A stretch of 64,000 bases of DNA. Source: Diplonema japonicum (taxonomy: Eukaryota; Protista; Euglenozoa: Diplonemea). Positions 1-64,000 of the stretch are shown in pieces. Where the stretch lies: positions 558,001 through 622,000 of the forward strand of contig OZ025648.1 of NCBI GenBank assembly GCA_964019335.1, read 5' to 3'. A program made the position numbers and the translations under genes. Position 1 is the stretch's first letter, and every line of letters begins with the position of its first letter. A model generated the notes under the pieces. The model did no database searches. It had not been told where the DNA came from and saw nothing but the letters and a program-made list of their open reading frames with translations.

Positions 1-3000
1 TTGAAGGTGCGAAAGTGCCGCGTGGCGCCATATTGTGCGCAGCGACTGCTGGCAAAGCAGCTGCAACTGATGCTTCTCGATATTCAACGTATTCTGCACC
101 AGCCACAAGATAATTTCCATTTGAGGTGACACAGCTACTTCATTCTTTACAGACTTGCTGACCATTGCCGCTACAGACGGCGGCACCAGGAGCTGGATGC
201 ATTGTCCTTTCCCAATGCCACGCATTCTGAAGGCACCCTGTGCAGCGTCCCTGAAGACCATGTCCTTGCTCAGCGTCATAGCGGCTATGCACGACAGCGG
301 TTGCTTGATGTCCATCCCCGTGGTGTGGATGTGGTCATAGAAGGTGAAACGTTCCTCGGGAGCGAGACCACACTGCTGAAGGGTCATGCTGTGCATGCCC
401 TGCCTGATGAGCACCATCCTGACACCGTCCTTCGTCATGTAGACGACACCCCGGAAGGAGGGAAGGCCGTATTCGAGAAGCCAACGGGCGACTTCGTAGT
501 TTGTCATGCCTGTGATGAGGGCCCCCGTGTCAATTAGCGTTGTTGCATCTGAGGTTGCGATGGAGGTGAGAAGGGACTTCGGGTCCCAGCCTTCTTCGAG
601 GCGTGTGACGCTGAGCACATTGGGGTCTGTCAGCACGTCGAACACCTTACCGTCATCGCCAGACGCGTAGACGCACTTCCCCATCGACCTGGGGAGGAGG
701 TCGTTGGGTGTACCACTGAAACCCAGACGCACAGCAGCCAAAGGCTTGCCGGCCAGCTCCTGAGCAGAGGCTGTCAGCTGCTGTGGCGACTTGTCAAGCA
801 CCTCGGGGAACACCACTTGCGTCAAGAAGTACTTGATCGCATTCTGCGATTTCTCAAGCACACCGAACATAAAGGTCATCTGTTCTGTGTCCATCAAGTC
901 CAGCACCTCCAACGGCCAGATGCTGGCCTTCATTTCAGCCTCGTCGTCCGCAGCAGGGTCGTACTCGTCTTCCGTTGTCTTGATAAAGCTCTCTGGTGGT
1001 GCGCAGGTGTCCTTCTTGCCGAACAGGAAGGAACTGTCCCAGGAGTAGCCACGCACACGCCCGCCTTCTGCCTTGATCCACGAGACGTACAATTGGCAGT
1101 GCTTGCGCTGGTGGTGCGGGCGGCCGCTCTCTTCCTTCATTTCCGCCTTCATGAACTTGATGAGATCGACGAAGTTGTCATAGCGTAGCCCTGCCAGCTT
1201 GTACGAGACACACGAGAACCCTATCACCACGTCAGGGTCTTGGAACTCGCTGCTGTCAGCGGGCGTGTCTTTCCCCACGAAAGGTATGGCAAGGAGACGC
1301 CTTGTCTTAGGCATGTGAGGGTCACGAGCAAGGTACTTGTTGAGCTCCTCAGTACCGAGGACACCGTAGGACACACGGTGCACACGAGAGAGGATATGCG
1401 GGAGGAGTGTCTGGCCCCACAACCTGCAGAGGTTGAGGAGCTTGAGATCGCTGTCACGGCAGGACCTGCGGATAGCCTCAGCAACACTGGGGATGAGGGA
1501 CGTGGTAGGTGACGTGAGATAAGTCATGATGTGCTCATTAGGCAGGTCGCAGCACGCACCGTGGTGTCGTATCCAGATGAGCATCCACTTAGAAATGGGT
1601 TGCAGCAGCCAATAGGTGTAGTACTGCTTCGAGACAAGCGCAATGTGTGGGATGTCCTGAATGGCATGGTTCTGGACTCCTTCACGTATCTTCTGGTTTA
1701 GCTCTTCAATTGCCACTCTCGCCTCTTTCACATCGTCGAACATGCCCGCCTCACCTGAGTAGAACACGTCCAGCAGCTGCCATGGCAAGTTCCACCGCAT
1801 CCCTGTGTCGCTCAAGTCCAGTGGCTTTTTCTCCCCTAGCGGCCAGTTCAGCTCACTCTTCAAGGGGTGCAGCAACAAATCGATTTCGTCCATCAAGATA
1901 ACGCCCTTCTGGAAGCACTGCAGCACATCCTTCACGATAGTGATCTCCTCATTGATCACTACTTTGTCCTGCTTCGTCAGAGTCTTTGATTTCGATTTCC
2001 CGAATGCGTTCTTGATCTTTCTGAAGACCTTTTTCTGGGCTTCGTCCTCGGCCTTCGCCTGCAACCTGTTCACATCAAGCATGTCAGTAAGCTCAATCAT
2101 CTTGAGAAGCAAAGCCTTGATGGATGAGGGCGCCACCACGATAATGGATCGGCGTTTGATGGCAGATGTAATCTTACGCTTCAGCTCAGGGGTGGTCTTT
2201 GTAAACCTGTCGAAGACGATGTGCAGCACAGCTCGCTGCAGCAATGGGCTGCTGAACTTTTCCCTCAGAATTGCTTTCGAGAAGTCAACCAGTGAACGTG
2301 GCATGCACGCTGTAACCAGCCTGTTCCCATTAGCCATCATCAATGTCAGCAGCGGTGACACCACAGTGGTTTTCCCTTGTCCCATGATCATCTGATGGCA
2401 CAGAGAATTGCCACTCATCGCAGAGTCCTGGAATTTCGCCAGCAACTCCACCTGCCCCTTGCGGAGAAGAACACCAAACAGGAACTCGAAACACAGCAAA
2501 CGGGGATCGAAGGTCACAACGCCCTCTCCCATAGGCGCGGTGTAGTGACGCTCTGCTGACACGCTGCCCGCCAGCACCGACGCCTTAAGGTTGACACCAA
2601 CAGTGTCCGGCTTGTCGTGTTTGAGCTGTTTTTCAAGAGCGTCAAGCTCCATTAGACACCGCACCACTTGGTTGATACGTGAGGCATACGCCATCCAGCA
2701 TGTCACGCTCTGCCACATGTTCGGCAGGTCCAGGTCGTGGCTGATGCCCATCAGGGTAGCGTCGCTCACGTTAGAACACAATCCCTTCGCCAGGTCGATG
2801 ATGGTGATTTGGATTTCTGTACCCCCAAATCTCGCGAGCCATGAGCCCGAGTCGTCTTTGTTGACAGCGCCCACTGCACGCTCCTTCATCGCCTGGAGCT
2901 CTGCCAGGTCGGCTTGCTTCGTTGCAAGGAGTGACTTCCTCAAAGAGGCACGCAAGCCAGGGCCCAGGTCCTTCGTCATCGGTTCCTTCTTACCTGCAAG

Positions 3001-6000
3001 CATCCCCTCATAGTACTCCAGGTCCTGGATAAGCCTCATTTTCACATGCTCCACGCATGATTCCGATGGCAACCTGTCCAGTGCTTGATGCAGGTCCGCC
3101 AGCCTCCCTGCCGACAAGCACGGTACAGGTGCTTCGCGCACTGTCTTCGACGCAACAACAGACAACGGCTGGTGCATGGGGATACCCTTGTTCAGCTTGT
3201 GGGGTCTGCTGGGGCAGGCTGCGTCGTTGAACAGGGGTGTTGCAAGCCACTTCTTGTCCTCTGAATTGGGAATAGGGATCGTGGGTGGCGGCTGGAAGGC
3301 CTTCGGCAAGTTGGTTCTCCCAAACACTATGCAGTCCTTCATCTCGCGCAGCCTGCTCATCACGTCGTCGATGAGACGCGCGGTAGCAGATGTGGTACGG
3401 AATAGGCCTGCGACCATGGCCTTTGCTCTGCCCTCGCCCTCCCTCCTCCCCTCGTCGTAAACGGGCACGGTGGAGATGATAGTTGGGTTCAGGTCCAGAA
3501 CACGCAAGATGGAGATTAGAGCTCCTTGCTTGTTTGCATTTGGCAGCAACCGCACAAGAATACCACCCACGTCAGCAGCTGTATCCCCAGCACAGATGGG
3601 GAGGCTGATAGTTCCCGTAAATATTTCGTAGACGAGGACGAAAGGGAGCCCCGAAGAGTCTGGTGCACCAATGATGGTGTCGAGCTGCTGGAGGGCGGTC
3701 ATGCCTTGGAGCTTTCTCTCCTTAGGGCGGCTGTAGTTAAGACCTGAAAAGACGGGCTTAACTAATGAAGTGCAAGAATCGTCTGTGATGCTGTCGTAAG
3801 TGTCTTTTTGAGACCAGTTATCCGTGTACGAGAGGGGGCAATCACTTCCTGCCCCGCGGAGGGTTTTCAGCCTGTTGGAAAGGGCGTTGGAGTCGGGCTC
3901 GCCGCACAAGTCAAACAGCTCCATCTCGCTAGCAATAGAGAGTGCGCTCGATGCTGACACATCGGCCCTTCTTGTCACGTACTTCCTAAGTTCATCGCCA
4001 ACATGCCATGGGCACTTCATTGCATCGCCGAAAGGCAGCATCAGCAACGACAGCCTCAGCCTCGCTGCTACAGCATCGACATGGTTGGCCTGCAGTAACG
4101 CCAACGCCACCCTCCCCCACAGCTGCTTCTCTTCGGAGTCACTTGCATCTGCTAAACCAGCAGCAGTAATGCTCAGATCCTTGTACTTCTGAATCTGCGA
4201 TTGGCAAAGAAACAAATACAGCGCTGACGCGAGGGTGGGTGTGAAGATAAACTCGCCTGAAGTGTGTACAGGGTACAAGTAATGGCAACTCCCGCTTTCG
4301 CTAAGCGCTGCCGTCCACACTGTCTCACCCCTCCTGAAGACCAGTTGCGTTGAAGGCAGGCTAGTGACCCATGTCTGCGGCTCGTCTTCCACCTCAACGG
4401 CCTGCGGCTGGTCAGGTTCACCAGCGAACAGCGACGTTACAACAGACTTGTCCGGTTTAGGGATCTCAGGCTTGGGAAGCTTCTTCAGTTTCGCCATGAA
4501 GGACTCGGGATTTTTGTCGAAAGAAGCCAACCTCTGTGCCACCGCTGTGGGAGGGAGGTCGTCGACGAGTGACTTGAAGGCCACGTAGTGTGCCTCCTTT
4601 ATGGTTGGGTTGTTTAACGTCAGCTTAGGGAGGCCTTTGAGCATGTGCTGTATCAAGTCCTCGCGGTGCGAGTCGGTTACAGCCACAGCCTCGCCCTCCA
4701 TCTCGTCAAGCATGGCGGCTACCTCGAGGCCATCTGCGTGTGCTGGCGACACAGCAGGAGACCCGTTCCCTGGAGACGGCACGTCGCCAAATTGGTTTCT
4801 GAGCTTCTTTTTGGATTTCTTTCCCACACATTCGTGGCACTTGAACCCGCTCTTACGCACCTGCCCGCTTCGATCGGACCTACCACACACGATGCAGATC
4901 TCGTTCAACCTGCCTGCCTCCTCGTGGCGGCGTCTCCTGTCCGAAGGCTTCAGGTCCATAGGCAGGCAGTCGAACTCTGCTCCGTTCTCGAACTTGATGG
5001 AGAAAGTCCCCGGCACTGCGCCCTGCCCACTGACCACACCCTCCAGCCCGCTAGCGACAGCTGTGCTGCCATCACTGAACTTGATGGAGCGTGCAGAGAT
5101 GATGTGAGCGCCCACTGCAGTCACGTGCGCGGTGTGCGTGTCGGCCCTCATGGGCTCAGCGATTGCAGACGCCAAGATGAACACCTCTGCCGTGACGGGG
5201 TTGCGTAGGATGACGCAGCCGCCGCCAAACTGTTCGATGAGAGCAGCTTCGGTCTGCAACCCGTCCATCTCAAGAACCAGTCCTGCGTGTTGCTCGCATA
5301 GTAAGTCTTCGCCGCTCCTCTTGAAGGACAAGCGCAGCCTGGGCAATTCAAGCTCCTGCAGGGTGCCCTCCTCATCGCACCAAGCAAGCATGTGCGACAC
5401 GTTCTCGATCCTCACCAGAAGCTTAGTCAGCTCAACACTCGACTCTCCTAACAAGTTAATTAAAACAAGTTGCTTCGCAGGATCGGCGTCAGGCTTGCCA
5501 TCTGCGTTTAGCTGCTGCTTTGTTACCTTTGCCGTCGTTGCCTTCTTTGTCTTCAGAAGCTCAATGTTAAGTCTCGACTTTACCGACACTGTCGCGTCGC
5601 GCAATTCGCCTGTCAAGGAGTCGTCTTCGTTCTGCCAGAACATGTACCTGTCTAGAATGATGTCGGGCACAAGGCCAAGGAGGAGCCGTGTGGGCACGAA
5701 CATCTGTGCGCCGATCTCTTTGTTAATAGTGCGGTTGATGATGAGGGAGGGCAAAGGTGGCTCGACATAAGAAGCAGTACCACACTGCAGCAACCACTCA
5801 TCGCCTGCTTTCCAGACACGCTGCTCCATGTCGGAGTTCGTGGTGGAGGTCCCCACGTGCGGGGAGTGCAGGGACCACGCAGCGTCAGACGAGAACCTCT
5901 GCCGCCTGTAGAACCTCCGCCCGTGTTCCACAATGTCGTAAATGTGCACCACAGGCGGGTCATGGTACACAATCACCTCCTTCACTTGCAGGGGGCCGTC

Positions 6001-9000
6001 CTTTTGTCCCCTTGCTCGATACACACCGCTCAGCACCACACTCATGTTATCACCGAAAGAAGCAGATGGTAAATACAACACCATTTCCTGCAGCACAGGT
6101 ATATTCGCACGCACAGGCTCTAAAACTTCGCTCAGCCATTTCTCCGCCAATCCCAGTGACCCAGGCTTGTACAACCGCCCCCTGTCGTGCCCTGGTGTTC
6201 TGTCATCAGGATCCCACAACAACAGATCATGCCGCCTGCCCAACATGCGCAGCCAGTGCCTCCGAGACCTGACTGAAACGTCAGCGCAGTGCACATCACC
6301 GATGTCCGTGAACACCTCTTCGAAGTCCCTATTTGCACTGAAGTGGTCTGGCACAAGCTTCAGCTCTTGTTTTCTAAGGGAGAACTCACCCAGGTTCATG
6401 TTAATCATGATCGAGTTGGGCCCTTCGGAGGTGCGCAGCAGCCAGTCACGGTACGACTCAGACGGCTGGGGTGCAAGCATAGCTTCGGATATGACGTGGC
6501 TGTCCGGGACAAGGGTGCCAGGGAGGTTGCTGGGTTCCATCCATTTTCTCTTCGGCTGCTCTTGCACGCCTGGGTTTGATTTGAAGATGTCGCCCGTCAT
6601 TGTCGCCACGCGTGCCACAGCCTCGGGTACACTGCCATCGTCGTTTTCTTTTATCCACTTCCACATAGGCCTGCGGTGCTTCTCGAAGGTGTCGAACATT
6701 TCGAGCTCGGTGATGCCCAACGCACTCAGCGCCCCTTCCCTTTGAAAGCTCGAAAGGAAGGCTTGTGCCGAGAACATGGTGGCGACGGATTTGAAGCAGT
6801 AGTCCTTCTCTCTAGCGTTCCTGAAGAGCAAGGCGAGGTGTGCGTAGATGTTGCACGAGGCTTTGATGTCCTTGGCTTGGATGGACTTGCGGCACCACCT
6901 GCTGAGAGCTCTGAAGACAGGACCTGTTAGCTGCTCTGTGATGTGTACTTCGGCTGCCAATAATATTTTGTAGTTCTCTGAGATGGCGCTTGAAAGCAAC
7001 CCGCGCACCCCTGACTTGAGGATGCTCGCCGCACTAGCATCGTTGGTCCCCACTGCCTCGACGTGCCTGCAGATGTAGCTGATGTATCCCAAGACACGTG
7101 AAGCCAGCTTCGTGATATACAAGAAGAGCATAGCGGAGGGAGAGTTGTACCGTCCGGTGTCCTTCTCCAGTGCGTATGCCAGCATGACGGTCACCGCCTT
7201 AACAACTACGTCGGGTGAAGTGTGGAGCTCGTTGTTCAGCAGCCCAACAGGCGTCGAGAGGTGTGCACGTGTCTCTGCAGGGATGTACTCTGGGCAGATT
7301 TTCTGCACCTCTGCCTGAAAGGCGCCTGCTTCAAACAAAGCCGCGTCTAGCACACCCTGCACATTACCGTCGTTGAGGGCATGGATCCTGTCCCTGTCCG
7401 ACAGGAATGCCAGCAGCAAAGGGATTCTAATGTACGGCGCGGTGAGGATGGTCAGGAGCAGCTCGCTGTCCTGTTTCCTCAGCGAATAGTCGAAGTCGGG
7501 CAGCTTCTCGCTTGGAATGAACAGCACATCCTCCTCTGTCTCGACAGGAGCACCCGCCAGCACACTGGGGTCCGCGTTCGAAGCGTTCCTCAACGTGCTC
7601 TTCTTGCTGATGCCGAGCTTCTGCTTGAAACCTTTGAAGAGACCGCCCTTCTCATGGTATCTGGTGACAGTCTCGTTCAACTCCTTCCCTTGGAACCCCA
7701 CTACCATCACCTTCGCTGGTGTGGCTTCCATCATATTGAAGGTGAGATAAGTGTCTGTGACTGTCCACGGTGACGCTTCGGGGAGGGCCTCCAAGGTAGG
7801 CGACATCAGCATGCGCATAAGGAACACGGTGTCCCGCAGGATTTTGTACTCCGGACAGGAGCTCATAACGGTGGGATCTTCCCCCGTGAGTAGTGGAGTC
7901 AGCTCCTTGGGTGTGTCCTCCCTGTAGGCGTCGCCCGTCACACACGACAGCTGCAGCAGAAACTTGGCGTCGCCAGTGCCCAGACCAGGCCCCTCATCAT
8001 ATGCGAAGATCACATGATCGGGCAGCAGCGTCTTCCTCTGCTGGATGAAGTAGTCAAGAACAATAGTGCGCAGGGACATCACCTCCGGGCAGCAAATAAG
8101 GAGTGAGTCTGTCTGGTTAATGAGCTCTGTCATGTCAACCCCGTAGGCGGTGACTGGGCCCTTGCACGCTGCACTGTAATGCTGAGTAAAGACAGACAAG
8201 TTGTTCATAACAGGCATGCGGCACAGCGCATCGATCACGCTCACACAGCTGGCAGTGACTATGATTCTAGCACCGTCAATTTCCCTGCTGTTCCGCAGTG
8301 CGCATGAAGAAGCAACAAAGTGCCTCGTGAGCAGCTCGAACAACCTGAGCAACTCTTGCTGCGCTTCGTACTTGATGGGGCGAGTGTAGAAGCACCTGGT
8401 GTCCTTGTACTCGTGCCCTCTGTGGAGGGGCAGGGGGACCACCCTACACATGAAGTGCGTCACAAGGGAGACCTTCACACTCACTGCGTGCGGCATGTCT
8501 TCCTGCTGGTTGTCAAGAAGCGTGAGTGCATCCACCACCTTCTTGAGACACACAATGAGATCGCTGTAGTCATCGACGATCTCTGGCAGCGTGGCCAGCG
8601 CTATGGGGAGTACTATGCGCGGGTGCACAGGAGAACCTGCCAGGTGGTCCGTCGACTCAGACCTGTCAAAACGATCCCAGTGGGGAAACCACCGCCCGAG
8701 AGACTTCGTTGACGTGACAGGCTTCGGGATGGGCTCAGCAATGCTCGCACAGATGCTCTTAGAAGCAGGCGACAGGGACTCGACACGGCTCAAAGCACGC
8801 TCGATCATGCTGCGGAGCTGGTCCTGTGCCTCGCTACTGCTCTGGATCTCACTTGCGGTAATTGCAATATCTTTTAAAGCCATCTTCAAGGCAGCGATCT
8901 CATTCACGGTAACACGCCTGCCGCCCATCGACACTTCGCCCAGCGCCCTCTCCACCATGCCGCACCGCACACCTACCTCCGCACCCCACGCAGCTTCTTG

Positions 9001-9768
9001 TTTGCTGGCACCACAACACTTCAACCCGTACCGTAGCGCAGTCAAAATGAGCTGTGAGAAGCTGTTGTCACCCATGGGCGGGACACGCTGGAACCAGGCA
9101 CCGCTGTCGTTGCTTGGGATGCACTTAGGTGGGAGCCGTGTGAGGTATGGCAGAAGGGTTTCATATAGGACAGTGGGTGAATTGGTCTTGCTAGGGTAGA
9201 CCCAGAGGCGCAGGACGAGGTACCAGAAGACGCCGTTAGTGAGCCGTGTGAAGGGGATGTCGCTGTAAATGAGGGGCATCCTGCGAAGCATTTCGGACAC
9301 AGCAGGCGGGGTGGGCGAGGGCAGCACAGGGTGGTACCCCACACCGGATCCCAGGTTGCAGACACCAAGTGTGAATGTATCTGTCTTGTTCTTGTGCACC
9401 ACTAGCAGCATGAAGGTGCACATCGACGAGGAGGCGGACAGCTTCCACCCGCACGGGATGATGGTGACCTTGCCTGTGGGGCTGGTCGCAAGCCGGTCGA
9501 TAATGCAGCACACGTAACTATACATCTCAGCGCGGTTAGCCGCCTTGTAGCCTTGGGGCTGCGGCATCTTCTTCACGAGTTCCAAGCAGTCCTTCAGCGC
9601 ACGGCCCATCTCGTAGACACCAGTCACGCCCGTGACATCGCTGATGCTGTCGGAGATGTTCTGGAGGGACGCCGTGAACGCCTGCAAGGTGTCACCTTCG
9701 TCAGCGTTGTCGACCTTTTCAAGGCTGCGTGTGAAGAGGCCACACGGCAGGTTGTGAACGTTAGTCAT
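1..9768 (-). CDS. Giant (>3256 aa) DUF3638-type P-loop protein, C-terminus beyond the window edge
   Basis: ATG at 9768 (MTNVHNLPCG...). The same frame still reads as protein at base 1 (LCQQSLRTIWRHAALSHLQ), and the ORF track lists no stop-terminated ORF in this frame. Motif QMIMGQGKTTVVSPLL near 2350-2395 is typical of DUF3638. Cys-rich knuckle (CIVC...CHEC) near 4830-4900. Confidence 0.85.
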   Translation of the reverse strand, partial: MTNVHNLPCGLFTRSLEKVDNADEGDTLQAFTASLQNISDSISDVTGVTGVYEMGRALKDCLELVKKMPQPQGYKAANRAEMYSYVCCIIDRLATSPTGKVTIIPCGWKLSASSSMCTFMLLVVHKNKTDTFTLGVCNLGSGVGYHPVLPSPTPPAVSEMLRRMPLIYSDIPFTRLTNGVFWYLVLRLWVYPSKTNSPTVLYETLLPYLTRLPPKCIPSNDSGAWFQRVPPMGDNSFSQLILTALRYGLKCCGASKQEAAWGAEVGVRCGMVERALGEVSMGGRRVTVNEIAALKMALKDIAITASEIQSSSEAQDQLRSMIERALSRVESLSPASKSICASIAEPIPKPVTSTKSLGRWFPHWDRFDRSESTDHLAGSPVHPRIVLPIALATLPEIVDDYSDLIVCLKKVVDALTLLDNQQEDMPHAVSVKVSLVTHFMCRVVPLPLHRGHEYKDTRCFYTRPIKYEAQQELLRLFELLTRHFVASSCALRNSREIDGARIIVTASCVSVIDALCRMPVMNNLSVFTQHYSAACKGPVTAYGVDMTELINQTDSLLICCPEVMSLRTIVLDYFIQQRKTLLPDHVIFAYDEGPGLGTGDAKFLLQLSCVTGDAYREDTPKELTPLLTGEDPTVMSSCPEYKILRDTVFLMRMLMSPTLEALPEASPWTVTDTYLTFNMMEATPAKVMVVGFQGKELNETVTRYHEKGGLFKGFKQKLGISKKSTLRNASNADPSVLAGAPVETEEDVLFIPSEKLPDFDYSLRKQDSELLLTILTAPYIRIPLLLAFLSDRDRIHALNDGNVQGVLDAALFEAGAFQAEVQKICPEYIPAETRAHLSTPVGLLNNELHTSPDVVVKAVTVMLAYALEKDTGRYNSPSAMLFLYITKLASRVLGYISYICRHVEAVGTNDASAASILKSGVRGLLSSAISENYKILLAAEVHITEQLTGPVFRALSRWCRKSIQAKDIKASCNIYAHLALLFRNAREKDYCFKSVATMFSAQAFLSSFQREGALSALGITELEMFDTFEKHRRPMWKWIKENDDGSVPEAVARVATMTGDIFKSNPGVQEQPKRKWMEPSNLPGTLVPDSHVISEAMLAPQPSESYRDWLLRTSEGPNSIMINMNLGEFSLRKQELKLVPDHFSANRDFEEVFTDIGDVHCADVSVRSRRHWLRMLGRRHDLLLWDPDDRTPGHDRGRLYKPGSLGLAEKWLSEVLEPVRANIPVLQEMVLYLPSASFGDNMSVVLSGVYRARGQKDGPLQVKEVIVYHDPPVVHIYDIVEHGRRFYRRQRFSSDAAWSLHSPHVGTSTTNSDMEQRVWKAGDEWLLQCGTASYVEPPLPSLIINRTINKEIGAQMFVPTRLLLGLVPDIILDRYMFWQNEDDSLTGELRDATVSVKSRLNIELLKTKKATTAKVTKQQLNADGKPDADPAKQLVLINLLGESSVELTKLLVRIENVSHMLAWCDEEGTLQELELPRLRLSFKRSGEDLLCEQHAGLVLEMDGLQTEAALIEQFGGGCVILRNPVTAEVFILASAIAEPMRADTHTAHVTAVGAHIISARSIKFSDGSTAVASGLEGVVSGQGAVPGTFSIKFENGAEFDCLPMDLKPSDRRRRHEEAGRLNEICIVCGRSDRSGQVRKSGFKCHECVGKKSKKKLRNQFGDVPSPGNGSPAVSPAHADGLEVAAMLDEMEGEAVAVTDSHREDLIQHMLKGLPKLTLNNPTIKEAHYVAFKSLVDDLPPTAVAQRLASFDKNPESFMAKLKKLPKPEIPKPDKSVVTSLFAGEPDQPQAVEVEDEPQTWVTSLPSTQLVFRRGETVWTAALSESGSCHYLYPVHTSGEFIFTPTLASALYLFLCQSQIQKYKDLSITAAGLADASDSEEKQLWGRVALALLQANHVDAVAARLRLSLLMLPFGDAMKCPWHVGDELRKYVTRRADVSASSALSIASEMELFDLCGEPDSNALSNRLKTLRGAGSDCPLSYTDNWSQKDTYDSITDDSCTSLVKPVFSGLNYSRPKERKLQGMTALQQLDTIIGAPDSSGLPFVLVYEIFTGTISLPICAGDTAADVGGILVRLLPNANKQGALISILRVLDLNPTIISTVPVYDEGRREGEGRAKAMVAGLFRTTSATARLIDDVMSRLREMKDCIVFGRTNLPKAFQPPPTIPIPNSEDKKWLATPLFNDAACPSRPHKLNKGIPMHQPLSVVASKTVREAPVPCLSAGRLADLHQALDRLPSESCVEHVKMRLIQDLEYYEGMLAGKKEPMTKDLGPGLRASLRKSLLATKQADLAELQAMKERAVGAVNKDDSGSWLARFGGTEIQITIIDLAKGLCSNVSDATLMGISHDLDLPNMWQSVTCWMAYASRINQVVRCLMELDALEKQLKHDKPDTVGVNLKASVLAGSVSAERHYTAPMGEGVVTFDPRLLCFEFLFGVLLRKGQVELLAKFQDSAMSGNSLCHQMIMGQGKTTVVSPLLTLMMANGNRLVTACMPRSLVDFSKAILREKFSSPLLQRAVLHIVFDRFTKTTPELKRKITSAIKRRSIIVVAPSSIKALLLKMIELTDMLDVNRLQAKAEDEAQKKVFRKIKNAFGKSKSKTLTKQDKVVINEEITIVKDVLQCFQKGVILMDEIDLLLHPLKSELNWPLGEKKPLDLSDTGMRWNLPWQLLDVFYSGEAGMFDDVKEARVAIEELNQKIREGVQNHAIQDIPHIALVSKQYYTYWLLQPISKWMLIWIRHHGACCDLPNEHIMTYLTSPTTSLIPSVAEAIRRSCRDSDLKLLNLCRLWGQTLLPHILSRVHRVSYGVLGTEELNKYLARDPHMPKTRRLLAIPFVGKDTPADSSEFQDPDVVIGFSCVSYKLAGLRYDNFVDLIKFMKAEMKEESGRPHHQRKHCQLYVSWIKAEGGRVRGYSWDSSFLFGKKDTCAPPESFIKTTEDEYDPAADDEAEMKASIWPLEVLDLMDTEQMTFMFGVLEKSQNAIKYFLTQVVFPEVLDKSPQQLTASAQELAGKPLAAVRLGFSGTPNDLLPRSMGKCVYASGDDGKVFDVLTDPNVLSVTRLEEGWDPKSLLTSIATSDATTLIDTGALITGMTNYEVARWLLEYGLPSFRGVVYMTKDGVRMVLIRQGMHSMTLQQCGLAPEERFTFYDHIHTTGMDIKQPLSCIAAMTLSKDMVFRDAAQGAFRMRGIGKGQCIQLLVPPSVAAMVSKSVKNEVAVSPQMEIILWLVQNTLNIEKHQLQLLCQQSLRTIWRHAALSHLQ

Positions 9769-9950
9769 ATAGAACAGAGTGGGGGGGGGGGGGGGGGGGG
9801 GGGTGTCCTACTGGGTGCATCATGCAACAATAACGACAAAAAAGAAAAAAAATCACGATACTATGCGAGATGAAAACCAATGAGATAAGGAAAAACTTTT
9901 GGAAGGGGGTAGAAAAAAACAAAAAAAAGGGGGGGGGACCTTCCTTCTCC

Positions 9951-10385
9951 TCAGGTCGCTGCAACAAGCATACCCCGCCGACGTTTTGGTGGAGGGGTGA
10001 GCCTTCGGGTCTCCGCAGTGAGGGCAGCAACAGTCGCACCTGCGACAGCTAATGCAAGGATTGGGCCTTCCTCTGGCCCGGTGAAGACTTCGCCCTTTGG
10101 ATACGAAACACTTATGCCGTACAAGGTTTCGAGTGCCAAGTTGATATCCTGCCCAGTGAGCACCACCTCTTCCCGTCTGTCCTTTGCCCTGTGCTGTGCA
10201 AGCCTGCACGCTAGGTCTGCCACCTTGTGCATGAACAGAGATGCATCAGACTCGATGACCTGCATGGCTGTGGTCGATAGCTGAGCGTGCGCTACACCAT
10301 GTGCCTTCGCTGCCTCCCCTTCGCTTATGTTTTGGATTAGTCTTGAAAGGGTAATGGGGTTTACTAAGCTTTCAGTGCTGCTCAT
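9951..10385 (-). CDS. Histone-fold protein, TAF12-like
   Basis: MSSTESLV...ASLFMHKVADLACRLAQHR...LTGQDINLALE resembles the TAF12 histone fold. Confidence 0.65.
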   Translation of the reverse strand: MSSTESLVNPITLSRLIQNISEGEAAKAHGVAHAQLSTTAMQVIESDASLFMHKVADLACRLAQHRAKDRREEVVLTGQDINLALETLYGISVSYPKGEVFTGPEEGPILALAVAGATVAALTAETRRLTPPPKRRRGMLVAAT

Positions 10386-10487
10386 TTTTTTCCCTTTCTT
10401 TTTTCTTCCCCCCCCCCTGTGTCTGAGAGAGAACATTAGAAGGGAAGAGAGAAAGAAGAAAAGAAAAAAAAAAGAGAATAAGTGTTA

Positions 10488-10739
10488 TCACACTGTGTCT
10501 TTGTTCTGTTCTCGTTCAGCTCTTGCGTTTGACATTACTATTAGGGCCGCCTGCGCCCTTTGCAGTTTCACGGCAAATTCTGCGTCGTTGGAAATTTCTC
10601 TCGATTTTCTAAACTCTCTTCTGATCTCGTCGCACACAAAGATCCTCGCGGTTGATGTAGGGATCACCTCTGAAGAGGAGGCCAACCTTATCATGGTCTT
10701 ATAAAGCATTTTCGCAGAGGTGATAGGAGGGTGCTCCAT
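10488..10739 (-). CDS. LYR-motif (Complex1_LYR-like) small protein
   Basis: LYKTMIRLA...EIRREFRK pattern; 83 aa. Confidence 0.65.
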   Translation of the reverse strand: MEHPPITSAKMLYKTMIRLASSSEVIPTSTARIFVCDEIRREFRKSREISNDAEFAVKLQRAQAALIVMSNARAEREQNKDTV

Positions 10740-11095
10740 TGTGGTTGAGACGCCCCTTCACTGGGATGCAGTTTCTTATACGATTTATTTTATTTTATTT
10801 TTTCCATAAAAAATACACACTAAACTCCCCCCCCCCCCCCCCCCCCTCTTTTTATAATAACCACAGAAAAAAAGAAGACTATGATGGGGGAGGGGGGAGA
10901 CAGAGAAATGGTTTATTGTTTTTTATTCTCTGAAAAGCAACGACCCTCCCACAGGAAAAAAAATCCACTTACATTTCTCTCTCTCACTCACTCCCCCCCC
11001 CCCCCCCCCCCCCCGATCTTATTTCCGTGAAAGACAACACATAAAGGCGAGGGGGGAGAACAAGGCTTTTATTAAAATTATCGTTTTTCTCTTTT

Positions 11096-11256
11096 TTACC
11101 TAGGACCAACATATTGTTGGCCCTGCCCAGGCATCATCCCAGGAGGAGGTGGAACGGTGTGCCCACCAGGCATGCCCGGAGGCGCCCCGGCCATGGGGGG
11201 AGGCGCACCATATGTGCCCGGCATACCAGGTGGAGGAGGCGGGGGTGCATTGCCCT

Positions 11257-11294
<38 letters not shown>

Positions 11295-12191
11295 CCCCAG
11301 CCTGCCGTACCTCGAGTTCGGACATGAATCGCATATATTCCGCATCTGCCGATGCGGTATTCCTCTGTGGGGCAGCGGCCATGGGGTTGAAAACCCCGGG
11401 CTGTGTGTTTATAAGTTTTGTTTTTTTTTTTTTTTTTTTTTCTTCCAAACCTGTTGTGCAGCGCCCTGTTTCCATGTCTCCTCTCTGTAGGTACCGTTGA
11501 GGATGGCAACTTCCTTCCTTTTCTCGTTTCTGAACTCGATGGCTTCCTTTCTGTCAGAGATGATGAACTCTATGCGTTCCACGCATTTGTGTAAAGCCTC
11601 TTCCGAAGGGGCGGTGATGTGACAATGAGGCGCGTCGTCCTCCCCTGCCCTGTGCTCCCCAGGGTTCTGTTTATTCTTAAGCATATCGGAGATACCCTTG
11701 CCCATCAATGAAATTTTACACCCGGTGGATTGTTGGAGCTCTTGGTGGGTTCTTCCACGTGCGCCAAGGATGGCACCGTATGCTCGGGATTGGATCTGTT
11801 CCTTCGTGAAGTAGATTTTTTTCGTGATCCGCGCTTCGGATTGAGCGTTCTTCTGGTTGATACGCGAAGACACGGCAAGAAGCTCCTGGACAAGCTTCAT
11901 TTTCTTCTCCTTAAACACCATCTGTGCGGTGTTGACTCGCTCCCCCTTGGCGTTGTATACGGGAGCCTCGTCCCGCTTCCTCTTTCGCAGATACCACTCG
12001 TCCTCCCTCTTCTGCTCTCCTATTCTGTTCATGTCTGCAAAGGCAGCACGTAACATGAAGACCCCCATGGCCTGTCCCTTGCACACAGTGAAAAGTTCAG
12101 GTGGTACGTACACCGGGACTGCGGGTGAGTGTTTTCTGTCTGCCGACCATCGTGGCATGGCAGGGTGCGTCACACTCATGTGGGGCATCAT
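11096..12191 (-). CDS. SF1: Splicing factor 1 / branchpoint-binding protein (KH-QUA2), 2 introns
   Basis: PVYNAKGERVNT, GAILGARGRT KH loop, CKISLMGKG, ILNGTYRE, EYMRFMSEL and a Pro-rich tail. GT-AG introns 11401-11450 and 11255-11310 restore the frame. Confidence 0.85.
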
Positions 12192-12312
12192 TTTTTTTTT
12201 TTTTTTTTTCTTACCCTGTTTGGTGATGTGTAGAAGAAGGAAAAAAAAAAGAAAAAAAAGAAAAGACGGTGAGGGGAGGGGAGGTACTAACAAATAGAAA
12301 AATTCTTTCTTT

Positions 12313-12525
12313 TCAGTCTCGTTTCCTTTTTGGTCCTTCCGAAGAACAGGTGCTTGTTCCCAGTCCCATGGCCACCCTCATCAGGACTTCTGACGGTATC
12401 TTTCTCAGCTCGTGTACTGCCTCGTCGGATCCTGCTGCTGCTGCCTCCTCAAGCAGAGGGACAGCCTCAGCAAGCAGCCCTCTTGATATCAACAACCTCG
12501 CATCAGCGACAGAGGCAACGGGCAT
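12313..12525 (-). CDS. Small hypothetical protein (70 aa)
   Basis: ATG-initiated ORF with coding-like composition between homopolymer spacers; helical stretch EAVPLLEEAAAAG. Confidence 0.4.
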   Translation of the reverse strand: MPVASVADARLLISRGLLAEAVPLLEEAAAAGSDEAVHELRKIPSEVLMRVAMGLGTSTCSSEGPKRKRD

Positions 12526-12594
12526 AGATAGGGGGTGGGGATGGGGAGAAGAATAAAAAGAAAATAATCGACGTGAAACAAGTCTTAAAATACT

Positions 12595-12628
<34 letters not shown>

Positions 12629-13689
12629 CTTCTTCTTTTCTTCCCCTAAAGGACCACAAAACTTTCAATTACAGCTGTCATTCTGTGCCTTGAACTCTAG
12701 AATTAGGTCAGATGGAGCTTGTTGGGAACATCCCCCCCGGGTGGAAAAATGAAAGGGCACAAAAACTTTTTTTTGATGCCCATCATACTCCTTTTGGGTA
12801 AACGAGTCTTAGGTAAAATTGCCACATTTCCGAAGGGCGCAAAAAGGCTGTTTCGTCTGTCCTTTAGGGGTATTGTGTACTGTGTAACAAGGGGGGGGGG
12901 GGGGGGGGGAGAAGAAGAAGAAGAAGAAGAAGAAGAAGAGGGGAAGAGTGAGAAAGAGAGAGAGAGAAAGTATATAAAAGGGGGGGGGGGATAATAAATT
13001 TTGTACCGGACCCGATATCCGTCGCTCATTTATACTTGGTGGAATACCCAAGGATGAAGCAGGAAAGCAAGGTGCGGGGGGGGAAGAGCGTGTTTTGCAA
13101 AACAGAACAAAGGAACCCAGCTGTTTCCTCTTTTGCGCACGAAAAGGGAAGACAGACAATCTGGGCGAGACACACTACACGGCTGTGGTTCGAGGAGAAA
13201 GAACGGCCTCCTGTGGCCGTGTATCACCGCAGGATAGTTAACCAATAACAAATACTAAATAGAACAAACTGAGATGGCGGGTTTCCAAATGCTTATTGAA
13301 AATTTCAAATGGTAACACGCAGTAAGGGGGGGAAAGGGCAAAAAAAAAAAAAGAAAAAAAGAAAAAAAGAAAAAAAGAAAAAAAACTAAAGCACCCTCTC
13401 TCCTTTAACTTCAGTCCCCACCAGGAAGTAGCCAAGAAAATACAGAAAAATATCCAGAGGGCAAAAAAGAGAACAAAAAAGGTGTCTTTGAAGGGAACCT
13501 GCGCCGATGTGACAGGATCGCCTAAAAAAAGAGGGGGGGGAGGGGGGGAGGGAAAAATAGAATTTCTTTTTCTTTCGAGAAATTTGTTATAAGAGGGTTG
13601 CGGAGGGGGGAGGAAGAAACAGAACCGAGAAAAAAAAAAAGAAAGAAAAAAACAGGGGGTAAAAAAAAAATTTTTTTTTTCCTCCTTTT

Positions 13690-14892
13690 CTACTGACACG
13701 CTATTTTTGCCTCCTTCACGGTTGCCCAGCGTTTCTTTGCAGCCTCCTCGTCACAGGGTATACTGGGTTTTTCAAAGTGGAAATCGTCCCTGCAAATATC
13801 GTTCATGAGCACGGCTGCCTCCGCCTGGAAAAATCGATTATAATGCGCCCCATCGTGGGTGTGCTTGGACCCGTTTCTCGTCATTGAAGTGGCATCAAAC
13901 ACATCAACATTCTCACACGCTGCCACCATCAGCAGCGCCTCACGGTACACCCCAGCCTTCTTAGGAGAATTACACCTCCGACACCTCTGGTTCGGCGAAC
14001 AGTTCGACTCTGTGTGGAGCCAGTGCAACGGGATGATCGTCAGCTTCGCTGTTGGTTTCATCAAGGATTTGATGAATCTTACACGGGATTTTAAATTATT
14101 ATAAAAATGAATGGGGGATCGGTGATGAGCACCCATATCCCACATCCCTGAGCTTACGTATATGTGGTCGCTTTTTTTCATGCTTTCAATCGATGATGGG
14201 TCTTTAAAAGCTCCTGCGTAAAGAGCGGATGGTGTCCAATAGAACTCGAGCATGCCCTTGCCCATGACGAATCGGCGGGAGCGTTCGTCGCACCAAGTTT
14301 TTGGGACTCTACCTGGACGGTCGCATGTTGAGAACTTCACAGTGCGTCTGGAGGATAAGGTTCGTGTCAGCTTCTTGACTGTGTCACGCAGCAAGGAGTC
14401 TCCATACAGAGCCACACGCTTGCCCTTACCCATGTTGGCCAGGCATTTGTTCATATTGAACTTCCAGGGTAGGACACATGTTTCTGGTTTCCAAAGTGTC
14501 CATTGCGCGATGCTAATTAGCTTTCCAGAAGTTGCCTCGTTGAAATTCGTGCATTGTTTCAGGTTTTTTTGTTGTTGTTCAGTTGGAACGGCTGGTTGCG
14601 GGGTCTCAGGGGTGGTGGTTTCTTCCGTGACTTTTTCCACGTAGCTCTCGTCCACATTATCTGCCGCGTCCCATTTGTTTATTTTCTCGTCGCCGGACGG
14701 TGACGGAGATGGGGATGAAATGGTGGCGCTGAGAACGGGCAGTTTAGTCACCGGAACTTTCGGTTTGAACACTGTTGATATCGCTATGCCTATCACAATG
14801 CCGACGACCAACAAGCACATTCCCCTCCCGAATGAGGATCCTGTTTTCCCAGGTTGCTTCACTACAACTGCTGGCATGGTGTGGTGGACCAT
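13690..14892 (-). CDS. Type II membrane SGNH/PC-esterase-like protein
   Basis: N-terminal TM segment, GDS motif (ALYGDSLLRD) and DxxH motif (DGAHY). Confidence 0.75.
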   Translation of the reverse strand: MVHHTMPAVVVKQPGKTGSSFGRGMCLLVVGIVIGIAISTVFKPKVPVTKLPVLSATISSPSPSPSGDEKINKWDAADNVDESYVEKVTEETTTPETPQPAVPTEQQQKNLKQCTNFNEATSGKLISIAQWTLWKPETCVLPWKFNMNKCLANMGKGKRVALYGDSLLRDTVKKLTRTLSSRRTVKFSTCDRPGRVPKTWCDERSRRFVMGKGMLEFYWTPSALYAGAFKDPSSIESMKKSDHIYVSSGMWDMGAHHRSPIHFYNNLKSRVRFIKSLMKPTAKLTIIPLHWLHTESNCSPNQRCRRCNSPKKAGVYREALLMVAACENVDVFDATSMTRNGSKHTHDGAHYNRFFQAEAAVLMNDICRDDFHFEKPSIPCDEEAAKKRWATVKEAKIACQ

Positions 14893-15111
14893 TTTTTTTT
14901 TTTTTTTGAGCTTTTTTTTTTTCTTTTGAAAAAATATTTTATTCTTTCATTTTACCGAGGGGGGGTGCGAGAAAAAAAAAGAAGGAAAAAAGAAAGGGGG
15001 ACTAGATGGAGAAATAATAAAGAAAAAAAAGGAAAACAAAAAAAACAAAAAAAAGAAGAAGAAGAGGTAGGAAGGAGAAGGGAGGGGGGGGGGAGAAAGA
15101 GTTCGGTGGGG

Positions 15112-15156
<45 letters not shown>

Positions 15157-16163
15157 CCGTTTGGTGTGTGTGTTTGTGTGCGTGTGGGTGAGAAACTGCA
15201 TGTTGGGAAGAAAGGGAATTATGCCTGAAACTCTTCTTTTTGTTTGTATTTTACAGTGTTTTGGGATCGTTATTTATTTATTCTTTTTTTTTTTTTTTTT
15301 TTTTTTTCGTCGATTCAAAAAAAAAAAAAAAAATCGTTTTTTAAAAGTTTAGTACAGGAGTGGAGAAAGGAAAGGAATAAAAAGAGTGAGGAGAAGGGGA
15401 AATAAAAAGGTGAGGGGGGGGAATAAAAAAAAAACACTAAAAAAACCCCCGTTGTGGTTTGTGTGCGCAGCAGTATGTAATTTTTTTTTCTTTTCTTTTT
15501 TTTTCTTTTTTTGACCCTTCCCTTCTGTGTTTCTTCAAAAACAAATTATTGAATGTTTTCTTTCTTTTTTCTTTAACACTGAAATCAGAAATGGGTTCGC
15601 AGCACCAAAAGGACAAGGGGGTCGTTTAGAGGGGAAGAAGAAGGGGAAAAAGAAGGGGAGAGGGGGGGGAAAAAAACGTAAGCCGTTCACCACCAATACC
15701 TGTTTTCCCTTCCCGTCGCTTTTTCTTTCTCACCTCTTATCGAGATGCTAAAGAAAAAAAAAAACCATAAAAGAAAAAAAAGAAAATTCAAATGGGTTAT
15801 TTTTTTTTTTCTTTCTTCAATTCTTTTTTTTTTCCCTTGTTACGATTGTTGTGTTTTTATATAAAAAAAAAACTCGAAGAGGAAGAGAAAAAAACCGGTT
15901 TTTTTTCTTTTTTTTTTCTTCTTTTTTTTTAAATTTAAACTTTTATATTTTCTTTTTTTGGTTTCTTCTTTATAAAAAAAGCACAGAAAAGGAGGGAGAG
16001 GTATCTTCTTTTAGAGAGGGAAAAAAAAGGGGGGGGATAATAAAAAAGGTAAGAGTAATAAAAAAAAATGTAAGAAAAAGAAAATAGCACAAATAAAAAG
16101 ATTTAAAAAAAAAAAAAAAACAAGACGAAAAGTTTTTTCTTTCAAGAAAAAGGGAGTTAAGTT

Positions 16164-16257
16164 CTACTGCTCATCCTTGGCGAGCCTTTTTGCAACATCT
16201 GCCCAAGAGGCAGAGGGAGCGCTTCCAGCAGAAGTTTGAGCAGGAGCAGGAGCAGTG

Positions 16258-16292
<35 letters not shown>

Positions 16293-18139
16293 CCTGTAAA
16301 GCATACCTCTTGTGGTTCTTCAACACGCATAGTAGGCTTCTTTGAGGGTTCTTCAGCAGGAGAAGTTTGGGGTGTGCCCTTCTTGGATCCTTTTCCTTCG
16401 CCCTTTCTCCGTTTCTTCTCACCTTGGTCCCCACCCTTCTTCCCAGAACCTCTCCCCCCACGGCCCTCAGCACCCCGGCCGCCTCTCCCCTTGCTTTCTC
16501 CTTTACTCCCTTTTCCTTCCTTCTTTGTTTTTTTATCCACAGGTTGTGTACTTTTTTGCACAGACCCACCCGGGACTACAAGCGTGCCTCCAGTAAGGCC
16601 TGCTCGGTACTGTTTTTTTATTTATTTTTTTTTTCCTAAAGCCATACCTGCAGGAAAGGGGTGCTGGGCACCCGTACGTCCTGAGCGTGCACTACAGCCT
16701 CTGCGAAGGTTTTTTTACGATCTTCGCTGTTGTCCTCTTCAGCAGGGGTTGCTTCCGCAACAGGCTCTGCTTTGGGTTCTTCTTCCTTCTTCTCTTCCTC
16801 GAGCGGTTTTTCCTTCGGTGTGTCCGTCTCGCTCACCGCGGACATGACTGCCTTCTTCTTGTTCCCCTTCTTTGCTGCTTCAAGGAAGTCCGTGTCCTTC
16901 TTCTTCACAGGTTTGATCAGCTCGATGCTGTAGTCGGGTGTTGCCAGTGCCACGCCACACCCCGCCAGCTCAGGCTTCAAGGATGCCGCTAGCGAGGCGC
17001 TTGCCTTGAGCTTGTTCCCAAAGGCCTCCAGCTTGGAGATGATTTCTTCTTTGCTCCACTTGATCACCTCTGCGGGGGGGGAAGGAAAAAAAAATTGGTT
17101 TTTTTTTATTTTTTTGTTTTTTTAGTGTGTACCCTTCTCGTACAGCCCATCTGCCTGCACCAATGTCGGGAAGTCCTCAGCTGTGAACACAGGCTTCTTC
17201 TCTTCCGCTTGCACCTGCGGAGGAGGGCCCTTCTTCCCCCCCTTCTTCCCACCCTTCATCCCCTTCTTGCCCATCCCCTTCCCTCCCTTGCCGTCCATCT
17301 TCATCTGCTGGAGATAAGATGTATAACTGCAAGGGAACCAGTGGGGCGAGCTGTACCCGCTGGTGTCTTGAGCTGCGAAAAAGATTATTTGCTTTTTTTT
17401 TTTCATGATGCCATCATACCGTAGCCGGAGAAAGGGTCAGCAAACATCATGCCGTAGTGGCCCTGGTGCTGGTGCTGATGGTGCTGGTGATGGTGGTGGT
17501 GGTGGTGGTGGTGATGGAAATGCTGCTGCGCCTCGTGCTGGATGTGCTCTGCGATCTCATGCTTAGCTACAAGCATGTTGATCCCCATGGACTCGTTCTT
17601 AATACGCGCCCGGATGGGCTGGTCACGGAGCTTGGAGGAGATGGCGAGACGGTGCATGGCGGAGGTCTATTTTAGTTTTATATTAACCCCCCTCCCCTTC
17701 CCCTCCCCCCCCTCCACAATACCTCTTCTTCAGTTGAGAAGACCAAAAATCGCATGTTGTTAACTTCCCGTTTAATAGTGGCGGGCTTGGTGGTGAAGAT
17801 GGCGAGCAGCTCTTCGTCTGTGACATCATCAGGAACCTCTCGTAGGATGACGGTGGTTCTGAGAGCCGGTTTGATGTTGGCCGGTGCTATGAGCATCTCG
17901 CTGCTGTCTTCGTCAAGCCTCAGCACATCGCTGCTCTTGACAATGTCTACTAGTTCTTCTTTGCTCTGACACAAGTCGCGGATCCTAGGGAAGCTCGCCA
18001 CCACGTCCAGCGGGACCCTCAGCTTGCTATCCATTTTGCTGTACAGGTAGAAGTCGGTCTGCAAGTTCCGTGGGCTCAGGTAGAATTCGACTTGCTCCTT
18101 CAATTTCAACTTGACTCTGTCTGCCGCATCCCCTGCCAT
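16164..18139 (-). CDS. La-related protein (La motif + RRM), at least 5 introns
   Basis: LKEQVEFYLSPRNLQTDFYL La motif, TTVILREVP RRM, EDFPTL and SWADVAK motifs. Introns 17667-17722, 17373-17419, 17070-17132, 16610-16647 and 16260-16306 join the ORF pieces in frame. Confidence 0.85.
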
Positions 18140-18164
18140 CTTGTGGTCAATATATATGTGTTTT

Positions 18165-18207
<43 letters not shown>

Positions 18208-18730
18208 TGGTGTGTTCCCTTTAAAAGTGTTACAATTGAAATTTTTAAGGAAAACATGATGCTGTAATATATCGGGGGGGGGGATGTAAAAAATAATTAT
18301 TTATGACAATATGTGTTTGTTGTTCGCACGAGCAAAAAAAAAAAGTTTTAAAAAGTTGCGAAAGTTTTTTTTTCTCTTTTTTTGCTCGGCACAAGTTGCA
18401 TATAGTTATAAAATCATTTCTTGATAAATACTTGTAACAAAAAAAAAATGAAAAGGGACAGCCAACCATATTTAAAGGCTTTCTGGTTTATGGTGGGGGA
18501 GGGGGAGAACCCCACTGTGGCGATAAAGGGGCTTTGAAAAAAAGAAAAAAAGATGCCCCTTTTTCATTTTTTTTTTCTTATTGCCTCGAAGTGGGGTTTC
18601 CCCCCTCCCACATGTAGTTAAGAGAATAAAGCGGGGGAGAAGAAAAAAAAAAGGGGTGGGGAGAGAAAAGTACCGGTGTCAGCCAGAGATTCATCCACTT
18701 CCTTCCTTTTTCTTTGCCCTCATTTATTTG

Positions 18731-18762
<32 letters not shown>

Positions 18763-19179
18763 CTTTCTCTCGGAGAGAGGAGAACTTTAGAAGGTGAAGT
18801 AAGGTGACAAAGGTAGAAACAGGATACAAAAAAGGGAGGGGAGAAGCTGAGAAAAAAAAGGGGAAAAAAAAAGAGACAGGAAGAAAGCAAAAATACAAAC
18901 GAGAAACAGACTGAAGCAAGAATTATTATGTAAAGAGAAGAAAAAAAAAAAAGAGGAAAAAAAAATCCACAGGAAAATCTGTAAGTCAATACACATGTAA
19001 CCTGGTCCACATAAATGAAGAGAATCACACAGAGATACACACATTTATAAGAAAAAGAAAAAAAATACAAAGCTATTTTGATAATCTTTAACACATTTCA
19101 CTCCACCACCAATCACACCAAAACACACCGACTCCGGTTCGGCGGAAGGATTTTTTTTTTCCTTTTTTTTTTTTTTTTT

Positions 19180-20187
19180 TCAAAAAAGTTTTGGAGGCAC
19201 CATGCAGGTTACCATGATCTGCCCGTTAACAGACTTCACAGAAGGCGGGGGGGAATAGGCATGGGGAGACGCAGATCTAGAATGCAAAGGGCTGTAAGAG
19301 TTGTAATGTGGCTGAACAGGCGGCGGGCGCACTGGAGGCGCGGAGACATGGGTACGGTAAGAAGCAATCGACACAGGGGGCCGGACCTCCGTCCCTGGGG
19401 CTGGCTGGCTGCGGAAAGAAGTTGAGTACTCGGACAACTGCTGCGGAGGGATGCTGTAAGTGGAAGGCGGGATGTAAGGCAGACTTTTCGACGGCGAAGG
19501 AGAATAATACTCGGGATCAAAAACAGCATCCTGATGCATTGTAGGCGAAGAGTGGGAATACCCACCACCACCACCACCACCACCACTATTCCTTACCACA
19601 CTGTGATTATTCCTATAACTATCGATCGGAGGGGAATAAGATGTGTTGTTGTTGTTGTTGTTGTTGTTGCTGGAGTACTTCGCATCACCTGATGTGATAG
19701 GTCTTGACCGTTTCCCTGACTTCCACAACCTCATCTTTTCTTCAGGCGTCATATACCCAGCGGTCTTTACTAGATCCGCGTGTTCTTTTAAAACGGTGGG
19801 ACCGACATCATTGCATCTGAAGGGACCTCCCTTTAACTGCCTTAACATATTCTCAAGCATACCGGGGTGGGACCCGGTGGGGGTGTTTCTGGTGTCGTTG
19901 AGGATGTCTAGGTAGAGGGAGGGTTCCCTTGCACCGGGCTTCATGGTCAGGACGAGTTGCGTGCCGCTTTTGTACATTTCAGCGATGTCGTCTATCTTGC
20001 AAACTCTGCAGAGATCTCCGTCCATGTTGCTGAGATACAAGATAGTATTTGTCAGGATTAACACGCGGGTGACCTTCCAGCTGAAGGTCCTGCACACCTT
20101 CTTCACCACCCAGCACAATACAGCATCACGAATGTCAATCCCGAGCTTCTGTCTTAAATTATTATCAATTTGGATAATTGGGAGCAT
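19180..20187 (-). CDS. Hypothetical protein, PH-like N-terminal domain plus Pro/Ser-rich tail
   Basis: 335-aa ORF with a KVTRVLILTNTILYL beta-strand pattern; the 3' end may be spliced. Confidence 0.65.
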   Translation of the reverse strand: MLPIIQIDNNLRQKLGIDIRDAVLCWVVKKVCRTFSWKVTRVLILTNTILYLSNMDGDLCRVCKIDDIAEMYKSGTQLVLTMKPGAREPSLYLDILNDTRNTPTGSHPGMLENMLRQLKGGPFRCNDVGPTVLKEHADLVKTAGYMTPEEKMRLWKSGKRSRPITSGDAKYSSNNNNNNNNTSYSPPIDSYRNNHSVVRNSGGGGGGGGYSHSSPTMHQDAVFDPEYYSPSPSKSLPYIPPSTYSIPPQQLSEYSTSFRSQPAPGTEVRPPVSIASYRTHVSAPPVRPPPVQPHYNSYSPLHSRSASPHAYSPPPSVKSVNGQIMVTCMVPPKLF

Positions 20188-22278
20188 AATCGTGGTTTTT
20201 TTTTCTTTTTTTTTTTTTCTGTTATACTAAACTTTTTTACGAAAAAAAAAATTTGGAATAAAATCCTTTGCAAATGAGGAAAATAAGGAAGGAAAGGGGG
20301 GGGGGGGGGGGGGAGAATGGGGATTGAGGGGGGTAAAGAAAACAGAAAAGTAGGACATAATAACGGTGGTGAGCACGCTACGAGTGGGAGGGGGGATAAA
20401 AAAAAGTGGTGAAAGGGTTCTTTTCTTTTTTTTTGGTTTTTGTTTGCTTTTTTTTCCCCTCCTATATAAAAAAGGGGGGGTGGAAAAAGAATAATACTGT
20501 AAAAAAAGAAAAAGGGGAAACAAAGAAAAAAAAAGAAACTATCACCGAAGAGCGGATTTCGTTTTCTTTTTTCCCCCCCCCTTTTTTTTTCCTTTCTCTG
20601 CTGAGGCAATATCTCGAACTACCTACCCACCAAAAAAAAAAAGAAAAAAAGAAAAAAACACCCAGAAGGGTGATTTTTCCTTTTGCAGCATAAAAAAAAG
20701 GGTTTTGTTTTGTCTGTTCTCTCCCCCCCCCCCCCCCCTCCCTCTTCGGCTCAAGTAGGTAGTTTTTCCTACGAGAAGTGATTCTATAGGATATCCCGAT
20801 GAATCTTTTTTTTTTTTGAGGTTTTTTCCCCCTTTTCTCCCTTTCTTTTTCGCAAAGGAAGACTGGGAGGAGGGGGAATAAAGAGACTGGTTCGCAGTAA
20901 CTTTTCTTCTTCTTTTTTTTTTTTATTTTGTGTACAAACTTTTTTTCCCCTCTCCCAGAGCAGCACTTCCTTATTCGATAAGTATCCAGGAAAAAGTTCC
21001 AGTTTTTTTTTTGGGGGGGTTTTCCGGTCACGCTCTTCTCTTTCTTCTCTTCATTCTATTGTAATTTTGCAAGGCCAGACTTGTAGGGGACGGGACATTA
21101 AGAAAAAAAAAATTGACCCTTCTCTCTTTACCTAATAACCCCCCCAACTTTTTTTTTTGTCCTCCCATTTGTGATCCTCTCTTTTTCTAGAGGGCCGCAG
21201 ACGAAGGGTGTCGGCTAAAGGGCTAATGTTGATATTTTTTTTTTTCCCCTTCCTATATAGCCTTGTCGTGAATTTTATTTTTATCTACTTGTACCTTAAC
21301 ACCGCAATTACATGGAGAGCAAAGAGGGGACGGAGAGACGGAAAATAGGAGAGGGCCAAAAAAAAAGAAGTGGGAATTGAAAGTGAGGTAGGGGGGGGGG
21401 GGGGGGGGGGGGGTCGTCGTAAGCGGCAAAGAAAAAAAGAAAAAAGTGTTAAATCAGGAAAGGTGCTGCGCATCGCACTCTCCTTTCTACCCCCCCCTCT
21501 TTTTTGTGAAGCCCAGAAAAAGAAAAGAGGGGGGGGGGGGAAAGCCCCGGGGTTCTTTTCTTTCTCTTATACCTTTTTTTATTTCTTTCTTTTTCCTTCT
21601 CTTTTGAGAAAGAAAAAGAAAACACCAATGAAAAAGAGAGACAATCATAGAAAAAAAAACAACAACAAAAAAAGAAAGAGAATAGAAGAAAAGAAGGAAA
21701 AGGAAAAAAAATAAGGAACCCCTCATTTCCTCCTTTTTCCCCAGTACATACAAAAAAAATGTTTATACCTAATAATAATAGTATTTTCTTTCTTTATTTG
21801 TTCTTGTGGGGGGGGGGGGGGGGGGTACACATCCCTTTTTTCGGTTTTTTTATTTTAATACACCCCCCACCCTTCCCCATCTTTAAAAAGATGTACATAG
21901 GTATTGACCCCTCTTTTTTTTTTGCCATCATGAATATGATATAGCAGCAACAGAGGTGAGGAACCTCTTTTGTTTTCGCACACATTGAAAAAAAAAAGAT
22001 GTCTTTGAAGGGAACCTGCAGTATGTGACAGGATCGCCTAAAAAGAAAAAAAAAAGAAGAACAAAAAAATGAATCCGTATAGAGAATAGACTTTTTCGAC
22101 TTTCCCACATCTCTTTTATTTTCCTTTCTTTCTTCTTTTTTTTTTTTTTTTTTTTTTCTTTTGTATCCATTGCCCTCTTTTTTTTTTTTTTTTTTTCCGG
22201 CACTTTTTCAAAAAAAAAAAAAAAAAAAAAATCTGAACCTAGATAACGTATCTATAATAACCGACCTTTTTTTTTTTT

Positions 22279-23139
22279 TCAAATCGCTCCTGTTGCAGAT
22301 TCAGCAGAAACGCGACGCGCGGACAAAGCAGCCTGCCTATCATAACCAGATGCCACAGACGCCCGACGGCCATGCGCCGTACGAGGGGAATGACTGGCAT
22401 ATTCCACAGTACCCATAGTAGACTGCCAACCCCCCCGGGAGGTGGCACAGCTCCGCGCTGACGCCATCGGCATTCCACGTGGTGGGGTGCGAGAGGAGAG
22501 AGTACCCGGCGACGTGGCAAAGGCACGCGCCATACGAGTGCTCACCAGCTCTGCAGGGAATGCGATGATTTTAAGTTTTCCTTCTTTTTCATTCTGAGAC
22601 ATGAACAAGGTGACAGAGTCATCGTCGTCGATCTCCACCTTGTCCCCGTCAGTGTCCTCATAGTACAGCGTCAAGTCCATTTCGTTCAGCTTTGTTTCCA
22701 CCTTTTCCAAGAAGTCTTCGTAGCTGCTGTCACGGGGCATCAGCATGCTCTTAAGCAAGGGGCACCCATGCATGGATATAAAGACCTGTGTCTTGCCTTG
22801 GATTCTGTCACGTACGACCCCGCCACCGCCTCTTGAGGAGCAGGATGAGTCGCTGTCGTAGCTTCTGTCTCTTGGGGGTGCTCTTGATTGTCTTGATGAT
22901 GATGGTTCGCTGTGGGATTGTCTCCTTGCTGATTCCATCTGGTTTCGTTCCATCTCCTCCACCCTCGCCTCTGCATCTGCCACAATCGCGTCCGACTCCA
23001 GCATGCGTGCGTCCATGTCCTTCATCATCCTGCCTGTTGCCAGCACATCGCCTAGGAAGGCTTCAATATCCTCAATGGCCTGTGCATCCTTTGGGGGCGG
23101 GGGTGGGTCCGTCAGAATGTTGTTGATAAAACTATCCAT
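22279..23139 (-). CDS. PB1-domain protein
   Basis: LTLYYEDTDGDKVEIDDDDSV acidic OPCA-like motif; N-terminal coiled coil. Confidence 0.75.
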   Translation of the reverse strand: MDSFINNILTDPPPPPKDAQAIEDIEAFLGDVLATGRMMKDMDARMLESDAIVADAEARVEEMERNQMESARRQSHSEPSSSRQSRAPPRDRSYDSDSSCSSRGGGGVVRDRIQGKTQVFISMHGCPLLKSMLMPRDSSYEDFLEKVETKLNEMDLTLYYEDTDGDKVEIDDDDSVTLFMSQNEKEGKLKIIAFPAELVSTRMARAFATSPGTLSSRTPPRGMPMASARSCATSRGGWQSTMGTVEYASHSPRTAHGRRASVASGYDRQAALSARRVSAESATGAI

Positions 23140-23635
23140 GTCCTCCTGGATTTTTTAAAAAAAATTTTTTTTTGAAAAAATAAAAAAGAAAAAAAAATTT
23201 TTTTACCTGTTGTTTGTCCGACCATAGTGAATCCACAACACTTTCTCTTCTTGCTGCCATTGTCATTTTTTTTTTGCGGGGTGTGTGTGTGTGGGTGAGG
23301 GGGGGTGAGGTGGTGCGTCTCTTTATATTTTGGGTGGTGAAAAAAGAAAAAGAAAAGGGGTCCGGAAAAAAAAATATTCATAATAAAATAAAGGATAGAA
23401 ACAGAAGGGAAAAGAAAGAGAAAAAAAAAAAGAAATGACGGGGCGGGAAGGGAAGGGGGAAATAAAATAATAATAAAAAATAAAAAGTCTCAAAGTCAAG
23501 GATAAGAAGTTCTCTGGGAGGAATGGCATAAGTCAAGATGTTTTTTTTTGGGGGGGATAGTGGAAAAGGGGAAGTATAAAAAAAAGGAAAAAGTAAAAAG
23601 TGGAAATGGGCATTTTTTTTTTTCTTGTAAAAAAT

Positions 23636-23688
<53 letters not shown>

Positions 23689-24106
23689 AGCAGAAAGAGA
23701 CGGTGGTTAGTGAGGGGGAAAGGCATTAAAAAATTTTAAAAAAAGGAACTTGTGTTTTTTTTTTTTTTCATTTTTTTTTCCGTGCTTTCCTTTCCAGCCC
23801 CCGTTCGCTACTCTCGCCCCAAAGGAAACAGGGACAACAACAGAAGAAGGAGAAGAAAATGTGCAGCAGCAAGGGGGGGGGGGTTTTATTTTATAAAAAA
23901 AATGTGTTCTGTACACTGTAGCTTCTTCGTGGAGACCCTACTCATTTCTTTTTCTCACTTTCCGACCCAAGTTAGAGTTTTTGGGGCAAAAAAAGAAAAG
24001 AAAGTGAGAAGGGGGCAGCAGAGGTGGTGTAGGACAATATGGGGAGGCGAGCATAAGTAGTTCTTTTTTTCTTTTTTTTCTTTTTTTTCTTAAAAACTCC
24101 CTTTTT

Positions 24107-24141
<35 letters not shown>

Positions 24142-24893
24142 GTTACTTTTCTTTTCTTCACTTCTTTTTTTTTTTTTCTTGTGTTAGAAATCTTTTTAAA
24201 AAAAAAGAAAGAAATAAAAAAGAAGACAACATAAAAAGATATAAAAAAAAAAAAGAGAGTAGAAAAAAAAAACAAAGAGAAAAAAAAAAGTAAATAAAAA
24301 AATGTAGCAATCAAAAAAAAAAGGCAAGAAGAGGTGCATGTGGACGCAGGAAGTAATAAATACTGTAAAAAATGAAAAGGTGGGGGTTGAAACCGACTAT
24401 GCTTCAGCCACTTACACTTTACAGTAAATAAAAATTCACTATTATGAGGTGAGTTGCTGGTTGCAACGAATTCATCCAAAAAGAAATTATTAACAATAAA
24501 GAAAAAAGAAGGGGGGGAAAAGAATAAGAAAAACTATGTACTTTTTTTTTTTTTTTTTTCTTCCTCTTTTCTTTCCCTTCCTTTTTTTTTTTTTTTTTTT
24601 TTTTTCTGAAATCGAAGCTGTAAAGGAGGGGGGGGGAAACATGACAGTAAACCCATGGGATGAGGTTCGAGATAAGAAGAAATGTATAAAAGAAAAAAAA
24701 AAAAAAAAAGAATAGGAGAACGAAAGGAGTACCCGGAGGGGTCCTCTCTCCCTTTCATTTTTTCCCCCCTGAATTATCCCCATCCCCCATAATCCTTCTT
24801 TCCCCATTGTCTGGTTTGGCGAAAAAAGAAAAAAAAAGTATGAGGGCAAGAATGCAAAAAAAAAAAAAAAAAAAAAGAAAAAAGAAGAGGTAT

Positions 24894-24924
<31 letters not shown>

Positions 24925-25069
24925 CTTTTCCCGTCACAATCTTCAGGTAGAATAATTTTTTTTTCTATTCTTTTTTTTTTTTTTGTTTCCCTAAAATAAT
25001 TTCTTTCCTTCTCTAATACCAACACCTCCCATTTCTGTCGGTGTTTTTTTTTTTTTTTTCCCCGTCTCC

Positions 25070-26416
25070 TCAGTACCCCACTTCACCGTAAGGGCTGTAT
25101 ACAGGTGCCGCATAATCCTGAGCACCACCACCCTCCACGGGTTCTTGTGTGTAGTAGGTTTCCTGAGTGATGTCACTGTACATGGGCTGCTCGATGGGAA
25201 CATAGGAGTAGCAATTGACAGGCATACTCTTGGGAACCGCGGGAGGGTGGAAAAACGGGATCGCATGCCAAGCCTGCAGGGAGTCCTGGCAATTAGGAAT
25301 CCTGCACGTGTGGCGGTACTGTGCTTGGTGGTGCGCGTCGTTCAGTTGGTTGCAGTGGAAGTCCTGTGGGCACATCTGTGGCGGGATGGGCGGGAGGATC
25401 GTCAAAAGGTACTCCCGGAGTGCGTCCGAACCGACGTGAGCGTATCTGCACCTGTGGCTCCACTGGCACGTGCCCTTGATGTCGTCCCTGCACCACGTGA
25501 TGAACCCTTTGCACCTTAAGAACGATGCAGTTGGTGCACTGAGGTTCAGGTCACTCTCTTTCACACTGATCTCCACCTCCCAGGGTTCCTGTCCAAGGAC
25601 GAGCTTCACCATCTCTTCTTCCTCGTCTTCAGGCGGGTTCGGGATTTTTTTCTTCTCCACTTGTTCCACGGCTTCCTCCGGCTCCGTCATGGGGCGCTCT
25701 TCCTCGTCCTCTTCAATTGGCTCAGCAAACACTACAGATGGTGCCGACTGCGATCTGCGTGTGCACGCGCCCCTTACGAGGCACGACTTCCTTTCCGTCT
25801 CTTCCTGTTTAGGTTCTTCGCGTTCTTCAATCTCTTCTTCCTTCTTGCTTTCTTCGTTTTGTTGCTCGACCTCCAGAACAACGGGCGCTGTCTCTTGTAC
25901 CTCCACCTCCACCTCTTCTTCCACCACCTCCTCCTCCTCGATGGGGTTCAGCTTCTGCGCCGCATCGTTCTTCCTCTTCTTCCGCAGCCTCTTCTTCACG
26001 TTCACGAGTGCCATCTGCCTGCCCACCTTGATGCATCGTTTCTTCTTCTTTTCCTTTGTTTTTTCTGTTTCGCTTTCCTCGAGTTCTTCCTGTTCATGTT
26101 CCGACTGGTCATCCGTTGCACTGGGTGCCTCAAGCAGCATGATCTCTGTGGCGATGGGTGCTGTTGGCTGGGAACCTGTAAAGTTCCAAGCGAACACAGC
26201 CAACTTGTCACCTCTGCTGAGCATCGACTTTCTGAGGTAAGCTACCGCAATTAGCACGGCCACTGCAGTGCCCATCATCACCACTGTGGCGCCCATCACG
26301 CCGTCGCGCAGCAGTGCAGCTTCCTCTACCTCCACCCACGACCCGACCAGCTTCACAAGCCTCGCCTCCGTCGCGAACTCATCGTTGCTGCCGTTCACCG
26401 TGCACACTTCCGTCAT
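25070..26416 (-). CDS. Membrane-anchored Glu-rich protein with CCCH-type zinc fingers
   Basis: TM segment, acidic coil, CRDDIKGTCQWSHRCRYAH and further Cys/His motifs; start and last exon uncertain. Confidence 0.7.
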   Translation of the reverse strand: MTEVCTVNGSNDEFATEARLVKLVGSWVEVEEAALLRDGVMGATVVMMGTAVAVLIAVAYLRKSMLSRGDKLAVFAWNFTGSQPTAPIATEIMLLEAPSATDDQSEHEQEELEESETEKTKEKKKKRCIKVGRQMALVNVKKRLRKKRKNDAAQKLNPIEEEEVVEEEVEVEVQETAPVVLEVEQQNEESKKEEEIEEREEPKQEETERKSCLVRGACTRRSQSAPSVVFAEPIEEDEEERPMTEPEEAVEQVEKKKIPNPPEDEEEEMVKLVLGQEPWEVEISVKESDLNLSAPTASFLRCKGFITWCRDDIKGTCQWSHRCRYAHVGSDALREYLLTILPPIPPQMCPQDFHCNQLNDAHHQAQYRHTCRIPNCQDSLQAWHAIPFFHPPAVPKSMPVNCYSYVPIEQPMYSDITQETYYTQEPVEGGGAQDYAAPVYSPYGEVGY

Positions 26417-26580
26417 GTTTGTGCCTTTTGGGTAACCTCTACCTGTGGTGGCGTGAAGGCAGCGAAAGTAAAAACAATCATTATGAATCAGCAAGTAAGC
26501 GCACAAAAAAAAAGTTTAAAAAATACAATGATTGGCGTCCTCAGTGGAGGAAAGCAAAGCGATACATGGCAACTGGAAAG

Positions 26581-27909
26581 CTACCCCTCTCGAGCATGGA
26601 CAGACAACAGCAGGCTAGGCGGGCTTGCGCTGTCTTGGTTTTCCTCTTCCTCTGCGCTCCCATCGCTGTCCTCCTCCACGGGCACCATGGACGCCCTCTT
26701 CTCTGCTGCAATCTTAATAACTTCAGAGGAGGATGTAGAGGACGTGGAGGGCAGCGAAAGGAGTCCCTGCTGCACCTTCTCTTGGATGTCTGCCTGTGTG
26801 TCAGTCGGGTGAATCGCGACATCTAAGACGTTGTCCTCCATTTTGATCTGGATGGTCTTCATGCATGGTGACAGACAGCCATCGTGCTGCAAGTCGACAG
26901 TAGTTCTGCACACGGGGCACGAAGGGGCGTTCTTTTTCTTCGCCTGTTCAATGAACCACTTCTCTAAGCAGTACCTGTGCAGGATGTGAGAGCATGTTCG
27001 CAGGTGCACCCATCCTGTCACGGGAAACTTTGTGATTTCACCAGCGTACAACACCTCGCAACGTGCCTCGAGGGCGCTGTGCTCTGGGATCTCTGGTGCA
27101 TCGTTCGGGATGCTGCCTGCCTCCAAGCACACGACACAGCACGCGTTGTCAGGTTCGCCAACACTTCGCACCCCTGTGAGCGCCATCACCACCGATGTGA
27201 AGTCGACTGGCTCCTGCTCGTTGTAGCCGTATGGGGCATTTGGGGGCCTGCGAGAGGCCCTGTTATGCTGCATATCGCGTAGGCTCCTGACACACCACGC
27301 AGCGAAGACTGCTGTCACGGTGATCACAAACACCGACAAGCCTAACAGGAAGGCACCCATGTACTCCGTCTTGGGCCGTAGTTCCGCGGCGTACCCATCG
27401 ATGCAGCAGCTGCCCGTCCATGTGCAGGAGTCTGATGGTGATTCAAGGCATTCTTTCTTGCTCACCCACATGCACGTCAGGGGCATGATGGATACCCGTT
27501 TTGTGCACCCACTAGAGGACGGTGCCCTCGTAGGGGTGTCGACAAGACCTCCACAGACACACGTCGTCGACTTGCTGTCGTGTGAGAACCCTACACCTTT
27601 GAGGAAATACTTTTCCTTGTCCATTCTCCACGGCAGCAAGAAGTACTCATCAAATGGCAGCTCCGAATGGAAATAGTAACACTGCATCAAACATTCTTTT
27701 TCAGACACATTCCTGTATATTGCCCCGCCCACCTGCCCACACTCCTGTCTGTATGCTTGCACGCCATTCATGGAATCTTCAATGAACTTTCTCGAGCATT
27801 CCTTCGTGCTGAGGATCAGCTCGTCTCCGTTGTGAACGGGAAGCCATCCTGATGGTCTCCACCAACCGCACACCAGTGGGAAAGAAACTATCAAGGCTAA
27901 TGTCTTCAT
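26581..27909 (-). CDS. Signal peptide + TM + RING-H2 E3 ubiquitin ligase
   Basis: CVVCLE...CSHILHRYCLEKW...CPVCR. Confidence 0.85.
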   Translation of the reverse strand: MKTLALIVSFPLVCGWWRPSGWLPVHNGDELILSTKECSRKFIEDSMNGVQAYRQECGQVGGAIYRNVSEKECLMQCYYFHSELPFDEYFLLPWRMDKEKYFLKGVGFSHDSKSTTCVCGGLVDTPTRAPSSSGCTKRVSIMPLTCMWVSKKECLESPSDSCTWTGSCCIDGYAAELRPKTEYMGAFLLGLSVFVITVTAVFAAWCVRSLRDMQHNRASRRPPNAPYGYNEQEPVDFTSVVMALTGVRSVGEPDNACCVVCLEAGSIPNDAPEIPEHSALEARCEVLYAGEITKFPVTGWVHLRTCSHILHRYCLEKWFIEQAKKKNAPSCPVCRTTVDLQHDGCLSPCMKTIQIKMEDNVLDVAIHPTDTQADIQEKVQQGLLSLPSTSSTSSSEVIKIAAEKRASMVPVEEDSDGSAEEEENQDSASPPSLLLSVHAREG

Positions 27910-27975
27910 CTTTGTGTGATATTGACCACTGAAGGGATTGAGAGCAACAAGGAGCGTGGGCAGTACTGGGAGATT

Positions 27976-29175
27976 CTATTCTTCTTTTTCGAACGGAAAG
28001 TAAGGTTTGGCCGGCCTCGCCTCCACAGGGCGCATCAGGCGTTGGTTCATGCTTGTCTGCGTCACGGGGTCCATGTAGTCGGATGGGTCCTGCCCAGGCT
28101 TCTCGGGTTCCCTAGTGAATCCAGCGATTTGGTTCGCAAGCCTAACCCCACTCACCCACGCTGCCTCAATTGTGTTGGACCCTCCGGTCCAATCGCCGCA
28201 CACACCCAATCTGGCTTCTTCGTCATACAGGCGTTCCAGAGGATCCGTGCTCTCATGATACCCCTGCGGCCACATGTGGATGTCACCAAATACAGGAGCC
28301 GGTGCTCCCTGAGCCGTAGGGAGCTTCTGGAAGGCAGCGCCAAGCTCCATGAGGATCTCTTCTCGCGTCATGCTAAGCTGGATTACTTTAGAGGAGAACT
28401 CGGGCGTGCAGACGAAGGTCAGAGCACTCACCTCTGCAGGCCTCGCGTCCTTGGTGCAGTTGTTGTAGGCAGCAGAGAAGGCAAGGTGGTGCTTAAAGCG
28501 CAGAATATCAAAGTCTGCAATGCCAGGGACGTTCCACCCAATGACGAAGACCAGAAGAGGGTTGTATTTTGCTACGCCTGCTTTGTCCATAAGCGGGGTA
28601 TCGGGGAGAGGGAAGGCTTCAGACCCTGTAAAGGCAGGGATGATGACCTGTGGTGGACAGGCCAAAGCGAGAACGTCACAGCGCTTCCATTTGCCGTCTT
28701 CCTGCTTGACGATCCACTGGTCACGCTCCCAACGCTGGATCATAGTGACATTCGTGTTTTGAAAGATGTGGCTGAAGTTGCTGATGCCGGCTCCGAAGAT
28801 AAACTTCTCGAGTACTCTTACGCTGGGCACCATAACGTGGCGTGTGACCTCCTCGTCAAGATCTTCCATGTTGCGTGTAGCTGCATCGTAGCTCTTGACC
28901 ACTCTCCCCCACTTCGAGATCATTTTCATCTTCCGCAGGCTGTCTGTTACTGTCTTCCACGATCGTGTACTCGGTTCCATAAACTGCTGCACACCTAGAT
29001 CGAAGTAATGTGCTGATGTTAGCGTCGCTGTGCACTTCCCCCCGAGACCTGATGTCTTTTCCAATAATTTGTAACTCCCTGTCCACTTCTGTGCGGCCCT
29101 CAGTTGTTCTAAACGTGCAGCGCACCCCATGCCTGCAACTCCACCACCGACGATGATGACATCCTTGCGCATCAT
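27976..29175 (-). CDS. Renalase-like FAD-dependent oxidoreductase
   Basis: IIVGGGVAG Rossmann motif, EKTSGLGG, FDLGVQQF, GVCGDW...IEAAWVSG. Confidence 0.85.
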   Translation of the reverse strand: MMRKDVIIVGGGVAGMGCAARLEQLRAAQKWTGSYKLLEKTSGLGGKCTATLTSAHYFDLGVQQFMEPSTRSWKTVTDSLRKMKMISKWGRVVKSYDAATRNMEDLDEEVTRHVMVPSVRVLEKFIFGAGISNFSHIFQNTNVTMIQRWERDQWIVKQEDGKWKRCDVLALACPPQVIIPAFTGSEAFPLPDTPLMDKAGVAKYNPLLVFVIGWNVPGIADFDILRFKHHLAFSAAYNNCTKDARPAEVSALTFVCTPEFSSKVIQLSMTREEILMELGAAFQKLPTAQGAPAPVFGDIHMWPQGYHESTDPLERLYDEEARLGVCGDWTGGSNTIEAAWVSGVRLANQIAGFTREPEKPGQDPSDYMDPVTQTSMNQRLMRPVEARPAKPYFPFEKEE

Positions 29176-29675
29176 GTTGCCTGTATGTTAGTATGTTTGC
29201 GCTGAATGGTGTTTTGACAATATATGTGAACGAATAATAAAAAAGGATTATAGCGGTATCTATCAATCATCTATCGTTTCAAACCCAACACGAAGTACAT
29301 AAATGCAAACAGGATCATGGAAACTGGAAGGGAAAAAAAGAATTTAGGAGAAATTTTGCACTCTTTCTCATTTTTTGTTTCTGTCACATACGAACGAAAG
29401 GAAAGGCCAGCTGTTTTATGATGGACACAAGGAAGTCCTTCGGTCTCTTGGCCTGTCCTCTTGTCATTGCGCGAGTGCGTTCTTTTCTCTCCTTTTTGTT
29501 CAACTGGACCTCCACATTGGCTTCGGGGTCGTATCCTCTTCGCTTCATTGTTTTTTCTTTGTCCCCCTTCTTTCTTAACAGAATTAGGAAAAATGGCAAC
29601 TAAAGGATAAAGAAAAAAAAAACCATAACTCACCTATATTCACAAAGCGTCGTTTGCAGACGGGGGGTTTTTCAA

Positions 29676-30854
29676 TCAACCTATGTGCATTTTGCCGAGG
29701 GTGCTTTTTTGGAGAGTGACCTCTCGTTGGTGGACCACTGGTTGCCATTTATTGATCCACTGCATGAGCTCGTGGTGGCGGTTTGTCTTCTCCACGACCT
29801 CGATCCTGAGTGTTTCAATCTGCTGCTTTCGGATTTCGTAGTCCATGAGAAGGTCTTCGGATCCTATCATGGGCATCTTTTCTCGCATTTTCACATTCTC
29901 GCTGACGAAGACGTCCCTATCACGCTTGACGCTAGACATCTTGGCGCGGTGTACGTCTAAGTCGTCGTCTAGTGTGTCGAGTTGTTTACGGAGCCCTTGG
30001 TTCTCTCCTTGTATGTACTGCAGTTTTTCCTTCACATGCGTTAGGATGTGGATCGTGGTAGTGGCCTTCTTCTTCAGCTTCAGAAGATCTTCATTTCTCT
30101 CTTCAATTTTCTCGTTCAGTGTTGTGTTCTCAATCTTCAGCTGTTCGAAGTCTATTAAGTGTAAACCGTCTGTCAGCTTCTCCTTCTCTTTGAGCAGATC
30201 CGAGAGTTTCTTCGCCCTATTCCGCATACGGATGTACCCCACTCGGGCTAGCTTCACTTCTTGGTTCCTCTTCTCTTCTTGAGTTTCATGTATCTCCAGT
30301 TTTTTTTTCGGCAGCGGTTTTTTGTTCCTGGAGAACGTCGCTTGTTCCGCCTTGTCCCTCTTGAAGTTTTTGAACGACAACTCGTACTCATCGGCTTTCA
30401 GTTGGTGGGAGTTCATCTTCTCTTTTGCTGCTTCGAGATCGTCGAGATTTTGCGATTTTAAGCCTTCGACTTCTACACGCGAGTGCCGTACCTGGTCCAG
30501 CAGAGCTAGGAACTTGTTCTCTGCCTCTGCTGCGTTGTGCATTTCACCCGACTTGTCTTGCTCCGCCTGTTTCTTCTGGTCAAAGTGTTTGCACAGTGTC
30601 CTCTGCATCTTGATGTTTTCTTCCAGCAGCCTTTCTCTTCTTTTCAGCTCATCCTTGAACTCTTCGACCAGCGCGTCCTTCTTCTCCTGCTCCGTAACTA
30701 TAGGCTCGTCATCTTCTTGTAGCCCTTTAGCTTCTAAGCCTCTCCGGTTCGAATCCTTCCAATACTTTTGTATAATCACAGCTGCGTCGTTCTGAAGCTG
30801 TTGTTCCTGCTGATCTTCTTCTTCATCTCTTCCAGCCTCTTCTTGGTCTGACAT
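29676..30854 (-). CDS. CCDC96: Coiled-coil cilia protein CCDC96/CFAP184 (DUF4201)
   Basis: GLHLIDFEQLKIENTTLNEKIEERNEDL...HILTHVKEKL. Confidence 0.85.
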   Translation of the reverse strand: MSDQEEAGRDEEEDQQEQQLQNDAAVIIQKYWKDSNRRGLEAKGLQEDDEPIVTEQEKKDALVEEFKDELKRRERLLEENIKMQRTLCKHFDQKKQAEQDKSGEMHNAAEAENKFLALLDQVRHSRVEVEGLKSQNLDDLEAAKEKMNSHQLKADEYELSFKNFKRDKAEQATFSRNKKPLPKKKLEIHETQEEKRNQEVKLARVGYIRMRNRAKKLSDLLKEKEKLTDGLHLIDFEQLKIENTTLNEKIEERNEDLLKLKKKATTTIHILTHVKEKLQYIQGENQGLRKQLDTLDDDLDVHRAKMSSVKRDRDVFVSENVKMREKMPMIGSEDLLMDYEIRKQQIETLRIEVVEKTNRHHELMQWINKWQPVVHQREVTLQKSTLGKMHIG

Positions 30855-30866
30855 TTGTGTAGGGTG

Positions 30867-30902
<36 letters not shown>

Positions 30903-31241
30903 CTCCCTTTCCTTGGTTTATGATTGGAAAACCCCAATTTTTGGGCCTATCTGCAGGCAAGGAAACCCGTGGGACAGGCTGCACAACGGCGCACAGGGGG
31001 AGGAAGAGAGTCACCCCAGCATCGAGACAATCTGCCAAAGATGAACGGCTGAAGAGCAGACGACGTGCACTGCGGTGCTATACTTCACAGCGCAGACGAC
31101 AGGACGTGGAGAAGGCCAACCCAGGCTGAAGGAGAGGGCGGGATGCTACATTACAAAGCGATTATGGAAATACCCAAAACGGCCGACTGCGAAATGGGAT
31201 AGATACGACTTACCTGTGATGCGCGCGTGAAGCGAGCACGA

Positions 31242-31315
31242 GTTCCCATGGTCTAGTTGGTTATGACGTCGCCTTAACACGGCGAAGGTCTCCGGTTCGA
31301 ACCCGGATGGGAATA
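31242..31315 (+). tRNA. tRNA-Val(AAC)
   Basis: Cloverleaf; anticodon arm TCGCC-TTAACAC-GGCGA; GTTCGAA T-loop; T-run terminator follows. Confidence 0.95.
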
Positions 31316-31580
31316 TTTTTTAAAGTAGCAGAATAAAAAAATACTTCCTGCATGATTTCTTCCATTCTACTTTTTTAAGAAATGCAGCCTCTCATTCTTT
31401 TTCTTTTCTTTTTTTTTTTTTTTTTTCGTTCGCAAGCTTTCGATGCTAGAACTGAAACAAAACAGATTTTCATTTTCTCATTTTGAAGAAAAAAAAGGAG
31501 AAAGGACACAGGGATAAAAGTGCTTCCCCAAGCGGAGCTAAGAATAATCGTGTAAAGCGACGGTTTCTTCTTTCCCATAT

Positions 31581-32414
31581 TTAAGGGCAGTAGCAGCAGA
31601 GGACCATGACAACGAGCAGCCATTGAGTTTGTTGTGGTGGTTGGGAGTCGAGCCATGCACCGAGCTCGAAGGCGGCGTATGCCATGAGGAGGGAGATGAG
31701 GACTGTAGTCGAAGCAATGATGAGGATGCGCAACCAAGGTGTTGGGTGCAGAACGTGGGCAGCACTGTAGCGATTGACGTGGGGGCAAGAGGTGACAGGG
31801 TTAATCGCTTGCCACCATTGCAAGGTGGCCTTTGACGCAAGGAAGCCGAGGCAGAAAAGAGGCACGAAGAAGACAGCGGAGATTGAAACTGTCCACAATT
31901 TCCAACTCGGGCGTGCTAAGCCTAGCAATGTGATCGTTGTTGGAAGAAACAGAGAAAGGTACACAAATTGCGCGGCAGCAACAAGCCCCATCAACGAGAA
32001 GCTCCCTGCATCCCCCGCATCTTTCGCCAGCTTTCTCGCAGCCGCTGACCTTACTGGTCTCATCAAACAGTGCTCTGCAAGCTTCACATGTGTGTCATCA
32101 TCATCTATCACTGCAATGCACACTGCATCGGTCAAGGGACTTGACCCCACACCTTCTGACAAAACATGTGTGACGAGAACTCGAACCAAAGAGTTGATAT
32201 GAGCAAGCCGCAGTGCCTGAACTATGTCCGGCACTTCGAGGGGGTCTTTGACTGTCGGTTTCTCTTTCAGGAGGAACGAAATAACTAAAATCCAGCAATC
32301 CGGTGCCAGAAGGCTCCCTCTGCCTAGCAAGTTCACCTGGTAACTATCTACGTAGCTCCTTTCAGTGGTCGTCAGGAGTGGTTGCAGCTCTTCGGCATCG
32401 TGCGGGAAGCTCAT
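31581..32414 (-). CDS. Hypothetical multi-pass membrane protein
   Basis: 277-aa ORF with several hydrophobic segments in the C-terminal half. Confidence 0.65.
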   Translation of the reverse strand: MSFPHDAEELQPLLTTTERSYVDSYQVNLLGRGSLLAPDCWILVISFLLKEKPTVKDPLEVPDIVQALRLAHINSLVRVLVTHVLSEGVGSSPLTDAVCIAVIDDDDTHVKLAEHCLMRPVRSAAARKLAKDAGDAGSFSLMGLVAAAQFVYLSLFLPTTITLLGLARPSWKLWTVSISAVFFVPLFCLGFLASKATLQWWQAINPVTSCPHVNRYSAAHVLHPTPWLRILIIASTTVLISLLMAYAAFELGAWLDSQPPQQTQWLLVVMVLCCYCP

Positions 32415-32669
32415 GCAGCACCTGTGAGAGTTGGTTGACGTAATTCAACTTTGTAAGAAAACTAGGAAAGAAACCGAGCGGAAAAAAAGGGTGGGAAGGA
32501 CGAGGAAGAAAAGGGTGGCGGTAAACAACAACAACGACAAAAAAAAAAAAGAACGATTGGAAAAAAACCCCCCCCCCTTTTACATTTATGCATTCCCCAT
32601 CCCTTGTTATTCACTATCCCTTTAATCTTCCTCTCCACTCTCGCCCGCAAGGTAAACGGAGAAACAACG

Positions 32670-32706
<37 letters not shown>

Positions 32707-32992
32707 GCTATTCCCTTTTTTTTTCTTCCTCCCCTCCTCTCCCTTAAACACTGTAAAATAAAAAATAGTTGAAGAACGCAGAAAGACCTGATAGTTGATG
32801 ACTGCCCATAGGCAGGCTGGGGCAGGAGGGTGGGTGAGACTAAACATATGTAGCAGTTTTTTTTTTCTTCTCCTTCTTTTCTCTCCCTCAAAGAATCCAT
32901 TATCCAAGAGGGGCAACAAAAGAGGGGGGGAAAAGTCGAGGGAGACACCAAAGTTCAAGTTAAGCTGAAAGAAGAATAACTAGGTCCCCACA

Positions 32993-33708
32993 TCACCCTC
33001 CACCTTCCTTAAAATGAGGTCGCAGCGCTTCCATGTGAGGCATTTTCTTCAAAAGTGCCCGCCAAAAATCTTCCACTGTTTTAATATCTTTATGACGCCT
33101 GTTCATATTTTTAGACACTCTCAGAACCATCAAGTTCCACTTTGTTACATTCGGATGCAAAGCTTCGTCATCGTACTGCACATTGAACCCAGCCACTTTC
33201 CTGTGTTGCAAAAAAAGAAAAAGAAAAAGTAGATCATTATTATTTATTTTTTTTTTTTTTTCCCGCCATACATCAACACGTCACGCGGTTCGAGTTCCCT
33301 TGCCCGCTTCCTTCCTTCCTCTTTGGGAGGAAAGAACCCTGTAAACTGCCATGTTTGCCCCGTCACGAAAACAGCACAGACATATTGCCAGTCGCTCTGC
33401 GACCTTAAGAAAGGATTTCAAAATAATTTTTTGTTTCGCATGCACTCATACATATTTTCCACGCCATCTCTGATAAGGAATTCCTTGAAGGGGCAGTTGG
33501 GGCGGTCCACTTTCATGATGACATCATCAGTCGCTTCAGACCGCACCTTGGCCTGCATGGGGTCCACCCACTTGCCAGCACCAAGGAAGGTCTTAGCATT
33601 GTGGATGTTGATGACGGAGTTCACGAACCCTGGCACGATGATGATGGGCCTTATCTGTGGCGTCGATATGTTGGTGGGCTTCACCTGCGGGGCGCTCTTC
33701 TCGATCAG

Positions 33709-33767
<59 letters not shown>

Positions 33768-34641
33768 GTGTCATGACATACGCAACTGCCCTCCGCAAGG
33801 CATGCTTCACCTGCTGGTCGCTTGCCGTGCTTGAGAACTGGTCCGCACGCACTGTGTCCCACCCATAGGCTTTCGGGTCTGTGTATCGTGCCAAGCCCAA
33901 CTTCTTTGTATAGTTGACCACCCTCTCCGCCCCCCGCTTAAACATTAGGAAGTCGATTCTCCGTTCTTTGTAGTCCTCGATGAGCTTCTTTCCCTTGCGG
34001 TAAGCATCACGAAGCTTGGCTTCATGATTCAGGTTTTGGGAGACGCGGGGCCCCGTGGCAGGGCCGACGCCTGCCAGGGCCATGGATGATGATGTGGATG
34101 TTTGTGAGAAGGAATCGAACGCAGGCGACGCGTCAGAGGCAGCCCTTCTTCTCAAGGAGTACGTCTCGCTGTTGTGACTCGCCTGGCTGAGCGACCTGGA
34201 CCCTGCCCTCGACATGCTAGGCGACGCATCGGAGTAGGAAGGCGCCATCAACCCAACAACACCCATCACCTTCTCAAAGAAGCCCTCCTGTACATTCGGT
34301 ACCGCCTTCCCCATTCGCTTGTAATGGAATTCATAGATCTTCGCCTTCTTGCTTCGGAACGATTCGCCCACGCTCACCATCTGCGAGCTGTCCCTGTCTA
34401 TCAAATCAAACTGCCCCGCGCTGGCCCTCGACACGGCCTTCTGCGGCAATTTCGCGATCACTTCTTTGTTCAGCTCGTTGATCTCCCCCAGCGTGGGGTA
34501 CATGCCGTCCACCGTGCACTCATCGTCTGCGGAGAAGTGCTTGTCTACGAAAGCCGTCCATTCTTGATGTGCCTTCTGATCAGCTTTCTTCGTCATTGAA
34601 GGGACCTGCGCCCTATCCTGTGTGATGGTGTCTTGGGGCAT
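32993..34641 (-). CDS. CDC73: Parafibromin/CDC73 (PAF1 complex), 3 introns
   Basis: RPIIIVP...INIHNAKTFL, DWQYVCAVFVTGQTWQF, VTKWN...RHKD. GTATG...AG introns join the pieces, including an (AC)n intron at 33710-33781. Confidence 0.8.
33711..33765. repeat. (TG)n microsatellite inside a CDC73 intron
   Basis: Direct reading. Confidence 0.95.
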
Positions 34642-34787
34642 GGTGCCGTCAAGTGATATATAAAATACTCCCCTTACACTGTCCCTTAAAGTTTAGCAGC
34701 ACACTAGTTGGTGGAGGTCAAGGGCGCCGTGGGGCGAACACTATCAAAGAAAAGGGGAAAAAAAAAAACGAAAAAAAGGGACGTCTT

Positions 34788-37700
34788 CTACAGGTAGTTG
34801 ACCTCCTGTCGCAGCGATAGGAGCGTCGCGATCGCTCTCTGCCGACTGCCGAACCCAGCCGCATTAGTGAGTTGCTGTGTTGGGTTTTTTTTTTTTCCCT
34901 CGCTTGGTCGTGTTGTGCATACCTCCTGCGTTTCGTGTGGCAAATCAGCGAACTTGCTCAGCAGCTGCATGTCAAGTATGACCGACCTTCTGTTCTTAGG
35001 ATCCGGTCTCCGCAGCCTTCTTCCCTTGAACTTTCTGCTTGCCCTCGGGTGCAGGCCTGCAAAGTGCTCTAGGTCCGTGACCATTTTGCTGTACAGCCAC
35101 TGTGGTGTTGTGATACACTCTAATTATCATACATGAAGGTCTCTGTGGGTGCTTTCTGCCACCGACTGCAGAATGCACAAGGCGCCACCTTTGGTGCCGA
35201 ACAACAAAGCCGTTTGGTTTCCTGTTTGAAACGTGTGTATGAAAAAGCATCTGGTATACCAGGCTGGACTGTGTCGCTGTCGCCCACCATTGGAGGGAGG
35301 AAGGTGCGAAGTCTGAGCATCTTGTTGACAACCGTATTGATGTGAATATCAGAGAGGGGCTGCAGGAGGGTCGTGCTGAGGGTGGGGTCGTAGCAAAAGG
35401 TTGTGATATTCCCGTAGTCGTCACAGCACACCATGCCCAGTGTGCCCTTCTCTGACTGGAAGTTGCACGCGGTAGAGGGCGTTTTGTTAGTGTCCTTCGC
35501 AAGCACGGTCAGCGTGCGCGAGATCTCCGACCACCTCAGCACCTGCACAGAACTGTACATGTCGGCTACCAGCACATAATGTTTCATAAAGGATAAGCTG
35601 GTGGTGTACATCTTGACATCGCACCAGGCCACGAGACTCAACTTCTTCTTGTTCCACTCATAGCTGTACACATGGATTTTACCAGCAACAGCAGCGAAGA
35701 TGTGCCCCTCAGAAGCATTGATAGCCGTCACAGGTCCCTTCGTCTGCAGCTCGTGCTCGATCTCAAGCACACGGTCATCACGCGTCCTCCCCACACGCAC
35801 CCGCAGCAAGATGATACGGCCTCTGCATGGGATATCCTCTGCAACTGGGAAGCCAGTCCCACACACCTGGAGTGTAATCACTTCCTTCTGTGTTTGAAGT
35901 CCAGGGAGGTTGGGCATGCTAGCTCTCAGTGCTGCGAGGGGGTCCTTGGTTAGTTGAATAGAGCTGAAGGTAAGCACTTGCTCGTTTTCCTTCAGCACGA
36001 CACACGTGAAGGGCTTCCACGAGTAGGCGCTGTACAGGAGAAGTTCAAACCTCCCGTTGGTAGGAATGGGCACGCCTTCAGTAGGCGGCACTTCCTTCAT
36101 GCGGGACTCTGCTTCTGTTTCCGTGAGGAAGGCGTCAGCTTCGCTGTCGAACGCCGTTTTGGTAGGCTTAAAGGACTGCTCCGTTGACACGACTAAGGTG
36201 TACGTCCTGTGGTGCCCGTCGAAGGCTATCTTGTGCGGTGACGATCTGAGAAGGATCTTCCTAGTCGGCCAGGGGGCCTTAAAGTTCATCCTCTTGTGCC
36301 ACGTCAACTGCATAATCTTAAGTCCGTTGGCAGTCGCTAAAGCAAAACCCGCCTTGCAGCACGTGATGTTCAAAGGTGTCATAGATTTCACAGGGGCCAT
36401 GCGCGCCATCTCGTGGAGGCGGATGTGCCCTCTCTCAGAGAATCCCCACAGCCCTCCTCTTGCCGTCCTGATGAAAATGCCCTCATTTCCAAAAATGTTT
36501 GAGAAATCTTGGATGCGTGCTTGCAGCGGTGTTTCTGCGAACACGCTTACCACCTTCCCGTTGCTCATGCGTGTCTTCAGCTTCGGCGGCCCTTCATTCA
36601 GCTTCACGGTTGGCCCCGTCCCCTCTGCTCTGCGTCCTGCAACAAGAGAATTCCCTACCTTCTGCCACCTGAGGCTACCGTTGTAAACGTACGCTCTGTA
36701 CGTGTGGAGGAAGTCATCTGACGTCACAAAGGCCAAGTGGTACCACATGTCCGAGGAGTCGACCTTCCCCATCCACACGTCTTCTATGAAGCTGTCTCCA
36801 GTGGCGTTGTGTGGCATATCCGTGGTCGCAATGCCAGGCAGAGCCTGCATGTTGTTATAGGTGTAGAGAAGCTCCCAGTTGTGCAGGTTGTAGATCTGGA
36901 TAGTTCCGGTGCTCCACCCAAGAGTGAGGAGGATAGTCTGCTCCGTAGTGGTGCCTTTAATGTCAGCTGTCGGGAAGTAGAAGGGGTCATTGATAGGGAC
37001 GCCGCACATGGAGATGGACGTCACAAAGCCGTGTGGGTGCTCAGGGAACTTGGGCACTGTGATATCCAGACCAAGGGTGGGGTTGCTGTCTCCTTCTTTC
37101 ACATAAGAGGCTGCCGCAAGGCGGATGGTGCCGTCGCTCATAAGAAGTGTTGTGGTGGTTTCATGATGACACGCCTGGTGTACTGTCACCTCCGGTGAGA
37201 GGCTCTGACTCTCCACTTCTGTCACCTGTTTGGCTACCAGTCCATCATGCACATCGCACACGAGCACCTGATTCTTGGTCACTTGCACAACCACCTGGTC
37301 CTTTATCAAGCTCGCTGCGTACACTGTCTGCTGCCTCAGTAGCGGTGTATCGGTCTCTGCCAGCTCCTTCCCTGCTTTCATTACCATTGTCGACACCCCA
37401 GTTGTGATCAATAGATAATTGTGGTATCCGCTGTCTGGCACCCTGTCGTGTGTAACGTGTTGTTTACCAGCATACTTTTCGTCGTCGTCACGCTTCCTTT
37501 TGTTGTTCACTGCAAACCTGATTGCAAAGCAGGCGTGTGAATCCATCTGTATGTGCTGCTAAATAAGCCAATCTGCATACCATATGGGAGCACAGCGTGA
37601 AGGGCTTGACAGTCTTGTTCAGGATGCACACGGCACCGTCCTTCCCTCTCCCTGTCGCGGCTACAATCTCCATCGAGGCGTGCCTTTCTGGGAAGCTGCG

Positions 37701-39245
37701 GTCGATGGTTGACTTGAGATGAATAGGGACCACGGATGAGACACCAAGGGAGGGTGTGGGGAAGACTTCTGTGTCGTCATTCTGGTCTTTTGCGTCAATA
37801 GAAGAGTCCCCCAACGCTGCGTCGATGATGGGCCCCGTGTTCAGCAGTGTCAGCACCTTAGCAAAAGTGAGGGGCTTCGAAACGTCGTCACTCCTCTTGA
37901 GCAGCATCGAGTCACCAGAGGAAGACCCCACAAAGAGATACTTTCCTAACGAGCACAGAGTGCTAGGAGAAGGGCACGAGGGCATGGGGGTAGACGGCTT
38001 AGGCATGCACGGAAGGGGCATCACACCCTCGATCAGCCTGACATGGATGTCTGAAACAAAGCCGTTCTGCTTATTTCTGACGATCTTGACACCGCACACA
38101 TCACCACTGGCGAGGGCCAAGAAGTAGTGCATTTCGCTGCCAGGGAGTTGAACGCACTTGGCGCCAGTCAGGTTGAGCACAAGCCTTGCAGGAACTGACT
38201 GTGTGTTCCCTGGTTGCACATTCAGAGGAATAGGTGTACCAAAGCTGTCCTTTAGGGTGCATTCGCCGTAGGGCAGCTGCAGTGCAGGGTCCGAAGAGAG
38301 CTCATCCTTGCCGTAGGCATTGACGTGCACACCGTAGGCAGACTGCTCGTCCTGCGATACGTGCAAAATGGTGTTGGATCCCAAGATGAGGGCACCAAAG
38401 GGCTCGTAGCACAGGGGTACTAGGCTAAATGTGTTGTAAGGCAGCTTGCTTGCGATAGGCCTGTGGGAGGAGTCGATCTTGCCGTTGGATATAGTGAGGG
38501 ACACGATGGACGCGGCCATGGTGAGGTATTTCTTCTCGATAATCTTGCCCTCATCGCCGAGCGCAAGGCGGAGGCGCCCCGACCACGTTTGCTCTCCCTC
38601 GTGGAGCACCATGACGGTGGGGCGGAAGTAGCCGTCGACAAAGGCGATGTCACGGATGCCGGTGAGGTGCATCTCCGCCTGGAGGTCGATCAACCCGGGA
38701 CGCTCGAGGGGGAACTTAGGTGCCACAGCAGTGCCAGACGAGCCACCCCAGTCAAGGGAGCCTACAGGACGGGCGAAGGGCAGGATGAAGAGGAACCGTT
38801 TGTTAACGAGGAGGACGAGGCACTGGGGAGGGCGCCCTGCACCGCCTGGGTCGACTCTGAGCTGGACGGTGGGCGAAGTCTCAAAGACAGGTTCCCTCTC
38901 GTTAGCAAGGGCAGGCTCTTCAAGGAGGTGCAAGGACTTGATCTTTAAGCCATTTTCTTCGTCATCCCAATAAAGGACAGTCAATTTTGCCTCTGCAAAG
39001 GCAAGCACAAGGAACTCCCTGCTGTGTCCAGGGAACAGGACTGTCTGCATGTCATCTACAGCAGCGCTCATGGGGTACACACAGTCAAGTACCATCGTCT
39101 GGCTCGTCTCATCCTTCACACTGTACACTTCAAGAATATCATGCTTCGCGATAACCAAATTGTCTTCAGTTGCATTCTTTAAATGCCCGTGGCACGAACA
39201 CACCACAGAGCTGCTCTCGAGTAATTTAGAATATGCTTGATACAT
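34788..39245 (-). CDS. CPSF1: Cleavage and polyadenylation specificity factor 160 kDa subunit, about 4 introns
   Basis: AFAEAKL, YLFVGSSSGDSML, NTGPIIDA, EDIPCRGRI, KGPVTAI, AGLHPR. Introns include 37547-37580 (34 nt) and 35100-35132 (33 nt). Confidence 0.88.
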
Positions 39246-39810
39246 CTTTCTACAGCATCATTCAGTTCGACTTCGTTGTATCTCTTTGTGTTAAGGACCT
39301 ACTGTGTGTCCTTCCTGTTCGGTGTTTTCGCTCAACTAGCAGAGTGGGTGTTGGAATAATTAAATTTGTAAAAAGAGAAGGAATGAAAAAAAATAATTGA
39401 ACAAAAGGGGAAAGGGGGGTGGGATTAGGGAATCAAACGAAAGTAAGTTTTTAACACAGGAGAGTAAAAGAAAAAGAAAAAAGAAGACAATATTGAGGGG
39501 GAAAAAAAAGTTTAATGAAAAAGGAGGCACGCAAACGAAATAAACGATCAGATACAAACAATTACAAAGGGAGGGAAAAGCCTCGGGGAAGCGATAAAAA
39601 AAATAGAAGGGGAAGGGAGTGGTACAATGCAAAGGAATGGAAACCGTAACTCTAAACAAAACGGAAGATTTTTTTTCTTTTTTTTCAAAGTTTAGTGCCC
39701 CCTTTAATAGGTTCAGCATGTGCTTAGCAGCAGGACTGAAAGGGCCGTTCGAGACAAATAAAACAGAGTATTTTAAAAGCGTTACAAGCCAACTTCGATA
39801 ATGCCCGTGC

Positions 39811-40815
39811 TCACATCCTGGTGTCGACAGGGAGCTCGATGTCTTTAAGCCAGCCCACGATCCTGTTCTTCAGTTTGGAGTTGTAGCCTACATAGTTCGA
39901 CTCCCCACTGCCTGACGCCAGGGTGGTCTTAAGGTTGGAGAGCCCCACGATCTGCCCCCTGCTGTCAACAGGAGCTGAAACCCTAGCGGGTGCAGGCGGC
40001 TGGCCGACAGGTGGCGGGATGGTCTTAGTCAACTCAACCCTTGAGCTGGGCAAAATTTTCTTAATGTCGGAGTACTCGTTCAGACGCGGCGTGGTAGGGG
40101 AGGCGGGCATCTTGTACGACCCATGGGTGCCAAGGACCTGTCTCATGGGCTTTTGCTGCGATGGCTCGTCGGGGTGGTGCGAGGAGAAGACACGCCTCGT
40201 GCTGTAGTTTGAAACGCCGTAGTGGGAGTGGGTGTTGCCGGTGTGTGGGGAGGGCTCAGAGAACCCTTTGGCAAGGATGACTGTGATGACAGAACCTGTG
40301 ACAGCCACACCGCACACAGTAGACGACGCAGAGAGCAGCGCAGTCCTGCGTGACCTGTTTGGGTTCGTCTCGTCAGCAAGGATTGTGAGGACAAGCTTCC
40401 TGATGTCGCTGCCCGTCCTCCCCGCCCACACGACCTCCTTCAAGGAGCCCGGGTCCTCCACCTTACCATACTTCGACGCTCTTGAAATCAAGTCTGCGTG
40501 GTCGTAGGCCCGCACCCTTGTTGACACAGCATCGGCTCTCTTCTTCGCCGCAGCGCACAATCCGTTGCTCACGCCCACCATGCTGACGCTCGACCTCACG
40601 CGCAATACATTGAAGAGCTCCTCGTACGAGCTTACGGCATCGGGGTTCCTCTGCATCACATTATGGATGTGTGCCGCATACTCGCGCGGCTTAGTCCTCG
40701 CCAGGTTGACCTCGTCGATGATGGTCTGTTCGAACTCGGTGGGGTTGGTGTGCATGTTTAGGCTGGTGTCTTGGATGTTGATGGAATCTGTCGTGTTGTG
40801 TTGGTACGTTCGCAT
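39811..40815 (-). CDS. CAP/SCP-domain-like protein
   Basis: IIDEVNLARTKPREYA...GLCAAAKK pattern; start codon uncertain. Confidence 0.7.
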   Translation of the reverse strand: MRTYQHNTTDSINIQDTSLNMHTNPTEFEQTIIDEVNLARTKPREYAAHIHNVMQRNPDAVSSYEELFNVLRVRSSVSMVGVSNGLCAAAKKRADAVSTRVRAYDHADLISRASKYGKVEDPGSLKEVVWAGRTGSDIRKLVLTILADETNPNRSRRTALLSASSTVCGVAVTGSVITVILAKGFSEPSPHTGNTHSHYGVSNYSTRRVFSSHHPDEPSQQKPMRQVLGTHGSYKMPASPTTPRLNEYSDIKKILPSSRVELTKTIPPPVGQPPAPARVSAPVDSRGQIVGLSNLKTTLASGSGESNYVGYNSKLKNRIVGWLKDIELPVDTRM

Positions 40816-40890
40816 TGCAGCAGAAACAAAAACAAAAAGCGAATTATAAAGGAAAAAGAGAAAAAAACGTTCGTCACGCCATGTTGCTGT

Positions 40891-41391
40891 CTACATCTCG
40901 TCGTAAGAGGACCCGACAAGGGCCTCCAAGGCGTCGCGGTTGCAAGGCTTGCCGCCTGCCTTGACGTTGAGGAGCTCGACGTCGAACACAAGGGGGGCGA
41001 AGGCAGGGATCTTGGGAGGGCGCCCCCTCTCACCGTAGGCGAGGCTGTAGGGGATGTGGAGCTCCCATTTGTCACCTTCGCACATCAGCTGCAGGGCTTC
41101 CGTCCATCCTTTGATGACCTGGTTAGGTGCAAAGGTGGCAGGGGTGCCCCTGTCGTAACTAGAGTCAAACTTCGCACCGTCCGTCAGCGTCCCTGCATAG
41201 TGCACTGAGCAAGCATCCCCTGCGTTAGGACTCTTTTCGCCGTCACCCTTCTTAAGCACCTTCACCAACATCCCGCTGGGAAGTTTGTACACATTCTCTT
41301 CCTGAGCCTTCACTTCAAGATAGCTCTCGCCATCTTCCTTGGCACCGCCGAGAGCGCACCCTACCATCGCCGCGAGGAGTAAGAGTTTCAT
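40891..41391 (-). CDS. Secreted FKBP-type peptidyl-prolyl isomerase (MIP-like)
   Basis: Signal peptide; VHYAGTL...FDSS...VIKGWTEAL...LAYG. Confidence 0.93.
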   Translation of the reverse strand: MKLLLLAAMVGCALGGAKEDGESYLEVKAQEENVYKLPSGMLVKVLKKGDGEKSPNAGDACSVHYAGTLTDGAKFDSSYDRGTPATFAPNQVIKGWTEALQLMCEGDKWELHIPYSLAYGERGRPPKIPAFAPLVFDVELLNVKAGGKPCNRDALEALVGSSYDEM

Positions 41392-41848
41392 TTTTAGCTA
41401 GGGGTGCGTTAAAAAAAAACAAAAAAAAAACGGTTCTAGGTTGCAAGGATAAAATCCGGAAAGGTCACTAGCACACAAGTGCAACACACGAGTTGTCAAA
41501 TCTGAAGCATGCTGTTTATTTAAGGAGCGTGAGTAAGGATTGATCTTCTTGGTTTCTTCACTGAAACGTGCAGCCTTTAACTATAAGGTTAAAATAAACC
41601 GAGTAAGATATTCCTTGACATCCCTGACGTGTGCATTGCTTACTTTTTAGCATTTGTTTTTTGTATTTGTTTTTCAGACGTTGGCACTGATTCCGAGACA
41701 AAACGCACACAGAAAAGTAGAGGGGGAAAACCATCGTTGTGGAAGAAAAAAAAGAGAAAATTTCTTTCTTCTTCTCCCCCCCACCCTTTGCGGGCTTTAC
41801 GGGACTGTTTTTTTCGGAATCAACGGAAAGAGAACCAACGCCAACTGA

Positions 41849-42634
41849 TTACGTGGACAATGGAGGAGGTGTGTAGGCGGGACGTCCTGGGCACGCCATG
41901 AAAAAGTCATCGAAAACATCCTTCATGGTGGCAGCGGGGATGGCTAAGGCGGACTCGAAAAAACAGTCGAGGTAGCAGGTAGAAGATGTATTGTGCGGTG
42001 GGCATGTTGCAAAGCAAGGTGGGTCCCGTTCCTCAATGTATGCGATAACAGCATCGTTGACACAACTTTCGTTGACCACCTTTATGGTCTTTTTGATAGA
42101 CCAGGAACAGTTACCTGGGTTGTATGCGCAGTTCCCGGCCTTAGGGGTCGAGTACCATTCCCCACCGAAGTGCTTTGAGGAGTTGTATTTCCAGTAGCAT
42201 GGTGCTGGATAAGGAGGCTGGCTCTTTCTTGGAACACAGCCGTCCCCTACAGTGGCGTACCTATCGGCGACGTTGGCAGAGCCCATGTAGAAGGGGTCCC
42301 CGCGTTCACAATTATAATTCGGGTGCTGAATCGTACCGTTGGGGTTGCAAGCTCCATAGGCATGGTCGACCCCTCCATGGGTCTCTACAGTGTACTTTGT
42401 GTACACATTGTCCACGCACGTCACCTCGCATTGGCAGAAGAAGGCCTGCGGGTTCTCGTCGCAGTTCTGCCTCTGTGCGATACGGTCGCTCAACAGAAAC
42501 GATACCTCTCCCAGCGTGCTTGCGGTGTCTTTTTCATCCAGCCCTACAATCTGGTAGGGCCGCAAGCCATACACATCAAGCTCGCCCACTTGGGCCAGCA
42601 CAGCCCCCGTTACTGCGAAAAGGACTGCTTGCAT
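41849..42634 (-). CDS. Secreted Cys-rich hypothetical protein
   Basis: Signal peptide, many Cys, GGEWYSTP...CSW motif. Confidence 0.75.
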   Translation of the reverse strand: MQAVLFAVTGAVLAQVGELDVYGLRPYQIVGLDEKDTASTLGEVSFLLSDRIAQRQNCDENPQAFFCQCEVTCVDNVYTKYTVETHGGVDHAYGACNPNGTIQHPNYNCERGDPFYMGSANVADRYATVGDGCVPRKSQPPYPAPCYWKYNSSKHFGGEWYSTPKAGNCAYNPGNCSWSIKKTIKVVNESCVNDAVIAYIEERDPPCFATCPPHNTSSTCYLDCFFESALAIPAATMKDVFDDFFMACPGRPAYTPPPLST

Positions 42635-42899
42635 CAAAATTTATATATATATATTTTTTTTTTGGTTTTTCTTGATTTGATTGGTAATAGAATACAGTAA
42701 AATTTTCGCTACTACTTCGGGGGGGGGGGGGAGAAAGAAAAGTAGGAGCATAAAGGAAGACATGGGGGGGGGGGGGGGGAGGGGGCGGTTGGAATGAGAT
42801 AACCTGGTGAGATGGGGGGGGGGGGGGGGGAACACAATAACAAAAGTAAAAAATAAAAGAAAATAAAAATCTCCAACGGATTGCCAGTTTTTCAGTTTT

Positions 42900-42939
<40 letters not shown>

Positions 42940-43633
42940 ACTACGATGATGGGGAGCGTCAGCAACGACCAAGATAAGAAAACGATGAAAAAAAGGGAGA
43001 AAAAAAAACAACAACAGTCAGACCAGGTAAGGGCAGTTTCCTGGTTTTTAACCATTCTGCCTCTCGCCTGGTTTTCTTTTCATTTCTTTCCCCCCTCCCC
43101 TTTCCCCACTTGCATGACCCAGACCACGATTCGTGTTTGTTTCTTATTTAGAAGGAAAGAAGAACAAAGGGACCTTCTATTTCTGGTTTTTTGTAGGAGC
43201 CACGGAAAACCTAGATAACTATTGCTAGGTGGTAGGTATTTTTTTTTCTTTTTTTCTATCTCTTTCTACTGCTGCTCCCCGTGTTTTTTACTGGCCAACC
43301 ACCTGCCAGTCTTGTAAACTCTGCTCGCTTTTCATTTAATGTGCCGGGACAAGGGACCAAGGGTCCTAGGCGTGATGGGAGATTTTTCAATGGGGAGGGA
43401 TAAAAAGAAAAAGCAATGAGGGGTAAGGGCAGGGCCACCGGTGCCAGTTGCCATACTAGCAGTTCATACTTCTAACATGGAGGGGACAAGAGTAGGTGGG
43501 CGGAGGAAAGAACAAAAAAAGGGGGGGTTTAAAACGGAGAAGGGAAAGACGGAGGGATAAATATTTATACGTTCTTGTAACTGTCGGTAAAAAAAGAAAA
43601 AAGAAAAATTTCACCAAGATTCTTATGAACCAC

Positions 43634-46298
43634 CTACGATTTCTTCTCCATAGTCTTCGCTGCTTCCTGCGACACAAACCCTTTGACTCTCATGGCCACC
43701 TCCACGGAACCGCTGACCTCCCCTCTCTTCTCCTCTCCCACGACTGGGTGTGACTGGATGGTGGCCTTCCCACCGCTGTTCAAGTTTGGCACGATATCTG
43801 TAAGGACAAGGTCTACCCTTCCTTTGTACTCTTTTCCAATTGTCTGTTTGTATTGTATTTTGATTTGCGCTTCAGATCCGAAAAGTGTCTGATCACCGCC
43901 TGCAAAATGACATCTTAATATAAAATTGCTTTTTCTAGGGCTGGAATGTAAAAACGACCGGGGGCCAATGAGTGTCATGTGGTATTCTAGAAAACACTTT
44001 TTTTTGATTTCCTCCATGTAACCCTTTGGGGTCTAAATTGGAAAAAATGGAGATGGAGGGCATCGATCCCTCTACCTCTCGCATGCTAAGCGAGCGCTCT
44101 ACCATTTGAGCTACACCCCCTGACAATTTTCGTTTTAATAATAATAATTATTCCACTACCAGGCGGGGGGGATGGGGGGCGGAGAAAGTTGAAACCATAA
44201 AAATTGGGAAGGGAAGGTTAAAAACAGTCTCTCTTACTGAGCCATATCGGGGGGGACCTCTTGCTCGTTTGCTCGACCTCTTGTATATTTTCCTGGGGCC
44301 CCCGACATCCACCTTTCTTATTTTTTCCCCATTCCCCCGCCACGCAGCTCTTGGGCCTCGAAGGCTTCGGCTGTCACCAAATAAAGACAACCCCAAATTT
44401 CGTAGCTTTTTTTATATTCCCCTGACAATTTTCGTAGCCGAGATTTAGTCGAATCCTGATCTTTCTCAACAAGCGGATAACAAATCAACCAAGGCTTGAC
44501 CCAATGTTTTTAGTGAAATCAAAAATGCCTTTACTTTTTTAATTTAAACCCCTTCGACCCCATCCAAGCTTGCAAACCTTTGAGCCAAAGATACTGATCC
44601 TGATGCAATCGGCTGGAGGAACTACTAACCGCAACTTATGATCAAAACTGTGGTGGAAGTTAATTTGGTCGTTAGGACATACTGTGGGCTCAGTTCACCC
44701 TTGACGGTTTTAGTAACGGATTTTTGGGCGTTGGGGTGGCTGCTGCCAACTACACCGTCGGTCACAGTTCGGAGTTTAACCTTCGTGGTTGTTGTCATTA
44801 GTTTGTGTTTGGCATACCTCGCAGAAGATGTTCTTTGAGCTGCCCGGGTTGAGGTTCTTGGCACCCACAAGGCACATGTCAATGATGAGCTGGTTTGCAG
44901 TCTTCATGGCCTGCGTCACTTGCTCCTTTGCCCTGCGCTTTCTCTCCTCTTTCACCTTCTCGAGGTCCTGGTTCAGTTCATCAGCTGACAGCGGGGCTTC
45001 GACGACCATCTGGAATTCAAGAAGCCCTTCTTGGCGCAACTGATTCACCGCTTCCACAAGGGACTCCTTGTCAACGATTGTCACCCCATTCACATCGCGA
45101 ATTACAGAGGCGGACTTCATGCCTGCACGTTCGCAGGCACCGTTGGAGGTGAGCTCAATGGCACGCACTTTGTTGCCGACAGCGATCAGCCCATGGATCC
45201 CAAGGTTCTCTTCTTTGTCATTGCGCTTCACTGTGAGCACTTGCGACAGTGCCTCTTCGTGCTTCTCCACGTCTTTTATAGCCCCGGCATCTTCGTCCTC
45301 AGACTCTTCCCCTCTCGCTATGGCTTCAAGCTCTTTGGCCTCAGCCTCGGCTTGCGCGAGCTTCTTGTCCGCCTCTTCTCTTTCTTTTTGTCTCAATCTT
45401 TCTTGCTCTTCCCTTTCTCTTTTCTGCTGTTCCAACACCACTTTCATCATTTCCTGTGCATCATTCAGTGCCTCAACACGTTTAAGGGCAGCTTCGGCTG
45501 CTTCTTTCTCTGCCTTGGCGCGCGCCTTCGCCTCTCTCTCAGCCTGCTCCGCTGCTTCTTTTGCTGCTCTGGCCTCTTCCATCCTCTTTGCAGCTGCCTC
45601 TGACTCTACTTGGTCGGCAGCTTCACGCTCCTTTTGGGCGGCCTCAGCCGCTGCCAGAGCCTTTGCTGCAGCTTCCTGCGCAATCCTCGCTTCTTCTTCC
45701 GCCTTCTTCGCCTCAGCCTCTTTCCTGGCGGCATCCCTCTTCTTTTCTGCTGCTGCTTCTTCCTGTCTTTTTTGCTGCTCCTCCTGGGCCTTCCTTTCGG
45801 CTTCTTCTTTAATCTTTCGCTGCACTTCCTCTTCCTCGCGTCTTTTCTTCTCCTCGGCAAGCCTCTCTTTTTCTCTTCTTTTTTCTTCTGCCTTTTCTTT
45901 TGCTTCTCTCTCTTGCTCTTTCTTTAGCTCTTCGAGTCGTCTGAGCTGTATAGAGAAAAAAAAAGAAAAGAATCAGTTTTTTTTTGGTTTTTTCTTACTT
46001 TTTTTAATTTGCATTCTGCATACATTGGCGTCAAGGTCTAAGTCGTTCACATCGCCTTCCCCACCTGCTTTACGGATCTGATCCCCGATGATTCGTTTGA
46101 TCGCACCGATAAAGTCTTCCCCCTCTCCCATTGCCGACCTATTGTGGTGCATGGTGCGCCGTGTGGCATTCTTCTTGATGCATACCAAATCTTGGCAACT
46201 TCTCTTACTTTCAAGGTTTCAATAAATCTGGACACCGCAGGCCCGGGGGGCGCACCTGTCTTCTGAGCATACAGCTCTTTAATCTCCGAGGTCTGCAT
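43634..46298 (-). CDS. Coiled-coil + PDZ-like + C2-domain protein; last intron hosts tRNA-Ala
   Basis: Spliced C2: LVGAKNL..IFCE|VKL...SPH|FDHKLRLVVPPADCIRISIFGSK|TIGKEYKGRVDL. Introns 44781-44817, 44648-44682, 43844-44577, plus two near the 5' end. Confidence 0.8.
44048..44120 (-). tRNA. tRNA-Ala(AGC), intronic
   Basis: GGGGGTGTAGCTCAAATGGTAGAGCGCTCGCTTAGCATGCGAG...CTCCA followed by TTTTTT. Confidence 0.96.
44134..44418 (-). mobile_element. 285-bp 5'-truncated retroelement 3' end ('family A') flanked by a 17-bp TSD
   Basis: CCCCTGACAATTTTCGT at 44117-44133 and 44419-44435; (TTA)n/A tail toward the tRNA; homologous to 60193-60485. Confidence 0.75.
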
Positions 46299-46965
46299 TT
46301 TCCCGTTGCTATTCGCACTCTTTGCTGTTCTGGGGGAAATTAAAAAATGCGAACAAAACGGAACAAAAAAAAAAAGAAAAGAAATGGTGAGTGGGAAAGG
46401 TGTGCAAAAAAAAGGGGGAGGGGGGAGTGAGGGATCCCAATCTTCTTCTTATTTTCTGTGCTGTTTCTCTTTTTTTTCTTCAGGTTATGCTGGGGGAAAG
46501 GAAAGAAGGGAGGGAGGGGGGGGGGGGGGGGGTAAAAGGGCCTTAAACGCTAATAAATGGTGTTTTTCACTAAAAACGTGAAATTTGGCCTCACAGCCTC
46601 TGAGCCAGAATTTTTTGGTCAGGTACCACCCCTGACACCTAAAGAGAGTACAAAAAAAAATTGCCACACTTCGGGTAAGCCACTTTCATAAGATAATCCG
46701 GTGTGGCAACCTTTTCAAGATATCGTTTTAACACCCCACACAGCCTCGGAAGGAGTTCAAGCCGAGCCAGCACATGTTCTTTGCAACATATGTGTCGAAT
46801 TTCGGGTCAAGTTGCTTTTGGTAACGCATTTTTTTTCCCCCTGCAAAACTGAAAAATACCGTATTCTTAACCCTTTTGACCCCTGGTCATAGTAGTGATG
46901 CGAAATGTTTTTTTTTTTTTTTTTTTATTTCACTCTTCGTCATTTTCTTCACTCACTAGGGGCCT

Positions 46966-47082
46966 CATTATTTAACGCGAAATGGCCATTATTTAACGCG
47001 AAATGGCCATTATTTAACTAGTTAAATAATGAGATTTTGCAGTTAAATAATGGCCCTTCAGAGTAAATAATGCCCTTCAGAG
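46966..47082. repeat. 21-bp tandem repeat, 24-bp palindrome and further TTAAATAATG copies
   Basis: CATTATTTAA at 46966, 46987 and 47008; palindrome 47008-47031; two TAAATAATG(G)CCCTTCAGAG units. Confidence 0.85.
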
Positions 47083-47560
47083 TGAAAAAATGGGTCTTGT
47101 CGTGGAAAAAAATGCACCCAACCCCTTGAATTTTTTTTTGGGGTGGGGGTATTTTGACTATTTTTGGCCATCTGAGGCCATTCCAGCCCTTAAAAGTGGG
47201 AATAAGTGCTTTACTTCCCCTTTAAATGCCACGGCGAAATAGCTACCCTGTATTACCTTAGGAAAATCCCCAAAAAGCTGACCTGCGTGAAAAAAAACAA
47301 CAGTGAAAGCAGTGAAGAGTGAGTGACTCAAATGACGAAAAGTGAAATAAAACGACTTACTTGCCGCCAAATGAGCCATTATTTAACACTTGTTACCGTT
47401 TTTTTGCACGAGGGCCCACGGGCAATAAATAGCAATTCTCTTTTAGCCGGCAAAAAAAAGGAATTCATTTTTGCATCAAAAGAACTCAAAGTTCAAAAGA
47501 AAAGAAGAGGAAATGAAGTGGCAGTTTAAAAAAAAACATTTCGTTTCACCAGTATGCCTC

Positions 47561-47683
47561 GCCTCCCTATCCAAGGCATAGAGTGCATCTGATTCGACTC
47601 TTGGGCAATTATTAGACGGCCAATAATGAGTCTCGGATCCAATACTCTAATTGGATGCACTCCATGCCTGGGGAGGCTTTTTT
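47561..47683 (+). other. Long imperfect hairpin followed by a T-run (candidate ncRNA or MITE)
   Basis: Arms 47574-47594 and 47649-47669; outer GCCTCCC/GGGAGGC; inner GACTC/GAGTC. Confidence 0.45.
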
Positions 47684-47775
47684 CTTTTTTCCTTCTTCAA
47701 ATTATATTCTGGATATCTAACAAATGAAAGGTAAGGTCACGTGACTTTGTCTTTAACCACGCAGGTGTGATCTGT

Positions 47776-47820
<45 letters not shown>

Positions 47821-48046
47821 TCGTCTTTCCTCTTCGTTTCTTCTCGGTTCAATTTTTTTAAAGAGCAAGAGAAATACTGCCCCCAACTCCCTTCACCACT
47901 CACTAATTTGGGTTAGTAAGGAATCTCCATTATGTTTATTTTTTTTTCTCCCCTCTTCTTTCTGTTTTCTTCTTCAAACAAGTTTGTGGTGTTTAGTTTT
48001 ATTTATTTTTCTTCCAGAAAAAAGAAAAAGAGAGAAAAAAAATATC

Positions 48047-48077
<31 letters not shown>

Positions 48078-48345
48078 CTTTTTCCAGAAAGGGTAGAGTG
48101 GCGAAAAAGAAGAAAAAGGAGAAGAAGGAGGGGGAAGAAAAAAGAAAGACAGAAAGCCGAGTGCTGCTACGAAGAGAGAATTAGGTAGGAAAAAAGACCA
48201 AGCGCTGCACTGCAGCATGCTATGTATTTCTTGTTCAGGCTTTGGGATGGGAGAGATCAAAGAAATAAAATTGGACCGATCGACACTGTGGGCTTAATGG
48301 GACATTAGAGTAATTGTTTTTCAAACACAAATATAAAAAAATCTA

Positions 48346-48376
<31 letters not shown>

Positions 48377-48736
48377 CACTGTAAACCCCTTCCGCTTTGT
48401 TCCTAAGAAGAAGAACAAACTTGTTATAACAAAACGGTGGGGCCCTTAAAAACCGGAAAATAAAGAGGTTTACAGTATTCATTTATCGATTGGGGGAAGG
48501 GGGGTGTTTTGAACCTCACGGTTTCACCTTCCCAGACAATAAAAATTCCTGCCCTTACTCTTTTAAAGATTGAGGATGGGAGATCGAAAGAAAAAAAAAT
48601 TAGAGAAAATATTATATTAACAGTAAACTCAAACGATAAGACAGGACAAGAAATTGACAGGAGGACCCCCCTCTTTCTTTTGTTCTCCTTTTTAAAATTT
48701 AATACCATCTTTACCCCACCCCCCTCCCATTACGAG

Positions 48737-48799
48737 GAAAAGAAAAGAAAAGAAAAGAAAAGAAAAGAAAAGAAAAGAAAAGAAAGAAAAGAAAAGAAA
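48737..48799. repeat. (AAAAG)n microsatellite
   Basis: Direct reading. Confidence 0.9.
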
Positions 48800-48918
48800 A
48801 CTAGATTTTTTTTATAGGGCTTACGCGTTTTCGAGCTCACCAGCTGCGACTTCAGCCCGAGACAGAAGAAAAAAAGAGAAAAAAAAAAAAACCCGGTCCT
48901 TTTGTAATGGAAGACAAC

Positions 48919-51248
48919 CTAAAGTATAGGGTCTTCCATGCTTTGCCTTGCCAATTGCTTTGCCTATTATTTTATTTTTAGTTGTCTCGGCCACCCATTA
49001 ATACCTTTTTTCTCCAGTATTTCTGGTTTTCAGGCGTGGATGAGAAGCAAAGCTCAGCCGCCTCAAGATTAACCTGTGGAGTGGAAAAGAAAAATAATAA
49101 TAAGGGGAACCCCATTAATTCTTTTTCGACAATACCCAAGTGGCTGTAGATGGATTAGGTTCTGATGAGAGTAGTTTTCTGATGCTAGAGAAGATGTAGT
49201 CGATGGACTCTTGTTTGGTAGGCGGGATCGAGAAGCAAGGGTGACCAGAGGGGCTGATGTTGGGGTGGAACATCTTTGTCTTGAAGCAGACGCGCGGGTA
49301 CTCGTCCCTAGACTCCGGGAAGACGATCTCCACGTTGAACATGCCTTCCTCAAGCAAGCCCTCAGGCTGCATGATGGACAGGTTCCAGACGAACACGTTG
49401 TCAGGGTCAATGGGCCCACCCGAGCACCCGTGCATCCCGTCCTGCAAGAGCCTTGCATGTTCGTCTCTCAGTGTGCTTGCCAGGTACGACTTCCTCTTTG
49501 TCAGCTCAGCCCCCTTCTGTTTCCACATCTCCGTTTCCTCCTGCAACTGCTTGTTAATCTTGTGCAACCTCTCCAGCACAGACGTGTAGTCAAACTTCCC
49601 CTCTGACAGGTTTGTCGGGTATTCAAAAGGTGTTTTTTCAAAACTCTGTCCGTCCTTCACAATTCCCTTTTCAGCTATCGCTGTGTACGTCTCGTATCTC
49701 ATCAGAAACTCCCGCTTGATCTCAGGCTTGAAATACTCGGTTTTCCCGCTCAACACGTTTTCCAGCACATCGCACACCGCCACTCGGAGTGATTCATGTT
49801 GGATTTTTTCACTGTAAGCTGCCGCCTCCTCTCTCACACGTTCGGGATCCCGTCGCCTTTTCTTCACAGCCCCCTGTGTCCCTGCTGGCTGTGAACCCGT
49901 TGCTGGATTCCTGTATTAAGTTAATACGGTAAAAAAAGTTCCGGCACGGGGAATTGAACCCCGGTCTCCTGGGTGAGGGCCAGGTGTTCTAACCACTATA
50001 CTATGCCGGATTACGGATTATGCTCGTGGACTCGACGAGCAGAAGATCTGGTGGGTCGGGCTAGATGAGGGCAATGTTGGTGTTGGCATGGGTGACACAT
50101 TGCATGTGACAGGAGTCACGACGTGGCAGTGGTGAGGTGGTGGTGGATGTGTTGCTGGTGAGCAAAGAGTAAAAAAACGAAAATGCGAAATGTTTCGTGT
50201 TTGGTGGAAAAATGAAATTAGGTTTCAACCAGGAAATTTTGGTATGGTTTACAGGAAACGGCGGAAAAATGGGTTTCCTCCATCCCAAGGTCAAAGGAGA
50301 GCTTAGCTTAGTGGTTTCCTCGTTAACATAATGGTTCATGTGCATTCCCTAAGAGAATGATATCCCGGTTCGATTCCAGGACGAATTTAAAACCACTGGT
50401 GCAATCTCTCTTTTTTAAGGGGATTTACACTTATTTAAATAGGCCAATTGGTGCCTTTCGGATTTGGCTTCGATTACTGATCCTGTGTATTTTGGCTTCT
50501 GCATACTTCCCGGCTTTGAGAAGTTTTGTGCAGGAGCTACCTGCCAAGCTAAAAAATACAACACAATATTTATACCAGTTCCCACGTAAAAAAACATTTA
50601 ATGCCGGACGAAAAACGTTCGGGTTTCTGTCGCGTCCGGGAGTTTGTCCGTCCGGCATTTTTTGGAAAATTTTATTTGCATACAAGCTCGCTTCTGTTTT
50701 TTCGTCATCGCTTTCTGCCTCCATCTCCAATATTTCTTTCTCAAAACCTGGCTCGTTGTGGTACGGCTCACAGTTCATGATTAAACTTTGTATCGCGTTC
50801 AGGACGTAGCCAACGGAGTAGGCACTCCTCCATATCTCCGACGTCTCCCCCCTCCATGTTCCAAGAATCGAAAGGCAGACCTAGTGTGGATGGTGCATTA
50901 TTTTCTCACTCTCTCGGAAATACCTTGCCATCGGCATATAAATTGGGATTGAACCTCACCCTGCCATAGTCAGTTGTTGAGATTTTAACCTGTTGCGTTT
51001 ATTATTGAAAACTTTCCCTGAAACAAACACACCTTGGGGGGGTCGTTGGGGTACGTCTGGGGGAACCTCATGTCAAAGGAGTAAAACCCAAAATGGTACG
51101 GTGTCTGCGGTGGGCCCACCATCATGGCTACAACGTGGTCCAGCTTGTCTTCAACACACGTCACATAAATAGGAGGACTATCTGTGTTGGGGCTCTGCAT
51201 GACCTCCTTCAGGTCTTTCTGAACCCTAAAGGCGCACGAATTCGCCAT
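48919..51248 (-). CDS. UBE2Z-like ubiquitin-conjugating enzyme with a second UBC-like domain, 5 introns; long intron hosts tRNA-Glu
   Basis: [18 protein letters not shown]|[26 protein letters not shown]; second domain with [14 protein letters not shown]; ends [14 protein letters not shown]. Long intron at 49911-50683. Confidence 0.85.
49939..50010 (-). tRNA. tRNA-Glu(CTC), intronic
   Basis: TCCGGCATAGTATAGTGGTTAGAACACCTGG-CCCTCAC-CCAGGAGACCGGGGTTCAATTCCCCGTGCCGGAA followed by a 7-T run. Confidence 0.93.
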
Positions 51249-51512
51249 TTTAGGGGTGGGGGTATTTGGAGTTTAAGAACTTAAGCTAAACGAAATAAGC
51301 TCTAAACCCACTGTGATGAATGCTTGCTTGCGCCAAGAAAACTTAAAGAAAAAATCTGACAAATTGGAGAGCGTAAAAAGACTGAATACGAAAGGTGGGG
51401 AGCGGGGGTGAGATGCACACCACATTGATGGTGAGTAATGCAAAACGTTTTCTCTTTTGTTTTTCCTTTGATCCCTGTCCTTTGTATAAATATATAAATA
51501 ACGGTTGTTTGA

Positions 51513-52297
51513 TTAGACGAAATTTAGAACGGCGGCCACGATGCACGCCACTTGCATGAAGACACCGATGCCCACCATGATGTAGCCGGGGATGACTCTG
51601 GTGCGGAGCTTTTCTCGTTCTTCTTCTGTGAACTCGTTGGTTTTCCTAAGCAGGTCGTTGCATTCATCGACTCCATAAGGAGCAAAGGAACGCTCCTTCT
51701 TCGATGCATATGTGTAACAAACCCCAGGCAACAAGAAGCAAAGAGACGGGGAAGTCAAAGCTGACACCACACTCAACACTGTTGTCAGTGAAGAGGCAAG
51801 CACTGCAACTAACGCACACGGGGCGCAGATAACTATTGTGATACCCACATGGTATGGCAACGATAGCACTTTCCCTTCCGGGTACATTATGTTGACAACG
51901 GTACATCTGCATGTGAAACAGATCAGAGGGAACGAGAACAACAAGCACAGTGTCATGCAGAAGTAGACCAACACGACCGACACCTCGCTAGTTGGGTAGC
52001 ATGCTAGGATGGTGCTCGGTTTTGTGGTGATATTCTGCCACGTGACGTACCCCGTTACTCCAGCGCACGTGTACATAAAGCAAGCGATGATCATCGTGAT
52101 CCATGTTGCGGTCAGTAGCTGTGCGCCTGCGTCCCTCACCGGGTTGTCGCTGCCGCCACCCCGCTGGCCTTTGGACAACTCCTTCATGATGGGGAACACG
52201 GTAAGTTGGCAGATGTACGACATGCTGATGATGCTGAAAGCTTGCAACAAATCAGCACCACTGGAGGGAAATAATTTGGCATCGACTGAAGGCGTCT

Positions 52298-52346
<49 letters not shown>

Positions 52347-53226
52347 ATATTTCCCTTGCTCATAATTTTTGCGAGCATACCGAGTTGAAAGGATCATCGT
52401 GGTCTTTGTTTACCAGCTCGTGACAGGGTTCCCTCGAGTCCTCGTCCAAATGCCTGAACAGGTAAATGGTCGACATCTGTTTGTGTGGTGGTGGGGTTCC
52501 CCCCCCCCCTTTTTTTTCTCTGCTACATACTACAACAAAGTAAATAATGGACAGGACAGACAATAAAGAAGTAAACCACAAGCCATCGATCCTGCGGAGA
52601 AGCGAGAGGGGCAGTCCAACAAGAATTAAAGAGAGAAGCATGACTGTGTTTGAGTTTACATAATAGTCGCTCAGAGTGTCTTCGAAGTAATGAGGGGACA
52701 ACTGCTTGAGCCCCTCGTAGAGGAGCGACTTCACAGACACCAAGTACGCAACAAGTGTACCAAGACAGATCAGCACCAAGACAAGCTGTACCCACAGCTT
52801 CCCAATAGGCCCTAAACAGTACTCGGCCATGCCTTCCATAGTAGGGACACGTGAGGTGTCACTTGGGGTGCGGTTTGTGTTTATAATTCTTACCATAAGC
52901 TGGACCGAAACATAGGTAATGATAGCACAGGCAATCATGATCACAGGGCCAAAGACAAGCCCTGCGTAGTCAAAGGTTGCTGCAAGCGACAAAATGCCGA
53001 CACCCATTGTCGTGTTCGCCAAATTGAACACTACCGCTGCGGTGTGCAGGGGAGCGAGCTCTTCTTCGTCATCACCCACCCTGCTTTCCGCATCAAGTAA
53101 CACACCCACATCACCCACGATGCCCCCTACCACCGACCCGATGGTCCTTGCACTACCTGTGCTGTATCCGCTGTAGCCACCGCTAGAAATGACCCGACTC
53201 CGCCGATTTTCATTGTTGATGTTCAT
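51513..53226 (-). CDS. Amino acid transporter (Aa_trans/AAAP family), 2 introns
   Basis: VFNLANTTMGVGILSL, SYICQLTVFPI, multiple TMs; intron 52296-52380 restores the frame. Confidence 0.9.
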
Positions 53227-53375
53227 TGTGTTGTGTACAGCCTGCGTGTTTGGGAGACTGGACAGAAATAGCAAAAGGGGGGAAAGATCAGTACTGTTAT
53301 TAGCACACTGGTTATTGGCTATCTTACCACGCGGCCAACACTCTTGGACACTAGGCTTTCGAACAAGCAACACTA

Positions 53376-54860
53376 TTACTTCCTCCGCCTGTGTCTGTCG
53401 CTTGAGGCACTTGTGTAAGACCGACGCCTTCTGCGCTCTGGTGACACAACTTTTTCCTTACGCGCGTTGTTGCTACGTCTCTCGTTGTAAATACGTGTCG
53501 TCCTGTCGCAGTGCCCCCTCCCTGTGTTCTGCAATGCTGAATGCATGCGCCCTTCGAGGTCTCTGTTTGACACCATTCCCGTATCGCTTCTTAAAGATGT
53601 AAACTTACCACGCCCCTTGACCTTTTCCCCGTCTTGTTGCTCACTTACGATTTCCCTCCTTTGTTCCTTTTGCTCTCTGTCTTTCCCACCTGGCATCTTC
53701 TCTTGCCGTTCAGTCTTTCGATCATTCCTGTCCCTGTCCCTGTCTCTGTCCCTGTCCCTGTCTCTGTCCCTGTCCCTGTCTCTGTCCCTGCCCCGGTTCC
53801 TGTCTCTATCTCTGCGATCATCCCTGTCTCTTTCCCTGGCTCTGTCTCTTTCCCTGTCTCTGTCTTCTTTCCTCTCTCTTTCACGGTCCCTTGATCTGTC
53901 TCTCCTCCTTTCTTCCCTCCTTTTATCGTCGCGCTCCTTGTCCCTGTTTCTGTCTCGGTCTCTCTCTCGCCTGCCATCCCTATCCCTGCGATCATCTCTG
54001 GATCTATCTCTATTCCGATCTCTTTCTGATTCCCTGTCCCTGTCTCTGTCCCTGCCCCTGTCCTTGTCCCTGTCTCTGTCATTGTTTTTTTCTCTTCTAT
54101 CTTTGTCCCTGTTTCGGTCCTTGTCTCTATCTCTGTCCGTGGCTTTGTCTTTGTCTTTGCTTTTTGCTATTTCTCTTTCCTTCTCTTTTTCTTTTTCTCT
54201 GTGTCTCTCTGTGTCTCTATCTCTTGCACGATCTTTGTCGTCCCTGCTTCGTTCTCCACGGTCTTTGTCATTTTTGCTGCGCTTCTTCGTATCAGAAGGT
54301 GACGACGATCTAAGGGGTTTGTCGAGAATGCAGCCGCAGTCCGAGATCATAACAGTTTCAACAGGCCGGTCCTTGAGGGTCTTCACGTTTTCGATGGTGC
54401 TGAGGATTTTGAAACCGTTGGTGACTTCACCGAAGGCGACGTGCTTGCCGTCTAGGTGGGTGCAGTTCTCTTCGCAGGTGATGAAAAATTGAGAGCCGTT
54501 AGTGTTGGGGTCGCCTGTGTTGGCCATAGAGAGGATCCCCTTCGTGTGTTTCACAGCAAGGGACTCGTCGTTGAATCTGCCCCCGTAGATGCTCTCACCA
54601 CCTGTTCCGTTTGACTTAGAAAAGTCACCACCTTGAATTATAAACCCAGCTACTACTCTGTGGAAGATCGTGCCCTTGTAATGCAGAGGTACCTTAGTCG
54701 TACGCCCCAAGCCTGATTCCCCGGTGCATAGTTTCCTGAAGTTCTCAGCGGTTTTGGGAACAATGTCGTCGTAGAGCTCCATCACCATCCGTCCCAACTT
54801 TTCTTTCCCAATCGAGATGTCAAAGAACACCTTCGACCGCTTAGGCCTCGGTTTCGACAT
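53376..54860 (-). CDS. Cyclophilin with long RD/RE-repeat tail
   Basis: [37 protein letters not shown]; (DR)n region. Confidence 0.93.
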
Positions 54861-55117
54861 CTTCTTGCAGGCGCGCTCCTGATGACATTACAAGAAATAT
54901 ATCGTGTAAAAAAGGAAAATAAAAAAGGAGGCAAAAAAAAAAGAAGAAGAAGAAAAGAAAAAAAAAGAAGAAGAAAAAAAGAAACAGAAAAAGAAGTAAT
55001 ACTACATTGCTCTAAAAGAATAACCAACTCTTTACCTTGGTTTAGCTCCTGGGTGGGGGAAAGGGTTCTAACATGTAAAATTGTGCTCGCATCTCTATCG
55101 TGGTAGTGGCATCTAAC

Positions 55118-56122
55118 CTACCTACCTCTGGTGGGAGTTCTCGTGCGACGTGTTGGGGAGACTGTCTCCTTTTGTCCATAAGAAGGCGGGTGCTGCACAG
55201 TAGCAGTAGGTGCAGGGGTTGGTGCAGTGCCAAGTCTGATGTGGACTTGGAAGGGGTCAGGAATGTTTTCTCTCAGAAGGTCAACTTTAACAATGTCACC
55301 GGCGACACAGGTGGCCATCACCTCTTTAAGATCGGAGCGCGTTGTGACCTTTCTGTCATTCAAAGCGAGAATGCAGTCGCCGTTGAGAACGCCACCAGCT
55401 GCTGCTGGCCCATCAGGACGTACGGCAAAGACCCTCACGCCAGATGACGACAAAGGATCGGATGATGTGGGCACAGCATCTATAATCTCCAGACCAACCA
55501 TAGGTCGCCCTCCCCTGGGCTGTGCAGGCGTTGGAATGGACACTGCAGGTGTAGGTATATACGACCTCTCTTTTGCCACCTGGCCTGTCGCTTCGGGCTG
55601 GTAAATCTGGCTTGGTTGTCTGGGGGAAGCTTTCTCGTCTCCAAGAGGCACTAATACATCCTTAATATCTTCGATTAACGTGCTGAAAGCCGGCAGGCCG
55701 TGCAACAACTTCACTTGCGCGTGGCTATGCGGACCCTCGACTCCTGCTTGGTTAAGTGCCCTATCCAACTCGTCTTCGTCGATCTGCATCACAGCATACA
55801 GTTTGTCGATGCTTGCTTTGTTTTCAGCAAGTTTTTGCTCGAGATTCGTTGGCGGTGGCAACTGCACTTGACTGGGCACGCCTGGCCCCATGCACCCTTT
55901 GAGGTCGCTAATAGCAGATTCCATGTGGTGGAGTCTTGTCAAACACTGGCCGTGGCTCTGTATCAGGCTGCTCAGGACACTGACAACACCACCCCATGAC
56001 AATTGTGCTGGCTGCAACTGCAAGAATTCATCGAACAAACCGCCTTGTTTGTAGTATTCGTTGCTCCGGAGTGGTTCCATGTCACTGACAGGGCCGTACC
56101 CTGCGGAAGGCGATCGCGTCAT
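55118..56122 (-). CDS. PDZ-domain protein
   Basis: GVRVFAVRPDGPAAAGGVLNGDCILALN. Confidence 0.8.
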   Translation of the reverse strand: MTRSPSAGYGPVSDMEPLRSNEYYKQGGLFDEFLQLQPAQLSWGGVVSVLSSLIQSHGQCLTRLHHMESAISDLKGCMGPGVPSQVQLPPPTNLEQKLAENKASIDKLYAVMQIDEDELDRALNQAGVEGPHSHAQVKLLHGLPAFSTLIEDIKDVLVPLGDEKASPRQPSQIYQPEATGQVAKERSYIPTPAVSIPTPAQPRGGRPMVGLEIIDAVPTSSDPLSSSGVRVFAVRPDGPAAAGGVLNGDCILALNDRKVTTRSDLKEVMATCVAGDIVKVDLLRENIPDPFQVHIRLGTAPTPAPTATVQHPPSYGQKETVSPTRRTRTPTRGR

Positions 56123-56750
56123 ATTCTTGTATTTTAATTACTGCTATGTCACTATGTTGGTTGTTGCTACGATTGTTGCGGGTTTTGGAAGAGTCAGCCT
56201 GCTCGCGGTCCTTGGGACCAAATGCAATCAGCCAAGTGGCGCCCCAGGAAAAGAAATGGAAGGCCTCGAGTAAGCTCGGTGCTTTTGAGCAAAAGACAAA
56301 ATAGGCTTTGGAGAAGTGAAGAAGGCCGTTAATATTGTAAGTTATTTGCCCAGATCCGTAAAGCGGCCCTCCTGGGAACTCCTTTGTTTACTCTGAAAGG
56401 TTCCCAGGGGTTTCACAGGGAAAAATCAAAAAAAAAAAAAGTTCAAAGGTTCACTGATAATTTTTTTCCTTAGAGATCGAGAAAATCCATATGGCAGTCA
56501 TCGGTCGTTTTTAAATCCTTTCCAGCCAAGAAAAAGCAATTGGAAATTTTATTAGGGCCATTGGAATACATTGGCCGGCGAACAGCTCTATTGTTCACAT
56601 TAACATTTATGATAATACCCGTCGCAAAATCTCGAATCCGCGTAGGAGAATTTTTTAATTTCCCCTCCTTTGTTGCAAGTTGGAAAAAGTACAGGCAAGG
56701 GAGCCAGACCATCCCTTGTTGGGACTGCTGTCCAGTAACTTGTGTTCTAT

Positions 56751-57284
56751 TTACTCTGCATCTTCTTCATCCTCATCCTCATCTTCGTCTGCCATGCCTC
56801 GCTTCAGTAGATCTCTAAATCTATTGTGATATGTTGTTTTTTCACAATGTACATACTTCACTCCCTCATCTGCATAAACTGCCTTCCTCTTTAGTTTGAA
56901 CTCAGCATCGTGCTCCTCTTGGGAAGTCTTTCTCGGTGGAGTCGATTCCCCATCATTTTGTGTGGCAACTGACTGCAGTTTTGTTTCCAGGATAACAAGG
57001 CGTGCGTTCATCCGTTGCTCTGGGTCTTGTTCGTCACCCTCTTGCTCAATCTCCCTTTTTTCATCTTCAGCCAGTTCTTCATCGTCTTCTATCCTGTAAT
57101 CAACAAAAGGCGTGTCCGGCTCGTCTATTTTCATTTTTGGGTTTGCTTCCATGTAATCTGCGTTGTCTTTCAGATTCTTCTCATCCCACTTCATCTTCCT
57201 TTTTTGTCCTTGTTCGTGGTCGGCACCATCCTTTTTATCCGTCACAGCGAAGCTGGGCTTCTTCAGGATAGGTTTCACATCCAT
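56751..57284 (-). CDS. Protein phosphatase inhibitor 2 (IPP-2)
   Basis: KPILK, KWDEKNL, MKIDEPDTPF, FKLKRKAVY; probable 36-nt intron at 56821-56856. Confidence 0.88.
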   Translation of the reverse strand: MDVKPILKKPSFAVTDKKDGADHEQGQKRKMKWDEKNLKDNADYMEANPKMKIDEPDTPFVDYRIEDDEELAEDEKREIEQEGDEQDPEQRMNARLVILETKLQSVATQNDGESTPPRKTSQEEHDAEFKLKRKAVYADEGVKYVHCEKTTYHNRFRDLLKRGMADEDEDEDEEDAE

Positions 57285-57335
57285 GTTGTCCTGCAGGTAA
57301 TGGAATAGGTATAATCTTGACAAATACAACTCTTT

Positions 57336-58670
57336 TCACAGTGCTTTCCGGAGGAGGGAATACGAGCGGAATAGAAGAATGGCCGACGACAGGGCGCATC
57401 CGGCTATACCAAGTGCAGCACCCGAAGTAGCCAAGTCACTCATGAAACCTAGAACGAGGGGTGCAATGAGGAGAGTAAGATCGCCTGATTGGCGTTGGAG
57501 GGACAAGGATTGTCCGCGTTTTTCTTCAGGTGCGTGATCAATAGAGAGGACAGAGAGGACTGCAGTCAACGTTGCCTCACCCACCTCCCATATAAGGAGG
57601 CCCGTGAAAAACTGCCAATAGGTTTGCGCCACACACAGAATCACACACCCAAGGCCATTAAGTACCGTACCTACTAGCATGACAGGCAGCCTCCCGAATT
57701 TATCCGAAGCCCATCCTGCAACAACTATACCAACCAGCCCTATACCTGATGCTGCCGAGTACATGAGGCCCAATTGAATTGGATCAGCACCCCATACATA
57801 TACGGCATGCAGTGGCAGCAATGTTAAGTACGACGCCCACCCAATGTGCAACGCCACGTTTGCTATTACGAGCGCACGCTGTTCCTTGGCTTTCCACAGC
57901 TGTTTCCATTCAGCCAAAGCTGATGTTTTATCTTCGGATTGTTTTGCTTTTACTTTCAACGTCTCCGGGAGTGTGTAAAAGGCAGCCGTTGTGAGAAGTG
58001 TCACGGCTGAAAAGGCATAGAATGGGCCTTTGGTACCTAAGAAGCCTGCCAGAAGGCCACCAATCGAAGGACCCATTACATAAGAAATCGAAGAAATTCC
58101 ACCGATCACTCCCACTAGTATCCCTCTGTGTTGTGGGTATGGTGCAGCAATATCGGCCATGTAAGCTGATGTGCCGCCAGCTGATGCAGCTGCACCGATG
58201 CCTAACGTGAGTCTAGCAGCAAATAGAGTTGCGATGTTTGGAGCCACAGCAGTGAAGAGAATTCCAGCAGCAGTTAAAATCTGACCCCAAATCAGCAGCG
58301 GACGGCGCCCTCTCGTGTCTGCGTACTTCCCAACAGGCATGTTTGAAACCACTTTCCCAAGAGCAGCAGCACTGATGATAGCACCTACGCCTGTGGCACC
58401 CAGTTCAAATTCTTCTGCAATGGAAGGGAGAAACGGTACAACCATTCCAATACCGGCTGATTCGATTCCTTCGCACACAGCGATAACGCCAAAACCCCAT
58501 CTTGTCGTCTTTCCACACGCCTTCCACGCATCTCTGATACCTTTAAATGATACTTTTTCATCATTTTTCACTTCTTTTTTGACTTGACTTTGCCATCGAG
58601 TTTGTTGCAAGTGTTTTGTGTGGATCTTCGCCCCACCCCTGCACAAACTCCATGCTGGTTTCCTCCACAT
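57336..58670 (-). CDS. MFS transporter (DHA1-like) with basic N-terminal extension
   Basis: GKYADTRGRR and GWASDKFGR motif A copies; about 12 TMs. Confidence 0.9.
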   Translation of the reverse strand: MWRKPAWSLCRGGAKIHTKHLQQTRWQSQVKKEVKNDEKVSFKGIRDAWKACGKTTRWGFGVIAVCEGIESAGIGMVVPFLPSIAEEFELGATGVGAIISAAALGKVVSNMPVGKYADTRGRRPLLIWGQILTAAGILFTAVAPNIATLFAARLTLGIGAAASAGGTSAYMADIAAPYPQHRGILVGVIGGISSISYVMGPSIGGLLAGFLGTKGPFYAFSAVTLLTTAAFYTLPETLKVKAKQSEDKTSALAEWKQLWKAKEQRALVIANVALHIGWASYLTLLPLHAVYVWGADPIQLGLMYSAASGIGLVGIVVAGWASDKFGRLPVMLVGTVLNGLGCVILCVAQTYWQFFTGLLIWEVGEATLTAVLSVLSIDHAPEEKRGQSLSLQRQSGDLTLLIAPLVLGFMSDLATSGAALGIAGCALSSAILLFRSYSLLRKAL

Positions 58671-58688
58671 CCTGTAAAAGGTTAAAAA

Positions 58689-58771
58689 TCCTCTCGGCCG
58701 GAATCGAACCAGCGGCCGCGCGATGGCTACTATTCTACAGTCGCGCGCTCTACCAATTGAGCTACGAGAGG
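58689..58771 (-). tRNA. tRNA-Tyr(GTA) with 10-nt intron (58725-58734)
   Basis: CCTCTCGTAGCTCAATTGGTAGAGCGCGCGACTGTAG[AATAGTAGCC]ATCGCG...GGTTCGATTCCGGCCGAGAGGA. Confidence 0.95.
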
Positions 58772-58780
58772 CTTACATTT

Positions 58781-59040
58781 TTTTGCAATAATAACCACTG
58801 GGGGAAACTGGGTGTGGGGTGTGTCCAGTCTTTTGTCTGGAGTAACCGAGAGGGCCACCACATGGGCTGAACCTTCCCTTTGGTGCTCCGTTCCCCCTTC
58901 CTGGGACAGCCACCTGGCTGATTACATTCGGGGCGGTCCCCTCGAGGCTGAACGCAGGGGCGTTCTCTTTGCGCCCTGCGCCCTCCCGGCCTTCCCTGTG
59001 GCTGCCTCCCGGGAGGTTGTTTCTTGGCCCATTTGCGTGT

Positions 59041-59073
<33 letters not shown>

Positions 59074-60174
59074 GGGGACAAAGGGGTAGGGGGGGGGGTC
59101 TATAATGGGCTCACGATCACCCTTGTGCTGCGTCGGCCGGGGGGAAGATCCCACACTCAGACCATGATAAGAGCCCGGAGGCCTCGATGAAGGCGCAGAC
59201 CTCGGCGGAGTGCTTGGAAAGCAGCGCGCGGAGCGGCAGCCCAGTGTCGTAGAAGGACTTAGCTGTGGGAGCCAGAGAATGACAGCCCCTCAGCAGGTCA
59301 TCAGCGTCGAGCGGTGATTGAACGTTGCAGGCGGGGCAGGTGAGGTGATGACTCCCCTCAGCCCTCAGGGGTCCCTTGAGCTGGAGGTACCCCCTCATCA
59401 AAGGCGTGTGTCCGGTCCGGAGCCGAATGATCAGGACCTCATCCCTCCTACTGAGTGGTGAGAGAGAGAGACATTCGCCACCGGTGACGAGGCGGTGGTG
59501 GCCGGGGGAGTCGCTGTTGTATCTCGCACGCGACCTTCCTCTCAGCCACGCTTTTATGGCCGCCTTGCTGGAGCGGTAGCTAACCCCGCAAGGCGACTTC
59601 GACAGCCCGTCCCTGGCCGCTCCGTCGGCGAGCTCGTTCCCCGTCACACCGCAGTGGGAGGGGATGTACCAGAAGTGCACATCACCAGAGCGTTTGGCCC
59701 TGAGCCAGGAAGCGGCATCCCAGATCCGTCTGTCCGTGGACTCCCTCTGCTGTCCGGGGCCTCCAGCGAGCCTCCGCAGCATCGTCTGTGAGTCGGTCAG
59801 CAAGTAGAGAGGGCGGCCCCTCAGGTTCACGACCGTTTTGTACACCTCCGCAGCCTCCTTCAACCCCATCAGGATAGCGGTGCCCTCGGCGCACATGGGT
59901 GTGGAGACCATGCCGGCCCCGTGAGAGGTGGTAAGGGTGAGGTCCATGTCGGGGACTCTGAGGGCAACCCAGCTCCCCCTCTCCCCCTTATCACCGAGCC
60001 GTCCGTGTACACTACCAGAGCGCCGCTTGGGATCTCGTCCAGCTTTTCCGCAGCCGCTGCCGCCCTCACATCGTCGGGGAGTGTCCTCCTGGTGTCGGTG
60101 GCGTAGGGATCGACGTGGATGCCTTCCGCCCAGGGGGGGGGGGGGGGGGGGGGGGGCTCTCGTATCAGGCCCTT
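58781..60174 (-). mobile_element. 5'-truncated non-LTR retrotransposon (ingi/I-clade-like RNase H + 3' end) flanked by a 16-bp TSD
   Basis: RNase H motifs VYTDGS / (frameshift) / AEGTAI, LTDSQT, YIPSHCGVTGNELAD, then RLRTGH...CPAC. TSD CGAGAGGCTTACATTT at 58765-58780 and 60175-60190. Confidence 0.9.
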
Positions 60175-60190
60175 CGAGAGGCTTACATTT

Positions 60191-60900
60191 CGTTCACTAC
60201 CAGGTGGGAGGATCGAAGGGGAGTAGAGAAAACAATTCAAGGGAAAGGGGAAAGGGACATCACTTCAAACCAAGAAGAGTGTTTGAAAAGTGATTTGTGA
60301 AAAGCAATCTCTGTTACTGAGCCATTGGTCGAGGGGTCCTGGTCCGCTGCTCCCTGTAGTTCATTACTTGGACCCCCTCACCACGCTCTTTTCATAATAA
60401 AATAAAACCGATCCCACCCACCAGGCAGCACCTGGGTTTCGAGGCATTAGCCGCCTCCTGAAACAAGAGACGACCTCCCAGATTTTAAGAACCTTGGTGG
60501 AGTTTCAATTGTGAATAAATTAACCAGCTGACTGTGAAACTCCACCGTCTGCTGGACTTGTTGGGCTTTCGGGAGCCAAAATTCAATTCATTTAAGAACT
60601 CGAGTTAAATAATGACTCATTATTTGTTGGCAATAAATAGCTATTTTTTTCCCAAGATAAAAGACTTCAAATCAAGCTCGATCGTGTACACCAAAACTTG
60701 ACCTTTCTGCCTTTTTTCTTTTTCTTTTTTTTTTTTGAAAGGTGAGTGAAAAGTTCGAATTAGGTGCAGCCCCAGCTCTATGGCCCTTTGCTCGCACCTG
60801 TAGGATGACGTATAGGATCCACCGCTGACCCCATACGAAGCTTTTCTCTCCCCTCGCAACAGGGGGCGGCTTGACGGTCGGGTGGTCCGCGTCACGGAGG
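60191..60900 (-). mobile_element. Older decayed retroelement ('family A' 3' end plus RNase H remnant)
   Basis: 60193-60485 is colinear with 44151-44400; SSYRCEQRAIELGL near 60760-60860 resembles the RNase H helix. Distal boundary uncertain. Confidence 0.6.
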
Positions 60901-61199
60901 CAGCTGAAATGGATGAAGAAGCGAAGAAATAGATAAAAAGGGGTGGGAAAGAATAAATACTGCATACGAAAACAGAGAGTCGAGTAAAAAAGGGAAAAGG
61001 TGACTGACATCCTCAAGAGGAGCCTCCCACGTACCAGGAATTAAGCAGAGGTTGCTTCCATGGCCCGTATCAGTCTATCGCCAGAAAGAATAATGAAAAT
61101 AACATAACAAAGAGAAGGGGGGAAGAAACGGAAAAAGACGGCTTGGTCATCAGAGAATGTTGACCCAAATGCGCAGACAAGGCGCCCCCCAAGGAGCCA

Positions 61200-62209
61200 C
61201 GTCCTGGACTTCGGGGGCGGGCTGTCGACGACGATGAAGAAGACGAGTTGCCTCGTGCCCTGGAACATCGTCTGCATGCGCCGCAGGACGGAGGATGGTT
61301 TCCACCCGATGTGGTCCAGGGTCTACGTCGTCCGCATCATGCAGCCATCCCCGGACCGGCGCAGGACGGCGTGGACGTGTGCCGCTTGCAGGCGCAGTCC
61401 CACCTCGTGGGTCCAGTGCCTCGCCCGCGGTTCCTCCTCACTGAACTTCCTCGGGCGGAAGATCGCACGATCCTCCACCACCGCGCCCTGAGCCTCGACG
61501 AGCTCCAGGACCCTGGCCTTCGCCTCCTTCAGGCTGTCTGCACTGACACAGACGTAGACGACCTGCTGTCGAAGGTAGAGGGCGGGGTGTAGGTGGGGGG
61601 GTCCAGCCCGAACGTGGAGACGTGGACCCTCTTGTTCACTGCGCGCGACCCAGAGACCATGACGACCTCGCTGGGGGTGGTGGCGCCGGGGATCTCTGTC
61701 ATGAGGACAAAGGTGAGGGATGCCGTAGGCATCGCGGAGTACACGACCCCCATTCCGGAGGGATCGTCGAGCGCAATGACGGCGCAGGATGCCTCCGTTG
61801 GGGGGGGCACGTTGGTGTAGACCGGGGCGTCCCATGTGTCTGGGACCAGGTCCCATCGCGGGGCTGTTGCAGGGGCAGGGGCAGGGTCGTCCGCCTCCAT
61901 CTCCTCAGGGCCAGAGCCAGTGTCTGAGTCCGAGCTGAGGAGGAGCGTGCCTAGGTCTGTCGCGACTGTTTCGTCCTCGACCTTCTGGGCAGCTGCCTCC
62001 TTGGCGGCCACCATCCTCAAGGCTTCATCCTTCTCAGCGGCGGCGGCTGCGGCCTGCCTCTCCGTTTCCCTCTCGGCGGCGGCGGCGGCTTTCTTCCTCT
62101 TCTCGGCGGCGGCGGCAGCGGCTTTCTTCTTCTCGGCGGCGGCGGCGGCTGTAGCCTCCATCTCCTCGGCAGCCTTCATCGCGGCCGCAGCACGCGCTTT
62201 CTCGGCCAC
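61200..62209 (-). pseudogene. GC-rich disrupted ORF with Ala/Glu/Lys repeats, possibly retroelement-associated
   Basis: Coding-like sequence switches frame (61529-62209 to 61323-61856) and continues past a TAG. Confidence 0.4.
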
Positions 62210-63790
62210 AACCTATAATTGGCATCTAAGCACACAACAAGAAAGAAAAAGGGAAATAAAACGTGAGAGTGGTTGCAAGGGGAAGAAGGAAGGAACTTCT
62301 TTTTTTTTTTTTTTTTTGTTGGGGAAAACAAACAAGCACAACTAATAATTCCTACAACTTTTCTCAACCAAGTACGGTGGCCATAATCATAATTTTCTAA
62401 AAACAGAAACACTTGTTCTCGAAAGAATGTTAGCAGTAAAATTGGGGAACAGTAGTTATTATTTATTCCCAGAATAAGTAAAAAATAATGGTTCTTCAAA
62501 AAATACAAAATTTCCATATTTCGTTGTTCTGGTAAAAGGCAAGGGGCAAAAAAAACGGGGGAAAAAAAAGAATTTTAGCTCTTTATTAAGAAAATAAGAT
62601 AGTATTATTTCACGCGTGGTGGCAGGGGGTTTAACGAGTAGGGATCTTAGTTCACTCGCTGCGTTCATGAAGTAAAAAGCTACGAGTTAAACCTGCCACC
62701 ACAAGTGGAATAATGCTCTTATTTTCACTAATACGTTGTTTTATTTAAGAGCCGGGTTTGAAAGGGTGGGTTTTCACTCCTGGGCCTAATTCAAGGTAAA
62801 CTGGGGGTGAAAATAAAGCTGGGAGTGACATAAAGTAAAATCTTAGTTTCACTCCCACCCTTGAAAACCCGGCTCGAGTTATATGAGCTCGTTCGGACGA
62901 AAATGTCAACACTTTTTTGGGCACCTCCGAAAATTTCTTGTTTTGATATTTGAGCAAAAAAAGGGCAGCATGCAACCATAGGAAGATGACATATATGGTG
63001 TACATGACGCCGTTCTTTCAATTGCGATGCTTGTTTTGCCATGAGGGCAGGCTTTGCCCTGTGAAGCGAAAAATAGAGGTCAGAAAAACGGCGAAAAATG
63101 TTTAAAATACAATTTTGTTGCTTAAAATGCAGCATCAAGGGTGCATAAAATTGGTGTTCAAGCGCACTTGTGACCCCTGGGTACAACCGAGAAGGGTCGG
63201 GTTACTGTTAAAGTACTTAGCGAAAAATATATGGCGCTGCATAGCCCCCGGGTTCCTAAGGGATTTTGGTCTTTTTCAGAAAAACCAATTCTTAACACTT
63301 GCCTGCTCATGCAGAGCTTCGACATTGGATCTTCGGGGTCAAACTTTCATTCTCTACCCATCTGCTGAGGTTTTTCCTTTTCTTTTGCGCTCATAATACT
63401 TTGAAAGTGAAATTTCTGCTTTTTTAAGGGGTTTTAGAGGGATTTTAGCCTTGAATAGGCCAAAATGGCACTTTAAGGGTAAGTTCTCCCACCCCATTTT
63501 AATAGTGATTTAGAGTCCAGCCCACCCAAAATGACCCCAAAGGTTTCACAGATTTTCAATCTGCGTCCATTCCTCCTCGGAAAAACGAAAATAAAAAATG
63601 GAGTCTGGGTTATTTGTAACTTCCAAATTGAATCGTTTGCCAAAAACCATTCTAAAAAACATGTTTTGCACGTGTGTTTTAAAAATAAAACAAGCGGCGA
63701 GCATTTTGACCTATATGGTGTTCAAGCTTAGACTGCATTTCTGCACACAAAGTGGTGTCGGACTACTTTTCTACTTAGAATTTTAACTCC

Positions 63791-64000
63791 CTGGATCTCG
63801 ATGCTGCTTCTCTGCATACCTTCCTAGGTGTCCTTTTGTCGATGGACTTGAATATCAAGCCAGATTATTCTGACTACTGGCGCACTGGCTACGTCTGTCA
63901 ACCACACCCCTGGGTACGCCACCGTCATGTCAAGAGACCGCTTTTTGACTATTCCGGGAGATCTGTGTTTCCACAGCGAAACAAACAAGCGTGCTGACTT
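63791..64000 (+). mobile_element. piggyBac-like transposase remnant (frameshifted)
   Basis: LHTFLGVLLSMDLNIKPDYSDYW...P, then in a shifted frame ATVMSRDRFLTIPGDLCF, matching the piggyBac F.G..L.MG....P...DYW...MSRDRF..I...L.F pattern. Confidence 0.75.

Follow-up and report, generated by a model that had tools for sequence, protein, structure and literature searches.

Did the LINE copy that stops just short of a tRNA-Tyr gene in Diplonema japonicum land there by accident, or does the family to which it belongs insert at a fixed place relative to genes of this kind? The locus lies in a 64-kb stretch of assembly GCA_964019335.1 (OZ025648.1, positions 558,001-622,000), which we call the window and to which all coordinates below refer. 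The truncated copy ends 9 bases ahead of the gene, is oriented in the same direction and has left the gene intact. The features at this locus are:

58689-58771, minus strand: tRNA-Tyr(GTA), the target gene, intact, with a 10-nt intron after position 38 (ARAGORN with introns allowed)
58765-58780, no strand assigned: target-site duplication, tRNA-proximal copy, CGAGAGGCTTACATTT on the plus strand, covering tRNA-Tyr +7 to -9
58781-60174, minus strand: LINE copy of the 'tail-1' family, APE/RT/RNase H type, 1394 bp, 5'-truncated and inactive (from comparison of genomic copies)
58781-58801, minus strand: family signature used for mapping copies, the 3' terminal motif CCAGTGGTTATTATTGCAAAA with a short A-run after it
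59046-59098, minus strand: 3' UTR tract, C20-22 then (CA)n in the element sense (from alignment with three sisters)
59117-60132, minus strand: ORF2 remnant with RNase H domain and CCHC knuckle (Pfam RNase_H, 22.7 bits on the fragment)
59282-59338, minus strand: CCHC knuckle of the ORF2 remnant
59615-59641, minus strand: RNase H motif NELAD of the ORF2 remnant
59786-59803, minus strand: RNase H motif TDS of the ORF2 remnant
59876-59896, minus strand: RNase H catalytic E of the ORF2 remnant
59995-60015, minus strand: RNase H motif YTDGS of the ORF2 remnant
60133-60156, minus strand: G24 run (C24 in the element sense), C8-9 in three aligned sisters
60175-60190, no strand assigned: target-site duplication, distal copy, a perfect 16-bp match to the proximal copy

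With default settings, ARAGORN instead calls an 83-nt tRNA-Ser(AGA) on the minus strand at 58689-58771. The 5' 38 nt of the tRNA-Tyr gene are the same in all 9 genomic tRNA-Tyr genes, and a T-run terminator lies just 3' of it. The 64-kb window contains the duplicated sequence CGAGAGGCTTACATTT exactly two times, against 0 expected from 100 shuffles. A 19-nt reading of the duplication, with one mismatch, is also possible; its unambiguous part is 13 bp, because its first three A are indistinguishable from the poly(A) tail. Beside the distal copy there is an extra A at base 60174 and then an AG microhomology with tRNA +9/+10. The original prediction, made from the sequence of the window, described a 1394-bp truncated element within a perfect 16-bp repeat spanning tRNA positions -9 to +7, co-oriented with an intact tRNA at which its tail points; all of this is present in the sequence. 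The empty site that it proposed to look for did not turn up: an assembly search for the predicted sequence returned the filled site only, and Logan contigs, which break in the tRNA and at the homopolymers, showed no empty allele.

The tail of the window copy is TTATTATTGCAAAA(A), read ...GGTTATTATTGCAAAA(A), and is directed toward tRNA-Tyr. The copy, on the minus strand, is 92-99% identical to 14 other genomic copies, and most copies of the family are 95-99% identical to it. We call it 5'-truncated because its sisters extend further upstream; what is left comprises the last ~340 codons of ORF2 (a tblastn match to residues 982-1320 of an intact ORF2) and the 3' UTR, and a 1-nt deletion near 59967, seen in the alignment with sisters, disrupts the ORF2 frame. 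The C-rich tract at 59046-59098 occurs in all three aligned sisters and is thus a family feature rather than an artefact of the window copy. The C24 run at 60133-60156 either expanded in this copy alone or reflects a homopolymer error.

Full-length sisters are 6.5 kb long and encode an ORF1 and an ORF2 with an APE endonuclease, RT, RNase H and a CCHC knuckle. One of them, a 6505-bp copy, has a 14-bp duplication and an open ORF2 of 1316 aa, and the family has been recently active. Pfam scores for an intact sister ORF2 are 77 bits for Exo_endo_phos, 127 bits for RVT_1 and 36.5 bits for RNase_H, which confirms that this is an RNase H-carrying non-LTR element, and the full-length copy settles the type of its endonuclease as APE. 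The C-terminal ORF2 motif is C-x2-C-x9-H-x4-C, and both its C/C/H/C columns and the D/E/D/D columns of RNase H are invariant across 11 homologues. ORF1 (548 aa) is separate from ORF2 and runs on into a 162-aa frame that is fused to it in another copy; it contains one Cys4 zinc-finger-like (FYVE/PHD-like) motif, with a FYVE score of 20 bits, under the Pfam threshold, and no gag-like CCHC knuckles. In a protein search, the closest ORF2 homologue was a Diplonema ambulator transcript at 43% identity, with all remaining matches at 30% or less; the Atlas yielded nothing beyond the domain architecture, and a PDB search returned only L1 and R2 RTs. A candidate HDV-like ribozyme at element 5' ends was dropped: the single weak match (L046, 27.6 bits) fell below the threshold of 44, and the full-length copy had none.

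The placement seen in the window recurs across the genome. Searching with the terminal motif (up to 2 mismatches) mapped 43 family 3' ends, and the reversed control gave 0. As the original prediction anticipated, many of these ends abut tRNA genes: 15 of the 43 lie 7-13 nt upstream of one (the gene starting 8-14 nt past the GCAAAA motif), inside a 7-nt interval. All 15 are co-oriented with their tRNA genes, which represent 11 amino-acid types, and in 14 of the 15 the non-A spacer between element and gene is 3-6 nt. With 1593 tRNA candidates taken as a crude upper bound, a random site would fall in this interval with p ~9e-5, and the chance of 15 tRNA-abutting ends in 43 is near 1e-50. Duplications could be delimited at eight loci, the window's included; they run from about -10 to between +2 and +8 of the tRNA and are 8-18 bp long (tRNA-Cys, 14 bp, to +5; tRNA-Leu, 16 bp, to +6; tRNA-Glu, 18 bp, to +8; tRNA-Ile, 11 bp, to +6; a second tRNA-Tyr, 10 bp, to +4; tRNA-Lys, to +6; tRNA-Val, 8 bp, to +2). 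The spacers and first gene nucleotides at the targets share no common motif.

The other 28 of the 43 ends are not directly at a tRNA gene. Many of these copies lie in head-to-tail stacks behind later insertions, and the end of the stack was traced for a minority of the 28. On contigs C36 and C52, co-oriented tRNAs lie one element length 3' of the non-adjacent copies, the junctions showing the tail of another LINE at 4-6 nt from the gene, and C102 and C40 show the same arrangement. The tRNA-Glu locus records serial insertion directly, with three copies of the target motif and two different inserts between them. At least two ends appear to be non-canonical: L007, with a duplication of 11 bp, adjoins the 5' end of another repeat and is 86 bp away from a divergent tRNA-Lys, and L053 lies 113 nt from a tRNA-Gly. 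For the copies on C25, the tRNA is 5.7 kb downstream and has no LINE tail. TRNA-like flanks noticed by eye at L051, L052 and L057 were supported by neither ARAGORN nor Rfam and were left uncounted, and no other Pol III RNA was found 3' of the non-tRNA copies at the Rfam gathering threshold. Nor was a tRNA found downstream of distant relatives at 80 metagenome loci (23-38% identity), on contigs that in most cases do not exceed the element in length.

One further family end, at C52:247468, leads through poly(A) into TCAAGGAAGGATACG, which is the -8 to +7 sequence of a 5S rRNA gene 407 nt downstream; the same 5S gene bears a later insert 8 nt from +1. This is a single locus, but together with the 15 tRNA-abutting ends the 5S scar favours targeting of Pol III start sites over recognition of tRNA sequence.

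We think that these copies were very probably inserted by target-primed reverse transcription, by a LINE family that is position-specific for the 5' boundary of Pol III genes. The ORF2 protein, with its APE, RT, RNase H and CCHC parts, would nick the antisense strand at about -3 to -12 from the mature tRNA 5' end, and the T-rich 3'-OH so exposed would prime on the poly(A) of the element RNA, which would then be copied, for the window copy only over its last 1.4 kb. The sense strand would next be cut within the gene, at +2 to +8 (+7 at the window tRNA-Tyr), in the order of nicks that we infer, and repair would duplicate the 10-18 bp between the nicks and so restore an intact gene. Repeated insertion at one site, by tail-1 and other families, would build the head-to-tail stacks. 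Since the targets have no common sequence and include a 5S gene, positioning is most likely due to the Pol III initiation machinery rather than to a DNA motif, that is, to a tether to TFIIIB, TFIIIC or Pol III itself at the start site. The original prediction had proposed just such Pol III-guided, position-specific integration: the position specificity is borne out by the 15 of 43 ends and the 5S scar, while guidance by the complex is something that we infer. A broader reading, that several unrelated or distantly related retroelements exploit one tether supplied by the host at the diplonemid Pol III pre-initiation complex, is possible, and we put it forward only tentatively. If it is true, much of the tRNA gene set would now have AT-rich element tails as its upstream flank, and perhaps as part of its promoter context, and the insertion scars would give a footprint, at nucleotide resolution, of the Pol III start-site complex.

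The position might instead be read from the DNA itself, if a DNA-binding part of the ORF1 or ORF2 protein recognised a feature inside the gene, such as the A box at ~+8 to +19, and nicked just upstream. The second nick always falls at +2 to +8, directly 5' of the A box, and the Cys4 motif in ORF1, weak and sub-threshold as a FYVE match, could supply such a binding part. However, the -8 to +7 scar is also found at the 5S rRNA gene, whose internal control region lies far downstream of +8, and no motif unites the spacers and first gene nucleotides; we regard recognition of a gene-internal feature as unlikely. Insertion could also be random, or merely biased to A-rich sites, with selection in a compact genome sparing the harmless copies that adjoin tRNA genes. 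The genome is gene-dense (62 Mb; PMC13598402), and the duplications begin in A-rich sequence, like those of ordinary APE LINEs, yet selection cannot yield, at 15 genes, a 7-nt interval, strict co-orientation and duplications that always take in the start of the gene, among copies that are mostly 95-99% identical to the window copy. We therefore give an origin by selection very little credence.

Still less credible is that the repeat and its junctions are an assembly artefact, or that the tRNA moved along with the element by 3' transduction. The window copy does contain two long homopolymer runs, and its junctions are not bridged independently by Logan contigs, which break inside multicopy tRNA sequence and at homopolymers. 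Against this, the assembly was built from PacBio HiFi reads (PMC13598402), and eight loci that differ in their tRNAs and have unique flanks show the same geometry, which makes an artefact very unlikely. Transduction is further opposed by the poly(A) between element and tRNA and by the tRNA itself, which lies outside the duplicated unit save for its first few nucleotides. Segmental duplication of tRNA-plus-element units was rejected along with the transduction and selection-only readings.

Targeting of Pol III starts by a LINE is of a kind already known from slime moulds, as it is from yeast with LTR elements. The original prediction could name no ingi/I-like RNase H element that targets tRNA starts, but a precedent for an RNase H-bearing non-LTR element at this position exists: Dp_NLTR-A of Dictyostelium purpureum lies 2-6 bp upstream of tRNA genes (Spaller et al. 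2016, PMC5006619). Dp_NLTR-A measures about 7.4 kb and has few full-length copies; its host genome is compact, and neither target-site duplication nor TSD appears as a term in that paper (PMC5006619). Compared by published description, the two share an RNase H after the RT and nearly the same insertion distance, the D. japonicum spacer being 3-6 nt in 14 of 15 cases. They differ in their hosts, euglenozoan rather than amoebozoan, and in that the D. japonicum duplications reach +2 to +8 and a 5S gene is also used. The Dictyostelium elements TRE5-A and TRE3 are likewise APE-type non-LTR elements with Pol III gene targets and fixed orientation, and for TRE5-A a 5S gene is also used and targeting involves the TFIIIC/TFIIIB complex (PMC3159450, PMC5391098, PMC6101501). 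Whereas the insertion distance is about 50 bp upstream for TRE5 and about 100 bp downstream for TRE3, the D. japonicum LINE inserts at the gene boundary itself. It shows these traits of Pol III-targeting non-LTR elements: APE plus RT, poly(A), truncations and variable duplications, with constant distance and orientation at many tRNA types and at another Pol III gene (one 5S locus). Yeast Ty3 likewise integrates within a narrow interval ahead of Pol III-transcribed genes, and dictyostelid DGLT-A, about 15 bp upstream, is described as reminiscent of it, but these are LTR elements with an integrase, without target-primed reverse transcription, a poly(A) tail or 5' truncation.

Nor does the evidence support the suggestion that the element is ingi-like. 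It shares with the trypanosomatid ingi/L1Tc elements a euglenozoan host, a poly(A) tail and the order APE, RT, RNase H and then a zinc motif. Ingi/L1Tc elements, though, encode a single long ORF whose C-terminal motif is of the C2H2 type; they carry the Pr77 hallmark at the 5' end and are dispersed, whereas the D. japonicum LINE has two ORFs, a C-terminal CCHC and Pol III gene targeting. No named ingi/L1Tc protein was among the best 120 homologues, nearly all of which carry no protein name. The ORF2 order APE, RT, RNase H, CCHC is that of the I clade (I factor-like). Multicopy small-RNA genes also serve as safe sites for the LINEs Dewa (Tx1 clade), Utopia and SLACS/CZAR, but each targets a defined sequence in one gene family, whereas the D. 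japonicum targets are unrelated and what stays constant is the position relative to the gene start. To our knowledge, Dewa, Utopia and SLACS/CZAR also lack RNase H.

That yeast LTR elements and dictyostelid LINEs both treat tRNA genes as safe havens is a textbook example of evolutionary convergence. We found no earlier report for diplonemids or Euglenozoa in the literature searched. Discoba, here represented by Diplonemea, would be a third, independent supergroup and would strengthen the idea that selection in compact genomes favours tRNA targeting. Diplonemids are abundant marine protists whose nuclear biology is almost unexplored, and we know of no study of their Pol III transcription; the LINE could serve as a natural probe for diplonemid Pol III start-site complexes. 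Its behaviour also explains part of the repeat architecture of D. japonicum, the head-to-tail stacks at tRNA and 5S genes, which the genome note leaves unannotated.

Such a stack is visible in the window itself, together with a second case of the same short repeat:

60195-60596, minus strand: 'family C', a different short repeat and an older insertion (93-95% identity to the L026/L009 copies; tail common to L017)
44121-44280, minus strand: family C tail (...GGTAGTGGAATAATTATTATTATTAAAA), ending 12 nt upstream of tRNA-Ala(AGC)
44048-44120: tRNA-Ala(AGC), beside the family C tail

The 3' end of the first family C copy was at the tRNA-Tyr site before the LINE arrived, and this copy is thus the first layer of the stack, with more repeat fragments upstream of it to about 62200. 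On the broader reading given above, other users of the Pol III-start position would include a 'tail-2' family, whose RT is only 30% identical, and short non-autonomous families; about half of the tRNA genes that were sampled incidentally were occupied.

The LINE insertion at the start of the tRNA-Tyr gene is real. The gene concerned is as follows:

58689-58771, minus strand: tRNA-Tyr(GTA) with a 10-nt intron (ARAGORN with introns allowed)

This is the identity given in the original prediction; default ARAGORN called an 83-nt tRNA-Ser on the same stretch instead. The first 38 nt of the gene are the same in 9 of 9 genomic tRNA-Tyr genes. The perfect 16-bp direct repeat noted there was also found: CGAGAGGCTTACATTT, 16 nt long, has exactly two occurrences in the window (58765-58780 and 60175-60190; none expected from shuffles), and a repeat search lengthens this target-site duplication to 19 nt with one mismatch. 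Read along the minus strand, the duplication (AAATGTAAG followed by CCTCTCG) is succeeded by the 1394-bp element ending in ...GGTTATTATTGCAAAA, and then by a second duplication copy that reads straight into the intact tRNA-Tyr; the first three A of the duplication are indistinguishable from the poly(A) tail. At the 5′ junction of this window copy (58781-60174), a single A has been added, and an AG is shared as microhomology with tRNA +9/+10. An extra base and microhomology are common at the 5′ junctions of truncated LINE insertions. Among Logan contigs, none spanned the window copy's junctions or homopolymers and none represented an empty allele, and a search of the assembly for an empty-site paralogue found none. 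The assembly itself was built from PacBio HiFi reads with hifiasm and spans 62.3 Mb (PMC13598402). Downstream of the tRNA-Tyr, only 18 nt separate its 3′ end from the start of the longest ORF of an MFS transporter, likewise on the minus strand (57336-58670; MFS_1, 180 bits). Run X11 (labelled organism B) contained near-identical pieces of the LINE and its upstream repeats (window 59087-61300) and nothing of the unique flank; given the low depth, their source may be traces of D. japonicum, not a second host.

The position of this copy is shared by many members of its family, which we call tail-1. When the 21-nt terminal motif was mapped genome-wide with at most 2 mismatches, it occurred 43 times (reversed control, 0), and the downstream flanks of all 43 3′ ends were examined relative to tRNA +1, as the original prediction had proposed. 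Fifteen of the 43 lie directly upstream of a co-oriented tRNA, which begins 8-14 nt past GCAAAA (Tyr and Ile twice each, Cys three times, and Glu, Thr, Pro, Arg, Leu, Asp, Val and Asn). Subtracting the A-run leaves a spacer of 3-6 nt at 14 of these and of 11 nt at the other. Since the chance of one random match in such a window is ~9e-5 even with the 1593 tRNA candidates taken as an upper bound, 15 of 43 is beyond chance expectation. No common motif was found in the spacers and first gene nucleotides of the tRNA-adjacent copies. At the occupied tRNA-Asp, a co-oriented U6 snRNA gene lies 127 nt downstream (C109:9715-10016, locus L012); this tandem arrangement differs from that in trypanosomatids, where tRNA and snRNA genes are divergent.

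The duplication could be read at eight loci; it starts at about -5 to -12 and always ends inside the gene.

Target-site duplications by tRNA gene, contig, length and last gene position reached
Tyr, C1 (window): 16 bp, reaches +7
Cys, C102: 14 bp, reaches +5
Leu, C32: 16 bp, reaches +6
Glu, C83: 18 bp, reaches +8
Ile, C44: 11 bp, reaches +6
Tyr, C62: 10 bp, reaches +4
Lys, C38: reaches +6
Val, C55: 8 bp, reaches +2

By standard target-primed reverse transcription as performed by APE LINEs, the antisense strand would carry the priming nick, just upstream of the gene; the second nick, going by what is established for such elements, would fall on the sense strand at +2 to +8, and fill-in between the two nicks would restore the gene. 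The same site can be used repeatedly: at the C83 tRNA-Glu, the motif AAATCCGTAATCCGG is present three times, and between its copies lie a piece of another element (50 nt, with its poly(A)) and the 3.1-kb LINE, which indicates two serial insertions. The unoccupied tRNA-Glu(CTC) of the window (49938-50019) has the same -9 to -1 spacer, AATCCGTAA, as the occupied C83 gene and differs farther upstream; the short 5′ flank seems to belong to the duplicated gene unit.

Most of the 28 copies that are not tRNA-adjacent continue into the 5′ parts of other repeats. Co-oriented tRNAs were found one element length downstream of tail-1 copies on C36 (6.2 kb), C52 (7.0 kb), C40 and C102, with tails of other LINEs 6 nt (C36) and 4 nt (C52) before the tRNA; on C25, where the tRNA lies 5.7 kb downstream of the copies, the junction shows no LINE tail of this kind. 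In the window, a short repeat, family C (60195-60596), has its 3′ end before the distal duplication copy, and further repeat fragments extend to ~62200, so that tRNA-Tyr bears a stack of ~3.4 kb. Family C also adjoins the window's tRNA-Ala, at 44121, and the window's tRNA-Val and tRNA-Glu are free of inserts. Some family's tail lies 4-11 nt from 10 of 19 incidentally sampled tRNA genes, a sample biased to repeat-rich regions.

One stack ends at a different type of gene:

C52:246942-247060, minus strand: 5S rRNA gene (Rfam)

A co-oriented tail-1 3′ end lies 407 nt upstream, its poly(A) followed by TCAAGGAAGGATACG. At the gene itself, another element's tail is followed by A16, TCAAGGAA and then GGATACGGCC..., which is 5S +1. 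Together, these two junctions imply that tail-1 once inserted at -8 to +7 and was displaced by a later element. This one locus argues that the feature recognised would be the start site of a Pol III gene, not tRNA sequence.

A few copies depart from the pattern. On C55 (297970-301170; L007/L037), a copy of 3.2 kb sits ~86 bp from a divergent tRNA-Lys, as measured to the tRNA's 5′ end, and immediately before the 5′ end of another repeat. Its duplication, AATTAACAGCC, is 11 bp long and recurs in part a third time; the search for a co-oriented Pol III gene there was negative. Another 3′ end (L053) is 113 nt from a tRNA-Gly. At C15:260222-260420 (L045), a tail-1 3′ end and a 6-nt spacer lead into a partial tRNA-Asp, its first 39 nt up to and including the anticodon; another repeat's 5′ end comes next. 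Either the duplication is exceptionally long here or an element inserted later within the tRNA gene. A weak HDV-like ribozyme match, a lead only (C16:474412-474531, L046 73-192, minus strand; RF02682, 27.6 bits against a threshold of 44), begins ~8 nt past a tail-1 3′ end, where the next stack member is expected.

The window copy has 14 further genomic matches of nearly full length (92-99% identity), and since these sister copies extend upstream with mutual homology, it is 5′-truncated. It is also dead: it retains only ORF2 residues 982-1320, with a 1-nt deletion within RNase H. Its C24 run compares with C8-9 in three sister copies aligned, and the copies compared, this one included, share a long C/CA tract in their 3′ UTR. 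The full-length copy called for by the original prediction was recovered before a tRNA-Cys (L031), where it measures 6505 bp and is flanked by a 14-bp duplication. Its ORF1 encodes 548 aa and is followed by a further 162-aa frame (fused in another copy); the sole domain signal of ORF1 is a FYVE/PHD-like Cys motif below the Pfam threshold. ORF2 is open over 1316 aa and matches Exo_endo_phos (77 bits), RVT_1 (127 bits) and RNase_H (36.5 bits), with a CCHC motif C-terminal to RNase_H. Alignment with ten homologues shows the catalytic residues of all three enzymes, and the CCHC, to be invariant; this conservation and the endonuclease domain match identify the endonuclease as APE type, not restriction-like.

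Three independent copies (L002, L007 and L008; units of ~3.2 kb) are cut off within ~15 nt at one ORF2 position (near L031 6935-6948). Either this position is a hot spot for truncation or the copies stem from an amplifying deletion derivative. Full-length copies (L031:3540-3665 on C102; the L002/L033 5′ junction) have a 5′ UTR made up of 36-60 nt that match exactly the 3′ tail of another LINE family, tail-2 (...GCTCTCCATGGCGGCCCTGCATTGGTATTTTG), then a long A-run and then ACATG. This stretch resembles a tail captured from an upstream neighbour and suggests that the master copy is transcribed from inside a stack. Between tail-1 and the tail-2 family upstream in L031, RT identity is only 30%.

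The original interpretation, position-specific integration guided by the Pol III initiation complex, is supported overall, except in its clade label and its premise of novelty. It had assumed that no RNase H element was known at tRNA starts; Dp_NLTR-A of Dictyostelium purpureum is one, a 7.4-kb non-LTR element with RNase H (Spaller et al., 2016; PMC5006619) that lies 2-6 bp upstream of mature tRNA +1 in 16 copies and is not placed among the RNase H-bearing clades (PMC5006619). It is the closest analogue of tail-1, which is thus a further case of a known kind; the wider class includes TRE5 (~50 bp upstream), TRE3, Ty3 and DGLT-A. The Diplonema papillatum genome paper describes LINE-1, SLACS, R2 and jockey-like ORFs and nothing on tRNA targeting, which is likewise absent from the D. 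japonicum genome note (PMC13598402) and the other diplonemid papers examined; in literature searches on diplonemids and Euglenozoa, we found no report of retrotransposons tied to tRNA or Pol III. The ingi-like label falls on ORF number and zinc motif, in which tail-1 differs from ingi/L1Tc; its ORF2 layout resembles that of the I clade in domain order. Among the protein matches listed, the closest is a 1475-aa Diplonema ambulator transcript (43% identity), the others being at most 30% identical and almost all without a name. This transcript shows the element lineage to be present and transcribed in a sister species.
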